64,000 bases of DNA, from assembly GCF_000143415.4 (NCBI RefSeq), contig NW_003314292.1, positions 861,325-925,324 on the forward strand, given 5' to 3'. Within the stretch, counting starts at the first letter, position 1. Every line of letters starts with the position of its first letter. This DNA comes from Selaginella moellendorffii. Taxonomy: Eukaryota; Plantae; Lycopodiophyta. Of the stretch, positions 1 through 64,000 are shown piece after piece. The position numbers and the translations under genes are program-made. Under the pieces are notes generated by a model. That model was not told where the DNA came from. It worked only from the letters and a program-made list of their open reading frames with translations, and did no database searches.

Positions 1-11882: not shown

Positions 11883-14057
11883 ATGGGATGCGCCAGCGAC
11901 TACGAATGCGAGCTCTGCCGGAGCTCGTATTTCGGGGAATCTCCTGGCGGGGGAGGCGCGGCGGCGTCCAGCGCCTGCGATCCATCGTCGTGGATCAACC
12001 CCGGCGATGTCCGGCACTTGTATCGGATCGGGCGTGGCCAGTTTGGCGATGTGTTTCTCGCCAGCGCCAGATTTCAATCCCAGGAGCGCCAGGTCGCTGT
12101 GAAAATGCTGCCGCTCGTTGGCTCGGAGATGATCGAGACGGTGTTGAGGCGATTCGACGCCGCGCTCTTCGCGTGCCAGGGTCTCAAAGGCGTGAGCGTC
12201 CCTCTCGGGGTTTCGATGAAGAATGGCAAGGTGTGTGTTTCTTTAAGATCTTTCCATATAAGCTCTCTTCTCTATCGTGCTCTTCCAGGTTTGCATTCTA
12301 TCACCTCTGTATGAAGGCTCCGTGGGTGGTCGATTGGCTCATCTCCCGGACAACAGGCTCTCGCCCTCGGAAGCTCTCAAGTAAGCTTTCTCCTAGATTT
12401 GAAAGAGAAAGAGAGCCTCTTTCTCTTTTCTGGCGTTGGAAACCCCTGACACTTCGCTCTCTTTCACGAACTTTACACAGGTATGCCACGGACATAGCCA
12501 AGGGTGTACTCGAGCTCCATTCTCGCGGCGTTCTCTCGCTCAACTTAAAGCCTTGCAACTTTCTCCTCGACCCGAGCAACGACGCCTTCGTCGGAGACCA
12601 CGCGCTCCCGCTGCTCTTCTCCGGATGCAAGAGCTTCCTGGATTTCAAGTTCTACATCGGAACTCCAAACTACATGGCGCCAGAGCAGTGGAGCGTGGAG
12701 ACGAGGGGTCCGCTGGCGTTCGAGACGGACTCGTGGGGATACGCGTGCAGCATTGTGGAGATGGTCACAGGGAAGAGGCCGTGGGAAGACAAGACGCCGC
12801 AAGAGATTTACAACCTGGTGGTTTTGAAAGGTGACAGGCCCAGCGTCCCGTCCGAGTTACCAGCAGCGATACAACGGGTCTTGGAAGATTGCTTCGAGTA
12901 TGACTACCGGAATCGGCCAGACTTCCGCCAAATCCTGGCGACTTTGACGAGGTAAAACTTGTTCTTCACACACCACCTTTGCTAACAAGTGTCGTTGCAG
13001 TCCTGGTTTGAAACGAGGCGACTGGATTCACGTCTACGACGAGCCGAGCAAGCAGACGAAGATCGGGCTGGTGATCGAAGAGGACGACTCCCACGTCCGA
13101 GTGCGCCTGCCGAGACAGCAGATCCAATCCTACTCCCGCGAATCGAGGAAGCTCTGCCTGTGGAAGAACCCGCTGCAAGCCGGAGATCACGTCACAGTGA
13201 AGAAGTCGGCGAGGCGCGGCTGCTGGCGCTACACGCCGCACAACGCCGAGGGCGTGGTGGTGGAAGTTGACAGAGAAGAGATCGTGGTCCGGGTGAAGTT
13301 TTGCAGCTCGCAGGACCTCTGGGAAGGGAGCCCGGACGAGCTGGAGCTGGTCTCGTTTGGAATCACCGTCGGGGACTGGGTTCACAGGTTCACAAACGAG
13401 GATCACCACTACTCGGGCAGTCGGCCGTCCTGCGTCGGGATCGTTCACAGCATCCAACGCGATGGAGAGCTGCAAGTCGCGTTCGTTGGCTGCGACATGC
13501 TCTGGACTGGAGTTCCAACCAGGCTCGCGAAGATCCAGCCGCTCAGAGTCGGGCAGATGGTGCGACTAAGCTGCTGTGCTCGGGGAAGTCCGCGGTTTGA
13601 GTGGCCGTGCAAGGAGAGGAGCGGCCGGATCACCAGGATAATGCCCAACGGCTGCCTGGTTCTCTCGTCGAGCAGCTGGAAGTCGAAGGAGCGGTGGTTT
13701 GGAGATCCGGCACAGGTGGAGCTGATCGAGAGGAAAAAGTACCGCCGCACTGGAAACGATCTCCTGTCGAGCTTGCACTGGGGTCTGATGAATCCGATGG
13801 TGTTTGCGCTGGGAGTGCTGGCAGGAGTTTTGCTCGGAAACTCGATTCTACAATCGAACGCTGCTGCTGCTGCCTCGAGCTGCGATGGGAGAAGCTATTG
13901 GGACCACGAGATTCTGATCACGTACCCGGAGGGCTACAGTTCTTCTCTTACGGAGCCAGCTTCTCTTCCTTCGCCACCATCGCCGGGATGGGTGGTGAGA
14001 ACGTTTAATCGATTTGTTGCTCATCTAGCAGAGAGTGCCGATGATTTCCTTCATTGA
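11883..14057 (+). CDS. KEG-like protein kinase with HERC2/SH3-like repeats (4 exons: 11883-12230, 12289-12380, 12481-12951, 13001-14057)
   Basis: GRGQFG, VAVKML, LNLKPCN, GTPNYMAPEQW, ETDSWG. C-terminal VGDWV/VGIVHSI/VGQMVRL/PRFEWP repeats. Canonical GT-AG introns keep the frame. Confidence 0.88.
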
Positions 14058-14140
14058 CATAGAAAAAGAAAAGCTAACTGTCATTAGTACGCGAAAGAAA
14101 GACTTGAATCTATAGAGGAAGAAAAAAAACGCACAGACCA

Positions 14141-17100
14141 TTAAGAAGAGCAAAGAGCTTCTACTGCCAAGAACTTTTCTCGGACCCCGGGACACGCGGA
14201 AGTGGTAAAGTCGGGAGCCAAGCTGCAGCTTCTCTGTCCAACGCAAGCCTGGAATCCAAATGAGAGAAAACTTAGCTATGAAACAGCGAAAGTAAATGAG
14301 CAAACCTTCTCCACTGTGTTGGATAGATCGTTCGTGTGACAGCTTCCTTCCTTGAAACTCCCGCAACTTCCTTCGGGATTTCCCAAGCTGGCGAAACGTA
14401 TCTGGGAGATGACTTGCTTTTCACCCGGGCACCAGAGCTTCACGGAAGCTGGATGGGATTCATAAACTCGTGCGCAGATCACGTTCGTGGATCTCGTCAC
14501 GAAGTCTATGCTCGATGGATCACCACCGGTTTCTTCGAAAAGGACCAGAAGATTTCCTCTCGGCTTCATCCAAGAACGAGGAACGTGATACCTGGAAAAC
14601 CAGAAAGTTTTACAAGGAATGAAAGGATGGCAAGGAGCACTTTGTTACCAGCGCTGAGATGACTGTCCGCAGCCTGTTAGGCATTTGTTTTGATCGTAGC
14701 TCCCACGATAGTCACAGCTCTCGGGGCAGACCGAGTCCGCAGCTTTATATGCTGGCCAGTATCGTCCAATGCTCTGTCCGTTCACCCACGCTTGACCTTT
14801 ACCCATGCTTGCCAAATCCAATGCAACCGGATCATCTCCGGGTGGAGCATCGAATTCTGTCTGCACTTAAGGAAGAAAACATATTGAAGAAAGCTTCCAC
14901 CAAAAACTTCAATGCTCTTATAATTACCATGTACCATGTCAGAGGCTTTTTTGTCGAGACGGCTGACCAGTTTACGCTACGAGAGCCTTCTACTGTGAAA
15001 AGTTTAAGATCTTCGCCTTTGAGACCGACCTGTTATTGCGGTTAGATAGAATGGAAAGTAATAGTTCAAAAAACCTGGTATGTCCACTCTTGTTTTGACA
15101 AATTCTGATCTCCACCCGGAAGGCCCTTGAGTATCAGCGAACCGCTCAGGCCCGCACTCCAAGTCTCGATAAAGGCTCCAAAATTCTTGAAAGCATCCAA
15201 ACTTTAGCATCCAAAAAGAGTTGGGAAATGGTAGCTTACTTGAAGGCCAACCGTAGCGCTCAGTAGTGCAATTGTATTTGAACCAGGAGCTAGCTTAATA
15301 GGTGCCTCCACCGAATTATATAGAACCGACTTACTAGTATGCCAAGAGCTTTGGAACTGTCCATTCACAAAAATGTGGACAACGTCCCTCATACTTTCAA
15401 TGGAAAGCCATGTTGAACCAGTTCCCGTCGCCTCAACGCTGTAAACTTCCATATACACCTGCTTTTACAGAAAGATAGCAACATACCTTGTCGTGTACCA
15501 CAGATAATCACTCGTGTCTTTAGTCGTCTCCATTTGCTCCAGTAGCTGCTTAGCTTTGAAACTTGATCCCGAGATTCCTACAGGTTCATCGAATGATGTC
15601 CATGATAAGCTCGATTTTGAAGGATTCATGCTCACAACCGCAGATTGCGATTTCACCTGCGAGTATCTTAGAGGAAAAGAAAAAAAGTAACAAAAAGAAG
15701 GCAGAACAAACCTTTGCGGAGTTGAATGCCACGGTTTTGCAATCAAGAACAATGCTCACAGACCAAGCTGGCAGGGAATAGGAAACGTTTCTAAACTCTA
15801 CAACTGTGTCGTTCATACTGTCGACGTTGGCAAGGAATGCCACACATCCGTTTCCATATGAATAGACATGGGCCTGCAACTTAGCTTGATAAGAAACACG
15901 AACATTCAAACTGAGAAACACCTCTTGATTTGGACCGAGTTCACTATGCTGTCCTTCGCTTGACAAAATAACTTCTTCGCCCAGTTTTAGCGTTTCGTGA
16001 AGGTCCTTCAAGTGTCCCCACTTAGGAAGATGCTGCATGCCTTCAACTCAAAACAAAAACTTTTAAGCAACTCAACTTGAGCATGATTTTTACCATATTC
16101 ATCTAAAGGTGCGTCGTAGTCATAGCTACTTGCGACATATGGACCACCTGACGTCCTCCCAAAATTTGTTCCCCCAAAATACTACACGCATTTAGCACGA
16201 TCAGTTTCGAGACGATGATATCAAAACCCAGACCATGTAATAGTTGTGGAAGCTACCCCCGCGTTCAAAAAATCGTGCAACTGCGAAGGCAATGTCCTCC
16301 ACAGGCCTGTGCGGAAGTGGCCATCCATAATATGTGAACCTACAACCAAAAGACGGACATACAAACTGCTTCTAAGGAATAGAATGAGTTGTGCTTTACC
16401 AGCCAGTGTAGCTTTCAGTCCACATAGTTGGCTTCTTGTATAGAGTTGGATTCCAGCCGTCGCAATACATTCCATTGCAGGTGTCAATCTGCACACAAGC
16501 AAGATACTTAGAATGTAAGAGACAAGATCAAGTTGCTAAAAATTACGATGTACTCGGGAACTTTAGACTGCGCACACATTATCCAAGGGACGCCTGTGTT
16601 TTGAGCTTGAGCCATCTCAGCTGCCCAGTTTATGTACCTCACACCAGCCTCCCCATAATGCGAATCAACGTTGCCGTATTCGTTTTCAACCTGAGCTAGA
16701 ATTATAGGACCGCCCTGGGAAGCAAACAAGTTTTCTTCTTTCATCATGTTTACGATCTTTGTCAAGAAACTTTGCATATATTTCTGTAAGGTACCAGGTA
16801 GCATCAGTCAGGTTAGCAAAGAACGAAGCGAAATTTACTTTGAAAGGCTCGTTGTCTGTCCTGAAGACAATATGGGGAATGTCCCTTAGCCAGATGGGAA
16901 ATCCTCTGCTTACACAGCAATTCTTCTCACTGGAGTTGAAAAAGAAAATGAAATGCTTGGTTGCAACGTACCCGAGGTTCCATTCTGCACAAACGTATGG
17001 GCCGATCCGGAGATTCACAAGAAGCCCAGCTTGCTGCACGAGTTTCACGAATTTCACCAAGTCGTATCGACCCTCAAAGTAGTACTACATGAACAAAAGA

Positions 17101-17451
17101 GAACAACTTAGGAGAAAACTTGACAAGAAAAAACGAAGGACATTGAAAAGCTCACCTGTCCTGGAGATGGTTCATGCCGATCCCAGAACACATACGTTTC
17201 AATCACATCCAGCCCACCTTCCTTTGCCTTCTGGATGATCCCCGGCCACATCTGATGTATCAAAACAAGAAGATCTATTTAGCAGTAGCAAAGAGCTGGC
17301 AGACCTCGGGTGTCGCTCGAGGATAGTGCACGGATCCAGACAGAAGAATCCTCCGTTTCCCATTCAGTATAAGCGATCGATGATCATAGGAAACGTTCTG
17401 CGCCGCGGAGAGCTGGAGCAGCAGCACCAGAGCAAGCGAGAGCAGCCACAT
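14141..17451 (-). CDS. BGAL: Glycoside hydrolase family 35 beta-galactosidase with C-terminal galactose-binding (SUEL) lectin domain, many short introns
   Basis: Signal peptide followed by NVSYDHR; [72 protein letters not shown]; ends LAVEALCSS* at 14141. Confidence 0.95.
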
Positions 17452-17926
17452 TTTCTCCTTTCTTCGTCCTGGAGCTGCCGAGGGCCGATCTTAACTGCGA
17501 AAACTCTGCCAACGCTTGACTTGTGACCATCGTGTCGTATCTGTTGGCCTGCGTTTTCCATGATAGCCCTTGTCGGTATCGCTCGCTCTCCTGAAACTGT
17601 CGATCAAGACACGCATTTTGGATCACGGAATCATACCTCTTGGCTTGAGCGGGGATACTCGCATCGATGGCAGCGGCGCCAGAAGAAACATCGCTGCCCG
17701 ACAGCGAAAATAATGGCGATACCGGTACAAGAATCCCCTCATCAGTCAGGACGGAGGCGCGATTGCATCGAGGGAATGCTGTGCTTGAGAATCTATTCCC
17801 CGGCGCTCAAGAACCCTAGCATGCTTGGAATGCGCGCCAACGTTCTAGAACCCTAAGGAATATTCTTCCCCGTAACAAATATTCTTGTCAAGAGCCTATA
17901 AAAAGGGCAAATGATTTTTAGGGTTT

Positions 17927-19006
17927 ATGGCGGCTATGGAGCAGGCTATGGCGGATGCAGCGTTTGCCAGAAAGGGCGGCCAAGTTCCTGTGGCTCTCGA
18001 GGAAGCTGTTCGCGAGACGCTCGAGATGAGGAGGGTGATCACCGCGTTCCGGCGGGATTGCTTGCACTTTAGGGAAGGAGGCTTGCTGTACGAGATCGTG
18101 AAATCGTGGTATGACGAGCGCTACGCAGCTGAGCGTTCCACGGACTACCCCGAGGTCAGCTCCAATCTCTCTTTTTTCTTGTTTATCTCATCCACGACGT
18201 TTATAGTCGCTAGAGCGGAGGAACCCTTACGCAGCGTTCAAGGGAAAACATCCTGAGTTGGCCGAGTGGTATGGAGAGCTCGATTTTTTGCTCCAAGAAA
18301 TCCCCGTCGGGAACTCCGCCACCACTGTGCTGAACCTCCCTTTGGATTCGGGTAGGATTGATCTGCGCGTGTTTCTTGTTCTGAGCTCGGTCTTGTTAAA
18401 ACAGGTGATGCCTCTCGCGCTCTCGAGCCCGACGGGATCCTCTCCCGGATAATCTCTCCGTGTCCCTTTCTCACGCACGGCGAGAACGTCGCTCTTGCCG
18501 TCCTCGACGCGAGGCTGTGGCTGTGCCGCTCTGCTCTGCCGCTGGCGATCGGGCAGGAAACATCGTGTGAGTGTGATCGAATTCATTTCAACTTTGTTGC
18601 AAGGCTGACGCGTGAGTGCTTGCATGAAACAGACTGGGACGCATCTGGCGGTGGCGGTGGTGTTGTCTTGCCCAAGAGGCCGACTTTACCTTCAACGTTT
18701 TATGTTTTACTCCAGGAGTCGGCTGTGCAGGTGCACGCTACGCTCCTCAGGCATTCCAGCAACAGGCTGTACGAGCTGGCTCCGTCGGATTTCACAGACG
18801 ACAAGCGGGAATGCTTCTGGGCACGCATGGCTCGAGTGCGCTTCCCGCATGTTGACAACCGAGGGATGTCGAGCAGGGAGTTTGCCGCCACGCTCGCCCG
18901 CAGTAGCGCGGGAGAAGATCGCGACTTGGACTATTTGGAGTGCTGGCGGGAGGATGAAACGAGGGACATGTACAGGCTGTTGGCGATGTTCATCCATGAT
19001 CGGTAA
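17927..19006 (+). CDS. Hypothetical protein (about 4 exons), no recognised family
   Basis: TATA-like ctataaaa at ~17897. GC-rich open segments linked by short GT-AG introns (~18154, ~18352, ~18568). Final exon ends ...LLAMFIHDR*. Confidence 0.55.
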
Positions 19007-19189
19007 GTAGACTAGTTGTTTGGTTCCTCACTTAGTTGTTTGGTTTTTGGTTCCTCACTTGAGAATCTGTCTTTTGGTTTTCCAGGACACCTGAGATGCA
19101 CGAAGAACAGATGGAAAAACTGGCCAAAGAAGAAGAGGAAGAAGAGGAAGTTGGGAGGTAAGACTTTCGACTGGCAAGACAAGCAGTTC

Positions 19190-19783
19190 TTCCAAATGAA
19201 TGACGGCAAGCCTGTGATCGAATCCAAACAACAATGTGATGTGAGTTGCCGTGAAGAAAAAAGCAAGTACCTTTCCAAATGTTGCGGAAGCATTTCTTGG
19301 TCCGTGATCTTCTGTCGAGGCTGGCGAAGCTTTGGACCGCCACAGTTATCTTGGTCTCCAAGGCCTTCATCTTGTCTACGACGTCGGCTTCGCGCCTCTA
19401 GCGTCCAAGTTGCGAAGAAGCCTGCGCTTTCGTTCCAGCTCCGTAACAGACCTGAGAAGAAGAAAGCACAGAGAATAAGAGCTTGGTTCCAGATCGAAAG
19501 TAGAAGCATTACCTTGACCTGTTCATACAATTTCGTAAAGTCTATCCAAAGTTCCAGCGTGACTCCCGGCCTCGATGTCAAATCCACTGGGCGAGCTCAG
19601 AACCAATGCCCGAGCGAAAGAGCGCTCAGCAATCGGGACCAATGATCCGAGATGCACGATCATCGAACAAAGAATCAAACTCAACCTTATGAAACCATAG
19701 TTCCTTAACCTCTCTTGAGCTGGACTTCGCCCGCCTCCAGTCCCACCACTGCACTCCACTGGAGCTCGCGGCGCCTCCTCCAC
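19190..19783 (-). pseudogene. DUF632-family (NRG2/APSR1-like) gene fragment
   Basis: Frameshifted pieces GSHAGTLDRLY, KLYEQVK|intron, ERKRRLLRNLDARG, DKMKALETKITVAVQSF, DQEMLPQ and ITGL..IWK match the DUF632 pattern HASTLxRLYAWEKKLYxEVK. Partial copy at ~22350-22735. Confidence 0.65.
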
Positions 19784-20869
19784 CTCACTGTTCTCGGTCG
19801 ATCCTATTGATTCTGCCGTATGAGTTGTAATCGCGCAATCTATGAGTGGAGCTCGTCGGAAGCTCTGAACTGGTCTTGAATATCCGGGACTTGCTGGAGC
19901 TGGACGTCGTTAAGTAGAACTTCCGTTTAGGCCATCTTTCTTTCGCGTAATTTATCCCCATGGTGCTGCTTTGTCGATCACATCCACGCCAGTTGTCGAA
20001 GAATACATGTGTGATGCCTTTGATGTACGCTTTACAAGCTTTGTCTAGGAAGAACAGGGACCTTGGGCGCTTGTCAGCATAAAGCATAACATCCGCTTCA
20101 CGTTCAGGATGCTCTTGAAGTATCATGACGAGGAGGCTCTGTTGCAGTTTCCAAGGTAGTATAAGAATCGTGCTAATATCTGGTTTCGAAAGAATAGCCA
20201 TTTAGATGAATTATGTGAGAAATGGAGCTCATTATTCTAGAAGATTTGCCTAGAGCCATACAACTAGGACCTTTGGGTTGGGGGTTCGAATCCCCCGAGT
20301 GGCGTCTTTGCCTCGTGTTGCATGGCAGCCCCTTTTGCAGCTTTGGCATACAGGGGACTGTAGCCTACCGACACACGCAACATTCACATTTACTAAATGT
20401 ATAGATACGTTGTAAGAACGTATTTTCTGCAGGTATGGGGTCCCGAGGTCGACTCTCGGAACGCCCTCCATTCCAGTCTACGGAAGCTCAAGACTAAATA
20501 CACTACAAGACGAGCTCTCTCGATCATGTTAAACACGAATTGGAACCGACATGAATTGGAACTCTACCCCTTCTGTGACCTTTCGCAGCACGTCAACCTG
20601 GTGGCACACGGAGTGGTGATCCTGCTGGAGCTACGTGTACTTCGCGCTGAGCTGCTCAAAGTCGAGCGAGCTCTCCGGAGCCTCGAGCTGCTGAGCTTGC
20701 CAAAGATCAAAGAACATAACTCTAAAACTTGTATTTTTAAAATCTTCATATGCGATAAAAGTCCATTACTTTGATCACAATGTAGCTCGTTTTGTCAAAC
20801 CAACTCACATGTTTTTACTTGTTAGCTAAGAACTAGGATTCCTTGCTACTACCTCTGGAGTTGCCTCTA

Positions 20870-21240
20870 ATGGATTCTAAAGCACTACAGCTTCTTATCC
20901 TCAGCTTGGTTTCAATTGTCCATTTCCCCAACTGCGGGACTTCTCAGTGCGATCGAGCTCATCTTCTCAAAGAATGCGTCCCGTGTGTGGCATCTGGCAC
21001 TGTTCTTGAGCATCCAGACGTCAATTGTTGCAAAGCAGTGAATGCTCTAGGCCACAACTGCTTGTGTTCACTCATTGTTTCTTCTACTGGTGTTCTTGCC
21101 AAAGAAACAATGAAGAGATATGTAGAGTCCTGTCAAGTAGTGCTCCCAGAGGATTACCAATGTGAGTTCAATGATCAAAGTGTTTGTAGTTACTAAAATT
21201 TATTATGCTATTGTTCTTTGCAGGTGAAGGCATCATGTAA
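20870..21240 (+). CDS. nsLTP/8-cysteine-motif protein, copy 1 (exons 20870-21161, 21224-21240; 102 aa)
   Basis: Signal peptide; C-x8-C-x2-C-x13-CC-x9-CxC-x21-C-x9-C; ends LPEDYQC|EGIM. Confidence 0.85.
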
Positions 21241-21430
21241 TGTAAGTATGGATACATGTAAACTTTCTAGTTATATACGTATTTCTATGCAAGTTGAATT
21301 TTAATTATAAACTTAAGACCATTTGGTTCACTAGATTTTTAGAAAACTTGCACAGAATTAACTTTTGGCTTTTGTATAAATCTCAAAGAAATTCTCAACA
21401 TAAAACATCAATTCATCAATCCATTTTTTA

Positions 21431-22012
21431 ATGGCAACTTCAGTCGTGTTTTGCTTCGTTCTCTGCACCTTTCTGGTTCAAGTCAGTGTGGGTTTGCTTG
21501 TACAATATGGCTCCACCACAGTCGGGAATGGCAACTTCGTCTCATTGAGCAGCACCAGTTCAGCCCCTACAGTTGACATTGAAGGATTTGGGAAGAATGG
21601 CACTACTCGTCTCTTCTCTGTGGTCATGGCAGATCAAAAGGCATTGGTAGCGTCAAATAAAGTTTATCCCTACATCAACTTTTGGATTGCAAACATTCCA
21701 GCCGGCAGCACTGGTAAGTAATATATATTTTGGTTTACAAAACTTTACAAATCATGGTGGCTTGGTACAGGAGCTGTGAAGGACAGCATTTTGGAGCCTT
21801 ATGTATCTCCTTCCAACACCAGCAAGAACATTCCATACCCAAATCCATTCAATGCAAGGAACCACACGTATGATTTCGTGCTTGTACCACAGAGGAATCC
21901 CTTGGTGAAGCCCATGGATAGTCGACTTGTCAACTCACTGGCTGATATCATCCAGCAATACCACTGCGGAAGCCCTCTCCAAACGGTCTCCTTTACGACA
22001 TCACTCCATTGA
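21431..22012 (+). CDS. Secreted divergent PEBP (FT/TFL1/MFT-like fold), copy 1 (exons 21431-21713, 21771-22012; 174 aa)
   Basis: Colinear with FT: LLVQYGSTTVGNG ~ LKVTYGQREVTNG; PTVDIEG ~ PRVEIGG; FSVVMAD ~ YTLVMVD; IANIPA ~ VTDIPA; YVSPS ~ YENPS; HTYDFVL; YHCGSPL ~ YNLGLPV. N-terminal hydrophobic signal. Confidence 0.82.
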
Positions 22013-22734
22013 TGTTATTTTGATATTGATATAAGAGGCATGACTCAATGAGTTGAAAGTACTGAGTGATTCTAGAATTTCCATTTATGGAAAAAGGCCA
22101 TCTTTCTTTCGCGAAGTTTATCCTCATGTCCACGCCAGGAGTGCATTCTATGTGTTGTAATTGTGCAATCTGCGAGTGGATCTCATCGGAAGCTCTGAAC
22201 TGGTTTTGAATATCCGGGCCTTGCTGGAGCTGGACGTCGTTAAGTAGAAGTTTTAGCCCCATGGGCTTTGTTGATCAAATCCACGCCAGGAGTGCATTCC
22301 ATAAACGTCTCTTCTTGTCGAAGAATACATGTGATGCCTTTGATGTAGCCTGCGCTTTCGTTCCAGCTCCGTACCAGACCTGAGAAGAAGAAAGCACAGA
22401 GAATAAGAGCTTAGTTCCAGATCGAAAGGAGAAGCATTACCTTGACCTTGACCTGTTCATACAATTTCGTAAAGTCTATCAGCGTGACTACTCCCAGCCT
22501 CGATGTCAAATCCACAGGGCGAGCTCAGGGATCTCGGCGACCAATGTCCGAGCGAAAGGACGCTCAGCAACCGGGACGAATGATCCGAGATGCACGATCA
22601 TCGAACAAAGAAAGAAAAAACTCAAACTTATGAAACCATAGTTTTCTTGAGCTGGTCCAGTCCCACCACTGCACTCACTGGAGCTCGTGGCGCCTCCTCC
22701 ACCTCACTATTCTCGGTCGATCCAATTGATTCTA

Positions 22735-22996
22735 CAGCGGCCGCATTCTCTTTCCTGGATTGACACTAGAATCCACTCCGCGCTCAAAATTTCCTTTCTA
22801 GCGGGAAATATATGTAGAAGCAAGAACTCTACTTAACAATCCACTAACTTTTAAACGGAAACTTTCTCTTAGCAAAAATCGTTCTTAGTGGGTGGAATGG
22901 AAAAAGAAATTTAGTTTGTCGACTTCCTCCATCTTGCTCCCCTCGGCATCGTTCCCTTCCTCGAGTGGCGGCATCTCAACGTCGGCGGCATCGCCC
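22735..22996 (-). pseudogene. Duplicated 3' end of HSP90 (last ~25 codons including MEEVD plus downstream flank)
   Basis: Matches 28454-28799 (gtcgacttcctccatcttgctcccctcggc...); stop codon context altered. Confidence 0.9.
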
Positions 22997-23372
22997 CAGC
23001 TGGAGACAAGAGAAGACTTGAATATCTATCTATCTGCTGAGCTATGGTCACGAGGGAAGAGCCTTCGATCGTCAATTTTCCTTCGCACTTCGGCCATTTT
23101 TGCTATAATAGGCGAAAGACTATAGGCAAAAGTTGGGTTTGGGCATGCAATGTACAGTTGTTTGACTAAGCAAGTTGTAACAACCTAAGAGAGAGTGACA
23201 AAGGTTCTTATTTCCTACTGGTCCGAGTAAAATATTTCGCTTGTATTTTTAAAATCTTCATATGTGATAAAAGTCCATTACTTTGATTACAATGTAGCTC
23301 GTTTTGTCAAACAATCTCACATGTTTGTATTTGTTATAGGCTTCCTTGCTGCTACCTGTGGAGTTGCCTCTA

Positions 23373-23743
23373 ATGGATTCTAAAGCACTACAGCTTCTTA
23401 TCCTCAGCTTGGTTTCAATTGGCCATTTCCCCAATTGGGGGACTTCTCAGTGCGATCGAGCTCATCTTCTCAAAGAATGCGTCCCGTGTGTGGCATCTGG
23501 CACTGTTCTTGAGCATCCCGACGTCAATTGCTGCAAAGCAGTGAATGTTCTAGGCCACAACTGCTTGTGTTCACTCATTGTTTCTTCTACTGGTGTTCTT
23601 GCCAAAGAAACAATGAAGAGATATGTAGAGTCCTGTCAAGTAGTGCTCCCAGAGGATTACCAATGTAAGTTCTATGATCAAAGTGTTTGTAGTCACTAAA
23701 ATTTGTTATGCTATTGTTCTTTGCAGGTGAAGGCATCATGTAA
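23373..23743 (+). CDS. nsLTP/8CM protein, copy 2
   Basis: Intact near-identical copy of 20870-21240. Confidence 0.85.
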
Positions 23744-23991
23744 GGGAAGTTGTGTATGTATTTATATGCAAATACTTTCTAGTTATATACGTATTTATAT
23801 GCAAGTTTGTTCTTGGTGTTTTCTAATTTCAGCCTATACCATTCTTATTATAAACTTAAGACCATTTGGTTCACTAGAATTTTAGAAAGCTTGCACAATT
23901 TATCAAAGGCATGGACGGAATTAACTATGGCCTTTTGTATAAATCAAAGAAATTCTCAACATAAAACATCAATTCCTCAATCCATTTTTTA

Positions 23992-24573
23992 ATGGCAACT
24001 TCAGTGGTGTTTTGCTTCGTTCTCTGCTCCTTTCTGATTCAAGTTAGTGTGGGTTTGCTTGTACAATATGGCTCCACCACAGTCGGGAATGGCAACTTCG
24101 TCTCATTGAGCAGCACTGATTCTGCCCCTACAGTTGACATTGAAGGCTTTGGGAAGAATGGCACTACTCGTCTCTTCTCGGTGGTCATGGCAGATCAAAA
24201 GGCATTGGTAGCGTCAAATAAAGTTTATCCCTACATCAACTTTTGGATTGCAAACATTCCAGCCGGCAGCACTGGTAAGTAATATATATTTTGGTCTACA
24301 AATCTTTACAAATCATGGTGGCTTGGTACAGGAGCTGTGAAGGGCAGCATTTTGGAGCCTTATGTATCTCCTTCCAACACCAGCAAGAACATTCCATACC
24401 CAAATCCATTCAATGCAAGGAACCACACGTATGATTTCGTGCTTGTACCACAGAGGAATCCCTTGGTGAAGCCCATGGATAGTCGACTTGTCAACTCACT
24501 GGCTGACATCATTCAGCAGTACCACTGTGGAAGCCCTCTCCAAACCGTCTCCTTTACGACATCACTCTATTGA
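23992..24573 (+). CDS. Secreted divergent PEBP-like protein, copy 2
   Basis: Intact two-exon copy. Confidence 0.82.
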
Positions 24574-27121
24574 TGTTATTTTGATATTGATATAAAAGGC
24601 ACGACTCAATGAAATGAAAGATTTTTTTATTAAGACCAATCAAAGAATAGATGCGATCTTTGCTCGTGCGGGTAGACAAGTGTTAGACAACAAGCCCGAG
24701 CTTCCATGTAGCTACCACCAGATTTCTATGTCAGTCTACCGCTCTTAGATTCCACCTTTGGATCGCTGACGAAATTTATCCCCATGGTGCTGCTTTGTTG
24801 ATCACATCCACGCCAGGAGTGCATTCCATAAACGTCTCTTCATGTCGAAGAATACATGTGTGATGCCTTTGATGTACGCATTACAAGCTTTGTCTAGGAA
24901 GAACAGGGACATTGGGTGCTTGTCAGCATAAAGCATAACATCGGCTTCACGTTCAGGATGCTCTTGAAGTATCATGACGAGGAGGCTCTGTTGCAGTTTC
25001 CAAGGTAGTATAAGAATCGTGCTAATATCTGGTTTCGACCATTTAGATGAATTATGTGAGAAATGGAGCTCATTATTCTAGAAGATTTCCATACAACTAG
25101 GACCTTTGGGTTGGGGGTTCGAATCCCCCGAGTGGCGTCTTTGCCTCGTGTTGCATGGCAGCACCTTTTGCAGCTTTGGCATACAGGGGACTGTAGCCTA
25201 CCGACACACGCAACATTCACATTTACTAAATGTACAGATACGTTGTAAGAACGTATTTTCTGCAGGTATGGGGTCCCGAGGTTGACTCTCGGAGCCCTCC
25301 ATTCCAGTCTACGGATGCTCAAGACTAAATACACTACAAGACGAGCTCTCTCGACCATGTTAAACACGAATTTGAACCAACATGAATTGGAACTCTACCC
25401 CTTCTGTGAACAAATGGATATGGCCTTTCACCTTGATCTTGAAGATCCGGGAATTGCTGGAGCAGCACGTCTCGCTGGTGGCACACGGAGTGGTGATCCT
25501 GCTGGAGCTACGTGTACTTCGCGCTGAGCTGCTCAAAGTCGAGCGAGCTCTCGGGAGCCTCGAGCTGCTGAGCTTGCCAAAGATCAAAGAACAAAACTCT
25601 AGAACTTGTTCCAGAAAAATCAAAGAACTACAGGGACGAGATGAGCGCTTCCTTTGGCTGGATCACGGTCTGCTTCCTAGCACGCGTTGTTGGATCTCAG
25701 GGATTCTTCCGGGCTTTCTTCGTGCAGCTCCTTTGAAACTTTGATCCTCTGGAGCCAGACGATTCACCGATGGAAAACTTGGACGGTTGGAAGGCTTTCA
25801 AAGAGATTGCGAGCACACTCGAAACGATCCAGTGGAACTCTGGATCTCACCAACGAGATTGGTCAAGTTCTAAACCTCCAATGCCGCAGCCGCACAGCGA
25901 GCTAAGAGTTCGCCATGTTTAATCTTATTTTGTGTAGGGTGTAGATCCTCCTTTTCGAGGTGGAGCTGCGCTGGATGGCTGCACAGTGAACACGGCATCC
26001 ATATTCGCGGAAGAGCCGATTGTGGAATTGGCTCCTCCCATCCTCTACCCCCCAAGTATTGAAAGATTTGCTGACATCTTCCCAGATCTAAGGATGTTCC
26101 TTCCTTTGGGTATTGATTGACTTGATGGATATAGAATCTCACTCTAGGTACGACTTTGTCAAAGCCATAAAATCCTCAAGCAGCTATGATATTGATTTTG
26201 TTTTGCACACATCTGACATGAGGCTTCAGCGCGCGTTTTTTTTTTCCGAAGCCTTCCTCTAGGGATTGTTTATCACCAAAGAGACCATATCTTCTTCTGT
26301 GTACCTCCACAGCACCCAACCATTTTGAGTTCGCCATTGGAATGCTTGATGGCGAAAATGAGATAGTGCTTAAACACCATTAATGTCTGATCGGCACCTC
26401 AAATACAAGCAAAGACCTCGAGGATCCCACATTACGTTTGCTATACTGTGTTTCGTGCTCCAAAAATCGATCCAACAGTTCAAGAGGTCCAAAGCTATAT
26501 AACTCTGCCAATTTTCTCGTCAAGGCATATAGACATATACATATGTGATCCCAAGGGCGTATGTATACCTTTCTTGCTCCATGATGGAACTATAAGAAAG
26601 GAGAACTTGGCAACAAATGCGTGTACTTTTGGAGACAGCCTCAGGCAAGTGGATAGAAAAGAAATAAGAAAGGTGGCGATGCGCAACCGATGATCATCCC
26701 TTGATTTAGAAACCGTCCGGGCTCTTGTCTGACTAAGGCTCAGTTGTGGCATCTCTTTAAAGCGCGTGAATATATCTTTCTATCTGCTGAGCTATCATCA
26801 CGGGGAAAGAGACTTCGATCGGGAATTTTCCTTTGCACGTCGGCCATGTTTGCTATAATAGGCGAAAGACTATAGGCAAAAGATGGGTTTGGGCAGGCAA
26901 TGTACAGTTGTTCGACTAAGCAAGTTGCAACAAGCTAAGAGAGAGTGACAAGGTTCTTGTTTCTTACTGGTCCTAGTAAAATATTTCTCTTGTATTTTTA
27001 AAATCTTCATATGCGATAAAAGTCCATTACTTTGATCACAATGTAGCTCGTTTTGTCAAACCAACTCACATGTTTTTACTTGTTATAGGCTCGCTTGCTG
27101 CTATCTGTAGAGTTGCTTCTA

Positions 27122-27492
27122 ATGGATTCTAAAGCTCTACAGCTTCTTGTCCTCAGCTTGGTTTCAATTGTCTATTTCCCCAATTGTGGGACTTCTCAGT
27201 GCGATCGAGCTCATCTTCTCAAAGAATGCGTCCCGTGTGTGGCATCTGGCACTGTTCTTGAGCATCCAGACGTCAATTGTTGCAAAGCAGTGAATGTTCT
27301 AGGCCACAATTGCTTGTGTTCACTCATTGTTTCGTCTACTGGTGTTCTTGCCAAAGAAACAATGAAGAGATATGTAGAGTCCTGTCAAGTAGTGCTCCCA
27401 GAGGAGTACCAATGTAAGTTCAATGATCAAAGTGTTTGTAGTCACTAAAATTTGTTATGCTATTGTTCTTTGCAGGTGAAGGCATCATGTAA
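27122..27492 (+). CDS. nsLTP/8CM protein, copy 3
   Basis: Intact near-identical copy. Confidence 0.85.
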
Positions 27493-27716
27493 TATATGTA
27501 TGTATACATATATACTTTCTAGTTATATACGTATTTCTATGCAAGTTGAAATTTCCACCTGTACCATTCTTATTATAAACTAAGACCATTTGGTTCACTA
27601 GATTTTTAGAAAACTTGCACAATTTATCAAAGGCATGGACAAAATTAACTATGGCCTTTTGTATAAATATCAAAACGATTCTCAACATAAAACATCAATT
27701 CATCAATCCATTTTTA

Positions 27717-28298
27717 ATGGCAGCTTCAGTGGTGTTTTGCTTCGTTCTCTGCTCCTTTCTGATTCATGTTAGTGTGGGTTTGCTTGTACAATATGGCTCC
27801 ACCACAGTCGGGAATGGCAACTTCGTCTCATTGAGCAGCACCAGTTCAGCCCCTACAGTTGACATTGAAGGATTTGGGAAGAATGGCACTACTCGTCTCT
27901 TCTCTGTGGTCATGGCAGATCAAAAGGCATTGGTAGCGTCAAATAAAGTTTATCCCTACATCAACTTTTGGATTGCAAACATTCCAGCCGGCAGCACTGG
28001 TAAGTAATATATATTTTGGTTTACAAAACTTTACAAATCATGGTGGCTTGGTACAGGAGCTGTGAAGGACAGCATTTTGGAGCCTTATGTATCTCCTTCC
28101 AACACCAGCAAGAACATTCCATACCCAAATCCATTCAATGCAAGGAACCACACGTATGATTTCGTGCTTGTACCACAGAGGAATCCCTTGGTGAAGCCCA
28201 TGGATAGTCGACTTGTCAACTCACTGGCTGATATCATCCAGCAATACCACTGCGGAAGCCCTCTCCAAACGGTCTCCTTTACGACATCACTCCATTGA
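27717..28298 (+). CDS. Secreted divergent PEBP-like protein, copy 3
   Basis: Intact two-exon copy starting MAASVVFCF. Confidence 0.82.
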
Positions 28299-28718
28299 TG
28301 TTATTTTGATATTGATATAAGAGGCACGACTCAATGAAATGAAAGATTTTTTTCTGAAAACCAATCAAAGAATCGATGCGATCTTTGCTCGTGCGGGTAG
28401 ACTAGTGTTAGATAACAAGCCATGTAGCTACCACCAGAATTCTATGTCAGTCCACCGCGGCCGCATTCTCTTTCCTGGATTGACAAGATTCCACCTTTGG
28501 ATCGCTGCCGGGTAAATTTCCGGGAGACCAAAGAAAATTTGGTCTCCCGCCCAAAATGTTCTTTCTAGCGGGAAATATATGTAGGGCTAAGATTTGAAAA
28601 TATAAACTGGATTGGAGAAATCCACTTAACAATCCATTAACTTTTAAACGAAACCTTTCTCTAAACAAAAATCGTTCTTAGTGGGTGGAATGGAAAAAAA
28701 AAAATTAGCGTGCGTTGT

Positions 28719-31086
28719 TTAGTCGACTTCCTCCATCTTGCTCCCCTCGGCGTCGTTCCCTTCCTCGAGCGGCGGCATCTCAACATCGGCGGCATCGCCA
28801 CTCACATCATCGTCGATGCTCAGCCCCAGCTTGAGCATGCGATGGATCCTGGATCCAAAAGTGTTGGGATCATCCAGGCTGAATCCCGACGTGAGCAGCG
28901 CCGTCTCGAACAGCAGCAGCACCAGATCCTTCACCGCCTTGTCATTCTTGTCCGCGTCCGCCCGCTTCCTCAGCTCCTCCATGATCGTGTTGTCCGGATT
29001 GATCTCCATCGTCTTCTTCGAGCTCATGTAGCTCGACATGGAGCTGTCCCGGAGCGCCTGAGCCTTCATGATCCTCTCCATGTTGGCGGTCCAGCCATAC
29101 TCGCCGGTAACCAGGCAGCACGGCGAATCCACAATCCTGTCCGAGACCACCACCTTCTCAACCTTCTCGCCCAGGATATCCTTCACCACCTTGCACAGCC
29201 CCTCAAACGCCGCCTTCTTCTCCTCGAACTTCTTCTTCTCGTCGTCGGTGTCCTCGAGCTTCAATCCCTCCTTGGTGGCCGAGACGAGCTTCTTGCCATC
29301 GTACTCCTTGAGCTGCCCCACTGCGTACTCGTCGATCGCGTCCACCATATAGAGAACCTCGTACCCCTTGCGCTTGAGCCTCTCCAGGAAGGGAGAGTTC
29401 TCCACCGCCTTCTTGCTTTCGCCGGTGATGTAGAAGATGTCCTTCTGGTTCTCCTTCATCCGGGTCACGTAGTCCTTGAGACTCGTCATCTCGTCGCCGC
29501 TCTTGGTCGAGTGGTAGCGCAGCAAGTCGGCCAGCTTCTGCCGGTTCTGGCTGTCCTCGTGGATCCCCAGCTTGATGTTCTTCGCGAAGGCCTCGTAGAA
29601 CTTGTTGTAGTCCTCCTTGTTCTCTGCGATCTCGGCGAACATCTCCAGGCACTTTTTCACCAGGTTCTTCCGGATCACCTTCAGGATCTTGTTCTGCTGG
29701 AGCATCTCGCGGGAGATGTTGAGCGGCAAGTCGTTCGAGTCCACCACGCCCTTGACGAAGGCCAGGTACTCGGGGATAATCTCCTCGCAGTTGTCCATGA
29801 TGAACACCCGCCTCACGTAGAGCTTGATGTTGTTGAGCTTCTTCCTCGTGTCGAAGAGATCAAAGGGAGCCCTCTTGGGAACGAAGAGGATGGCCCGGAA
29901 CTCTAGCTGCCCCTCCACGGCGAAGTGCTTCACCGCGAGATGGTCCTCCCAGTCGTTGGTCAGGCTCTTGTAGAAGGCCCCATACTCCTCCTTGGTGATC
30001 TCATCGGTCTTCCTCATCCAGATGGGCTTCTGAGTGTTTACGTGGCTCCACTCGTGAGACACCTCCTTCACCGTCTTCTTCTTCTTCTTTTCCTTCTCCT
30101 TCTCTTCATCGACCTCCTCGATCTTCCCCTCCTCGTCATCCTTCTTCTCCTCTTCCTCCTCGTCGTCCGAGATCTCCTTGTCAGTAGTCTTCTCGATCCA
30201 GACGGAGATGGGATAGCTGATAAATTCGGAGTGCTTCTTGATGAGATCCTTGAGCTTCCTCTCTTCAAGGTATTCAAGCTGTGCCAACCAAAATCAGAGT
30301 AACTACTTGTTTCACATCGATGAAATAGAAACGCCTACCTGGTCTTCCTTGAGATAGAGAACAATCTTGGTTCCACGACCCAGCCTCTCAGTGGTATCGC
30401 GAGTCACAGTGAAAGAACCACCGGCCTCAGACTCCCAGATGTACTGCTCGTCATCGTTGTGCTTGGTCGTCACGACAACCTTCTCGGCCACCAGGTACGC
30501 CGAGTAGAACCCAACACCAAACTGACCAATCATCGACACATCGGCGCCGGCAGCCAGAGCCTCCATGAACTCCTTCGTGCCAGACCGGGCGATGGTACCC
30601 AGATTGTTCACGAGATCTAACAAAACAAGCTCGAGTCAGACAAAAATCTAGAAGAAAAGATCTTAGTCTAGAAATCTGGAATTTCTAGAATCTCAAACTC
30701 ACCGGACTTTGTCATCCCGATGCCGCTATCGATGATGCTCAGGGTCTTGCTCGCCTTGTCCGGAACGATGTGGATGAAAAGCTCCGGCTGGCTCTCGAGC
30801 TTGCTCTTGTCAGTCAGCCCTTCGAACCGAATCTTGTCGAGAGCCTGGAAATCGCAGAAAGAACGCAAAGATCGGTGAGAAATCGCAGAAAGAAGGCAAA
30901 GATCGATGAGAATCGCAGTGAAATATCGCCGAACGAGCATCTAACACTCACATCCGAGGCATTGCTGATGAGCTCCCGCAAGAAGATCTCCTTGTTGCTG
31001 TAGAAGGTGTTGATGATGAGACTGAGAAGCTGGTTGATCTCCGCCTGGAAGGCAAAGCGCTCGACATCGCTATCGCTTTCCGCCAT
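28719..31086 (-). CDS. HSP90: Cytosolic heat shock protein 90 (exons 31086-30952, 30844-30703, 30616-30339, 30278-28719)
   Basis: [56 protein letters not shown] and terminal MEEVD. Confidence 0.99.
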
Positions 31087-31129
31087 TGCTCACAAAGCCA
31101 AACTGCGACCTCGGCACAAATAACCCTAG

Positions 31130-31170
31130 CTATATACCAAAGCCGTCCAGTTCTTCTAGAGCCTTCTACA
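31130..31170 (-). promoter_or_regulatory. HSP90 TATA box and heat-shock element
   Basis: Minus strand reads aGAAggCTCtaGAAg (nGAAnnTTCnnGAAn with 1 mismatch) just upstream of tatata, about 45-80 bp before the ATG. Confidence 0.65.
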
Positions 31171-31284
31171 GAGAATATGCCTTACGGGCGCCGGAGGATA
31201 TTCTAAGGAAAGTTTCCCGCCGTTTTTTGGCGGGACCGTTGACTTGGCTAGTCAAGGGTGGTCAAGATCTCTGTTTGAATGAGA

Positions 31285-31630
31285 ATTTCTCACGCACAAA
31301 ATTCTGGGCTGTATGGATCAAGCATCAATTGGAACTCCCAAGATCTCACCCATTTCGATCATCCAATTTGGTCCCTCTCACCCCAAATTCTGGCCTGTCT
31401 GGATCAAGCATGAATTGGAACTCCCAAGAATTCATGAAAAGTGAAGATCATTGCCATTTTCTTTAGTCAATGGTGGCCAAGGTCTTTGTTTGAATGAATT
31501 GGGCGAGATCTTAATTGATGCTTAATCGAAAGCCCAGAATTTGAGCGTGAGAGCGTTCAAATTGGATGATTGAAAAACTGGATGAACGAATGGGAGTTAG
31601 ACAGCCCAGAATTTGGGCGTAAAGAGCGAC
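31285..31630. repeat. Imperfect foldback / MITE-like inverted repeat
   Basis: atcatccaatttg...ccaaattctggcctgtctggatcaagcatgaatt (31358-31417) pairs with aattgatgcttaatcgaaagcccagaattt...caaattggatgat (31513-31570); outer copies at ~31288 and ~31599. Confidence 0.6.
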
Positions 31631-31770
31631 AAATTCCTTATCTTCAACGAAAAGATCATGAGAGTTATGGATGGATTTACAGTGTGAAGTGGAAGCTTAC
31701 AATTTGGGGCTTTCGCAACAGAGAAAGAGAAGTGGATCAAACACTAAACATCCTTAATTGGAATAACATT

Positions 31771-32109
31771 TCAAGGATGCGCTTGGCTTCTCTGGATACA
31801 ATCGAAGTGCCCAGGGAGACGAATTTTACACTTACTGGAGTATGCCTTGATCACTCTATTAGCATTCTTCCCTTTGGTAGCAACCAGCATGCTACACAGG
31901 CAATCCAAGCTGAGGAGCTTGACGGCCTTGCAGCACGATGCGTCTGGGCTGTTCTTCACGGATCCAAACTGGACACAAGGAGCACACGTATCGAAGACTT
32001 GTGCGCGATTACACCTCATGGAATGTGCTCCTGGCGTGGATATGATCAACAAGATCATCACAAGCACCAGGGGGATAAACTTCGCGAAAGAAAGATGGCC
32101 TTTTTCCAT
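31771..32109 (-). CDS. Second nsLTP/8CM paralog (112 aa)
   Basis: Signal MEKGHLSFAKFIPLVLVMILLII; C..C..C..CC..CLC..C..LPGHFDC pattern equivalent to the array LTP; TATA-like ttataag upstream (~32165). Confidence 0.85.
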   Translation of the reverse strand: MEKGHLSFAKFIPLVLVMILLIISTPGAHSMRCNRAQVFDTCAPCVQFGSVKNSPDASCCKAVKLLSLDCLCSMLVATKGKNANRVIKAYSSKCKIRLPGHFDCIQRSQAHP

Positions 32110-32458
32110 TTTGGAAGCTAGAATCACACTTTCTCACTACTGCTGCGATCTCGATTCTTTTTCTTATAAAGCTAGGGATGGATGTTTGCTTCGTGCTGCC
32201 GCAATGATTCAGCTTTACACGATCAACATAAACGCGTCGTGAATCGATCACTTCAAGAACACTTCAAGCAAAGCAGTGCTGTCATGAGCTCGCTACGAGC
32301 TAGCAAATTAGAAATCAGCTGGTAGCTACATGGAAGCTCGGGGTTGGGGATACTCCCAAATAACTTACCTTGTCCAACACTTGTCCACCCGTTATCTTGA
32401 TAACAAAAATCTTTCATTTTATTGAGTCATGCCTTTTATATCAATAAAAGCAATAACA

Positions 32459-33040
32459 TCAATAGAGTGAGGTTGTGAAGGAGACGGTTTGAAGAGGGCT
32501 TCCACAATGGTATTGCTGAATGATATCAGCCAGTGAGTTGACAAGTCGACTATCCATGGGCTTCACCAAGGGATTCCTCTGTGGTACAAGCACGAAATCA
32601 TACGTGTGGTTCCTTGCATTGAATGGATTTGGGTATGGAATGTTCTTGCTGGTGTTGGAAGGAGATACATAAGGCTCCAAAATGCTGCCCTTCACAGCTC
32701 CTGTACCAAGCCACCATGATTTGTAAAGTTTTGTAAACCAAAATATATATTACTTACCAGTGCTGCCGGCTGGAATGTTTGCAACCCAAAAGTTGATGTA
32801 GGGGTAAACTTTATTTGACGCTACCAATGCCTTTTGATCTGCCATGACCACCGAGAAGAGACGAGTAGTGCCATTCTTCCCAAATCCTTCAATGTCAACT
32901 GTAGGGGCAGAATCGGTGCTGCTCAATGAGACGAAGTTGCCATTCCCGACTGTGGTGGAACCATATTGTACAAGCAAACCCACACTAACTTGAACCAGAA
33001 AGAAGCAGAGAACGAAGCAAAACACCACTGAAATTGCCAT
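32459..33040 (-). CDS. Secreted divergent PEBP-like protein, copy 4
   Basis: Intact two-exon copy in inverted orientation. Confidence 0.82.
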
Positions 33041-33279
33041 TAAAAAATGGATTGATGGATTGATGTTTTATTTCTTTGATATTTATACAAAAGGCCATAG
33101 TTAATTCCGTCCATGCCTTTGATAAATTGTGCAAGTTTTCTAAAAATCTAGTGAACCAAATGGTCCTAAGTTTATAATAAGAATGGTATAGGTTGAAATT
33201 AGAAAACACCAAGAACAAACTTGCATATAAATATATAACTAGAAAGTATTTGCATATAAATACGTACATAACTTCCTGA

Positions 33280-33619
33280 TGACTTCACCTGCAAAGAACT
33301 AGTGACTACAAACACTTTGATCATTGAACGTACATTGATTATCCTCTGGGAGTACTACTTGACAAGACTCCACATATCTCTTCATTGTTTCTTTTGCAAA
33401 CAAGAGAAGAAACAATGAGTGAACACAAGCGATTGGGGCCTAGAACATTCACTGCTTTGTAACAATTTACGTCTGGATGCTCAAGAACAGTGCCAGATGC
33501 CACACACGGGACGCATTCTTTGAGAAGATGAGCTCGATTGCACTGAGAAGTCCCATAATTGGGGAAATGGCCAATTGAACCAAGCTGAGGACAAGAAGCT
33601 GTAGTGCTTTAGAATCCAT
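33280..33619 (-). pseudogene. nsLTP copy 4, frameshifted
   Basis: 1-bp deletion in signal region (ttggttcaatt vs ttggtttcaatt) and further deletions near 33400 and in the intron. Confidence 0.8.
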
Positions 33620-36600
33620 TAGAGGCAACTCCATAGGTAGCAGCAAGGAAGCCTAATTCTTAGCTAACAAGTAAAAACATGTGAGTTGGATTGACAAAAC
33701 GAGCTACATTGTGAACAAAGTAATGGACTTTTATCGCATATGAAGAATTTAAGCATACAAGGGAAATATTTTACTAGGGCCAGTAAGAAACAAGATCCTT
33801 ACTTGCTTAGTCGAAGAACTGTACATTGCCTGCTCAAACCCAGCTTTGCATATAGTCTTTTGCCTATTAGCCAAATTGTGAAGGAAAATTAACAATCAGA
33901 GTCTCTTCCCCCATGACAATAGCTCAGCAGATAGATATTCACACATTAATGGTGTTAAGCATTATGTCATTTTCACCATCAAGCATTCCAGTGGCAAGCT
34001 CAAATGGTTGGGTGTTGTGGAGGTATATAGATACAGCAAGTATATATAATGCTAAGAATTAGTAGTTGATCATTAGGGAACAAATAATTAACATTTATTA
34101 TGCCTAACCATATACCAAATGTAGTCTCCCGACAGGATTGTGTGAATACTTTTACTATCAGTGAAAACATTGATTGGTTGCTCAATGTCTTGCCACAAAA
34201 CAAAATTAAAACTAAAATCAAATCCTCAAATTCAAAGAACTTACAAAAGCTAGTATATATAAAATAGTGTCTTCAACTGATTCAATCTTCCTCTTTTTAC
34301 TATTTGTATCACCAATAGTAATCCACTTATATTGCTTTATAATTATTGCAGAAACACTGTTGGAAATGTATTAGTATTAGCAATCTACTATGATTTGTTG
34401 TGAATTATCACAAAACTTACTTCTACCCATGAGACTTGAGCTAGTTGATTAATTTGTCTCCCCTGGATCAGTATGTCATCATAATCATGCTAAGATCAAT
34501 TGCATGTTGGACACCTTTAAAAAAAAGAAAAGGAGACTTTAGAAAAAATAAAATAAAAGTGCATACCTCATCCTCCTTCTTCTAAGTGTAACCTAAGCTA
34601 TAAAATGTGGCCATTTACAATGTTACACCATAATATTTACCTCCAACAAGAATTGTGATGTGCTACACTTCACCATGAAAAACTCAATAGTAACTTGATC
34701 TAGTTATTGCTACTTTAGTGCCCCAAAGATGGGAAGTAGAAAACTTAAATATGTGTGGCTGAAGAAGAAGAATAAATTGAATCCTAGAATGCAAAAAACC
34801 CTAAATTTGTTTTTGAGGGAAGTTTCTCAAATACATTTGAAGTTTCCCACCCATGAAGCTAAAGTTTCCTTTCAAGAGGCATATATTCCTGTTGGGAAGT
34901 ATAAAACAAATATTTCCTGTTAGGAAGATATTTTTCCCATTAGGAGATTTTTTTATCGGGAAAATGTGTATCTATTAGAGTATATTAATTGTTTATATAA
35001 ATAAGGTTTGAAAATTTTTCTTTCTTTATATTTTATAACTACTATGGTAAATCACTTTGTTAGATATAAGGACTTAATAGTTCTCACATCTACATTGTTC
35101 AAATACAAAAAAGAACATGCTAGAGATTGCAAAGAAAGGCTAAGATACTTAACAGCCAATTTAGTAGTTCACTCTTATGAATGTGTTATCGAAGAGTCAG
35201 GATGAAACAAAAGAAATAATGTTGGGTGCAAATAATATTTATAATTTAGTCAAAAACAATAATCTTGAAGAACATTTAGGCCCATCAGGAAACATATCTT
35301 TTCCAATCTAAATTAGATGAAGAAATAACAAACTTGCAAAGTCAATTAAGATTAAATTGTTATAAAAATATAACTTTATCTTACCTTTTACAATATATTA
35401 TCTTTATAGGTGTATAGTAAATGCCCTTATGACCTTGAGGTTCACTTGGGCATTCATGAAAAAAGTTTATGCTAAAGTTGTTCACGAGAGGAAGGTTGAT
35501 TATAAAATTCTAAAAGCATGGACCATTATTCCTGTTAATTGTAATAGAAAAAGACTTTTGGAAGTGGTTAATGAGGAAAACACGCAATAGAGCTATAATA
35601 ACAATATTAACTTGAAGTTAGTCAATAAGGAAAACATGCAATAAAGCCATAATAATAGTGTCGAGTTAGAGTTGGGCAACCTTTCCATCATGTTCATAGT
35701 TGATGAGTGTGCCAAAGTTGTGTAACATCTTTCGAATGGATCTAGCACTTCAACATTAAATCCATATTAACTTTTCTAAAACATTGCAATTGATTCTTCT
35801 GAAACACAAAGAAGTAAAGTTCTTGGACCAAGTGTCAAAGTGATTAAGACGTAGTGTTTTCCAAAAAAAAATTGAAGTGTTATTATCTGCAAAAATTACA
35901 TACTTTCCTAATATAAGTTTATTATTCCTACCAAGGAACTTCCTATTGAACTTAGCTCTCATTGGTGTTTCTAATAAGTAACTTTTCATTAGACTTTGTT
36001 CCTGACAAATAACTTTCTATTAGGTTTTTTTATTAATAATATTTTCATTTGGCAACCTCCCACTGGACTTGTTCCCAATGGTGTTCCTAATGGACCTCAT
36101 TGCATTAGCAATGCATTTGAAGCCCACCCGAATAAACAAGGTTTTTTATAAAATTGTTTCATTTTTTAAATAGATCTTCTGTTAGGAATATTTGATGATT
36201 AAGGCTATTGTTTAAACCCATGTTGCAATTGCTTGAAGAAGCTATGAGGTAAGAGGGAAGGCTCTCAATCTCATCCCTCATATCTACTAATTTAAGAGAA
36301 ATGAAAAAACCAATTTGAGAACAACTATAATTTGATTCCAAGGAGTTATATCAATTCTAAACTTTTATAGTATGAGATGATGGAGGAAATTGTGCATGGC
36401 CTTAGCTACTCAAGGATGCACTTTTATTGAGAGCCACGTAAACACAAATAGTCAAATGTTTACAAATTAAAGGACCCATAGAAGATTTACCAACAATTAA
36501 AGAATCAACATGAAAGCAAATGAGCTTAGATGGGGCATAAGCTATGGTATAACAATTTTTTAACAGTTGACTTAATGGGCTTCACAACACAATACAATGA

Positions 36601-39163
36601 AAGCATTGCATTTATTTGATCCAAAGTTAATGGAGAAGTAAAAACTTTGTGGCATTTAGATGGTTATTATTGTTTTTTATTGTTGTCACTACTCTTTACT
36701 ATCTCAAAATATAGGGTATATGAATTTCCAAAATTGTCCACATGATCATCGATAGTAGCATAAGATTAATAGCTAGCCACTACCTTTCAACATTGAAAGT
36801 TGATTTAATCATTTGTAACATATACACAGCATGGTATGGCATCTAAAAAACTCCATAGTGACTTTGCAGAAAAGTTCAACCTTATTGAAGTGGATATAAA
36901 TGAATTCTAAGGAGAGTGAAGATTCATTTAAAGTAAAAATGTCCATTGTACTAGCGGATTGAGCAACTTTGGAAAAACATCTTTGACAAGGTTGCTATTA
37001 ATATTTTCATCTTATTTATATTGTTATATTTAAAAAATTATTTTTAGAATTATTTTTATATAAAAATTTATTCAGCTTGAAAGCTTTCAATAAGTGGTTT
37101 TACACACATTCAACCATAATGGAATAGAAGGGTGTTCTTGATTGGGGAAGTGATACATATATACAAAGTTTGTATGTTGCATTGTCTTAGACTTAGAAAA
37201 GGAGTTTAACATCTTTGTGGAGTGTCATAACCTCCATAAACTCCATGCTAATAGAAAGTTAATTACTCCTCATTCATCATGGCAATCTAATACAAGTTTC
37301 AAACCAACAGAAAATCATTAATTGATATAAAAATTGTGGCTGACATACTTGTTTCTCACATATTGGTAGCCCTTGAAGCAAACAAGGACATAATGCACTT
37401 GGACATAACAAAGATATTTCCACCAAATGATTTTCCACTCCCATAGGTAATTCAGTTGTCTCACGGACAACTATAGTACTATTGCAGGATTTTTGTTATT
37501 TACATGATAAAGCACAGAAGGATGCTGTGCTAGATGCCATAGGGGAATAAACATGCGAGATTCTACTGAATATTCTCCATTCTAAGATATCAATCCCTAA
37601 AGGAAGCCTTTGGAAAAATAAAAAACACGCAGATGTGTGCAAAACAAAATCAATATCACTGATGCTGCTTGAGAGTTTTGGCTGGCTGGCGTGTTTGACA
37701 GTCGTGAGTGTATTCACCAAGTCAATCAATACCCAAAGGAAGGAGCATCTTTACATTTGGGAAGACGACATGGATAGTTCCAGGAGTGGAGGGATCGGAG
37801 GAACCAGTTCCATATCCAGGCCCAATCGGCTCTAATATGGACGCAGTGTTCACTGTTTAATCCAGCGCCCTCGAAAAGGTGGAGGTAATCACGCAGTACA
37901 CCCTAAATAAAATAAGATTACGTGTTGGCGAACTCTCATTGGGCTTGGACACCGCTCTGGATCGTTTCGAGTGTGCTCGCAATCTCTTTGGAAGCCAACC
38001 GTCCATGTTTGCCATCGGTGAATCGTCCCGCTTCAGAGGATTGACGAAGAAATCCCGGAAGAATCCTTGGGATCCAACAATGCGAGCTAGGAAGCAGACC
38101 GTGATCCAGCAAAAGGAAGTGCTCATCTCGTCCCTATGGCAAGCTCAGCAGCTCAAGGCTCCGGAGCGCTCGCTCGACTTTGAGCAGCTCAGCGCGAAGT
38201 ACACGTAGCTCCAGCTGGATAACCGTGTGCAACCAGCGAGACGTACTGCTCCAGCAATTCCCAGATCTCCAAGATTAAAGTGAAAGGTCATATCCATTTT
38301 ATTACAGAAGGGGTAGAGTTCCAATTCATGTAGATTGTAACCCCTCCAATTCGTGTCTACCATGATGGAGAGAGCTCGTTCATTCTCGTTTCGGGACCCC
38401 ATACCTGCAGAAAATGTGTTCGTACAACGTACTTGTACATTTAGTGAATGTGAATGTTGCTGTGTCGGTAGGCTACAGGCCGCTGTACGCCAAAGTTGCT
38501 CCCATGCAACACGAGGCAAAGACGCCACTGGGGGGATTCGACCCCCGACCCAAAGGGAAGGGATCTTGTATGGCTCTAGGCAAATTGAATTACTTCTAGA
38601 ATAATGAGCTCCATTTCTCTCACATCATTCCGAATGGCTATTTTTTAGAAACCAGATTCCTAATTTGCAACAAACCTTCCTTAGCATGATGCTTCAAGAG
38701 CATCCTCAACGTGAAGTGGATGTTATGCTTTATGCTGACAAGCGCCCAATGTCCCTGTTCTTCCTAGACAAAGCTTGTAAAGCGTACATCAAAGGCATCA
38801 CACATGTATTCTTCGACAAGAGACGTTCACTCCTGGCGTGGATTTGATCAACAAAGCAGCACCATGGAGAAACTTCATGAAAGAAAGATGGCCTAAATGG
38901 AAATTCTACTTAATGACGACCAGCTCCAGCAAGTCCCAGAGATTCAACACCAGTTCAAAGCTTCTGATGAGCTCCACTTGCAGATTGCACAATTACAACA
39001 CATAGAATGCACTCCTGGCGTGGATCTGATCAACAGGATCATCACAAGCAGCACCATGAGGATAAACTTCGCGAAAGAAAGATGGCCTCTTTCCATAAAT
39101 GGAAATTCTAGAATCACTCAATTCATTGAGTCATGCCTCTTAATATCAATAAAAACAATAAGA

Positions 39164-39745
39164 TCAATGGAGTGAGGTCGTGAACGAGACGGTTTGGAGA
39201 GGGCTTCCACAGTGGTATTGCTGGATAATATCAGCCAGTGAGTTGACAAGTCGACTATCCATGGGCTTCACCAAGGGATTCCTCTGTGGTACAAGCACGA
39301 AATCATACGTGTGGTTCCTTGCATTGAATGGATTTGGGTATGGAATGTTCTTGCTGGTGTTGGAAGGAGATACATAAGGCTCCAAAATGCTGCCCTTCAC
39401 AGCTCCTGTACCAAGCCACCATGATTTGTAAAGTTTTGTAAACCAAAATATATATTACTTACCAGTGCTGCCGGCTGGAATGTTTGCAACCCAAAAGTTG
39501 ATGTAGGGGTAAACTTTATTTGACGCTACCAATGCCTTTTGATCTGCCATGACCACCGAGAAGAGACGAGTAGTGCCATTCTTCCCAAATCCTTCAATGT
39601 CAACTGTAGGGGCAGAATCGGTGCTGCTCAATGAGACGAAGTTGCCATTCCCGACTGTGGTGGAACCATATTGTACAAGCAAACCCACACTAACTTGAAC
39701 CAGAAAGAAGCAGAGAACGAAGCAAAACACCACTGAAATTGCCAT
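39164..39745 (-). CDS. Secreted divergent PEBP-like protein, copy 5
   Basis: Intact two-exon copy. Confidence 0.82.
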
Positions 39746-39982
39746 TAAAAAATGGATTGATGAATTGATGTTTTATTTCTTTGAGATTTATACAAAAGGC
39801 CATAGTTAATTCCGTCCATGCCTTTGATAAATTGTGCAAGTTTTCTAAAAATCTAGTGAACCAAATGGTCTTAAGTTTATAATAAGAATGGTATAGGTTG
39901 AAATTAGAAAACACCAAGAACAAACTTGCATATAAATATATAATTAGAAAGTATTTGCATATAAATACATACACAACTTCCC

Positions 39983-40414
39983 TTACATGATGCCTTCACC
40001 TGCAAAGAATAATAGCATAATAAAATTAGTGACTACAAACACTTTGATCATTGAACTTACATTGATAATCTTCTGGGAGCACTACTCCAACACTGCTTGA
40101 TTGAGAAGGAAATATCTAATTGTAATTGTAAATGTATTAGCAAAAACAGTGACTTCCATTTAACATATCTCTTCATTGTTTCTTTTGCAAAAACACCAGT
40201 AGAAGAAGCAATGAGTGAACACAAGCAATTGTGGCCTAGAACATTCACTGCTTTGCAACAATTTACATCTGGATTCTCAAGAACAGTGCCAGATGCCACA
40301 CGGGACGCATTCTTTGAGAAGATGAGCTCGATCACACTAAGAAGTCCTGCAATTGGGGAAATGGCCAATTGAAACCAAGCTGAGGATAAGAAGCTGTAGT
40401 GCTTTAGAATCCAT
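39983..40414 (-). pseudogene. nsLTP copy 5, frameshifted and interrupted
   Basis: 2-bp loss (ccgtgtggca vs ccgtgtgtggca) and a ~75-bp foreign insert at ~40087-40162. Confidence 0.8.
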
Positions 40415-42923
40415 TAGAGGCAACTCCACAGGTAGCAGCAAGGAAGCCTAGTTCTTAGCTAACAAGTAAAGACATGTGAGCTGGTTTGACAGAACGAGCT
40501 ACATTGTGATCAAAGTAATGGACTTGAAGATTTTAAAAATACAAGCGAAATATTTTACTAGAACCAGTAAGAAACAAGAACCTTGTCACTCTCTCTTAGC
40601 TTGTTGCAACTTGCCTAGTCGAAAAACCGTACATTGCCTGCCCAAACCCAGCTTTGCCTATAGTCTTTTGCCTATTATAGCAAACATGGCCGAAGTGCGA
40701 AGGAAAATTGACGATCGAAGTTTCTTTCCCCGTGACCATAGCTCATCAGATAGATAGATATTCACGCGCTTTAAAGAGATGCCACAACGGAGCCTTAGTC
40801 AGACACGGTTTCTAAATCAAGGGATGATCACGATTAAAGGTTTATCGAAACTTCTCCGGTCAAATGAAATCCACGTAACAAGAAACTGCGGACCGCCACC
40901 TTTCTTTTTTCTTTTCTATCCACTTGCCTGAGGCTGTCTCCAAAAGTACACACATTTGTTGCCAAGTTCTCCTTCCTTATAGTTCCATCATGGAGCAAGA
41001 AAGGTATACATACGTTCTTGAGATCACATATGTATACGTCTATACGCCTTGACGAGAAAATAGCTGATCCATATTTGGACCCTTGAACTGTTGGATCGAT
41101 TTTTGGAGCACGAAACACAGTATAGCAAATGTAATGTGGGATCCTCGAGGCCTTTGCTCATATTTGAGGTGCCGAAATCAGACATTGATGGTGTTTAAGC
41201 ACTATCTCATTTTTGCCATCAAGCATTCCAATGGCGAGCTCAAAATGGTTGGGTGCTGTGGAGGTACACAGAAGAAGATATGGTCTCTTTGGTGATAAAC
41301 AATCCCTAGTGAGAAAGTATTTGCATATAAATACATACACACCTGCAAAGATGCAAAACAAAATCAATATCAATCGTGGTGCTTGAGGATTTTATGGCTT
41401 TGACAAAGTCGTACCTAGGGTGAGTTCTATATCCACCAAGTCAATCAAGGAACGGGAAGATGTCAGCAAATCTTTCAATATTTGGGGGATTTTGGGACAT
41501 GGATAGTTCCAGGAGTAGAGATTCCACAATCGGCTCTTGGCCGTGTTCACTGTGCAGCCAGATCCTAAGAATTCAGCGCATCCACCTCGAAAAGGAGGAG
41601 GTGATCGTACGCAGTCCTGTACACCCTAAACAAAATAAGATTAAACAACGTGTTGGCGAACTCTTAGCTCGCTGTGCGGCTGCGATGACCAATCTTGGCG
41701 AGATCCAGAGCTCCGTTTCGAGTGTGCTCGCAATCTCTTTGAAAGTCCAACCGTCCAAGTTTGCCATCGGTGAATCGTCTGGCTCGAGGATCAAAGTTCC
41801 AAAGGAGCTGGACGATGAAAGCCCGGAAGAATCCTTGGGATCTAACAACGCGTGCTAGGAAGCAGATCGTGATTCAGCAAAAGGAAGCGCTCATCTCGTC
41901 CCTGTAGTTCTTTGAATTTTCTGGAACAAGTTCTAGAGTTTGTTCTTTGATTTTTGGCAAGCTCAGCAGCTCGAGGCTCCGGAGAGCCCGCTCGACTTTG
42001 AGCAGCTCAGCGCGAAGTACACGTAGCTCCAGCAGGATCACCACTCCGTGTGCCACCAGCGAGACGTGCTGCTCCAGCAATTCCCGGATCTTCAAGATCA
42101 AGGTGAAAGGTCACAGAAGGGGTAGAGTTCCAATTCATGTCGGTTGTAACCCAATTGATGGAGAGAGCTCGTCTTGTAGTGTATCACCACAAACTTATCC
42201 GTAGACTGGAATGTGGAGGGCGTTCCGAGGCGTTCGTACAACGTATTTGTACATACATTTAGGTTAGGCTACAGTCCCCTCTACGCCAAAGCTGCAAAAA
42301 ATGCTGCCATGCCGCCACTCGGGAGATTCGAACCCCCGACCCAAAGGTCCTAGTTGATGGCCTGTATGGCAAACTAATTACTTCTAGAATAATGAGCCCA
42401 TTTCTCACATCATAGCAACGATTCTTATACTACGTTGGAAACTGCAACAGACCCCCTCCTCGGCATGATGTTTCAAGAGCATCCTGAACGTGAAGTGAAT
42501 GTTATGCTTTATGCTGACAAGGGCCCAATGTCCTTGTTCTTCCTAGACAAAGCTTGTAAAGCATACATCGAAGGCATTACACATGTAATCTTCGACAAGG
42601 GACGTTTATGGAATGCACTCCTGGCGTGGATGTGATCAACAAAGCAGCACCATGGGGATAAACTCCGCGAAATAAAGATGGCCTAAATGGAAGTCTACTT
42701 AACGACTGCAAGTCCCCGATCTTCAAGACCAGTTCAGAGCTTCCCACTCGTAGATTGCGCGATTACAACTCATAGAATGAACTCCTGGCGTGGATGTGAT
42801 CAAGAGGATCATCACAAGCAGCACCATGAGGATAAACTTTGCGAAAAAAAGATGAAGTTCTAGAATCAATAAGTACTTCCAATTCATTGAGTCATGCCTC
42901 TTATATCAATAAAAGCAATAACA

Positions 42924-43342
42924 TCAATAGAGTGAGGTCGTGAACGAGACGGTTTGGAGAGGGCTTCCACAGTGGTACTGCTGGATGATATCAGCCAGTG
43001 AGTTGACAAGTCGACTATCCATGGGCTTCACCAAGGGATTCCTCTGTGGTACAAGCACGAAATCATACGTGTGGTTCCTTGCATTGAATGGATTTGGGTA
43101 TGGAATGTTCTTGCTGGTGTTGGAAGGAGATACATAAGGCTCCAAAATGCTGCCCTTTACAGCTCCTGTACCAAGCCACCATTATCACATTTGTAAACCA
43201 AAACATATAAGTTGAAGTTACCTGTGCTGCCCGCTGGGATGTTTGCAATCCAAAAGTTGATGTAAGGGTAAACCTTGTTTTGTGCTGACAATGCCTTTTG
43301 ATCAGCCATAACCACCGAGAACAAACTAACAGTGCCATTCTC
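42924..43342 (-). pseudogene. 5'-truncated PEBP-like copy 6
   Basis: Starts at NGTVSLFSVVMADQKAL; lacks signal peptide and first ~55 codons; abuts the RMI1 remnant. Confidence 0.8.
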
Positions 43343-43344
43343 AC

Positions 43345-44712
43345 CACACGCTTAAGAAGAGAATATCTCATGTGTGCCTTTGTAGAAAACACCTGGTATC
43401 TCTTGAGAAAAGCTTGACGTTCTATAGCAGCACTTACATCCAACGGGGAGTGTCCGATCATCCTCTCAACCAGCTGCATAATCGGCGACCATTCTTGATT
43501 AAACAGAATTGCTCGTGGTTCACTAGAGCTTCCATTAAAAGGCTTTCATCTTCGAGCTGGTATGCATCCTTGCTCAGAAAACAATTTCTTTTCTTTTCTT
43601 TTATTACCTTAACTCGGCCTGATTGAACTACACCGGACTCCAAAAACCGCCTCTGTAGAACTGCCAGACGTAAAGGGAGGGGACTCCAGGCTGTCTGCGG
43701 CTGAAAAATGGACGTGAAGATCATAAAACTTACTGCGAAGTTTTCTTCTACTCCTGGTTTCCTGATTGGATTGGAGGAAAAGCATACGAATACGCGAAGT
43801 TCCCAGGCCGACAGGTCCGATGCTGTTCTGAAGTGAAGATAACAAGAATTATGCATGGAGAGAAAACTTGAAAGGCCTTCTTTGTGTTTACTTGGTGTTT
43901 GTTCACTGTAGGAATCCGAACCGCGAGAAAAATCTTCTATAGAAACAGGTGCTTGCCTTGAGCCAGAAAATCAAAATAAGCAAACGCAGTCACTGCGCAA
44001 AGTTAGACCTGTATATGGATGATCACGAACAGTCGAAGAAGGTTGCTGCTCATTCCAGGATTGGCTGCAGCGCCATTGTTTTCTTGGAGTTCGGGGCCAG
44101 GCAGCTTGTGTAAGCTGCTCTTCCAAGTAGTACCACGCGGGTGCCTGCAAATATCCTTAACTAGTACTTGAAGAAGAAAACTTTACCTGTTTCCCCGAGG
44201 AGGTTTGTGTACTTTATGTACCACGCTCTGTCGAGCCTCTTCAAGGTCCTCCAAGAACAGTAACAATTTCCGGGACGAGAAGAAACATCCCCCGACATTC
44301 CTTTCGCATTGGAAGAAAAGAAAATTCAAGGCAAAGACTTGTAATACTTTGAGCTGTGGGGTAGGACGATACTCAATGCCAAAAACTCGTTGAGCATCAT
44401 CGGTCATGGATAGCTTCAAGCTTCGACTTCCAATTCCTTCCTGGTAGTGATCCTTGAAAATGTCCACCGCTTCATCTACCTGTGTGCTATGCTTCCATCG
44501 ATGAAAAGCTATAGAAACCTTCCACTTACTTGTAGAACATAAGTGCATCGCCTGGACCTCTGGAGCGTCGGAGGAGCTGCGCGAAGCATTTCTCGGCGCG
44601 AGAGTCTACCGGTAACTGAGACGCTCCGATCTGCTCGCACAGGCAAGAAGAGAGCCACTGCGCCTTAGGCGAGAACCGTAAAACCCTACTATGGTTCTAA
44701 ACATCCCGCCAT
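43345..44712 (-). pseudogene. RMI1: RecQ-mediated genome instability 1 (RMI1) pseudogene
   Basis: AQWLSSCL..AEKCFAQLL, YVLQ|VDEAVDI, SLKLSMTDDAQRVFGIEYRP, EDLEEARQSVVHKVHKPPRGNR, ..AAW, GRVK|..CFL..EDESLLMEALV resemble plant RMI1. Frameshifts and deletions in exon 1 and elsewhere. Confidence 0.75.
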
Positions 44713-44767
44713 TTTGCGAGCTTGAAAGGTTCCAGGAATATGCTTGCCAAGCAGGGTCTAGGGTTTT

Positions 44768-46340
44768 ATGGCGCTTTGCCGCTTCTCTCGCGCACTCTCT
44801 TCTCTTCCAGATCGCGCATTGCGGCAATTCGCTCCTGCGGCGCCGAGGAGATCGTTCCCCAAGACGCGCCACGGCGTGACATGGGACGATCCCTACCACT
44901 GGCTGCGAAATTCCGAGGATCCGGCCGCCATCGCGTATCTCCAGGCTGAGAATCAGCACGCGCAGTCGACCATGGCTGGGACAAGGGAGCTCCAGTGCCA
45001 GATCCGCCAGGAAATGGCGAGCAGGATGGAGAAGGAGCTCGCATCGCCTCCAGAGCGCTGGGGGGATTGGTGAGTTCTTCCTTGCTCGTTTTGATTTTTT
45101 TTTGCCTAGCTGAGGAACTTAGAAACAATGTAGGTACTATTTCGTGCATATCCCGCAAGGGAAACAGTTTCCCATCTACTCGAGACGAAGAGCCCGCCAA
45201 GGTGGAAGGCTGAAGGCTTTCTTTACAAGTTTTTTTGACAAGAACAGTGAAGTTATGATCGACATCAATGAGCTTGCTGCCGAGCACGGTAAAGTTTTGA
45301 GGATCTTTCCTTGTTTCTCTCTTCTTCCTAATTACACAAGTGTAGGCCATGCGCAGCTTGGAGTTTTTAAGCTATCCAGAGACCACAAACTGTTAGCATA
45401 CACGATCGACTTGGGTGGCAACGAGATGTTCACATTGTTTATCAAAGACTTGGAAACTGATAGCCTCCTCCTGGAGCACAAAACCGATGGTGTAGTAAGT
45501 GTGCAGTGGTCTGATACTGGAGAATATCTTTACTACACTTGTAGTGATGTGGCACAGCGACCTCACAGGTTTCTAGTTGAAGTTTCTTCTAGAATCATTT
45601 TTTCTCGATCTCGACAGGGTTTTGTTGTGGAACTTGCGATCTAAAGATGATGACATTGCAATTTATCACGACGACAATCCAAAGAACTTTGTTGATGTTA
45701 CAAGAACCAAAAACTGGCAGTACGTTTTGATTAATGTCAACTCAAAGACGTCCTCTGAGGTAATTGCGTTTCACAAATGTGTTGCTCGAGCCTCTACAGG
45801 ACAGATTTTTCTGGTAGATCCGAAAACTTCAGCCACAACATTGCGGAAAGTTGCAGATAGAGTTGATGGCATCCAGTATTTCGTGGAACACCATGAAGAG
45901 CACCTGTATATTCTTACCAATTTTTTGGGCGACAAGAAGCTAGCGTCGCTAGGAAACAACTATCGGCTTGTCCGCTGCAAGACAGATAGCTTGACCTCGA
46001 AGGCGTGGGAGGTAAGTCAATTCTCGTTTTTTTCACAGCAAATACTGAAACACTTTAAGAGGTTGTCCCAGTCGAGAGCGAAAATTGGATAGAGGATATG
46101 GATATTTTTGCGAAGCATTTGATCTTATACAGACGACAAAATGGTCTTCCCATTGTGCATGTTTTCAACCTGGATGTAAGCATATGGTGAAAGTTTTGGT
46201 CTCACTAATCTCTTTCCTTTCAGAGCCTGAAAACTCCTCCTTGGACTGTAAACCTTCCCTCCGGGATAACAGTTCTTACTCCTGGAGCAAACTGTGACTT
46301 CAATTCGTCTACTCTACGGCTGTCGATATCTTCACTGGTG
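44768..46340 (+). CDS. Oligopeptidase B / protease II (S9A) N-terminal half (beta-propeller); catalytic domain absent
   Basis: Transit-like N-terminus; HGVTWDDPYHWLR, YLQAEN, LSRDHKLLAYTID, NVNSKTSSE, IEDMDIF, PGANCDFNSSTLRLSISSLV; short GT-AG introns. Confidence 0.85.
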
Positions 46341-46385
46341 GTAAGCTCTCTTTCTTTCTTGCATTAGATGTTCGGCAATATAAAG

Positions 46386-47829
46386 ATTGGGCATGTAACG
46401 AAATCTGGAGAAATAGCGGGGCCACGTACATTGGAGCACATGGTTGATGTTTGTCTTCACTCGGAGGTAAGAGGTTTTTATCTTTGTTCGTTTGAGGTTG
46501 CCATATATTTCTTGTCTCTAGGGAGACCGTCTTTTGTCTCAACGGCTTCTAAGATCACTAAAAAATCGCTTCGCTTCTACGAAAGAGGTGACTGTCTTCC
46601 AGCACTTGCTTTTAAATTGAATCTCGCTGTTTTATCTTTAGTACAGGTCGGCGTGTTTGAGATGGTCGACAACGGTTTACGAGCGGTAGAAAATCCCAGT
46701 TTGAAGTTTCTTTCTGATAGAACTGGGGAGGACACTAATGCATCAGCCACCGTTGGGGTGGCTTTGGAAGGATCTCGGCCGCTGCTGGTTGAAATCCAGG
46801 TAAGCGACTTCTAGGATTTACGTTGGATGATGATACTTTTAGCCAAATCTGAGCGTTGTCTGGCTGCTCTAGCTTTCCAGGTTCAACGAGAGACCGGTGG
46901 TAGATTCTTTGGAATTTCCCGAGTTTCGAGTGAGCTGGACTGCCAAGAACCTCTGACTTGCCATGATCTGACTTTAAAACCGAGAAGCGTATCTGACAAC
47001 GATCAAAAGCTAAAGTTTTCTCCGGCATGAACGCGCGTTTTGCAGGTCTTATGCTCTCCTGCCACTTCACTGCCAAGTAAAAGAACGTTCACTGGAGTGG
47101 ATCCATCTCGATTCAATCTGATTGTTGCCGTAAGTCACTCCATAAATATTCTCCACTTTTGTGAGGCTTGACGCTGTGATGCCAGGTCTTACTCAAACAA
47201 GCGCGCTTGAGACTTGCAAGACAGGTGCGTTCTATACTTTGTGATAGCAAAAGTTCTTATGCTGAAATACTGCTCTAGGATATTTTTGTTAATGTCGTTG
47301 GAGGCTTTCGTTTGGAAGAGCCCGCCACAGATATTGCTGTTGCCGTCGCTATTGCCAGCAGGTACTTTCTCTCGACTAGCTGGGCATACCAACTCACGAG
47401 CTTCGTCTTGCTTGCAGCTATATAGAAAGGCCGGTTCCTCGGGACACAGTCTTCGTTGGTGAGCTAGGACTCGGGGGAGAGCTGCGCTTTGTAAGTTCTT
47501 ACGTGGTTTCTCACTTTTCAATGCTGGAAGTTCCGTCCATGCAGGTAGCTCAACTCGAAAGGCGACTGTTTGAGGCATCCAAGCTGGGTTTCAAGAAATG
47601 CATCGTCCCACAGGGTGCTAAAGGAGTCAAGGTGGACGGAATGGAGCTTATTCTTTGCTCGAGCCTCAAGGACGTTCTAGAGAAAGTCTTCAACTACAAG
47701 AGCCTGCCCCAGCAGCGAAAGAGTGGAGCCACGGTTCATTTGGATGCGTTTCCGGAAGAAGACGGGGTGTGTGGTGAGGTCCAAGTCGGTCAGGACGCTC
47801 TTGACGATGATCTTGCTAATGATAAGTAA
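46386..47829 (+). CDS. RADA: RadA/Sms DNA repair protein C-terminal half (Zn finger and Walker A absent)
   Basis: IGHVTKSGEIAGPRTLEHMVD, KNRFA (KNRFG-like), GVFEM, EGSRPLLVEIQ, DIFVNVVGG, EPATDIAVAVAIAS, GELGLGGELR, RLFEASKLGF; seven exons in frame. Confidence 0.9.
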
Positions 47830-49309
47830 TAAGCTTTTGCATCGTAAAATTTTAATGTCACAGGTGTACATATAATCTAGGAGCTTATACGAATTGTAAA
47901 TAACCATATCGTTCCAAGGATATAGATCTAGCAATACGATTGGTGGTCTTGATTGTTCTCTTAGCCTCAACAGGCATCACCCAGAAGAAGGGGCTGTGAT
48001 TGTCTCCTACCTTGGACAGTGCTTGGAGCAATCGCGTGTGCCTTCCTCGTCGTGCAGTGGCTGCTTGGAACCAGTGGCACGTAGAGATTGAGCCACAAGA
48101 AGAAGAGTGAATCTTTCCGAGATGACCAAAGATGACTCTAAAGCAATAAAATGCTTGTTATTAATAATGTAAAATGAATTAACCTAGAAATTAATGAAAA
48201 CATGATTTAATTAAGATTATTATTCCTCCAGATTATCTTCTTAAAAACTTTTTCATAAAATGTTACTATTAATTGTCCAGTATCTTCTATTTTTAAAATT
48301 GCAAATACTATGCAGTTTGAGTAAAATATATGATTTTTCCATATAATGTTATTGTTATTAACTATTATAAGTAAATGACCATCTAGTTGAAGATGAAGAT
48401 AACAAAATATATTTGATCTTTCTGATATTGTAGACCATATACTTTTGATTGTTTCAATATCATCAATAACAAAATTACAATTTTCTAATTTAGCTCGAAA
48501 TTTATTATTAGAAGAAATTAAACTATGACTATTTATTATAAATGTGCCATAAAAATTTAGAGGACTGTTAAGTAGTTGTGTTCAATATGGCCAACATTGT
48601 AAAAAAAAACATCAATTCTACTATATAAAATATTAAGAGATAGATTAGGATAACCTATATCAGAATATGGCTCATGAGGATCTCTCACAGAATTTATTCC
48701 AAGTGCAATAAAATAAAAATATAAATTATCTATATACGGTTTCAATCATTTCTAGACCATGTAATCTTGCATGATATCCTACTAATCTTAGCATTTCTAA
48801 AAAAGTTCTTCTAACACAGAAAACTGATAATTATCAGGAAGTGAAAAATTTCTAAAACCTAAAGGAGTTGTTGAAAATATGTTGATTACCAAAAAGACCA
48901 AACAGTCCAATCCATCTAGTTTGAGGTGGTTGTGCATTCGATAAATTAACAATTATAAATAATAACAAGAAACTAAATATCATTTCAGATTTAATAAGAA
49001 GTTTTTAGAAATTTACTATACTAGGTAGATGAAGAAAGGTGTTTAAATGTATGTAAAGAAATTCTAGACTATGTATAAAATGATTTTTCTTAATTAAAAA
49101 ATAATAACTACCTAAACTTTATTATATAATATTTAATCTATAAATCATTAAAGGCATAATTATATTTAGTTTTAAAAATTATAATAAATAATTAATTTTT
49201 TAGTATCTTAATTATATTAAATGAAATCATTAATATATTTTAATTGATAAATAAAATTTAAATTTAAAACTAGTACAAGTATTTAATTAATAAATTAATA
49301 ATTATCTTC

Positions 49310-50180
49310 TGTGAGGTTCAGATATACAGCTATGATGCTAAATGCTATTATTAGCATAGTAGGATTCAGATTAGATTAAATAATTTAATAATTTTAGGCT
49401 TTTATATTTCATTCACTCATTGATCCTTAAGGAGTGATTAGATTTATGTTTTCTAATTTAAATCTAACTTGTCCATCACCTAGATCTCTTTTTTTTGTAA
49501 TTTTTCCATTTTGTCTCTTTTGTTTTTCTTCTTTTCATTCATTTTCATGGTAGAGTAATTTACTCCTTCTTTATAGCAGCATAATTCTATATAATATAAG
49601 AATCCTTAAACCCCAAAGTGGAGCTGAATGTGATTCATGTGGTAGTGGCCAAGGTAGAAGTCTGACGAGTGTAACACATTTGCATCAACTCGGAAAGTCA
49701 AAAACATAAGTGGAACTTTTAAAGAAGTGCTTAAGGAATAAACACGAAATCATTAGTAAGTGAGTTTCAAATAAAAGACAAAAAAATTACCAACATGTGG
49801 CAAGTGTTGTGATGTGTGAAAGACCAAGCTTGAGATAGAGTCCAAAACTGAGACCAAAATTGAGTCCAAAACTAAATTTAAAACCAAGCTCGAGTTTGAG
49901 GTGAAAGCCCAAATGATTGTTTCTCAAACCCTAAAGGGTCCTTATATAATCACCTTATATAACCTTATATAATCAAGGACAATCAAAAGTGCCCCCTTCC
50001 ACCAATCTGAGTGCATAAAATATAAAAAAGGAATATAGAAAATGTGAATATCAATTAGCTCAAAATTCTTAATTTATATATAGGTGCAAATGGTCCAGAT
50101 TGAAACTAATCCCATAATTACCAAAATCTAATTATGCTAATATTAGTATAGAACATCGTAACTGTACATTTGGATGTGGT
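49310..50180. mobile_element. Fragments of the same Gypsy-like LTR family
   Basis: tgtgaggttca... at 49310 and an inverted copy of 500-600 at ~50070-50175; 49480-49580 resembles 56940-57130. Confidence 0.5.
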
Positions 50181-50689
50181 AAAATCCTTTCCTTTCAATT
50201 TGCATTCTCCTAATCTGTGGGCTCTAGAGCTATGTTTCCAGTATGATAAAGTTTTTGCCAAATGGCCATACAGGATTGTGTTGAGATCTCTTGAGGTGGA
50301 CCAAACACTCTCACTCTCTCTCTCTCTCTCTCTTAAATAGGGAGATAAAATTTAAAAAAATATATTTGTGAGGTTGTGGTCAAGTATAAAAATTTTCTTT
50401 AAGGATAGCTTTCGAGATTATTTCGTTTCCGCAAAGGGCACGCGATTTAAATTTTCAAACTAGTTCCAGTAGAACATGTTTGTATTTCTCATCCATGAAG
50501 CCGCCGCTGAGAACAAGGGCAAGGGTAGTAGAGACAGTTCCATCATGAATTTCTGGAAGGTCCTCACTTCTGATCTGCAACCCCTTCCAGATCATGCAAT
50601 CTGGAGCATTCCAGTTTTTCCTGCATTGGTGGAACAAGCAATGAAGACAATATTATTAAATGGGGGATGCGGGGGTGGGGGGCGGGCAG

Positions 50690-51002
50690 TCAAGGATGCC
50701 CAAGAGAAATATCTCCCTCAGTACTTAACCGGCAGGTGGAGTTTTCTAAGCTGTGAAGGCTGAGATACCATGTCTCATCAACATTAGTGACTGGAGTCCA
50801 CATTCTGATTTGCAGGCTCGTGCTCATGGGGTCAGACGAGCAAAGTAGGTATTAAAACTTGTTCCAGATGCTGTTACTCAAGTTTTTTCATTTGTCCAGG
50901 TGATGATCTATATAGGCTCCGCTAATTAGTGCTAGCGGAACTATTGAGGAGAGGATGATGCAGTTAACAAGAAGAACATGGTGGTTGAGCATCTCGTGGT
51001 AT
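50690..51002 (+). pseudogene. CHD3/PICKLE-type chromatin remodeller helicase C-terminal fragment
   Basis: Broken frames give SDWSPHSDLQA.RAH..GQTSK|intron|VMIY...[21 protein letters not shown], resembling PKL [51 protein letters not shown]. Confidence 0.75.
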
Positions 51003-52201
51003 TCGCTCAAAATGCTTGGAAATGAGGGCTCATGTCTAAGTCAAGTTTCCCACAAAAGACCTCAGCATATCTTCCATGCACTTTGGGGTGTGAATGCCTG
51101 AGCTGTATAATCTAACAGTTGAAGCTTTGGCTTTGCAGTGATATGGATGTCAAGAACCGGACCTGGTAGTGGGGTAAGATGATATGATCTAGGGCTTGAT
51201 GTCGTGGAGGCGTGACAAATCACGGTTTGATCAGGGTTTTTTGGTCTACAAAGAAGATCAGATCAAATTGGTGCTTCAACAGGTGCGTGAGAACAAACAA
51301 TTTGACTAGTTCATCACTGCTTTTGACCTGTTTTCTCCTGTGCACATCCTTGGCCTATCAGCACACTGAGCAAGAATTGATTGAGCAGTACTGGTGGGGA
51401 TGACAATATAGGCAAAGTCTGGTAAGAACATTATGAATCTCTTGCATCAAACACTGTCACCTCTCAGCATCATTGCTACCAAACTCCATGGACCAGAACC
51501 TCCTCCAGATCAACAACGACAACAAGCAACCCAGCAAGAGATGATAAAGTTTTTTTCTCTGTTTTTTATTTTATTTTTCATTTTTAGAATAAAATAAAGA
51601 TGCTTAGTACATAAAACTTGAAAAATTATATCGATACAATGTTAGCGCAGAGGCCCTCCAAGGGTAATAAGGTCCAAGAGTGACCAGAGGTTTAAATTCA
51701 GTATTGACATGATATAACACAAATTTGTTTTAAAACAACAAATACAAGAATTAAAATTTAAGACCACCTTAGCCATGAAATTGTCGCTCTGTCAGATGAT
51801 GGCATTCCAAGATACACATTTCTCACATGCATCTTCTGAAACTGTTCTATATGGAGTCTAAAACGCCCCTCAAAGTACCTATTCAGTGATTAGATCGATA
51901 ATACTGTTGTCCAGGCATTGCAGTTGCATCATTGCCTGCTGCAAGTGCCCATTCCAGGCAAGCGCTACGAGCATGCCATTCCCTGAAACAACAGTCAGCT
52001 GCTGAATTCTGGCAAAGCACTGCCACGCATGTTGAATGCTGCCATTCTGTCCATACATCTTTGTTGGATTGTGGAACTATGGACACTAGAGAAATGTATA
52101 TTCTACATTCAATTCATAAGAAGCATGCCATACTTCATAGAATATAACAAACCAGCTCCTCTTTATTTACGTATATGAATCCATGTCAGAGGAGCATAAG
52201 C

Positions 52202-52930
52202 TTACATGATTCCATAGCTAGACATTGGGTTGAAGCCCACAGGCACAACAGCAGCACTGAAGATCTGAACCTCCTTGAGTTCACCATGAAAGTAGCGTTT
52301 GTTGTCACGGGGGTCATAACCAATGAAGACAGGTAGGCTGGAATTGAGGTTGACTATCTTGGAGCCGTTCTGTGACTTATCAAGTTTAGAATCAACGTAG
52401 ATAGACCCAACAGTGCCATTTCGGACTGCAGCAACATGGTGCCAAGTTCCATCAGTGACTGGCACTGTTCCCTTAATGTTGAACTGGTACTCACGATTGT
52501 ACACCGTAAACCATAGATTGCCATTGAGGATCCATAGCCACCACTCACCATAGATATCAGAGCGTTGCTGGATGACGCACAGTTGCTGCTTGATGTGGGG
52601 TGGGACCTTCACCCAAGCATGAACAGCAAAATCAGTCTGCCCAGAGAGAGAGGGCGTGGTGCCCATGGAAATGTATGTTGCACCATCAAACACAATACCA
52701 TCAGTTGTGTGAGCAAGTTGGGACCCGGCCTGCTTCACAAGCCCAGTTGCCTTGTTCCCAGACGAGTCTGCGACCAGGAAGCCTATCTTCTCATCCAGCT
52801 TCCACCATGCAAACAGTGACTTAGAGATGCCCACAGCCTCATCTGATGTCGAAGAAATGGAATTCGAAGCATCCACCACAGTGGCCAGAAGAACAGCAAG
52901 AGCAAAGTAGAAAGAGAGACGGGAAGCCAT
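52202..52930 (-). CDS. Secreted LamG-like jellyroll (concanavalin A-like, Laminin_G_3) protein
   Basis: Signal MASRLSFYFALAVLLATVVDA; LFAWWKLDE..ADSSGN, FDG, FAVHAWVK, DGTWHHVAAVRNG...IYVD, IG...FHGELKEVQIF; TATA ~35 bp upstream. Confidence 0.85.
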   Translation of the reverse strand: MASRLSFYFALAVLLATVVDASNSISSTSDEAVGISKSLFAWWKLDEKIGFLVADSSGNKATGLVKQAGSQLAHTTDGIVFDGATYISMGTTPSLSGQTDFAVHAWVKVPPHIKQQLCVIQQRSDIYGEWWLWILNGNLWFTVYNREYQFNIKGTVPVTDGTWHHVAAVRNGTVGSIYVDSKLDKSQNGSKIVNLNSSLPVFIGYDPRDNKRYFHGELKEVQIFSAAVVPVGFNPMSSYGIM

Positions 52931-53299
52931 TGTGTTATGATTTTCACTTGCTGCTGCATTCTTATATATCCTTCTTGTGGCCACGTACTTACGGAGAACT
53001 TCAGAATGCCTTAATGCATTAATTAACAAGGAAAACCTGAAAATTTAGAACAAACAACAGTTCATACATAGACCCTTGTGGAGTGCGTGGGAAGGTATAA
53101 CAACCTATGGTCCATAATATTGAATGTCTCAAGACTTTAGGAATTGCCTCAATTAACACGAGACATGAATATCTGGCCAGACCTCTAGAAATATTCCACG
53201 TGGCAGCTGTGCCTTATCCATGCCACCTAGGTCAATGCCTATGTGGCAGGCAGGTTGGCTCTGAGCTGCAGGAGATGCATGTTTTGCATTGTGGCTAGT

Positions 53300-54190
53300 A
53301 GGTCAGACTCAGTGTTCCTCCTTATCCTTCATCTAGAAGTCTACTATGGGATTCCTGCATGGGGGATGTTGCAGCCTGACTGTACAATGATAGCATGAGG
53401 TGGTGTGGTCACAAACTATTATCACATATGTCTTTTGTAGCAACTTGTTCCCAAGTCCATTGTCATCATCAAAACAGATATAGACAGAGGTCTATAGCTT
53501 GATTGATCCATTTGATCAACTTGACACCACTTACTACTACCATGGGATATGTTACAATTTCACGAGTATAGAGTTTTGTTAGTGCTTCACTATATAAACT
53601 CTTTTATAGTCATGATCCAATATTACTAATAGAGTTGAGTTTACCTTTATGATTGCTATGAGTTGCAGATGTTAAGTCATGGGATTAATATTTGATGAGC
53701 ATTCTTCCACTTGTTAAGGTAGAATTTACCAAACACCTAGGCTATGTACAAGTGTGACAACAATAGTGTTATAACTTCTATCATCATCCACCTGCAGAGT
53801 ACAAAGTGAATGACTTGGTGTTAATTCTTTTCCCTATCTTATAGTACGTGGTTTATCTAAGGGGCTTCTTGCTTAGTGGAAAGGACCATATTAGGTGTTG
53901 CGGCAAGTTAAATTGCAAGTTTATGAGATTCGACATGACGTCCACCAAGTTGATCCTCCAGAAATTGTGCATGTGCAGTGGTTGAAACAATTTGTATAAA
54001 GGGATCAGGAATAATTGGTACCACCTACAAATCCACTGATGCCTCCTGATATTCCTCTAGATCTTAGCTCATCTATGAGAGAACCCTGATGGTCTTCTAT
54101 CATTTTGAGAGGAAGGGATGATGTGAGGTTGAAGTGATGCTGTATACTAATATTAATGTAGTGGGATTTTAATAGCTGTTGGATTGGCTT
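53300..54190 (+). mobile_element. Degenerate Gypsy-like integrase/PPT/LTR relic
   Basis: Colinear with 1-570; gagaggaaggga PPT then tgtgagg at ~54122. Confidence 0.6.
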
Positions 54191-56899
54191 ATATATATTA
54201 ACTTGCTGACAACCATAGTAGAAATAGAACTTAAGACTATGGCATAAATATCATCCAACTATGGAATTTTGAAGAGCCAACTACAGCCTCATTTGCAACT
54301 AATAAATGCTCAAACCAATCTCAAAACCATAACTTTGAACCGAAACAAGGGAATTTAAGAACTATTGCAATCTATAAAATACCATAATAATAAATGATAC
54401 ATTCCGTTTCTAAATCTGTCTACTAGCTAAAGACTCCATAAATATATGAGTCTCAAAGGTTGACCAAAGGGAAGACGTAGAGACAAGTCTTACTGATGGT
54501 CATATATCCAAGTCTTAGATTATTACTTATTTTGTGTTGGCTGAAATAGTTTATAATAAGATATCCCTTGTTATCTAGCCTTTTTGCTTGGACAAAGTCT
54601 TATATACAAGGAGGTCTATTGTTATCCAAGATTTCTTTCTTATTATTTCTCCATTTCTATTTTGACAACTATTAAAAAGTTTCCATCTAATGCTTTTTTA
54701 TCCACTTTTTCTTCACTTATCCACTAAAAGAGATGGATAAGAGTTTAACCTTAATGATGGATTGAGGATGAATAGATATAATACTAGAGTAAGGATAAAT
54801 GATATAGATTGTGGAATGAGGATAAATGTAATGAGTCCAAATGAAACACTTATATCTCCAATGCAATAAGGCTAAATAAATATAATAGAGGACAAGCATA
54901 ACAAACCCAAATAAAATCAGTATTTTCCTTTGAGGAGGGGATAACGAAGATGCAAAAGAGAAATAAAGTGAGTGCAACCTCTTAGATGTAATGTTGGACA
55001 AAAACAAAAGTAATAAGTCCAAGTTAATATAATTACTACTGAAGTAAGGAGTTCTTTCATTCTCTTGAGAGCATTAAAATTTTCTTTAATTTTCCCATGT
55101 CAAGTATTGTTAGGGAAAATGCACTCAACTTGAAATTTTAGCAAAAGTTACTCCAACCCTTAAAACAAAAGCATACTCAACACCAGAAATAATCTACTAA
55201 TGAAACAAAAATAAGATTTTTGGTTTCACAGATATGCTCCATATTACTTAGCTCAACATCAAATTGAGAATAAGAATCATAAGAGTCATAAATAATTGAC
55301 ATATTATGAAAAAGAAATGTTGCAAATGAGGAAAATATATTAGAAATCTGAAAAGATGGCATAAGCCAAGAAATAATAAAAAGGTTAGGAAAGAGAGAAA
55401 GGCAAAAAGAAATAATCACGTGACAGATTTAAAGGTTGATACTTATTTTGTGAAATCTCTAGCTTGTCCTCACATCCATCTTTAAAACAATTAAATTCCT
55501 CATTAATGCTAGGAATCCTACATTTCTATGTCTTTTGAAATTAATGTGTGCTTCTTTATGTATTCATAGAGGCTTGACATGAAATTAGAATGTAAATGAT
55601 TTACTTGAGCTTGTATACATCATTTTTCTATAAGCTTGATCATTAAACATCCTCTAAGAACTAAACTGCATTATCCATAATTCTCTAATTGATATCATGA
55701 TCAAAATCCATGTTAGTGGGAAATAATAGGACATCAAGAACAAAAAACATTGTGTAATCATATCCTATGGAAGTTAGTATTGGCAATATATTATAGACAA
55801 ACATAACATTAATATGATCACACTTTACATGATTAAAAGCTTGATCTAACATTAGAATAGTTCTAGAGCATTCAACATCCCAATACTAAGACTAATATAC
55901 AAAATGGAGCCAAATAGAGTTTGGCATTATTTCACTATATTGGTGGCCTAATAGAAGGATATAAAAATTCCACTAACTAGTATGGTATAGAGTTTGAGCT
56001 TAAATTGTAATATACATAAAGTTGGAGCCAAACTTCAATTTTGTTGCACTATAAAACAAAGCTCTAATATGCATTTATATCCCTTACAAACATTAGCTCT
56101 CCGTATTTAACTCTTGTATGCAAAACAATATCAAACGGTGTCTAATACAATTTCAACATAACAATGGCTTAATGTGAGGAGATGGGTACCCCATTGATTA
56201 GAGCAATATGGAACTTAAGCTTATGCCCAAGCCAGATAATAAAAAGCAATATAGCCTAATGAAAGTCAAACTAATGTCTCAGATGGTCAACTATGCTTTT
56301 AACCACTCCCTATTATACATTTAAAACCCCCTTAGCCCCCTCTCCCCCTTCCATATGAATGCATGCTTTAGGCTTTCACCTCAATCCAAGGAGTTAAGGA
56401 TGTACCTAAAGGAGGAATTAACATTCTTATAATACAAAAAGATGCTTATCAACACCACCACTAGGTCAAAGCCCCAAAGCCCATTTATCCACTAAGTCCT
56501 ATTAACTTCTGAGACTTCTTCACCATATAATTATACCCTTGGTTACTAAGTAAGAGGACCACTCCTTTTTGGGATTTTGGGATGACATTTCAAAACATTA
56601 TAGCTTAATGCAAGTTTTATAAATACTCTCCCCACCTTTTGCCACCAAAGTGCTTTAATCATATGGCTAAAGCAAAGTTCTGATGAGTCAAGTAAGATAT
56701 CCAAATAAGCAATGCCACCCACACTTAGATTGAGAGCATTAACCATTTGATCTCCCAAAAGAGGTAGAATAACTTTTTGAATATTTCACCAAGTTATTTC
56801 ACTTATTCATTCATATTCACCTTAGCTTTGAACTCTCTAACATTTATATTATCACTTATCATATGGCATAACCTTTCTGAGTCATACTAGCCTTCCCTG

Positions 56900-58700
56900 G
56901 CCACACTAGTTTTTTAGAGTTATACCCTAGGATTTTAGTTTAGATCTAGCTTTTTCCATTTTCTTTCTTTTGTTCTTTCCTTTTGGGATTTTGGTTTAGA
57001 TTTAGCTTTTGCATTGTCTAAATCTCCTTTTTCTTTTAGCTTTTCTTATTTCCCTTCTTTTGCTTCTTCCTTTTTCATTTATCTTCATGGCAGAGTAGTA
57101 GTTTCCTCTTCCATTAACTTTAGAGCAGCAATTGGTGCAATTGCTTGATGCTATGCAATTGCAATTGAACAACCAAATTCAGTTGATGGTGGCATTCATA
57201 ACACATGGTACAACTCCTTTTGCTCCTAGTGCTAATCCTTGCGTTCGGCTGGAGTTCTTTCATGGGAATTCTGGGGATGATGTGTACCATTCGTTTGATC
57301 ACTTCACGGTGATTGCCATATATCATTCTTGGGATGATACTCAATGTTTGTGTGAGTTTCCCACGTGTCTCCAAGGGACGGTGCTGCAGTGGTACAATAG
57401 TTTGAGTGTAACCACTCATGGGGATTGGAATGTTCTCCCGGACATCTTCAAATGCACATTCGGACATGCCGATGATTGTGATAATGCCTTCTAACAATTG
57501 CATTATCGTTGTCAAAGGCCATCTGAGTTAGTGATGTAATTTAGCATTTGTTTTCAAAGCCGTTTGTGATAAAGTGGATTTTTGGCAATTTTTCAACAAA
57601 AATTGTGATCTGGAGATTTAAAATGACCCAAAAACACAAGCTTTTTATTATTAATTATGTATTTCTTTTTAACAAAATATAAGGTATTGATGTGAATATG
57701 GAAACAAGATGCTCGTGATGTTAGGCACTAGCTTTGACCACGTAGTCAACATCGGTCAAAGGGAGGCTCAAGGGTATATTAAGGCATATTAGGCTAAGGG
57801 ACTTAACCTACTCTAACGCTCACAGTGGAACGGTGGTACAATAGAGTTTTTGAGGTAGTTCAGGGGTGGTTAGGTGGTGAGTAACCTCAAGAAATGGTAT
57901 AGCATAATCCAAAGTGACTAGATCTTTGTTTTTTTTTCACCAAATCATAACATTAGTATTAGAGGGGTTGGTTCTAATGGCCAACCAAGCTAAATGCTGG
58001 AATCCTATTGTTGATGGTGGTGCTGAAGATAATGCTCACGGAGTTGTGGAGGTTTGGACCATTCAAGATGTTGTTCATAAACTGCAAGCCTTTAATCGAA
58101 ATCAACAAGAGATGCAAGATGAGATGCATGGCATGATGGATACCATGCATGGGCGTGTTGAAGCACTTGAGGTTGGATGTGGTAGCACTTCAAGTAAGCC
58201 TTCTTTGGTAGATCGACTCAAGATTCCAACCTTTTCCAGTGATAGTGGTGTGGATGAGTGTCTTGCTTGGTTAGCCAATGTGAAGAAGTTCTTGGTTGCT
58301 AAGGGAACTCTAGATGTAGAGGCTTTAGTGGCTATTCCAATGGTTTTGCATGATGCGAGAATTGGCTTAAGGAGTCTCATGTTGCAAATAAAAAACCATT
58401 AGTGTCTACTATGGATAAGTTTGAGGCTGCTTTCCATTTACGTTTTGCCCCTCACTACGATGTGAAGAATACTCATACAAAATTTTGACATTTCTAGCAA
58501 AGGAAAATAATACTCGGGGACTATATTTAGAAGCTTACTTGTTTAATTAGCTGTGTTCTAACAAAGGAACTAGATCAGAATAAGTCCTACTTCATTGATG
58601 GCCTTCATAGTGAGAACATGCGGCAACACTTGCATTATTCTTAACCTACAAAGAGTTTAGAGAAGTTCTTTGATATTGTAGTGCACGTGGTTTTTACCCT
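56900..58700 (+). mobile_element. Two decayed retrotransposon gag relics
   Basis: FHGNSGDDV..LQGTVLQWYNSL (57132-57494) and LKIPTFSSDSGVDECLAWL..FI DGL (57914-58610) resemble retrotransposon gag; multiple stops. Confidence 0.6.
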
Positions 58701-59029
58701 TTATCCTATGGTGATTTACCATAGGATAACACCACGAAGCAGAACCTAAACCCTCTTTGTGCCACGTGACAGATGCCACGTGTCACATGCCACATGTCCA
58801 AAGAATAATGGTGTGGAACCCAAGGTTCAAGGCCTTAGGGCCACTGAACGAAGGAACAGTGCCAAACTCCCAAGCATGAAGCTAAGGAGTGATGGAACCG
58901 AACCATGGAGCAACTCCTAAGCAAAAAGCCCAAGGAGCGAAGGGACAGGAGCCCAGAGCGACTTGGAATAGTCCTGGAGCAACTAGCATCCCAATGCCAG
59001 GACCAGCACGCAAAATGGAGCTAAACAGA

Positions 59030-59240
59030 GTCTGGTGCTATTTCAGCATACTAGTGGCCTAACGTGAGGATATGGGTACTCCACCAGTTAGCATGGAATG
59101 GAACTTGGGCTTAGACCCAAGCCAGATGCAGAACAAGGACAGGCACATAAGCGGGAGCTAGACTATGCCTCAAGTTTGTCAGCCATGCCCGACCTACCCC
59201 CCCCCCCCCTTGAGGAACACACGCTTTGGGCTTTCACCAC
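59030..59240 (+). repeat. Diverged repeat of 56165-56385 (probable TE/LTR sequence)
   Basis: Shared gtgagga.atgggtac...ggaactt..gctta..cccaagccagat...ccccctt...ggctttcacc. Confidence 0.55.
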
Positions 59241-60499
59241 AAGCCTCCCTTAGTATCAAGAGTTAGTCTTTGGGACAAGCTCAAAACTTACTAAATATGG
59301 AATGATACTAGATTGCAAATTTGGACATGGGATGAACACCATTGTGTTCAAGCCAATCTCTACATTCCATAGATATGCCAAATGAGCAAATCTAGACACT
59401 TTCCATAATTAGTATTTGGGACCAAATTGAGACTAACACAAATGGGCATGATAGTGAGGGTGTTTGGCAGACACGGTAAGCTATCATCTAGCGAATATTG
59501 AGGGACCAATCTCAATATCATAGGGGTTCTCAACACTAGCAAGTGCAAGTCAACAAATGAGTTTCTCTAATCAGGTCAAGTATGCTTGACTAATAACACT
59601 TAGGAATTCCGTCCCTATGCCCATCTGGTCAAGTGCACACGCGAGGACCAGTTTCTCAACTAGCTTAGGCGGAGACTGATAACAGGTCCAGCAATACCGA
59701 CCTCCTGCTGTCGCGGCAGTAACGTAAAAGTGTCTGTAAGGACTGGCCGACAGGTAACTTTCGATACCCGAAGTCACATTTGCGACACTCTTCCCCCCTT
59801 GGGAAGATTGAAGTCCTTGTCGATGCATACTCCAGTCTAGAATACTGCCAAGGAAACAACTCTAGAAAAAGTTCACGGTACTCACACTATGTGAGAAATG
59901 CACCAACTTAAATGAGTTAGGGTAACCTCTTTGTCTAACGTGGATGTGCTACCAGCTTAGACACCTTTTGGCCGTCGCCGACAAGGAAATGACCAATGGA
60001 GTTAGGCACCCTTGCTGCTCTGGTTGTCACCCAGTTTACAAAAGTGTGATATGCCCCTACCTGTAGGGACATAGAGAGAGAAGCAAGAGGCCCCAACCCT
60101 CAACCCATCAGTAAGGTTTAAATAGACTATTGTAAATAGGCAGTAAAAGTTGTTTACACGGTCACGCCCTTTGACAGAATAAAGAACATCGACAGAGAGG
60201 CGGGTGATGTGACCAGTTGACAGTAGCTACCCCATGACTAGAGATTTCAACATGCACATGAAGTGCCGAAGCCAGTCTGCCTTTACTGGCCCAAATTGAA
60301 AGATCAATAGATGGACAATATCAAAGTCAGAGACAATGATATCTTAGAGACTTAATTATCAGTGAATAAAGCTTAAAAGTAGAATACAAAAGTATTCCAA
60401 GTAAATTATCATCCGATAAACTAGTATTAGAGGATAGGAACCACCAAGATCACTATCATTGGAAAACATAGGATGCACCATCCAACAAAATTCAATAGC

Positions 60500-63400
60500 A
60501 AGTATATCATCAAGTAAACTCAATGATGAAACTTAACTACCAAAAATCGCAGATAGCATGCCAAACAACTCACAAAACACAACTTAAAGAACACAAAGTA
60601 TCATTGACGAACAAGCAAAATGCTCGCGAATGTATCACCCGAAGGAGAGAACATCTTAATCTATTAGAACTAACTCGAGCAATAATCAACAGAACAAAAT
60701 AAATGTTGCAAAGCAAACAAACACTTGTTCATATCAACCATTGCACTAGCCAATCTAAATAGATCCCGATCAACAATACCAAGGAACTAGAGTTACTTAA
60801 AGCAAGTGTCAGCAATATCCTACTGATGTCTCAAACCCAATAGACCAATCCTGAGCAAACCACAAAGAACATATGGTATTGCGAAAAGCCATAAGCCATC
60901 AAGGAGAACAACTAACCATCATGAAATATCATCAATCATCCCATCAAAAAGAGATATGTATAATCATCGTATAAGAAGGAATCCACCATTCTGAAGAATA
61001 ACAAATCAATCTAGATCAACAATAATCAAGCAAAACCTTTGACAAGGATAATCAATTATCTTAGATGATAGTCAATCATTACCAATGATTGTTAGATGCA
61101 AATACTAACTTCAACATTGAAGCTAGGAGCCAAAATGCCTTCCCCAACAACTTCTAACAAATGGAACAATGAGCATAAAACTCAATGAACCAAAAGCTCA
61201 AAGAAGCCTATAGCCAAGTCTTGCCTAATAATGATCATAAGTTTTATAGAAGCTAATTTCAATGTTAAAGAAGAAATCATGGTATGACTTACAATATCCT
61301 CCTCAATACATCCATAAGCCAAACTTCATAATGCTAAAGCTAATGAAGAGCATGTCTGCATCAATCCAAAAGCAAAGCATAACGAAGTTATGCTCAACAA
61401 GTGATCATCTAATCGATCCTTCATAAATCCATCTATAGCAAGACGTAACTCACTTCATAACAAGCAGAAGAAGAATCATCAATGATCGATATATATTAAT
61501 TGAAGTCTAACAAGGATTCAATCATTTCAATACCAATCACTAACTCTTCCTCTCATAGAGGTAGCATTGTCCAAGACTAAATCACTTTTCAAGGAAAAGC
61601 CAATGCTCAACCTCGACTAAATAATCTCATCTAGAACACAACTAACTCAACTTGCCACTCAGTTCATTTGAACATCGACATAGTTGCTAACTAGCAAATG
61701 CATGAATGCCAACAACACAAAGCTAAAGCCAAATCATCAACACTATTTTCATCAAGACTGATGAAACTCAATATCAATCCTTGGAAGGATATCTCATTTC
61801 ACTCGAATCTCAATATCAACAATATCAATGACAAGGCATCACTTCAATGCCATCAACACCATAACAAAACTAGAAGAAAGCAAGAGTGAATCACCACCTA
61901 AAACTTTCTAGTAACAAAGCTAACGAAAGTCGAAGATACTTTAGTTAGTATCTGAGACTAATCTTCTAACAATACTTAGTTTCAGATAGCACATCATCAA
62001 GGCGTGAATCACCACATCCAAGACTCAATGAAATCCAACACTATAGACCAAACGTAACCAAATGATATTGTCAAAAGGAATCAATATGCCAATATGGAAA
62101 AACCATGTAAGTCTAATGACACGATCCTCCGTAACACCATCCGGTAAAGCAAGCCCATCACTACTAAATCATCATCGAGCGAAGTAAGTGTCAAATAGTC
62201 CTCAACAAAGTCTACAAGCAATCACTAGTTGCAAAGCAACTAACAATCACCCCTCAACTTACCTTCACAAGACCCAAACACCAACTCTTGTCACCAAGTT
62301 ATATATTTGTCCAACATGAACGTGATACCTCATGCACAAGATATAAGTTCATTGACAAGTATGAACTAAATGACCACTCGAATCTAACTTAACCGAAATA
62401 AGCTTACTAATGCATTTAGCCAACAACTCTAAGCATGCCTTTGAAGAGGCTAGCTATGCAATTAACACTCAGTCAAACCTAAAGTGAAGATCATGAGATG
62501 GACTCATATTAGTACACAACATCTTCATAAACAAAGCTATAGTACAGGTACTAACATCTTAAACTCAAACAACTAAGTTAGACATCACCATCCTCAGCCA
62601 AGGCACAGGGCTACCAAGACTAAGTCAAGATCAATGAGAGTTCACTATTCTCATAGAGTCTTAACGAAATGCAAAGTGCAACCTGCCACCAAGCATAACA
62701 CTACAGAAGAAAGGCACAAGGGTCACCCTTCTTAGAAAAGTGCAACGGCCACTTTTGTACACCAACTCCAGACTCTATCCAACTCAATTGCCTTAGCCCC
62801 AAAAGTTCGCATCCCTTTCGAGCCGCATCATATAAACTATCTACTAAGGTTTAAGCCAACTGAAGTCAACTCCAACCCTTTCACTAGTTTGTACTGGCTT
62901 ACGAAAACGGAATGGTTTTCGGCAAAGTGATCAATAGATCAGCCATTGAAAAAGCCTAAGAAAATTTGTGGAAAATTTTCCATCCCAGAGAAAGAATGAG
63001 TCTCAGTCCAGGAATGCAAACTTTCAAGACTCAACCAACTTCCTCCTACTAACAACTTCACATAGGTTCACCTCAACACAAACTCTCATAATCCAATAAT
63101 ATGCTTAAGCACTGAACAGTTTTGCCCATTTTTCCGATATCCAATATCGTCATCCGCAAAGTGCAAAATGAACATCCAAAACTTAATCACGAAGACCACA
63201 TCTTCGGATATCCACATTGCACTAACACTCTTCACCTTCAAGATCTAATGTGAAGCCAAAACACTAACAAGAAAAATGACATGGAAAATCAAGGTCCAAG
63301 GAAAATTCCTTATCACTCGAAATAATAATGTTACTTCCACTAACATAAGTGCTAGTGATGTCAATACCCCAACTACACATTTTCTCCATCCAACAATCTA

Positions 63401-64000
63401 CTCCAAGTGCTAACAGATCATTCGACAAGCTATAGCAAATGAATGCTACAACCCCTTTTCCAACACCTTATGGGCAAACTCTCAAGGAAACAAGGTACCA
63501 ACTTAAGTTTAGCATAATGGACCACCATCAAGAATTCAGTCAAAGCTACTATAATGCTACTTCGTGTAGGTAGACTAGCATCACTATCAACCACTTTGGG
63601 GTTGATCATCATTTAACCAAGCAACTTCGTAAATGCATTGCTCATTATCACATGGATATGATATAAAAATCACAATGTCTTGACCATCAATTGAGCAACA
63701 CCACGAGCAACACCCATGTCATTACTTCAAAGGTTTATATGAATATCAAGTGCTAACTCAATTTGACAAAATGCAACATAAATGCCACACTTCACCAAAA
63801 GAGATTTACAACACCCAACACCATTAACTTTTGTTTATAACACAGACAAACTCATGCCACTCTCTTTTTGACCAAACTCAAAACTAATCCAACACCAAGC
63901 TACTCAAGGAGCAATAGCAAGGTTCCCCAAAAAAGAATTAAGCATTGCAATCCAAGTCTTCAATAGCAAGCTTAAACAAAATGGTTTAGCGTTTCACTAC
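60500..64000 (-). mobile_element. Highly degenerate Copia-like pol region
   Basis: Minus-strand relics in integrase, RT, RNaseH order: HFADD (~63155), RTFGAKA (~62800), G.IEEDI (~61300), ML.AIF (~60545). No long ORFs. Confidence 0.5.

Follow-up and report, generated by a model that had tools for sequence, protein, structure and literature searches.

Joint duplication of LTP-type and PEBP-like genes around an HSP90 gene in Selaginella moellendorffii, with probable gene-by-gene sorting of the copies

Two unrelated kinds of small genes, one of the LTP type and one PEBP-like, repeatedly adjoin each other in a stretch of 64,000 nucleotides of the Selaginella moellendorffii genome (hereafter, the window), which raises the question whether they form a fixed two-gene module or are close neighbours that happened to be copied together. 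The repeat is real: five full units, three on the plus strand and two on the minus strand, are 88-95% identical, and each carries a sequence derived from one LTP gene (LTP-A) located 190-250 bp 5' of a PEBP-like gene that has two exons and the same orientation (190 bp in U1, from the spliced LTP-A stop at 21240 to the PEBP ATG at 21431, or 234 bp from the stop of the unspliced ORF). The array extends on both sides of an HSP90 gene, which separates its plus arm from its minus arm (Table 1). An earlier sequence-only reading had proposed that LTP-A and PEBP were amplified jointly, and the five units bear this out; the interval 20870-28298 given with that reading accommodates only U1-U3, with U4 and U5 located outside it. 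The U3 PEBP-like gene and the HSP90 gene are arranged tail to tail. A search of the whole window against Rfam produced no match.

Table 1. Genes, pseudogenes and gene fragments of the array, in window coordinates
Feature	Position	Strand	Details
U1	20870-22012	+	full unit
U1 LTP-A, intact	20870..21240	+	exons 20870-21161, 21224-21240; splice read from sequence
U1 PEBP-like, intact	21431..22012	+	exons 21431-21713, 21771-22012; 174 codons; GT..AG intron
LTP-B 5' scraps, kinds a and b	22087..22408	+	after U1
HSP90 3'-end scrap	22823..22995	.	copy of 28616-28799, 87.5% identical; U1-U2 spacer
U2	23373-24573	+	full unit
U2 LTP-A, intact	23373..23743	+	Cys22 (leader region) to Trp; RefSeq model P0005 spans gene
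U2 PEBP-like, intact	23992..24573	+	alignment, translation
LTP-B 5' scrap, kind b	24763..24860	+	after U2
U3	27122-28298	+	full unit
U3 LTP-A, intact	27122..27492	+	alignment, translation
U3 PEBP-like, intact	27717..28298	+	alignment, translation
HSP90 gene, several exons	28719..31086	-	PF00183, E 3e-240 for large exon; upstream exon ORFs
LTP-B, only intact copy	31771..32109	-	directly downstream of U4 PEBP; PF00234
U4	33619-32459	-	full unit
U4 PEBP-like, intact	32459..33040	-	alignment, translation
U4 LTP-A pseudogene	33277..33619	-	alignment; tblastn match broken over frames; translation
LTP-B 5' scraps, kinds a and b	38801..39096	-	after U5
U5	40414-39164	-	full unit
U5 PEBP-like, intact	39164..39745	-	alignment, translation
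U5 LTP-A pseudogene	39983..40414	-	stop at codon 26, 2-bp deletion, 64-bp insertion
LTP-B 5' scraps, kinds a and b	42580..42854	-	after copy 6
Copy 6, PEBP 5'-truncated	42924..43345	-	begins at residue 54, without leader

The published S. moellendorffii assembly contains both haplotypes, on separate scaffolds, and a word search of the annotated proteins with LTP-A recovers a single cluster whose four members are spread over two scaffolds; both facts would fit an artefact in which collapsed or misjoined haplotypes pose as true paralogs. However, the copies in the window differ from one another by 5-12%, with many private indels, differing spacers and both orientations, which is far beyond allelic difference, and all of them reside in one contiguous sequence without N. 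We consider the chance of such an artefact to be negligible.

The PEBP-like gene is intact in all five units. The U1 gene is collinear with a 174-aa paralog, P0001, which is 71% and 87% identical to the window exons 1 and 2, respectively; in the searches, the window exons were taken separately, and the full-length P0001 served as a proxy for the spliced product. The only significant matches of P0001 among solved structures were Hd3a (E 4.5e-5), FT (3.6e-4) and TFL1 (2.6e-3), and exon 1 of the window gene by itself matched Hd3a in PDB with E 0.0048. The PF01161 profile was matched neither by the exons at E up to 1 nor by P0001 at E up to 10. The ESM Atlas model of P0001 (pTM 0.77) aligned with a TFL1 cluster over residues 19-174 at TM 0.71, and all 30 of its 30 ESM Atlas feature matches were to PF01161, whereas AlphaFold2 run on P0001 without an alignment gave a pLDDT of 39.5. 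The FT/TFL1/MFT proteins (PF01161; 3AXY, 1WKP, 1WKO) are the best and sole significant solved relatives, are similar in length and, judging from the ESM Atlas model of P0001, may share the fold. Unlike these proteins, the window PEBPs carry a hydrophobic leader in place of the FT N-terminus and have lost both pocket motifs: the DPDxP motif is replaced by ADQKA (VMVDPDAP of Hd3a aligns with VMADQKAL), and the place of GxHR, assigned by eye, is occupied by NHTY, in which the His alone is left and now belongs to an N-glycosylation sequon, with about nine extra residues before the motif. The genes differ as well: FT genes have three introns, and the window PEBP has one. Altogether, the protein contains three sequons and exactly one Cys in its mature part.

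In every full unit, the PEBP-like gene bears the signature of purifying selection. Compared pairwise, the genes have a pN/pS of 0.19 over their whole length and of 0.10 in the mature part, with pS of 0.08; variable sites across the five units comprise 20 synonymous and 11 non-synonymous ones, against a neutral expectation of 77% non-synonymous (p 1.2e-6), and in the mature part the numbers are 18 and 5 (p 4e-8). These five intact genes were not found in the searched protein set, a search of metagenome contigs with P0001 revealed no relative, and a literature search for the accessions concerned and for secreted PEBP in Selaginella found nothing relevant. The window PEBPs belong to a branch of the florigen family with an export-type leader and an altered pocket, undescribed in those plant PEBP surveys that could be searched.

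The history of LTP-A is different. An nsLTP-like gene had been reported for every full unit; it is intact in U1-U3, and what remains in U4 and U5 are pseudogenes. The U1 product is P0002 (RefSeq XP_024537359.1, 102 aa), and the phase 1 intron of the gene interrupts the codon of the last Cys. The full eight-cysteine motif C..C..CC..CxC..C..C, along with one extra Cys, is present in LTP-A of U1-U3 and in the second LTP gene of the locus, LTP-B, and has no complete match in the translations of the U4 and U5 pseudogenes. The U5 lesions are listed in Table 1; the U4 copy has 1-bp and 5-bp deletions, replacements of motif cysteines (CC to CY and C to R), a deletion in the intron and a lost stop in exon 2. 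Each of these lesions is private to one copy, so the two inactivations were independent; pN/pS between the U4 and U5 copies is 0.79. The intact copies in U1-U3 look constrained, though weakly, with 6 synonymous and 7 non-synonymous variable sites (p 0.06).

LTP-A is assigned to the LTP family only through LTP-B, to which it aligns at 35% identity and E 2e-24 with every one of the nine Cys matched, and through ESM Atlas features (0.90), given that no LTP profile in Pfam (PF00234 or PF14368) matches it. LTP-B reaches PF00234 at 24.0 bits (cut-off 21.7) and is 99% identical to P0006 from another scaffold, which matches PF14368 at 27.8 bits (cut-off 22). Within the first 24 residues, the leaders of the LTPs contain a hydrophobic core of 11 residues (Kyte-Doolittle 2.5-3.5), and a mature part of about 79 aa follows. 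The identification of the two genes as those of an eight-cysteine LTP-type protein and of an FT/TFL1-like PEBP, the latter stripped of its pocket motifs and provided with an export-type leader, stands, and so do the leaders of both proteins, which are observed as hydrophobic N-termini and are putative signal peptides; with such N-termini, both the PEBP and the LTP proteins would be exported.

LTP-B, earlier taken for a related single LTP, is no stray copy but the third gene of an ancestral cassette, LTP-A > PEBP > LTP-B, and its truncated 5' scraps follow U1, U2, U5 and copy 6. All kind-a scraps, which follow U1, U5 and copy 6, end at a common breakpoint and run on into the same sequence past it, and those of kind b share a second breakpoint. 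Furthermore, the segment consisting of the U2 PEBP, spacer and U3 matches, in inverted order and with collinear spacers, the segment consisting of copy 6, spacer and U5. Copy 6, with no LTP-A upstream, is the edge of this inverted duplication, which was cut inside PEBP exon 1. Duplication edges are thus located inside LTP-B, inside PEBP exon 1 and in the 3' end of the HSP90 gene, and therefore the copied segment was not set by the two-gene unit. Gene conversion makes the history of these copies harder to trace.

These observations bear directly on the nature of the pair. A fixed module would be expected to keep every member in each copy and to be duplicated as a unit; in the window, LTP-A is intact in three of the five units, PEBP in all five and LTP-B in a single copy, and the edges cut through genes. 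Because genes 0.2 kb apart necessarily travel together in duplications of 1.4-3.7 kb, their joint amplification cannot count as evidence for a common function. The description of the pair as fixed fails on U4 and U5, where LTP-A is dead, with no lesion in common, beside an intact, constrained PEBP; with LTP-A decaying and edges running through genes, the outcome matches what had been named as the refuting case, passive co-duplication of neighbours. The likely explanation, we believe, is that close neighbours were passively co-duplicated as parts of larger segments, and that birth and death then proceeded separately for each gene, with PEBP alone kept in every unit.

Under this scenario of passive co-duplication, three small secretion-type genes would have been arranged on one strand in the order LTP-A > PEBP-like > LTP-B, best preserved in U4 beside the HSP90 gene, and young segmental duplications, partly inverted, would have built the array that flanks HSP90. 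Segments of 1.4-3.7 kb, delimited without regard to gene boundaries, would have been duplicated repeatedly and would have carried LTP-A and PEBP jointly simply by virtue of their spacing of about 0.2 kb, whereas LTP-B would have been cut in the process and spread as 5' scraps only, leaving one survivor. Subsequent sorting would have acted on each gene separately, with PEBP kept intact and constrained in the five full units and LTP-A lost independently in two of them. The PEBP copies would then be under selection for dosage or diversification, with LTP-A mostly a passenger. The locus is a clear worked example of how segmental duplication sweeps close neighbours along, after which each gene is sorted on its own. 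With the LTP dispensable in cis, hypotheses on the role of the PEBP are narrowed: PEBP is best treated as the selected gene and the LTPs as optional candidates. As a module, the pair matters little; the by-product worth keeping is a set of five intact PEBP-like genes under clear purifying selection.

The short distance from stop to ATG on the same strand, only 190-250 bp, would be compatible with a single read-through or bicistronic transcript that makes LTP-A and PEBP one gene-like unit. This possibility is extremely unlikely given that PEBP is constrained in U4 and U5 despite a wrecked upstream LTP-A, that the RefSeq gene model at U1 consists of LTP-A by itself, that the TATA box TGTATAAA is conserved 47-56 bp ahead of the PEBP ATG in every unit (at 21373 in U1), and that splicing from the LTP-A donor into the PEBP exon 2 acceptor would place a TGA at the junction. 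The same TGA rules out an in-frame LTP-PEBP fusion produced by read-through splicing. The TATA box had been noticed previously, and its presence in all five units makes a promoter of PEBP's own plausible, although little can be read into its conservation, given how young the entire intergenic stretch is (mean divergence about 5.6%). We infer that LTP-A and PEBP have separate promoters.

Differential decay excludes a one-to-one unit in cis, but a partnership in trans could accommodate it, with three LTP-A and one LTP-B serving five PEBPs. The nsLTP and PEBP families both bind lipids, and exported LTPs might act jointly with an exported PEBP-like protein in the extracellular space, where they would pass on or sequester a ligand, be it a lipid or not, with linkage favoured for co-regulation and unequal copy numbers tolerated. 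The same-strand adjacency in every unit, the leader-like N-termini of both proteins, the sequons of the PEBP, the mild constraint on the intact LTP-A copies and the odd Cys counts (nine, all aligned, in each of the two LTPs and a single one in the mature PEBP) are in line with such a role. Conversely, LTP-A was lost twice beside constrained PEBPs, LTP-B was cut at duplication edges, and the loss of the pocket motifs from the PEBP means that lipid binding cannot be assumed. Moreover, P0001 is encoded on a third scaffold, apart from the two that harbor the LTP-A cluster, and so represents a family member where no LTP-A-like partner was detected among annotated proteins. A literature search for LTP-PEBP pairs found nothing relevant, and on balance we consider the partnership in trans unlikely. 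The ninth Cys of the LTPs and the single Cys of the mature PEBP are, by their number, compatible with a covalent pair. A lycophyte-peculiar extracellular complex of nine-Cys LTPs with a single-Cys, glycosylated, pocket-rewritten PEBP, possibly disulfide-linked, in which the florigen fold would have become the receptor or partner of a ligand borne by the LTP, with the gene linkage reflecting the partnership, is a very unlikely elaboration.

In several respects, the locus resembles known systems. As in tandem and segmental nsLTP arrays of plants, small eight-Cys secreted-type proteins are locally multiplied and intact copies are mixed with pseudogenes and fragments, but the copied segment of the window also contains an unrelated PEBP-like gene, it is the PEBP and not the LTP that is kept in each unit, the ninth Cys is conserved in LTP-A and LTP-B, and LTP-B alone scores above a Pfam threshold. 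Unrelated genes also lie side by side in the plant clusters of non-homologous co-functioning genes, such as metabolic gene clusters; however, what defines these is membership in one pathway, co-expression, and linkage that is conserved or selected, and retention of the members in each copy fails in the window. LTP-A is comparable to the Arabidopsis tapetal A9 (LTPc) in being a small LTP-type protein, and the RefSeq name of XP_024537359.1, 'tapetum-specific protein A9-like', is automatic; Table 1 of a review of LTPs has no LTPc for S. moellendorffii, for which it gives 19 LTPd, 3 LTPe, 2 LTPf, 12 LTPg, 6 LTPh and 1 unclassified (PMC5052319). Finally, a PEBP fold combined with an N-terminal export signal is found in animal PEBP4 and in arthropod 'conserved secreted' PEBPs, which are the top ESM Atlas feature matches (score 0.91). 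These belong to another lineage. By sequence, the closest relatives of the spikemoss proteins are plant FT-type PEBPs, and hence the spikemoss leader was probably gained independently.

Peptide-motif scans, self-BLAST and tblastn of the window, which comes from the nuclear genome of the spikemoss Selaginella moellendorffii, recovered five full repeat units (U1-U5), each consisting of sequence derived from a small LTP-type gene (LTP-A) followed by a PEBP-like gene, an FT/TFL1 relative with an export-type leader. The units share 88-95% identity and are accompanied by a sixth, 5'-truncated PEBP-like gene (copy 6). Given that the spacers are also collinear, with the segment from U2 PEBP through the spacer to U3 matching, in inverted order, the segment from copy 6 through the spacer to U5, the array grew by tandem duplication and one large inverted duplication. 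The sequence-only reading had described a fixed, co-amplified LTP and PEBP module at 20870-28298; the repeat is real, but this interval takes in only the three forward-strand units.

Coordinates of the array units, individual genes and gene fragments in the window
Feature	Coordinates	Strand	Remarks
U1	20870-22012	+	
U2	23373-24573	+	
U3	27122-28298	+	
U4	33619-32459	-	
U5	40414-39164	-	
Copy 6	43345-42924	-	PEBP without first 53 codons (tblastn)
U1 LTP-A	20870-21161, 21224-21240	+	two exons, short phase-1 intron
U1 PEBP-like gene	21431-21713, 21771-22012	+	two exons, 174 codons
Intact PEBP-like genes	21431-22012, 23992-24573, 27717-28298	+	
Intact PEBP-like genes	32459-33040, 39164-39745	-	
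HSP90 gene	31086-28719	-	between the two array arms; PF00183, E 3e-240
LTP-B	32109-31771	-	PF00234 passed
HSP90 3' end and 3' UTR scrap	22823-22995		173 bp, between U1 and U2; copy of 28616-28799, 87.5% identical

The edges of the copied segments fall within LTP-B, the copy 6 PEBP gene and the HSP90 3' end, so that three different genes were cut. Copy 6 marks the outer edge of the inverted duplication, which cuts its PEBP gene within exon 1. The HSP90 scrap produces a spurious antisense ORF (22892-23125). LTP-B, a third gene, directly follows the U4 PEBP gene on the same strand and precedes HSP90; its near-identical copy on another scaffold (P0006) passes PF14368. The JGI model of that copy splices out Cys7 and Cys8, and the unspliced LTP-B ORF in the window (within 31600-32109) retains the full motif. 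LTP-B had been taken for a related single LTP; the relationship holds, but it is not a stray gene, as 5' scraps of it (leader to first Cys) lie downstream of U1, U2, U5 and copy 6, with one more detected by tblastn before U1. In the alignment, these scraps are of two kinds, each with its own breakpoint and common foreign sequence beyond it; each kind therefore arose once and was then copied with the unit.

The U1 LTP-A product is identical, letter for letter, to RefSeq XP_024537359.1 from a 1.85-Mb scaffold; the phase-1 intron interrupts the codon of the last cysteine, and the predicted C-terminus (...YQCEGIM) matches the end of that protein exactly. LTP-A passed none of the LTP profiles in Pfam. 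It aligns with LTP-B at 35% identity (E 2e-24) with all nine cysteines matched, and its nearest ESM Atlas clusters are LTP families. The ninth cysteine common to LTP-A (20870-21240) and LTP-B (31771-32109) is C36 of LTP-A and precedes the 'PC' cysteine by three residues. The RefSeq label 'tapetum-specific protein A9-like' was assigned automatically. A published LTP review table (PMC5052319) gives no LTPc type for S. moellendorffii. Annotation exists for LTP-A in U1 and U2; the RefSeq model of the latter (P0005; 23240-23743) adds a 42-aa N-terminal extension in which the leader would be buried.

The fate of the two genes differs between the units. According to the unit alignment, tblastn and translation, LTP-A is intact in U1-U3 only, contrary to the claim of an nsLTP-like gene in every unit, whereas the PEBP-like gene is intact in all five units, including those beside both LTP-A pseudogenes. 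The U4 copy carries 1-bp and 5-bp deletions, changes of two motif cysteines (CC to CY and C to R), an intron deletion and a lost stop. In the U5 copy, codon 26 is a stop, 2 bp are deleted and 64 bp are inserted (insertion in window 40061-40160, alignment columns 402-465). Because no lesion is common to the two, LTP-A died twice. Pairwise comparison of the PEBP copies from all five units gives a pN/pS of 0.19, or 0.10 without the leader, at a pS of 0.08; the variable sites comprise 20 synonymous and 11 non-synonymous ones, against 77% non-synonymous expected (p 1.2e-6), and in the mature part 18 and 5, respectively (p 4e-8). Between U4 and U5, PEBP shows a pN of 0.003 and a pS of 0.050, and LTP-A a pN/pS of 0.79; the intact LTP-A copies are weakly constrained (6 synonymous versus 7 non-synonymous sites, p 0.06). 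The pattern of differences among the PEBP copies is a gene-conversion mosaic overlying the selection signal. Synonymous PEBP differences are clumped: exon 2 has none over ~160 bp but 12 within its last 55 bp (U1 21784-22000 and the same stretch in U2-U5). U1 and U3 are identical in exon 2, U4 and U5 are identical in exon 1 but differ in exon 2, and the intron is only 1.4% diverged.

Thus, joint copying of the pair stands, but the module was overstated and the evidence does not support reading it as a fixed functional pair, LTP-A having been lost twice beside intact PEBP genes. That the two are always copied together follows from their separation of 190-250 bp, compared with duplication tracts of 1.4-3.7 kb. 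A functional partnership of LTP and PEBP in trans appears unlikely; the one point in its favor is that cysteines are odd in number on both sides, with nine in LTP-A and LTP-B alike and a single one in mature PEBP. Passive co-duplication seems the considerably more probable scenario: LTP-A and PEBP would have been swept along together in segmental duplication as close neighbors, with selection retaining the PEBP copies. Outside the window, a word search for LTP-A found a single cluster of four members on two scaffolds, that of the window and a 2.10-Mb scaffold which is probably the other haplotype. The PEBP paralog EFJ14599.1 lies on a third scaffold, a hint, among annotated proteins, that family members without an LTP-A-like neighbor exist.

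The TATA-type box of the sequence-only reading was confirmed, TGTATAAA being present 47-56 bp upstream of the PEBP ATG in all five units. This fits a promoter of PEBP's own, although conservation of TGTATAAA says little more, given that divergence is as low as ~5.6% across the intergenic stretch as a whole. The box lies ~135 bp beyond the LTP-A stop. Read-through splicing is not expected to yield a fusion protein, since TGA would arise at the junction of the LTP-A donor with the acceptor of PEBP exon 2.

The array is an ordinary case of birth and death; what is unusual is the PEBP family within it. In a set of 5.8 billion proteins, all five intact PEBP-like genes under selective constraint are missing and the sole relative is EFJ14599.1 (S. 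moellendorffii, 174 aa, 'PEBP-like' in UniRef), so that RefSeq and JGI seem to lack annotation of all five. Window exons were searched one by one, and EFJ14599.1, collinear with both without gaps (71% and 87% identity for exons 1 and 2), served as full-length proxy. Neither the exons nor the proxy reached PF01161 in the Pfam profile search, and metagenome contigs yielded no relative of the proxy. Against solved structures, exon 1 matched Hd3a (E 0.0048), then FT and TFL1, and the proxy Hd3a (4.5e-5), FT (3.6e-4) and TFL1 (2.6e-3), with no other match of note. Its ESM Atlas model (pTM 0.77) has a TM of 0.71 to a TFL1 cluster, and the 30 clusters closest to it in features all carry PF01161; an AlphaFold model made without an alignment was too poor to use (pLDDT 39.5). 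The single intron (phase 1, GT..AG) lies within a Gly codon just after IPAGST (U1 21713/21771), near the position of the third intron of FT-type genes; this would be consistent with an origin from a plant PEBP gene and the loss of two introns. Unlike FT-type proteins, the spikemoss protein has VMADQKAL in place of VMVDPDAP (structure-hit alignments) and NHTY at the GxHR position, and a hydrophobic leader of 20-odd residues replaces the FT N-terminus. The mature part contains three N-glycosylation sequons and a lone Cys (exon 2, YHCGSP) that is also kept in EFJ14599.1.

What the first reader, a model, noticed from the sequence alone, without database searches (positions are those of the whole stretch)
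21431..22012. Signal-peptide-bearing, pocket-remodelled FT/TFL1/MFT-like PEBP family (5 intact copies)
The 174-aa protein is colinear with FT along its length, and its single phase-1 intron sits near FT intron 3 (after IPA..G). It has gained a hydrophobic ~21-aa signal peptide and three N-glycosylation sequons (NGT, NTS, NHT). The hallmark motifs are replaced: DPDxP becomes DQKAL, EYLHW becomes PYINF (Tyr at the FT Y85 position) and GIHR becomes RNHT. Canonical plant PEBPs are non-secreted transcriptional cofactors, whereas the secreted PEBPs I know are animal (PEBP4, Ov16). This looks like an undescribed extracellular, neofunctionalised florigen-family clade amplified in tandem.
Basis: partly seen in the sequence, partly recalled or inferred. 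Interest (0 to 1): 0.9.

Follow-up and report, generated by a model that had tools for sequence, protein, structure and literature searches.

The report
Secreted, pocket-altered PEBP family in Selaginella
A spikemoss (Selaginella moellendorffii) carries a tandem cluster of small genes whose products have the fold of the flowering hormone FT. Unlike FT, they carry an export signal and conserved sugar-attachment sites, and they have lost FT's hallmark pocket motifs; such a plant family is named only by automatic annotation and its function is unknown.

Summary
At 21431-22012 (+) lies a two-exon gene with a 57-nt phase-1 GT..AG intron, encoding 174 aa. The window holds five intact copies (95-99% identical in protein) and one 5'-truncated copy.

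The window is Selaginella moellendorffii, or something nearly identical to it.

Pfam PBP does not detect this protein's close relatives. Homology to PEBPs is nevertheless solid:
- phmmer of a paralog against the PDB finds only Hd3a, FT and TFL1 as significant hits.
- A family profile reaches E 1e-13.
- Intronless Selaginella paralogs (BLASTP E 9e-23 to this protein) pass Pfam PBP.
- An AlphaFold model (pLDDT 83) superposes best on Hd3a, FT and TFL1 (TM 0.75-0.78, Z about 16).

DPDxP, YxHW and GxHR are replaced by DQKAL, YINF and RNHT; the GxHR histidine is kept and now sits inside a conserved N-x-T sequon.

The mature part is under strong purifying selection (dN/dS 0.03-0.18). The hydrophobic N-terminus evolves fast but stays hydrophobic.

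Secretion is inferred, not shown. Placement inside the MFT/FT/TFL1 clade is not shown. Expression is low in the runs examined.

No paper describes the family; databases name members only automatically ("PEBP-like protein"). Other first readers of this scan noted the same family on other pieces of this genome.

The parts
21375..21381 (+). TATAAAT, 50 nt upstream of the ATG; likely the gene's own core promoter
   Evidence: Read from the sequence. The same TTGTATAAAT lies 54 nt before the ATG of paralog P0001 in L001. RNA coverage of the upstream LTP-like gene falls to zero at 21393-21453.
21431..21493 (+). Codons 1-21: hydrophobic N-terminal signal-peptide-like segment (MATSVVFCFVLCTFLVQVSVG), with predicted cleavage after SVG
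   Evidence: Hydropathy and the -3/-1 residues. In this segment dN is 0.46-0.54 against dS 0.66-0.73 versus the paralog, while hydrophobicity is kept in all paralogs. No predictor was run.
21431..21713 (+). Copy 1, exon 1 (codons 1-94 plus the first base of Gly95)
21714..21770 (+). Copy 1 intron: 57 nt, GT..AG, phase 1, with an in-frame stop
   Evidence: Position and phase are identical in paralogs whose introns are 71, 49 and 76 nt long. Sense RNA depth dips here, but no splice joint was listed.
21771..22012 (+). Copy 1, exon 2 (to the TGA stop)
23992..24573 (+). Copy 2, intact (174 aa)
27717..28298 (+). Copy 3, intact (174 aa)
32459..33040 (-). Copy 4, intact (174 aa); its first 139 aa are identical to GenBank SELMODRAFT_416612
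39164..39745 (-). Copy 5, intact (174 aa)
42816..43341 (-). Copy 6: 5'-truncated remnant lacking about the first 54 codons, 93% DNA identity
20870..21240 (+). Upstream neighbour: a secreted 8-Cys LTP-like gene (LTP-A) with an intron at 21162-21223. It is repeated with the PEBP-like gene as one unit (also at 23373 and 27122; broken-looking copies at 33335-33584 and 40159-40411).
   Evidence: Splice joint 21161>21224 is seen in 48 reads and depth is about 1200 in run X18. There is no Pfam hit, but UniRef names the fused gene model as an LTP-domain protein.

Best explanation
These are functional genes of a Selaginella-restricted family of divergent, eukaryotic-type PEBP-fold proteins that have been redirected into the secretory pathway.

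The 21-residue hydrophobic N-terminus most likely acts as a cleaved signal peptide. It would release a 153-aa minimal PEBP core (equivalent to FT residues 28-167) that is N-glycosylated at up to three conserved sites.

The canonical anion/phospho-ligand pocket is dismantled:
- DPDxP is replaced by DQKAL.
- The pocket His87 is replaced by Asn.
- GxHR is replaced by RNHT.
- An 11-residue insertion lies in the loop before it.
- The retained pocket histidine sits inside an N-x-T sequon, so a glycan would lie at the pocket mouth.

Two key 14-3-3-contact residues of FT are also gone (Arg62 to Thr, Phe101 to Lys).

The protein therefore cannot work like florigen. I infer that it acts outside the cell, or in the endomembrane lumen, as a non-enzymatic binding protein that uses the PEBP beta-scaffold. 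The likeliest roles are an inhibitor or binder of another extracellular protein (PEBPs such as yeast Tfs1 and mammalian PEBP1 inhibit proteases) or a carrier of a hydrophobic ligand alongside the co-amplified LTP-like genes.

Shown here: gene structure, copy number, purifying selection, PEBP homology and fold, motif loss, and low-level transcription. Inferred: signal cleavage, glycosylation, extracellular location and molecular role.
For: Homology and fold:
- phmmer of paralog P0001 against the PDB gives Hd3a 4.5e-5, FT 3.6e-4 and TFL1 2.6e-3, with no other hit below E 1.
- The profile of the three Selaginella subfamilies gives Hd3a 1.1e-13, TFL1 3e-12, PEBP1 2.3e-11 and FT 6.6e-11, over 141 of 148 positions.
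- BLASTP to P0005 gives E 9e-23. P0005, P0007 and P0009 pass Pfam PBP at 33.3, 26.3 and 33.9 bits against a cut-off of 24.
- The AF2 model of P0022:105-257 (150/153 identical to copy 1) has pLDDT 83.4 and pTM 0.82.
- In Foldseek against the PDB, all 47 hits with E<=0.001 are PEBP-fold proteins (PEBPs, mitoribosomal mL38-type subunits, carboxypeptidase Y inhibitor), the best being Hd3a, FT and TFL1 at TM 0.75-0.78.
- VIA-align gives Z 16.3-15.1 for Hd3a, FT, TFL1 and CEN, about 13 for animal PEBP1, and about 9.5 for YbhB and YbcL.
- The ESM Atlas nearest cluster is 'Flowering locus T', TM 0.78.

Real genes:
- dN/dS of the mature part is 0.03-0.13 among window copies (dS up to 0.12) and 0.17-0.18 against paralog P0001 (dS about 0.55).
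- The intron position and phase are conserved in P0001, P0002 and P0012.
- Sense reads are present in RNA run X18.

Secretory features:
- Hydrophobic N-termini occur in all three subfamilies; the sequence diverges while hydrophobicity is kept.
- The three sequons are conserved in every group-A paralog, and a sequon also sits at the GxHR position in group B.
- Group C has a conserved Cys pair joining the N-terminal strand to the C-terminus.
- There is no C-terminal retention or anchor motif.

Own transcription unit: a conserved TATA box, and a coverage gap after the LTP-like gene.
Against: - No signal-peptide predictor and no localisation or proteomic evidence were available. The n-region has no basic residue, and an uncleaved signal anchor is possible.
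- Pfam PBP gives no hit for this subfamily.
- Expression is weak. Sense depth is 3-7 in 12% of one RNA run and near zero in another. No read-supported splice joint was found. One contig of uncertain type (X1) runs through the intron unspliced. Antisense reads exceed sense reads on exon 2.
- The functional role is pure inference. Model coordinates could not be inspected, so pocket closure was judged from alignments only.
- The model was built for an allele or paralog product (98% identical), not for the window's exact sequence.
Confidence: 0.72

Rival explanations
1. The hydrophobic N-terminus is not cleaved. The protein would then be a type II membrane-anchored PEBP-fold protein, or one retained in the ER or Golgi, with the domain in the lumen or at the cell surface rather than freely secreted.
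For: The hydrophobic stretch is fairly long (about 16 residues, VVFCFVLCTFLVQVSV) and the n-region has no basic residue. No predictor was run.
Against: - Small residues sit at -3 and -1 before a conserved mature start (G|LLVQYGSTTV) in all group-A paralogs, and an equivalent A|SLLIKYG occurs in group B.
- The segment is only 21 residues from Met1 to the first beta-strand of the fold (model residue 1 aligns with FT Leu28).
- The segment evolves at dN/dS about 0.7, as signal peptides do.
Confidence: 0.12
2. The PEBP-like part is the C-terminal domain of an LTP-PEBP fusion protein, as in the GenBank/JGI model SELMODRAFT_413648 (P0022), and has no signal peptide of its own.
For: P0022 (257 aa) joins LTP-A exon 1 to the mature PEBP-like sequence. 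The two genes are only about 190 nt apart on the same strand.
Against: - RNA reads splice 21161>21224 (48 reads) into a short exon that ends at a stop.
- Coverage falls to zero at 21393-21453, before the PEBP-like ATG, and no joint to 21487 is seen.
- Paralog P0001 has the same ATG, hydrophobic N-terminus and TATA box with no LTP gene within 6 kb.
- The N-terminal codons are intact in all five copies.
Confidence: 0.03
3. The family is a decaying relic: duplicated PEBP pseudogenes or barely expressed 'junk' paralogs whose pocket loss reflects loss of function rather than a new function.
For: All signature motifs are lost, there is no Pfam hit, RNA depth is low with antisense reads, one copy is truncated, and the neighbouring LTP copies look broken.
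Against: - There are five intact ORFs with intact splice sites.
- dN/dS is 0.03-0.18 on the mature part over dS up to 0.55.
- Sequons, the fold core and the intron are conserved across paralogs that are 63-71% identical over exon 1 (79-84% over the mature part).
- The AF2 model is confident.
Confidence: 0.05
4. On origin: the family does not descend from the plant MFT/FT/TFL1 lineage. It would instead be a separate, older eukaryotic PEBP lineage, or a horizontally acquired one, that survives only in Selaginella.
For: - Paralog P0005 scores mammalian PEBP1 (2.2e-11) well above TFL1 (7e-6).
- The family profile scores fly CG7054 and rat PEBP1 about as high as Hd3a and TFL1.
- RefSeq names relatives after nematode secreted antigens.
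- Group C genes are intronless.
- The group A/B intron is not at the exact FT intron-3 position.
Against: - Group A's only significant PDB sequence hits are plant CETS proteins.
- Structural matches rank plant CETS first, by 2-3 Z units over animal PEBP1.
- The nearest Atlas cluster is streptophyte FT.
- No relative outside S. moellendorffii was found among 1.84 billion representatives, except a doubtful Botryococcus match.
- MFT, the only PEBP type reported in lycophytes (PMC8408984), has no solved structure and was absent from my comparisons.
Confidence: 0.3

Closest known systems
Plant CETS/EuPEBP proteins (FT, Hd3a, TFL1, CEN, MFT)
   Same: - Same fold over the whole domain: Z 15-16, rmsd 2.3-2.6 over 134-138 residues, 21-28% identity.
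- Shared core residues: Tyr at FT-85, the xNIP/TDIP strand, the Tyr108 and Pro111 equivalents, and the GxHR histidine.
- A phase-1 intron in a Gly codon within 4 codons of FT intron 3.
   Different: - A hydrophobic signal-like N-terminus replaces FT residues 1-27.
- DPDxP, His87 and GxHR are lost.
- An 11-residue insertion precedes the GxHR position.
- Three conserved N-glycosylation sequons are present.
- The 14-3-3 contact residues Arg62 and Phe101 are not retained.
- The gene has 2 exons instead of the 4-exon structure with 62-bp and 41-bp exons (from established knowledge).
- Pfam does not detect it.
Secreted animal PEBPs (mammalian PEBP4; nematode Ov16/D1-D2, Toxocara TES-26, Tm16)
   Same: A signal peptide followed by a single PEBP domain, with unknown or poorly defined extracellular roles. 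RefSeq auto-names the Selaginella group-C relatives after them. Tm16 matches the model at Z 13.5.
   Different: There is no evidence of orthology. From established knowledge, those proteins keep the PEBP signature motifs, whereas this family has lost them. Structural and sequence matches are weaker than to plant CETS proteins.
Yeast Tfs1p / carboxypeptidase Y inhibitor (PDB 1wpx_B)
   Same: A PEBP-fold protein that works by binding and inhibiting another protein rather than through a phospho-ligand. It matches the model at Z 14.6.
   Different: Tfs1p is cytosolic and inhibits through its N-terminal segment, which here is replaced by the signal peptide. No inhibitor function has been tested for the Selaginella protein.
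Selaginella group-C paralogs (P0005 '26 kDa secreted antigen-like', P0007 'protein D2', P0009 'FT-like')
   Same: Same species and the closest relatives (30% identity, E 9e-23). They also have signal-like N-termini, tandem arrays and loss of DPDxP (DRRAS).
   Different: - They are intronless.
- They still pass Pfam PBP.
- They keep both pocket histidines.
- They have no sequons but a conserved Cys pair.

Membership tests
PEBP superfamily (Pfam PF01161 PBP; PEBP-like fold) | PEBP fold: two antiparallel beta-sheets, colinear with solved PEBPs | tested here: met
   AF2 pLDDT 83.4 and pTM 0.82. In Foldseek against the PDB, all 47 hits with E<=0.001 are PEBP-fold proteins, best TM 0.78. VIA-align Z 16.3 over 136-138 residues. 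In the Atlas, all nearest models are PBP.
PEBP superfamily (Pfam PF01161 PBP; PEBP-like fold) | Match to the Pfam PBP profile above the gathering score (24 bits) | tested here: not met
   No hit for the two exon translations (E<=10), for paralogs P0001 and P0002 (E<=10), or for P0022, which carries the near-identical mature sequence (E<=0.1). Relatives P0005, P0007 and P0009 do pass at 33.3, 26.3 and 33.9 bits.
PEBP superfamily (Pfam PF01161 PBP; PEBP-like fold) | Statistically significant sequence homology to bona fide PEBPs | tested here: met
   phmmer P0001 against the PDB: Hd3a 4.5e-5, FT 3.6e-4. Family profile against the PDB: 1.1e-13 to 4e-6 for 14 PEBP chains. BLASTP to Pfam-positive P0005: 9e-23.
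PEBP superfamily (Pfam PF01161 PBP; PEBP-like fold) | Signature motifs DPDxP and GxHR and the pocket His of YxHW | tested here: not met
   The alignments show DQKAL, RNHT (only the His kept) and YINF (His replaced by Asn).
Plant MFT/FT/TFL1 (CETS, EuPEBP) clade | Phylogenetic placement within plant EuPEBPs | not tested
   Canonical plant and animal PEBP sequences could not be obtained by reference: the word-indexed search returned only Selaginella paralogs. Indirect evidence is mixed.
Plant MFT/FT/TFL1 (CETS, EuPEBP) clade | Conserved four-exon gene structure, with introns after FT codon 67, in codon 88 and in codon 102 (62-bp and 41-bp middle exons; established knowledge) | tested here: not met
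   There are two exons. The single phase-1 intron lies in Gly95, which HMMER aligns to FT Gly98, so it is 4 codons (3-4 by other gap placements) before the FT intron-3 codon (Gly102). Group C is intronless.
Plant MFT/FT/TFL1 (CETS, EuPEBP) clade | 14-3-3 interface residues (FT Arg62, Thr66, Pro94, Phe101, Arg130; established knowledge) | tested here: not met
   By the alignment, the window residues are Thr59, Ser63, Pro90 and Lys98. The Arg130 equivalent is ambiguous (Arg136?).
Plant MFT/FT/TFL1 (CETS, EuPEBP) clade | Cytosolic/nuclear protein without a targeting signal | tested here: not met
   A hydrophobic 21-residue N-terminus replaces FT residues 1-27. Localisation itself cannot be tested here.
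Secreted PEBPs (PEBP4, nematode Ov16/TES-26 type) | Cleavable signal peptide followed by a PEBP domain | tested here: inconclusive
   The n-h-c architecture and the -3/-1 rule are met by inspection and conserved in paralogs. No predictor or experiment was available.
Secreted PEBPs (PEBP4, nematode Ov16/TES-26 type) | Orthology with the animal secreted PEBPs | not tested
   Only structural similarity is available (Tm16 Z 13.5), which is lower than to plant CETS proteins.

The most novel reading that the evidence does not exclude
Selaginella has evolved a plant-specific extracellular PEBP system of three subfamilies (groups A, B and C), which may have arisen from its MFT-like gene. In it the florigen fold was stripped of its anion pocket, and in groups A and B a glycan caps the former pocket. 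The fold would then be reused as an apoplastic binding module that works together with the co-amplified LTP-like proteins (one LTP-B type has an odd cysteine count, and the mature PEBP-like protein has a single cysteine). That would be a new lipid- or protein-handling complex at the plant surface.
Probability: 0.12. Interest if true: 0.75.

Novelty: new variant of a known kind. Interest (0 to 1): 0.5.

Why it matters
Surveys of plant PEBP evolution report that lycophytes have only one PEBP clade, the MFT-like one (PMC8408984). A review of the whole FT/PEBP/YbhB family lists secreted members only from animals and bacteria (PMC8793217).

This family shows that S. moellendorffii holds at least three further, signal-bearing PEBP subfamilies that motif- and Pfam-based surveys miss. 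It is a natural experiment on the florigen fold: the pocket and the 14-3-3 interface are removed while the fold stays under strong purifying selection.

If secretion and a binding partner were demonstrated, this would add an extracellular role to plant PEBPs. It would also give a contrast case for the debate on whether the PEBP pocket is essential for function.

The practical significance is limited. The family appears lineage-restricted and no function is known.

Tried and rejected
- Pfam on each exon, on paralogs and on the fused model gave no PBP hit. The homology claim therefore rests on PDB phmmer and profile searches, transitive homology and structure.
- The whole 174-aa spliced protein could not be passed by reference, because a stop lies in the intron. 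I used exon references and the 98%-identical P0022:105-257 as proxy.
- The word-indexed protein search with the family alignment returned only S. moellendorffii proteins, and the exhaustive representative search found only 9 hits. I therefore had no canonical PEBP sequences and built no phylogeny.
- The LTP-PEBP fusion model (P0022) is rejected on RNA joints and the coverage gap.
- The Botryococcus P0010 match (4 repeats, about 34% identity over about 60 residues, no Pfam) is left as unresolved and probably not informative.
- RNA evidence for splicing was sought, but no joint reached the listing threshold, and one contig of uncertain type is unspliced.
- Paper searches for the locus tags and for plant secreted PEBPs found nothing specific. 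Predicted secreted PEBPs are reported for rust fungi (PMC3253089) and listed for Orobanche cumana (PMC11606015), but these are not this family.
Full report
**What is in the sequence**

At 21431-22012 on the + strand there is a two-exon gene.
- Exon 1 (21431-21713) ends one base into a Gly codon.
- A 57-nt intron follows (21714-21770, GTAAGT...CAG) that contains an in-frame TAA.
- Exon 2 (21771-22012) restores the frame, giving a 525-nt CDS and a 174-aa product.

tblastn with this product finds five full-length copies, starting at 21431+, 23992+, 27717+, 33040- and 39745-, each with E about 1e-108. It also finds a remnant at 42927-43345(-). The remnant's homology starts only at gene nt 164, and it is 93% identical in DNA, so it is a 5'-truncated copy.

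The five intact copies keep the start codon, splice sites and stop codon. They share 166-173 of 174 residues and are 96-98% identical in DNA, intron included.

**Which organism**

The first 139 residues of copies 4 and 5 are identical to GenBank protein SELMODRAFT_416612 (P0004). The mature part of every copy is 149-150/153 identical to the C-terminal part of SELMODRAFT_413648 (P0022). The window is therefore Selaginella moellendorffii, or something nearly identical.

Those two GenBank models are chimeric:
- P0022 joins the upstream LTP-like exon to the mature PEBP-like part.
- P0004 runs from exon 2 into unrelated sequence.

No correct 174-aa model of the window's copies was found in the protein collection.

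**Is it a PEBP?**

Pfam's PBP profile (PF01161) does not detect this subfamily. There was no hit on the exon translations, on paralogs P0001 and P0002, or on P0022. Four independent lines nevertheless establish homology.

1. phmmer of paralog P0001 (82% identical in the mature part) against all PDB sequences returns Hd3a (4.5e-5), FT (3.6e-4, 4.2e-4) and TFL1 (2.6e-3). Nothing else scores below E 1.
2. An exhaustive profile search of 1.84 billion representatives finds only nine proteins. Eight are from S. moellendorffii. Three of them (P0005, P0007, P0009) pass Pfam PBP at 33.3, 26.3 and 33.9 bits against a cut-off of 24. P0005 aligns to the window-type mature protein over the full domain with BLASTP E 9e-23.
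3. A profile of the three Selaginella subfamilies hits 14 PEBP chains in the PDB. The best are Hd3a 1.1e-13, fly CG7054 3.7e-13, TFL1 3e-12, rat PEBP1 2.3e-11 and FT 6.6e-11, over 141 of 148 profile positions.
4. An AlphaFold2 model of P0022:105-257, built with a 16-row family alignment and no templates, is confident (pLDDT 83.4, pTM 0.82).
   - In Foldseek against the PDB, all 47 hits with E<=0.001 are PEBP-fold proteins (PEBPs, mitoribosomal mL38-type subunits, carboxypeptidase Y inhibitor). Hd3a, FT and TFL1 come first at TM 0.75-0.78.
   - VIA-align gives Z 16.3-15.1 for Hd3a, FT, TFL1 and CEN, with rmsd 2.3-2.6 over 134-138 residues. It gives about 13 for animal PEBP1 and about 9.5 for bacterial YbhB and YbcL.
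   - The nearest ESM Atlas cluster is 'Flowering locus T' at TM 0.78, and the language-model neighbours are all PBP clusters.
   - Model residues 1-153 align to FT residues 28-167. The mature protein is thus a minimal PEBP core without FT's N-terminal 27 and C-terminal 8 residues.

**Motifs**

In the HMMER alignments the FT positions map onto the window protein as follows.

| FT feature | FT residues | Window protein |
|---|---|---|
| DPDxP motif | DPDVP, 71-75 | DQKAL, 68-72 |
| YxHW region | EYLHW | PYINF: Tyr81 opposite Tyr85, Asn83 opposite His87 |
| GxHR motif | GIHR, 116-119 | RNHT, 124-127: His126 opposite His118, retained |

The GxHR histidine survives and is now the middle residue of the N125-H-T sequon.

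An 11-residue insertion (SNTSKNIPYPN...) precedes this motif and is the least confident part of the model (block pLDDT 57).

FT's 14-3-3 contact residues Arg62 and Phe101 align to Thr59 and Lys98. Thr66 aligns to Ser63 and Pro94 to Pro90. Florigen-type complex formation is therefore not expected.

**The wider family**

S. moellendorffii has three subfamilies.
- Group A is this window's type, together with P0001, P0002, P0018 and P0020. It carries DQ(K/R)AL, YIN(F/Y)W and NHT.
- Group B comprises P0003, P0006, P0008 and P0012. It is further degenerated, with an NNS sequon at the GxHR position.
- Group C comprises P0005, P0007 and its tandem neighbours, and P0009. It carries DRRAS, keeps YxHYW and xHxY, and is Pfam-positive.

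All three groups have hydrophobic N-termini. For P0009 this is true only if the single-exon ORF is used instead of the RefSeq model. Group C has no sequons, but it has a conserved Cys pair linking the first strand to the C-terminal residue, as expected for extracellular proteins.

Groups A and B share the phase-1 intron at ANIPAGSx|G, with intron lengths of 57, 71, 49 and 76 nt. In group C the PEBP domain is on a single exon: P0005 and P0007 are intronless, and so is P0009 if the single-exon ORF is used.

**The intron argument**

From established knowledge of FT gene structure (coding exons of about 201, 62, 41 and 224 nt), FT intron 3 is phase 1 in the Gly102 codon.
- HMMER aligns the split Gly95 to FT Gly98, and FT Gly102 to residue 99.
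- The loop between the conserved Pro (IP) and the next conserved Tyr is 15 residues here and 14 in FT.
- The intron is therefore 3-4 codons from the FT position, in the same phase.

'Near FT intron 3' is literally right. With intronless group-C relatives, however, the intron may be either a retained intron blurred by loop indels or a separate gain. It is weak evidence of ancestry.

**Are the genes functional?**

Nei-Gojobori estimates give dN/dS of 0.03-0.13 for the mature part among window copies (dS up to 0.12). Against paralog P0001 the value is 0.17-0.18 (dS about 0.55). The 21 N-terminal codons show dN 0.46-0.54 against dS 0.66-0.73. This is strong constraint on the fold and relaxed constraint on a segment that only needs to stay hydrophobic, which is the usual signal-peptide pattern.

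The three sequons are conserved in all group-A paralogs.

**Transcription**

A TATAAAT lies 50 nt upstream of the ATG. The same TTGTATAAAT occurs 54 nt upstream in the P0001 locus, which has no LTP neighbour.

In stranded RNA run X18 (12% of the run was read), the picture is as follows.
- Sense depth is up to 6.6 on exon 1, 1.4 in the bin holding the intron, and 2.7-3.9 on exon 2.
- No joint reached the three-read threshold.
- Antisense reads (7-12) outnumber sense reads on exon 2.
- Run X19 is almost empty.
- One contig of a run of uncertain type (X1) crosses the intron unspliced.

Expression is thus real but low in these samples, and splicing is supported by conservation rather than by reads.

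The upstream LTP-like gene is about 200-fold more abundant (depth about 1200). It splices 21161>21224 (48 reads) into a stop, and its coverage ends before the PEBP-like ATG. This rejects the fused GenBank model.

**Context**

The PEBP-like gene is repeated together with an upstream secreted 8-Cys LTP-like gene (LTP-A).
- LTP-A copies that translate uninterrupted across exon 1 begin at 20870, 23373 and 27122.
- Two-piece, probably broken copies lie at 33335-33584 and 40159-40411.
- A second LTP type (LTP-B) is intact at about 31780-32110(-), downstream of copy 4. It scores 23.1 bits against Pfam PF00234.
- Only a remnant of LTP-B lies downstream of copy 1.

Paralog P0002 also has an LTP_2 gene 2.3 kb away, whereas P0001 does not. 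The association is suggestive, but it was not examined further here.

**What it most likely does**

The shown facts are a constrained PEBP scaffold, loss of the pocket signature and of the 14-3-3 contacts, and secretory-type sequence features in all three subfamilies. The inference is a cleaved signal and a glycosylated 153-aa protein in the apoplast or endomembrane lumen.

Because a conserved sequon and an insertion sit at the former pocket, I expect no phospho-ligand binding. I expect the protein to act by surface binding. My rough odds are:

| Role | Odds |
|---|---|
| Inhibitor or binder of an extracellular protein such as a protease (precedent: Tfs1 at Z 14.6, PEBP1) | 40% |
| Hydrophobic-ligand carrier working with the LTP-like proteins | 25% |
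| Something else | 35% |

None of this was tested.

**Known or new?**

UniProt auto-names group-A paralogs 'PEBP-like protein'. RefSeq auto-names group-C members 'protein D2', '26 kDa secreted antigen-like' and 'FLOWERING LOCUS T-like'. The superfamily relationship was therefore already picked up by pipelines.

I found no paper on these genes.
- The broad EuPEBP survey states that lycophytes have a single, MFT-like clade (PMC8408984).
- The family-wide review lists secreted members only in animals and bacteria (PMC8793217).
- Predicted secreted PEBPs are reported in rust fungi (PMC3253089).

I rate this a new variant of a known kind: a plant, signal-bearing, pocket-degenerate PEBP family. It is moderately interesting, lineage-restricted as far as the databases show, and without functional data.

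Other first-stage notes of this scan describe the same family on other pieces of this genome. I used them only as leads.

Noticed in passing
window 20870-21240 (+); also starting at 23373 and 27122; 33335-33584 (-); 40159-40411 (-): A secreted 8-Cys LTP-like gene (LTP-A, 102 aa, intron 21162-21223) is co-repeated immediately upstream of each PEBP-like copy. It is highly expressed in RNA run X18 (depth about 1200) and about 40-fold lower in X19. The two minus-strand copies come as two tblastn pieces each and look broken.
   Followed up: partly
window about 31780-32110 (-); remnants at 22088-22160 and 22268-22302: A second, divergent LTP-like gene (LTP-B) lies downstream of copy 4. It is 35% identical to LTP-A, scores 23.1 bits against Pfam PF00234, and has 9 Cys after its signal. 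Only a remnant lies downstream of copy 1. RNA reads at depth 150-175 cover just the two short pieces, with 20 replaced letters between them, so they come from an intact relative elsewhere.
   Followed up: partly
GenBank models P0022 (SELMODRAFT_413648), P0004 (SELMODRAFT_416612), P0024 (SELMODRAFT_413642): The v1 gene models of this cluster are chimeric: one is an LTP-A + PEBP-like fusion that skips the signal peptide, and the others run from PEBP-like exon 2 into unrelated sequence. UniRef consequently names them as an LTP-domain protein or as a 'Ubiquitin-like protease' protein.
   Followed up: partly
window 21759-21941: In stranded RNA run X18, antisense reads (depth 7-12) outnumber sense reads (3-4) over exon 2 of the PEBP-like gene. 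Their source (which copy, which transcript) is unknown.
   Followed up: no
P0010 (Botryococcus braunii, 1451 aa), residues about 219-288, 542-595, 860-899 and 1172-1225: Four repeats show about 34% identity to the segment 'VVMADQKAL...YINFWIANIPAGS...YPNP' of the mature protein (E 1e-4 for the whole library), with no Pfam hit. It is unclear whether this is a distant PEBP-like repeat or chance.
   Followed up: partly
L002 (GL377595.1 344568-361158) and cluster members P0007, P0013, P0015, P0017, P0021, P0023, P0025: The intronless group-C secreted PEBP-like genes also form a tandem array on one S. moellendorffii scaffold (SELMODRAFT_416299 to 416313).
   Followed up: no
L004 3323-3838: The RefSeq model of 'FLOWERING LOCUS T-like' XP_024514883 (P0009) uses a 274-nt intron and an odd N-terminus. 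A single-exon 171-aa ORF that starts with a hydrophobic signal-like sequence fits the family better.
   Followed up: partly
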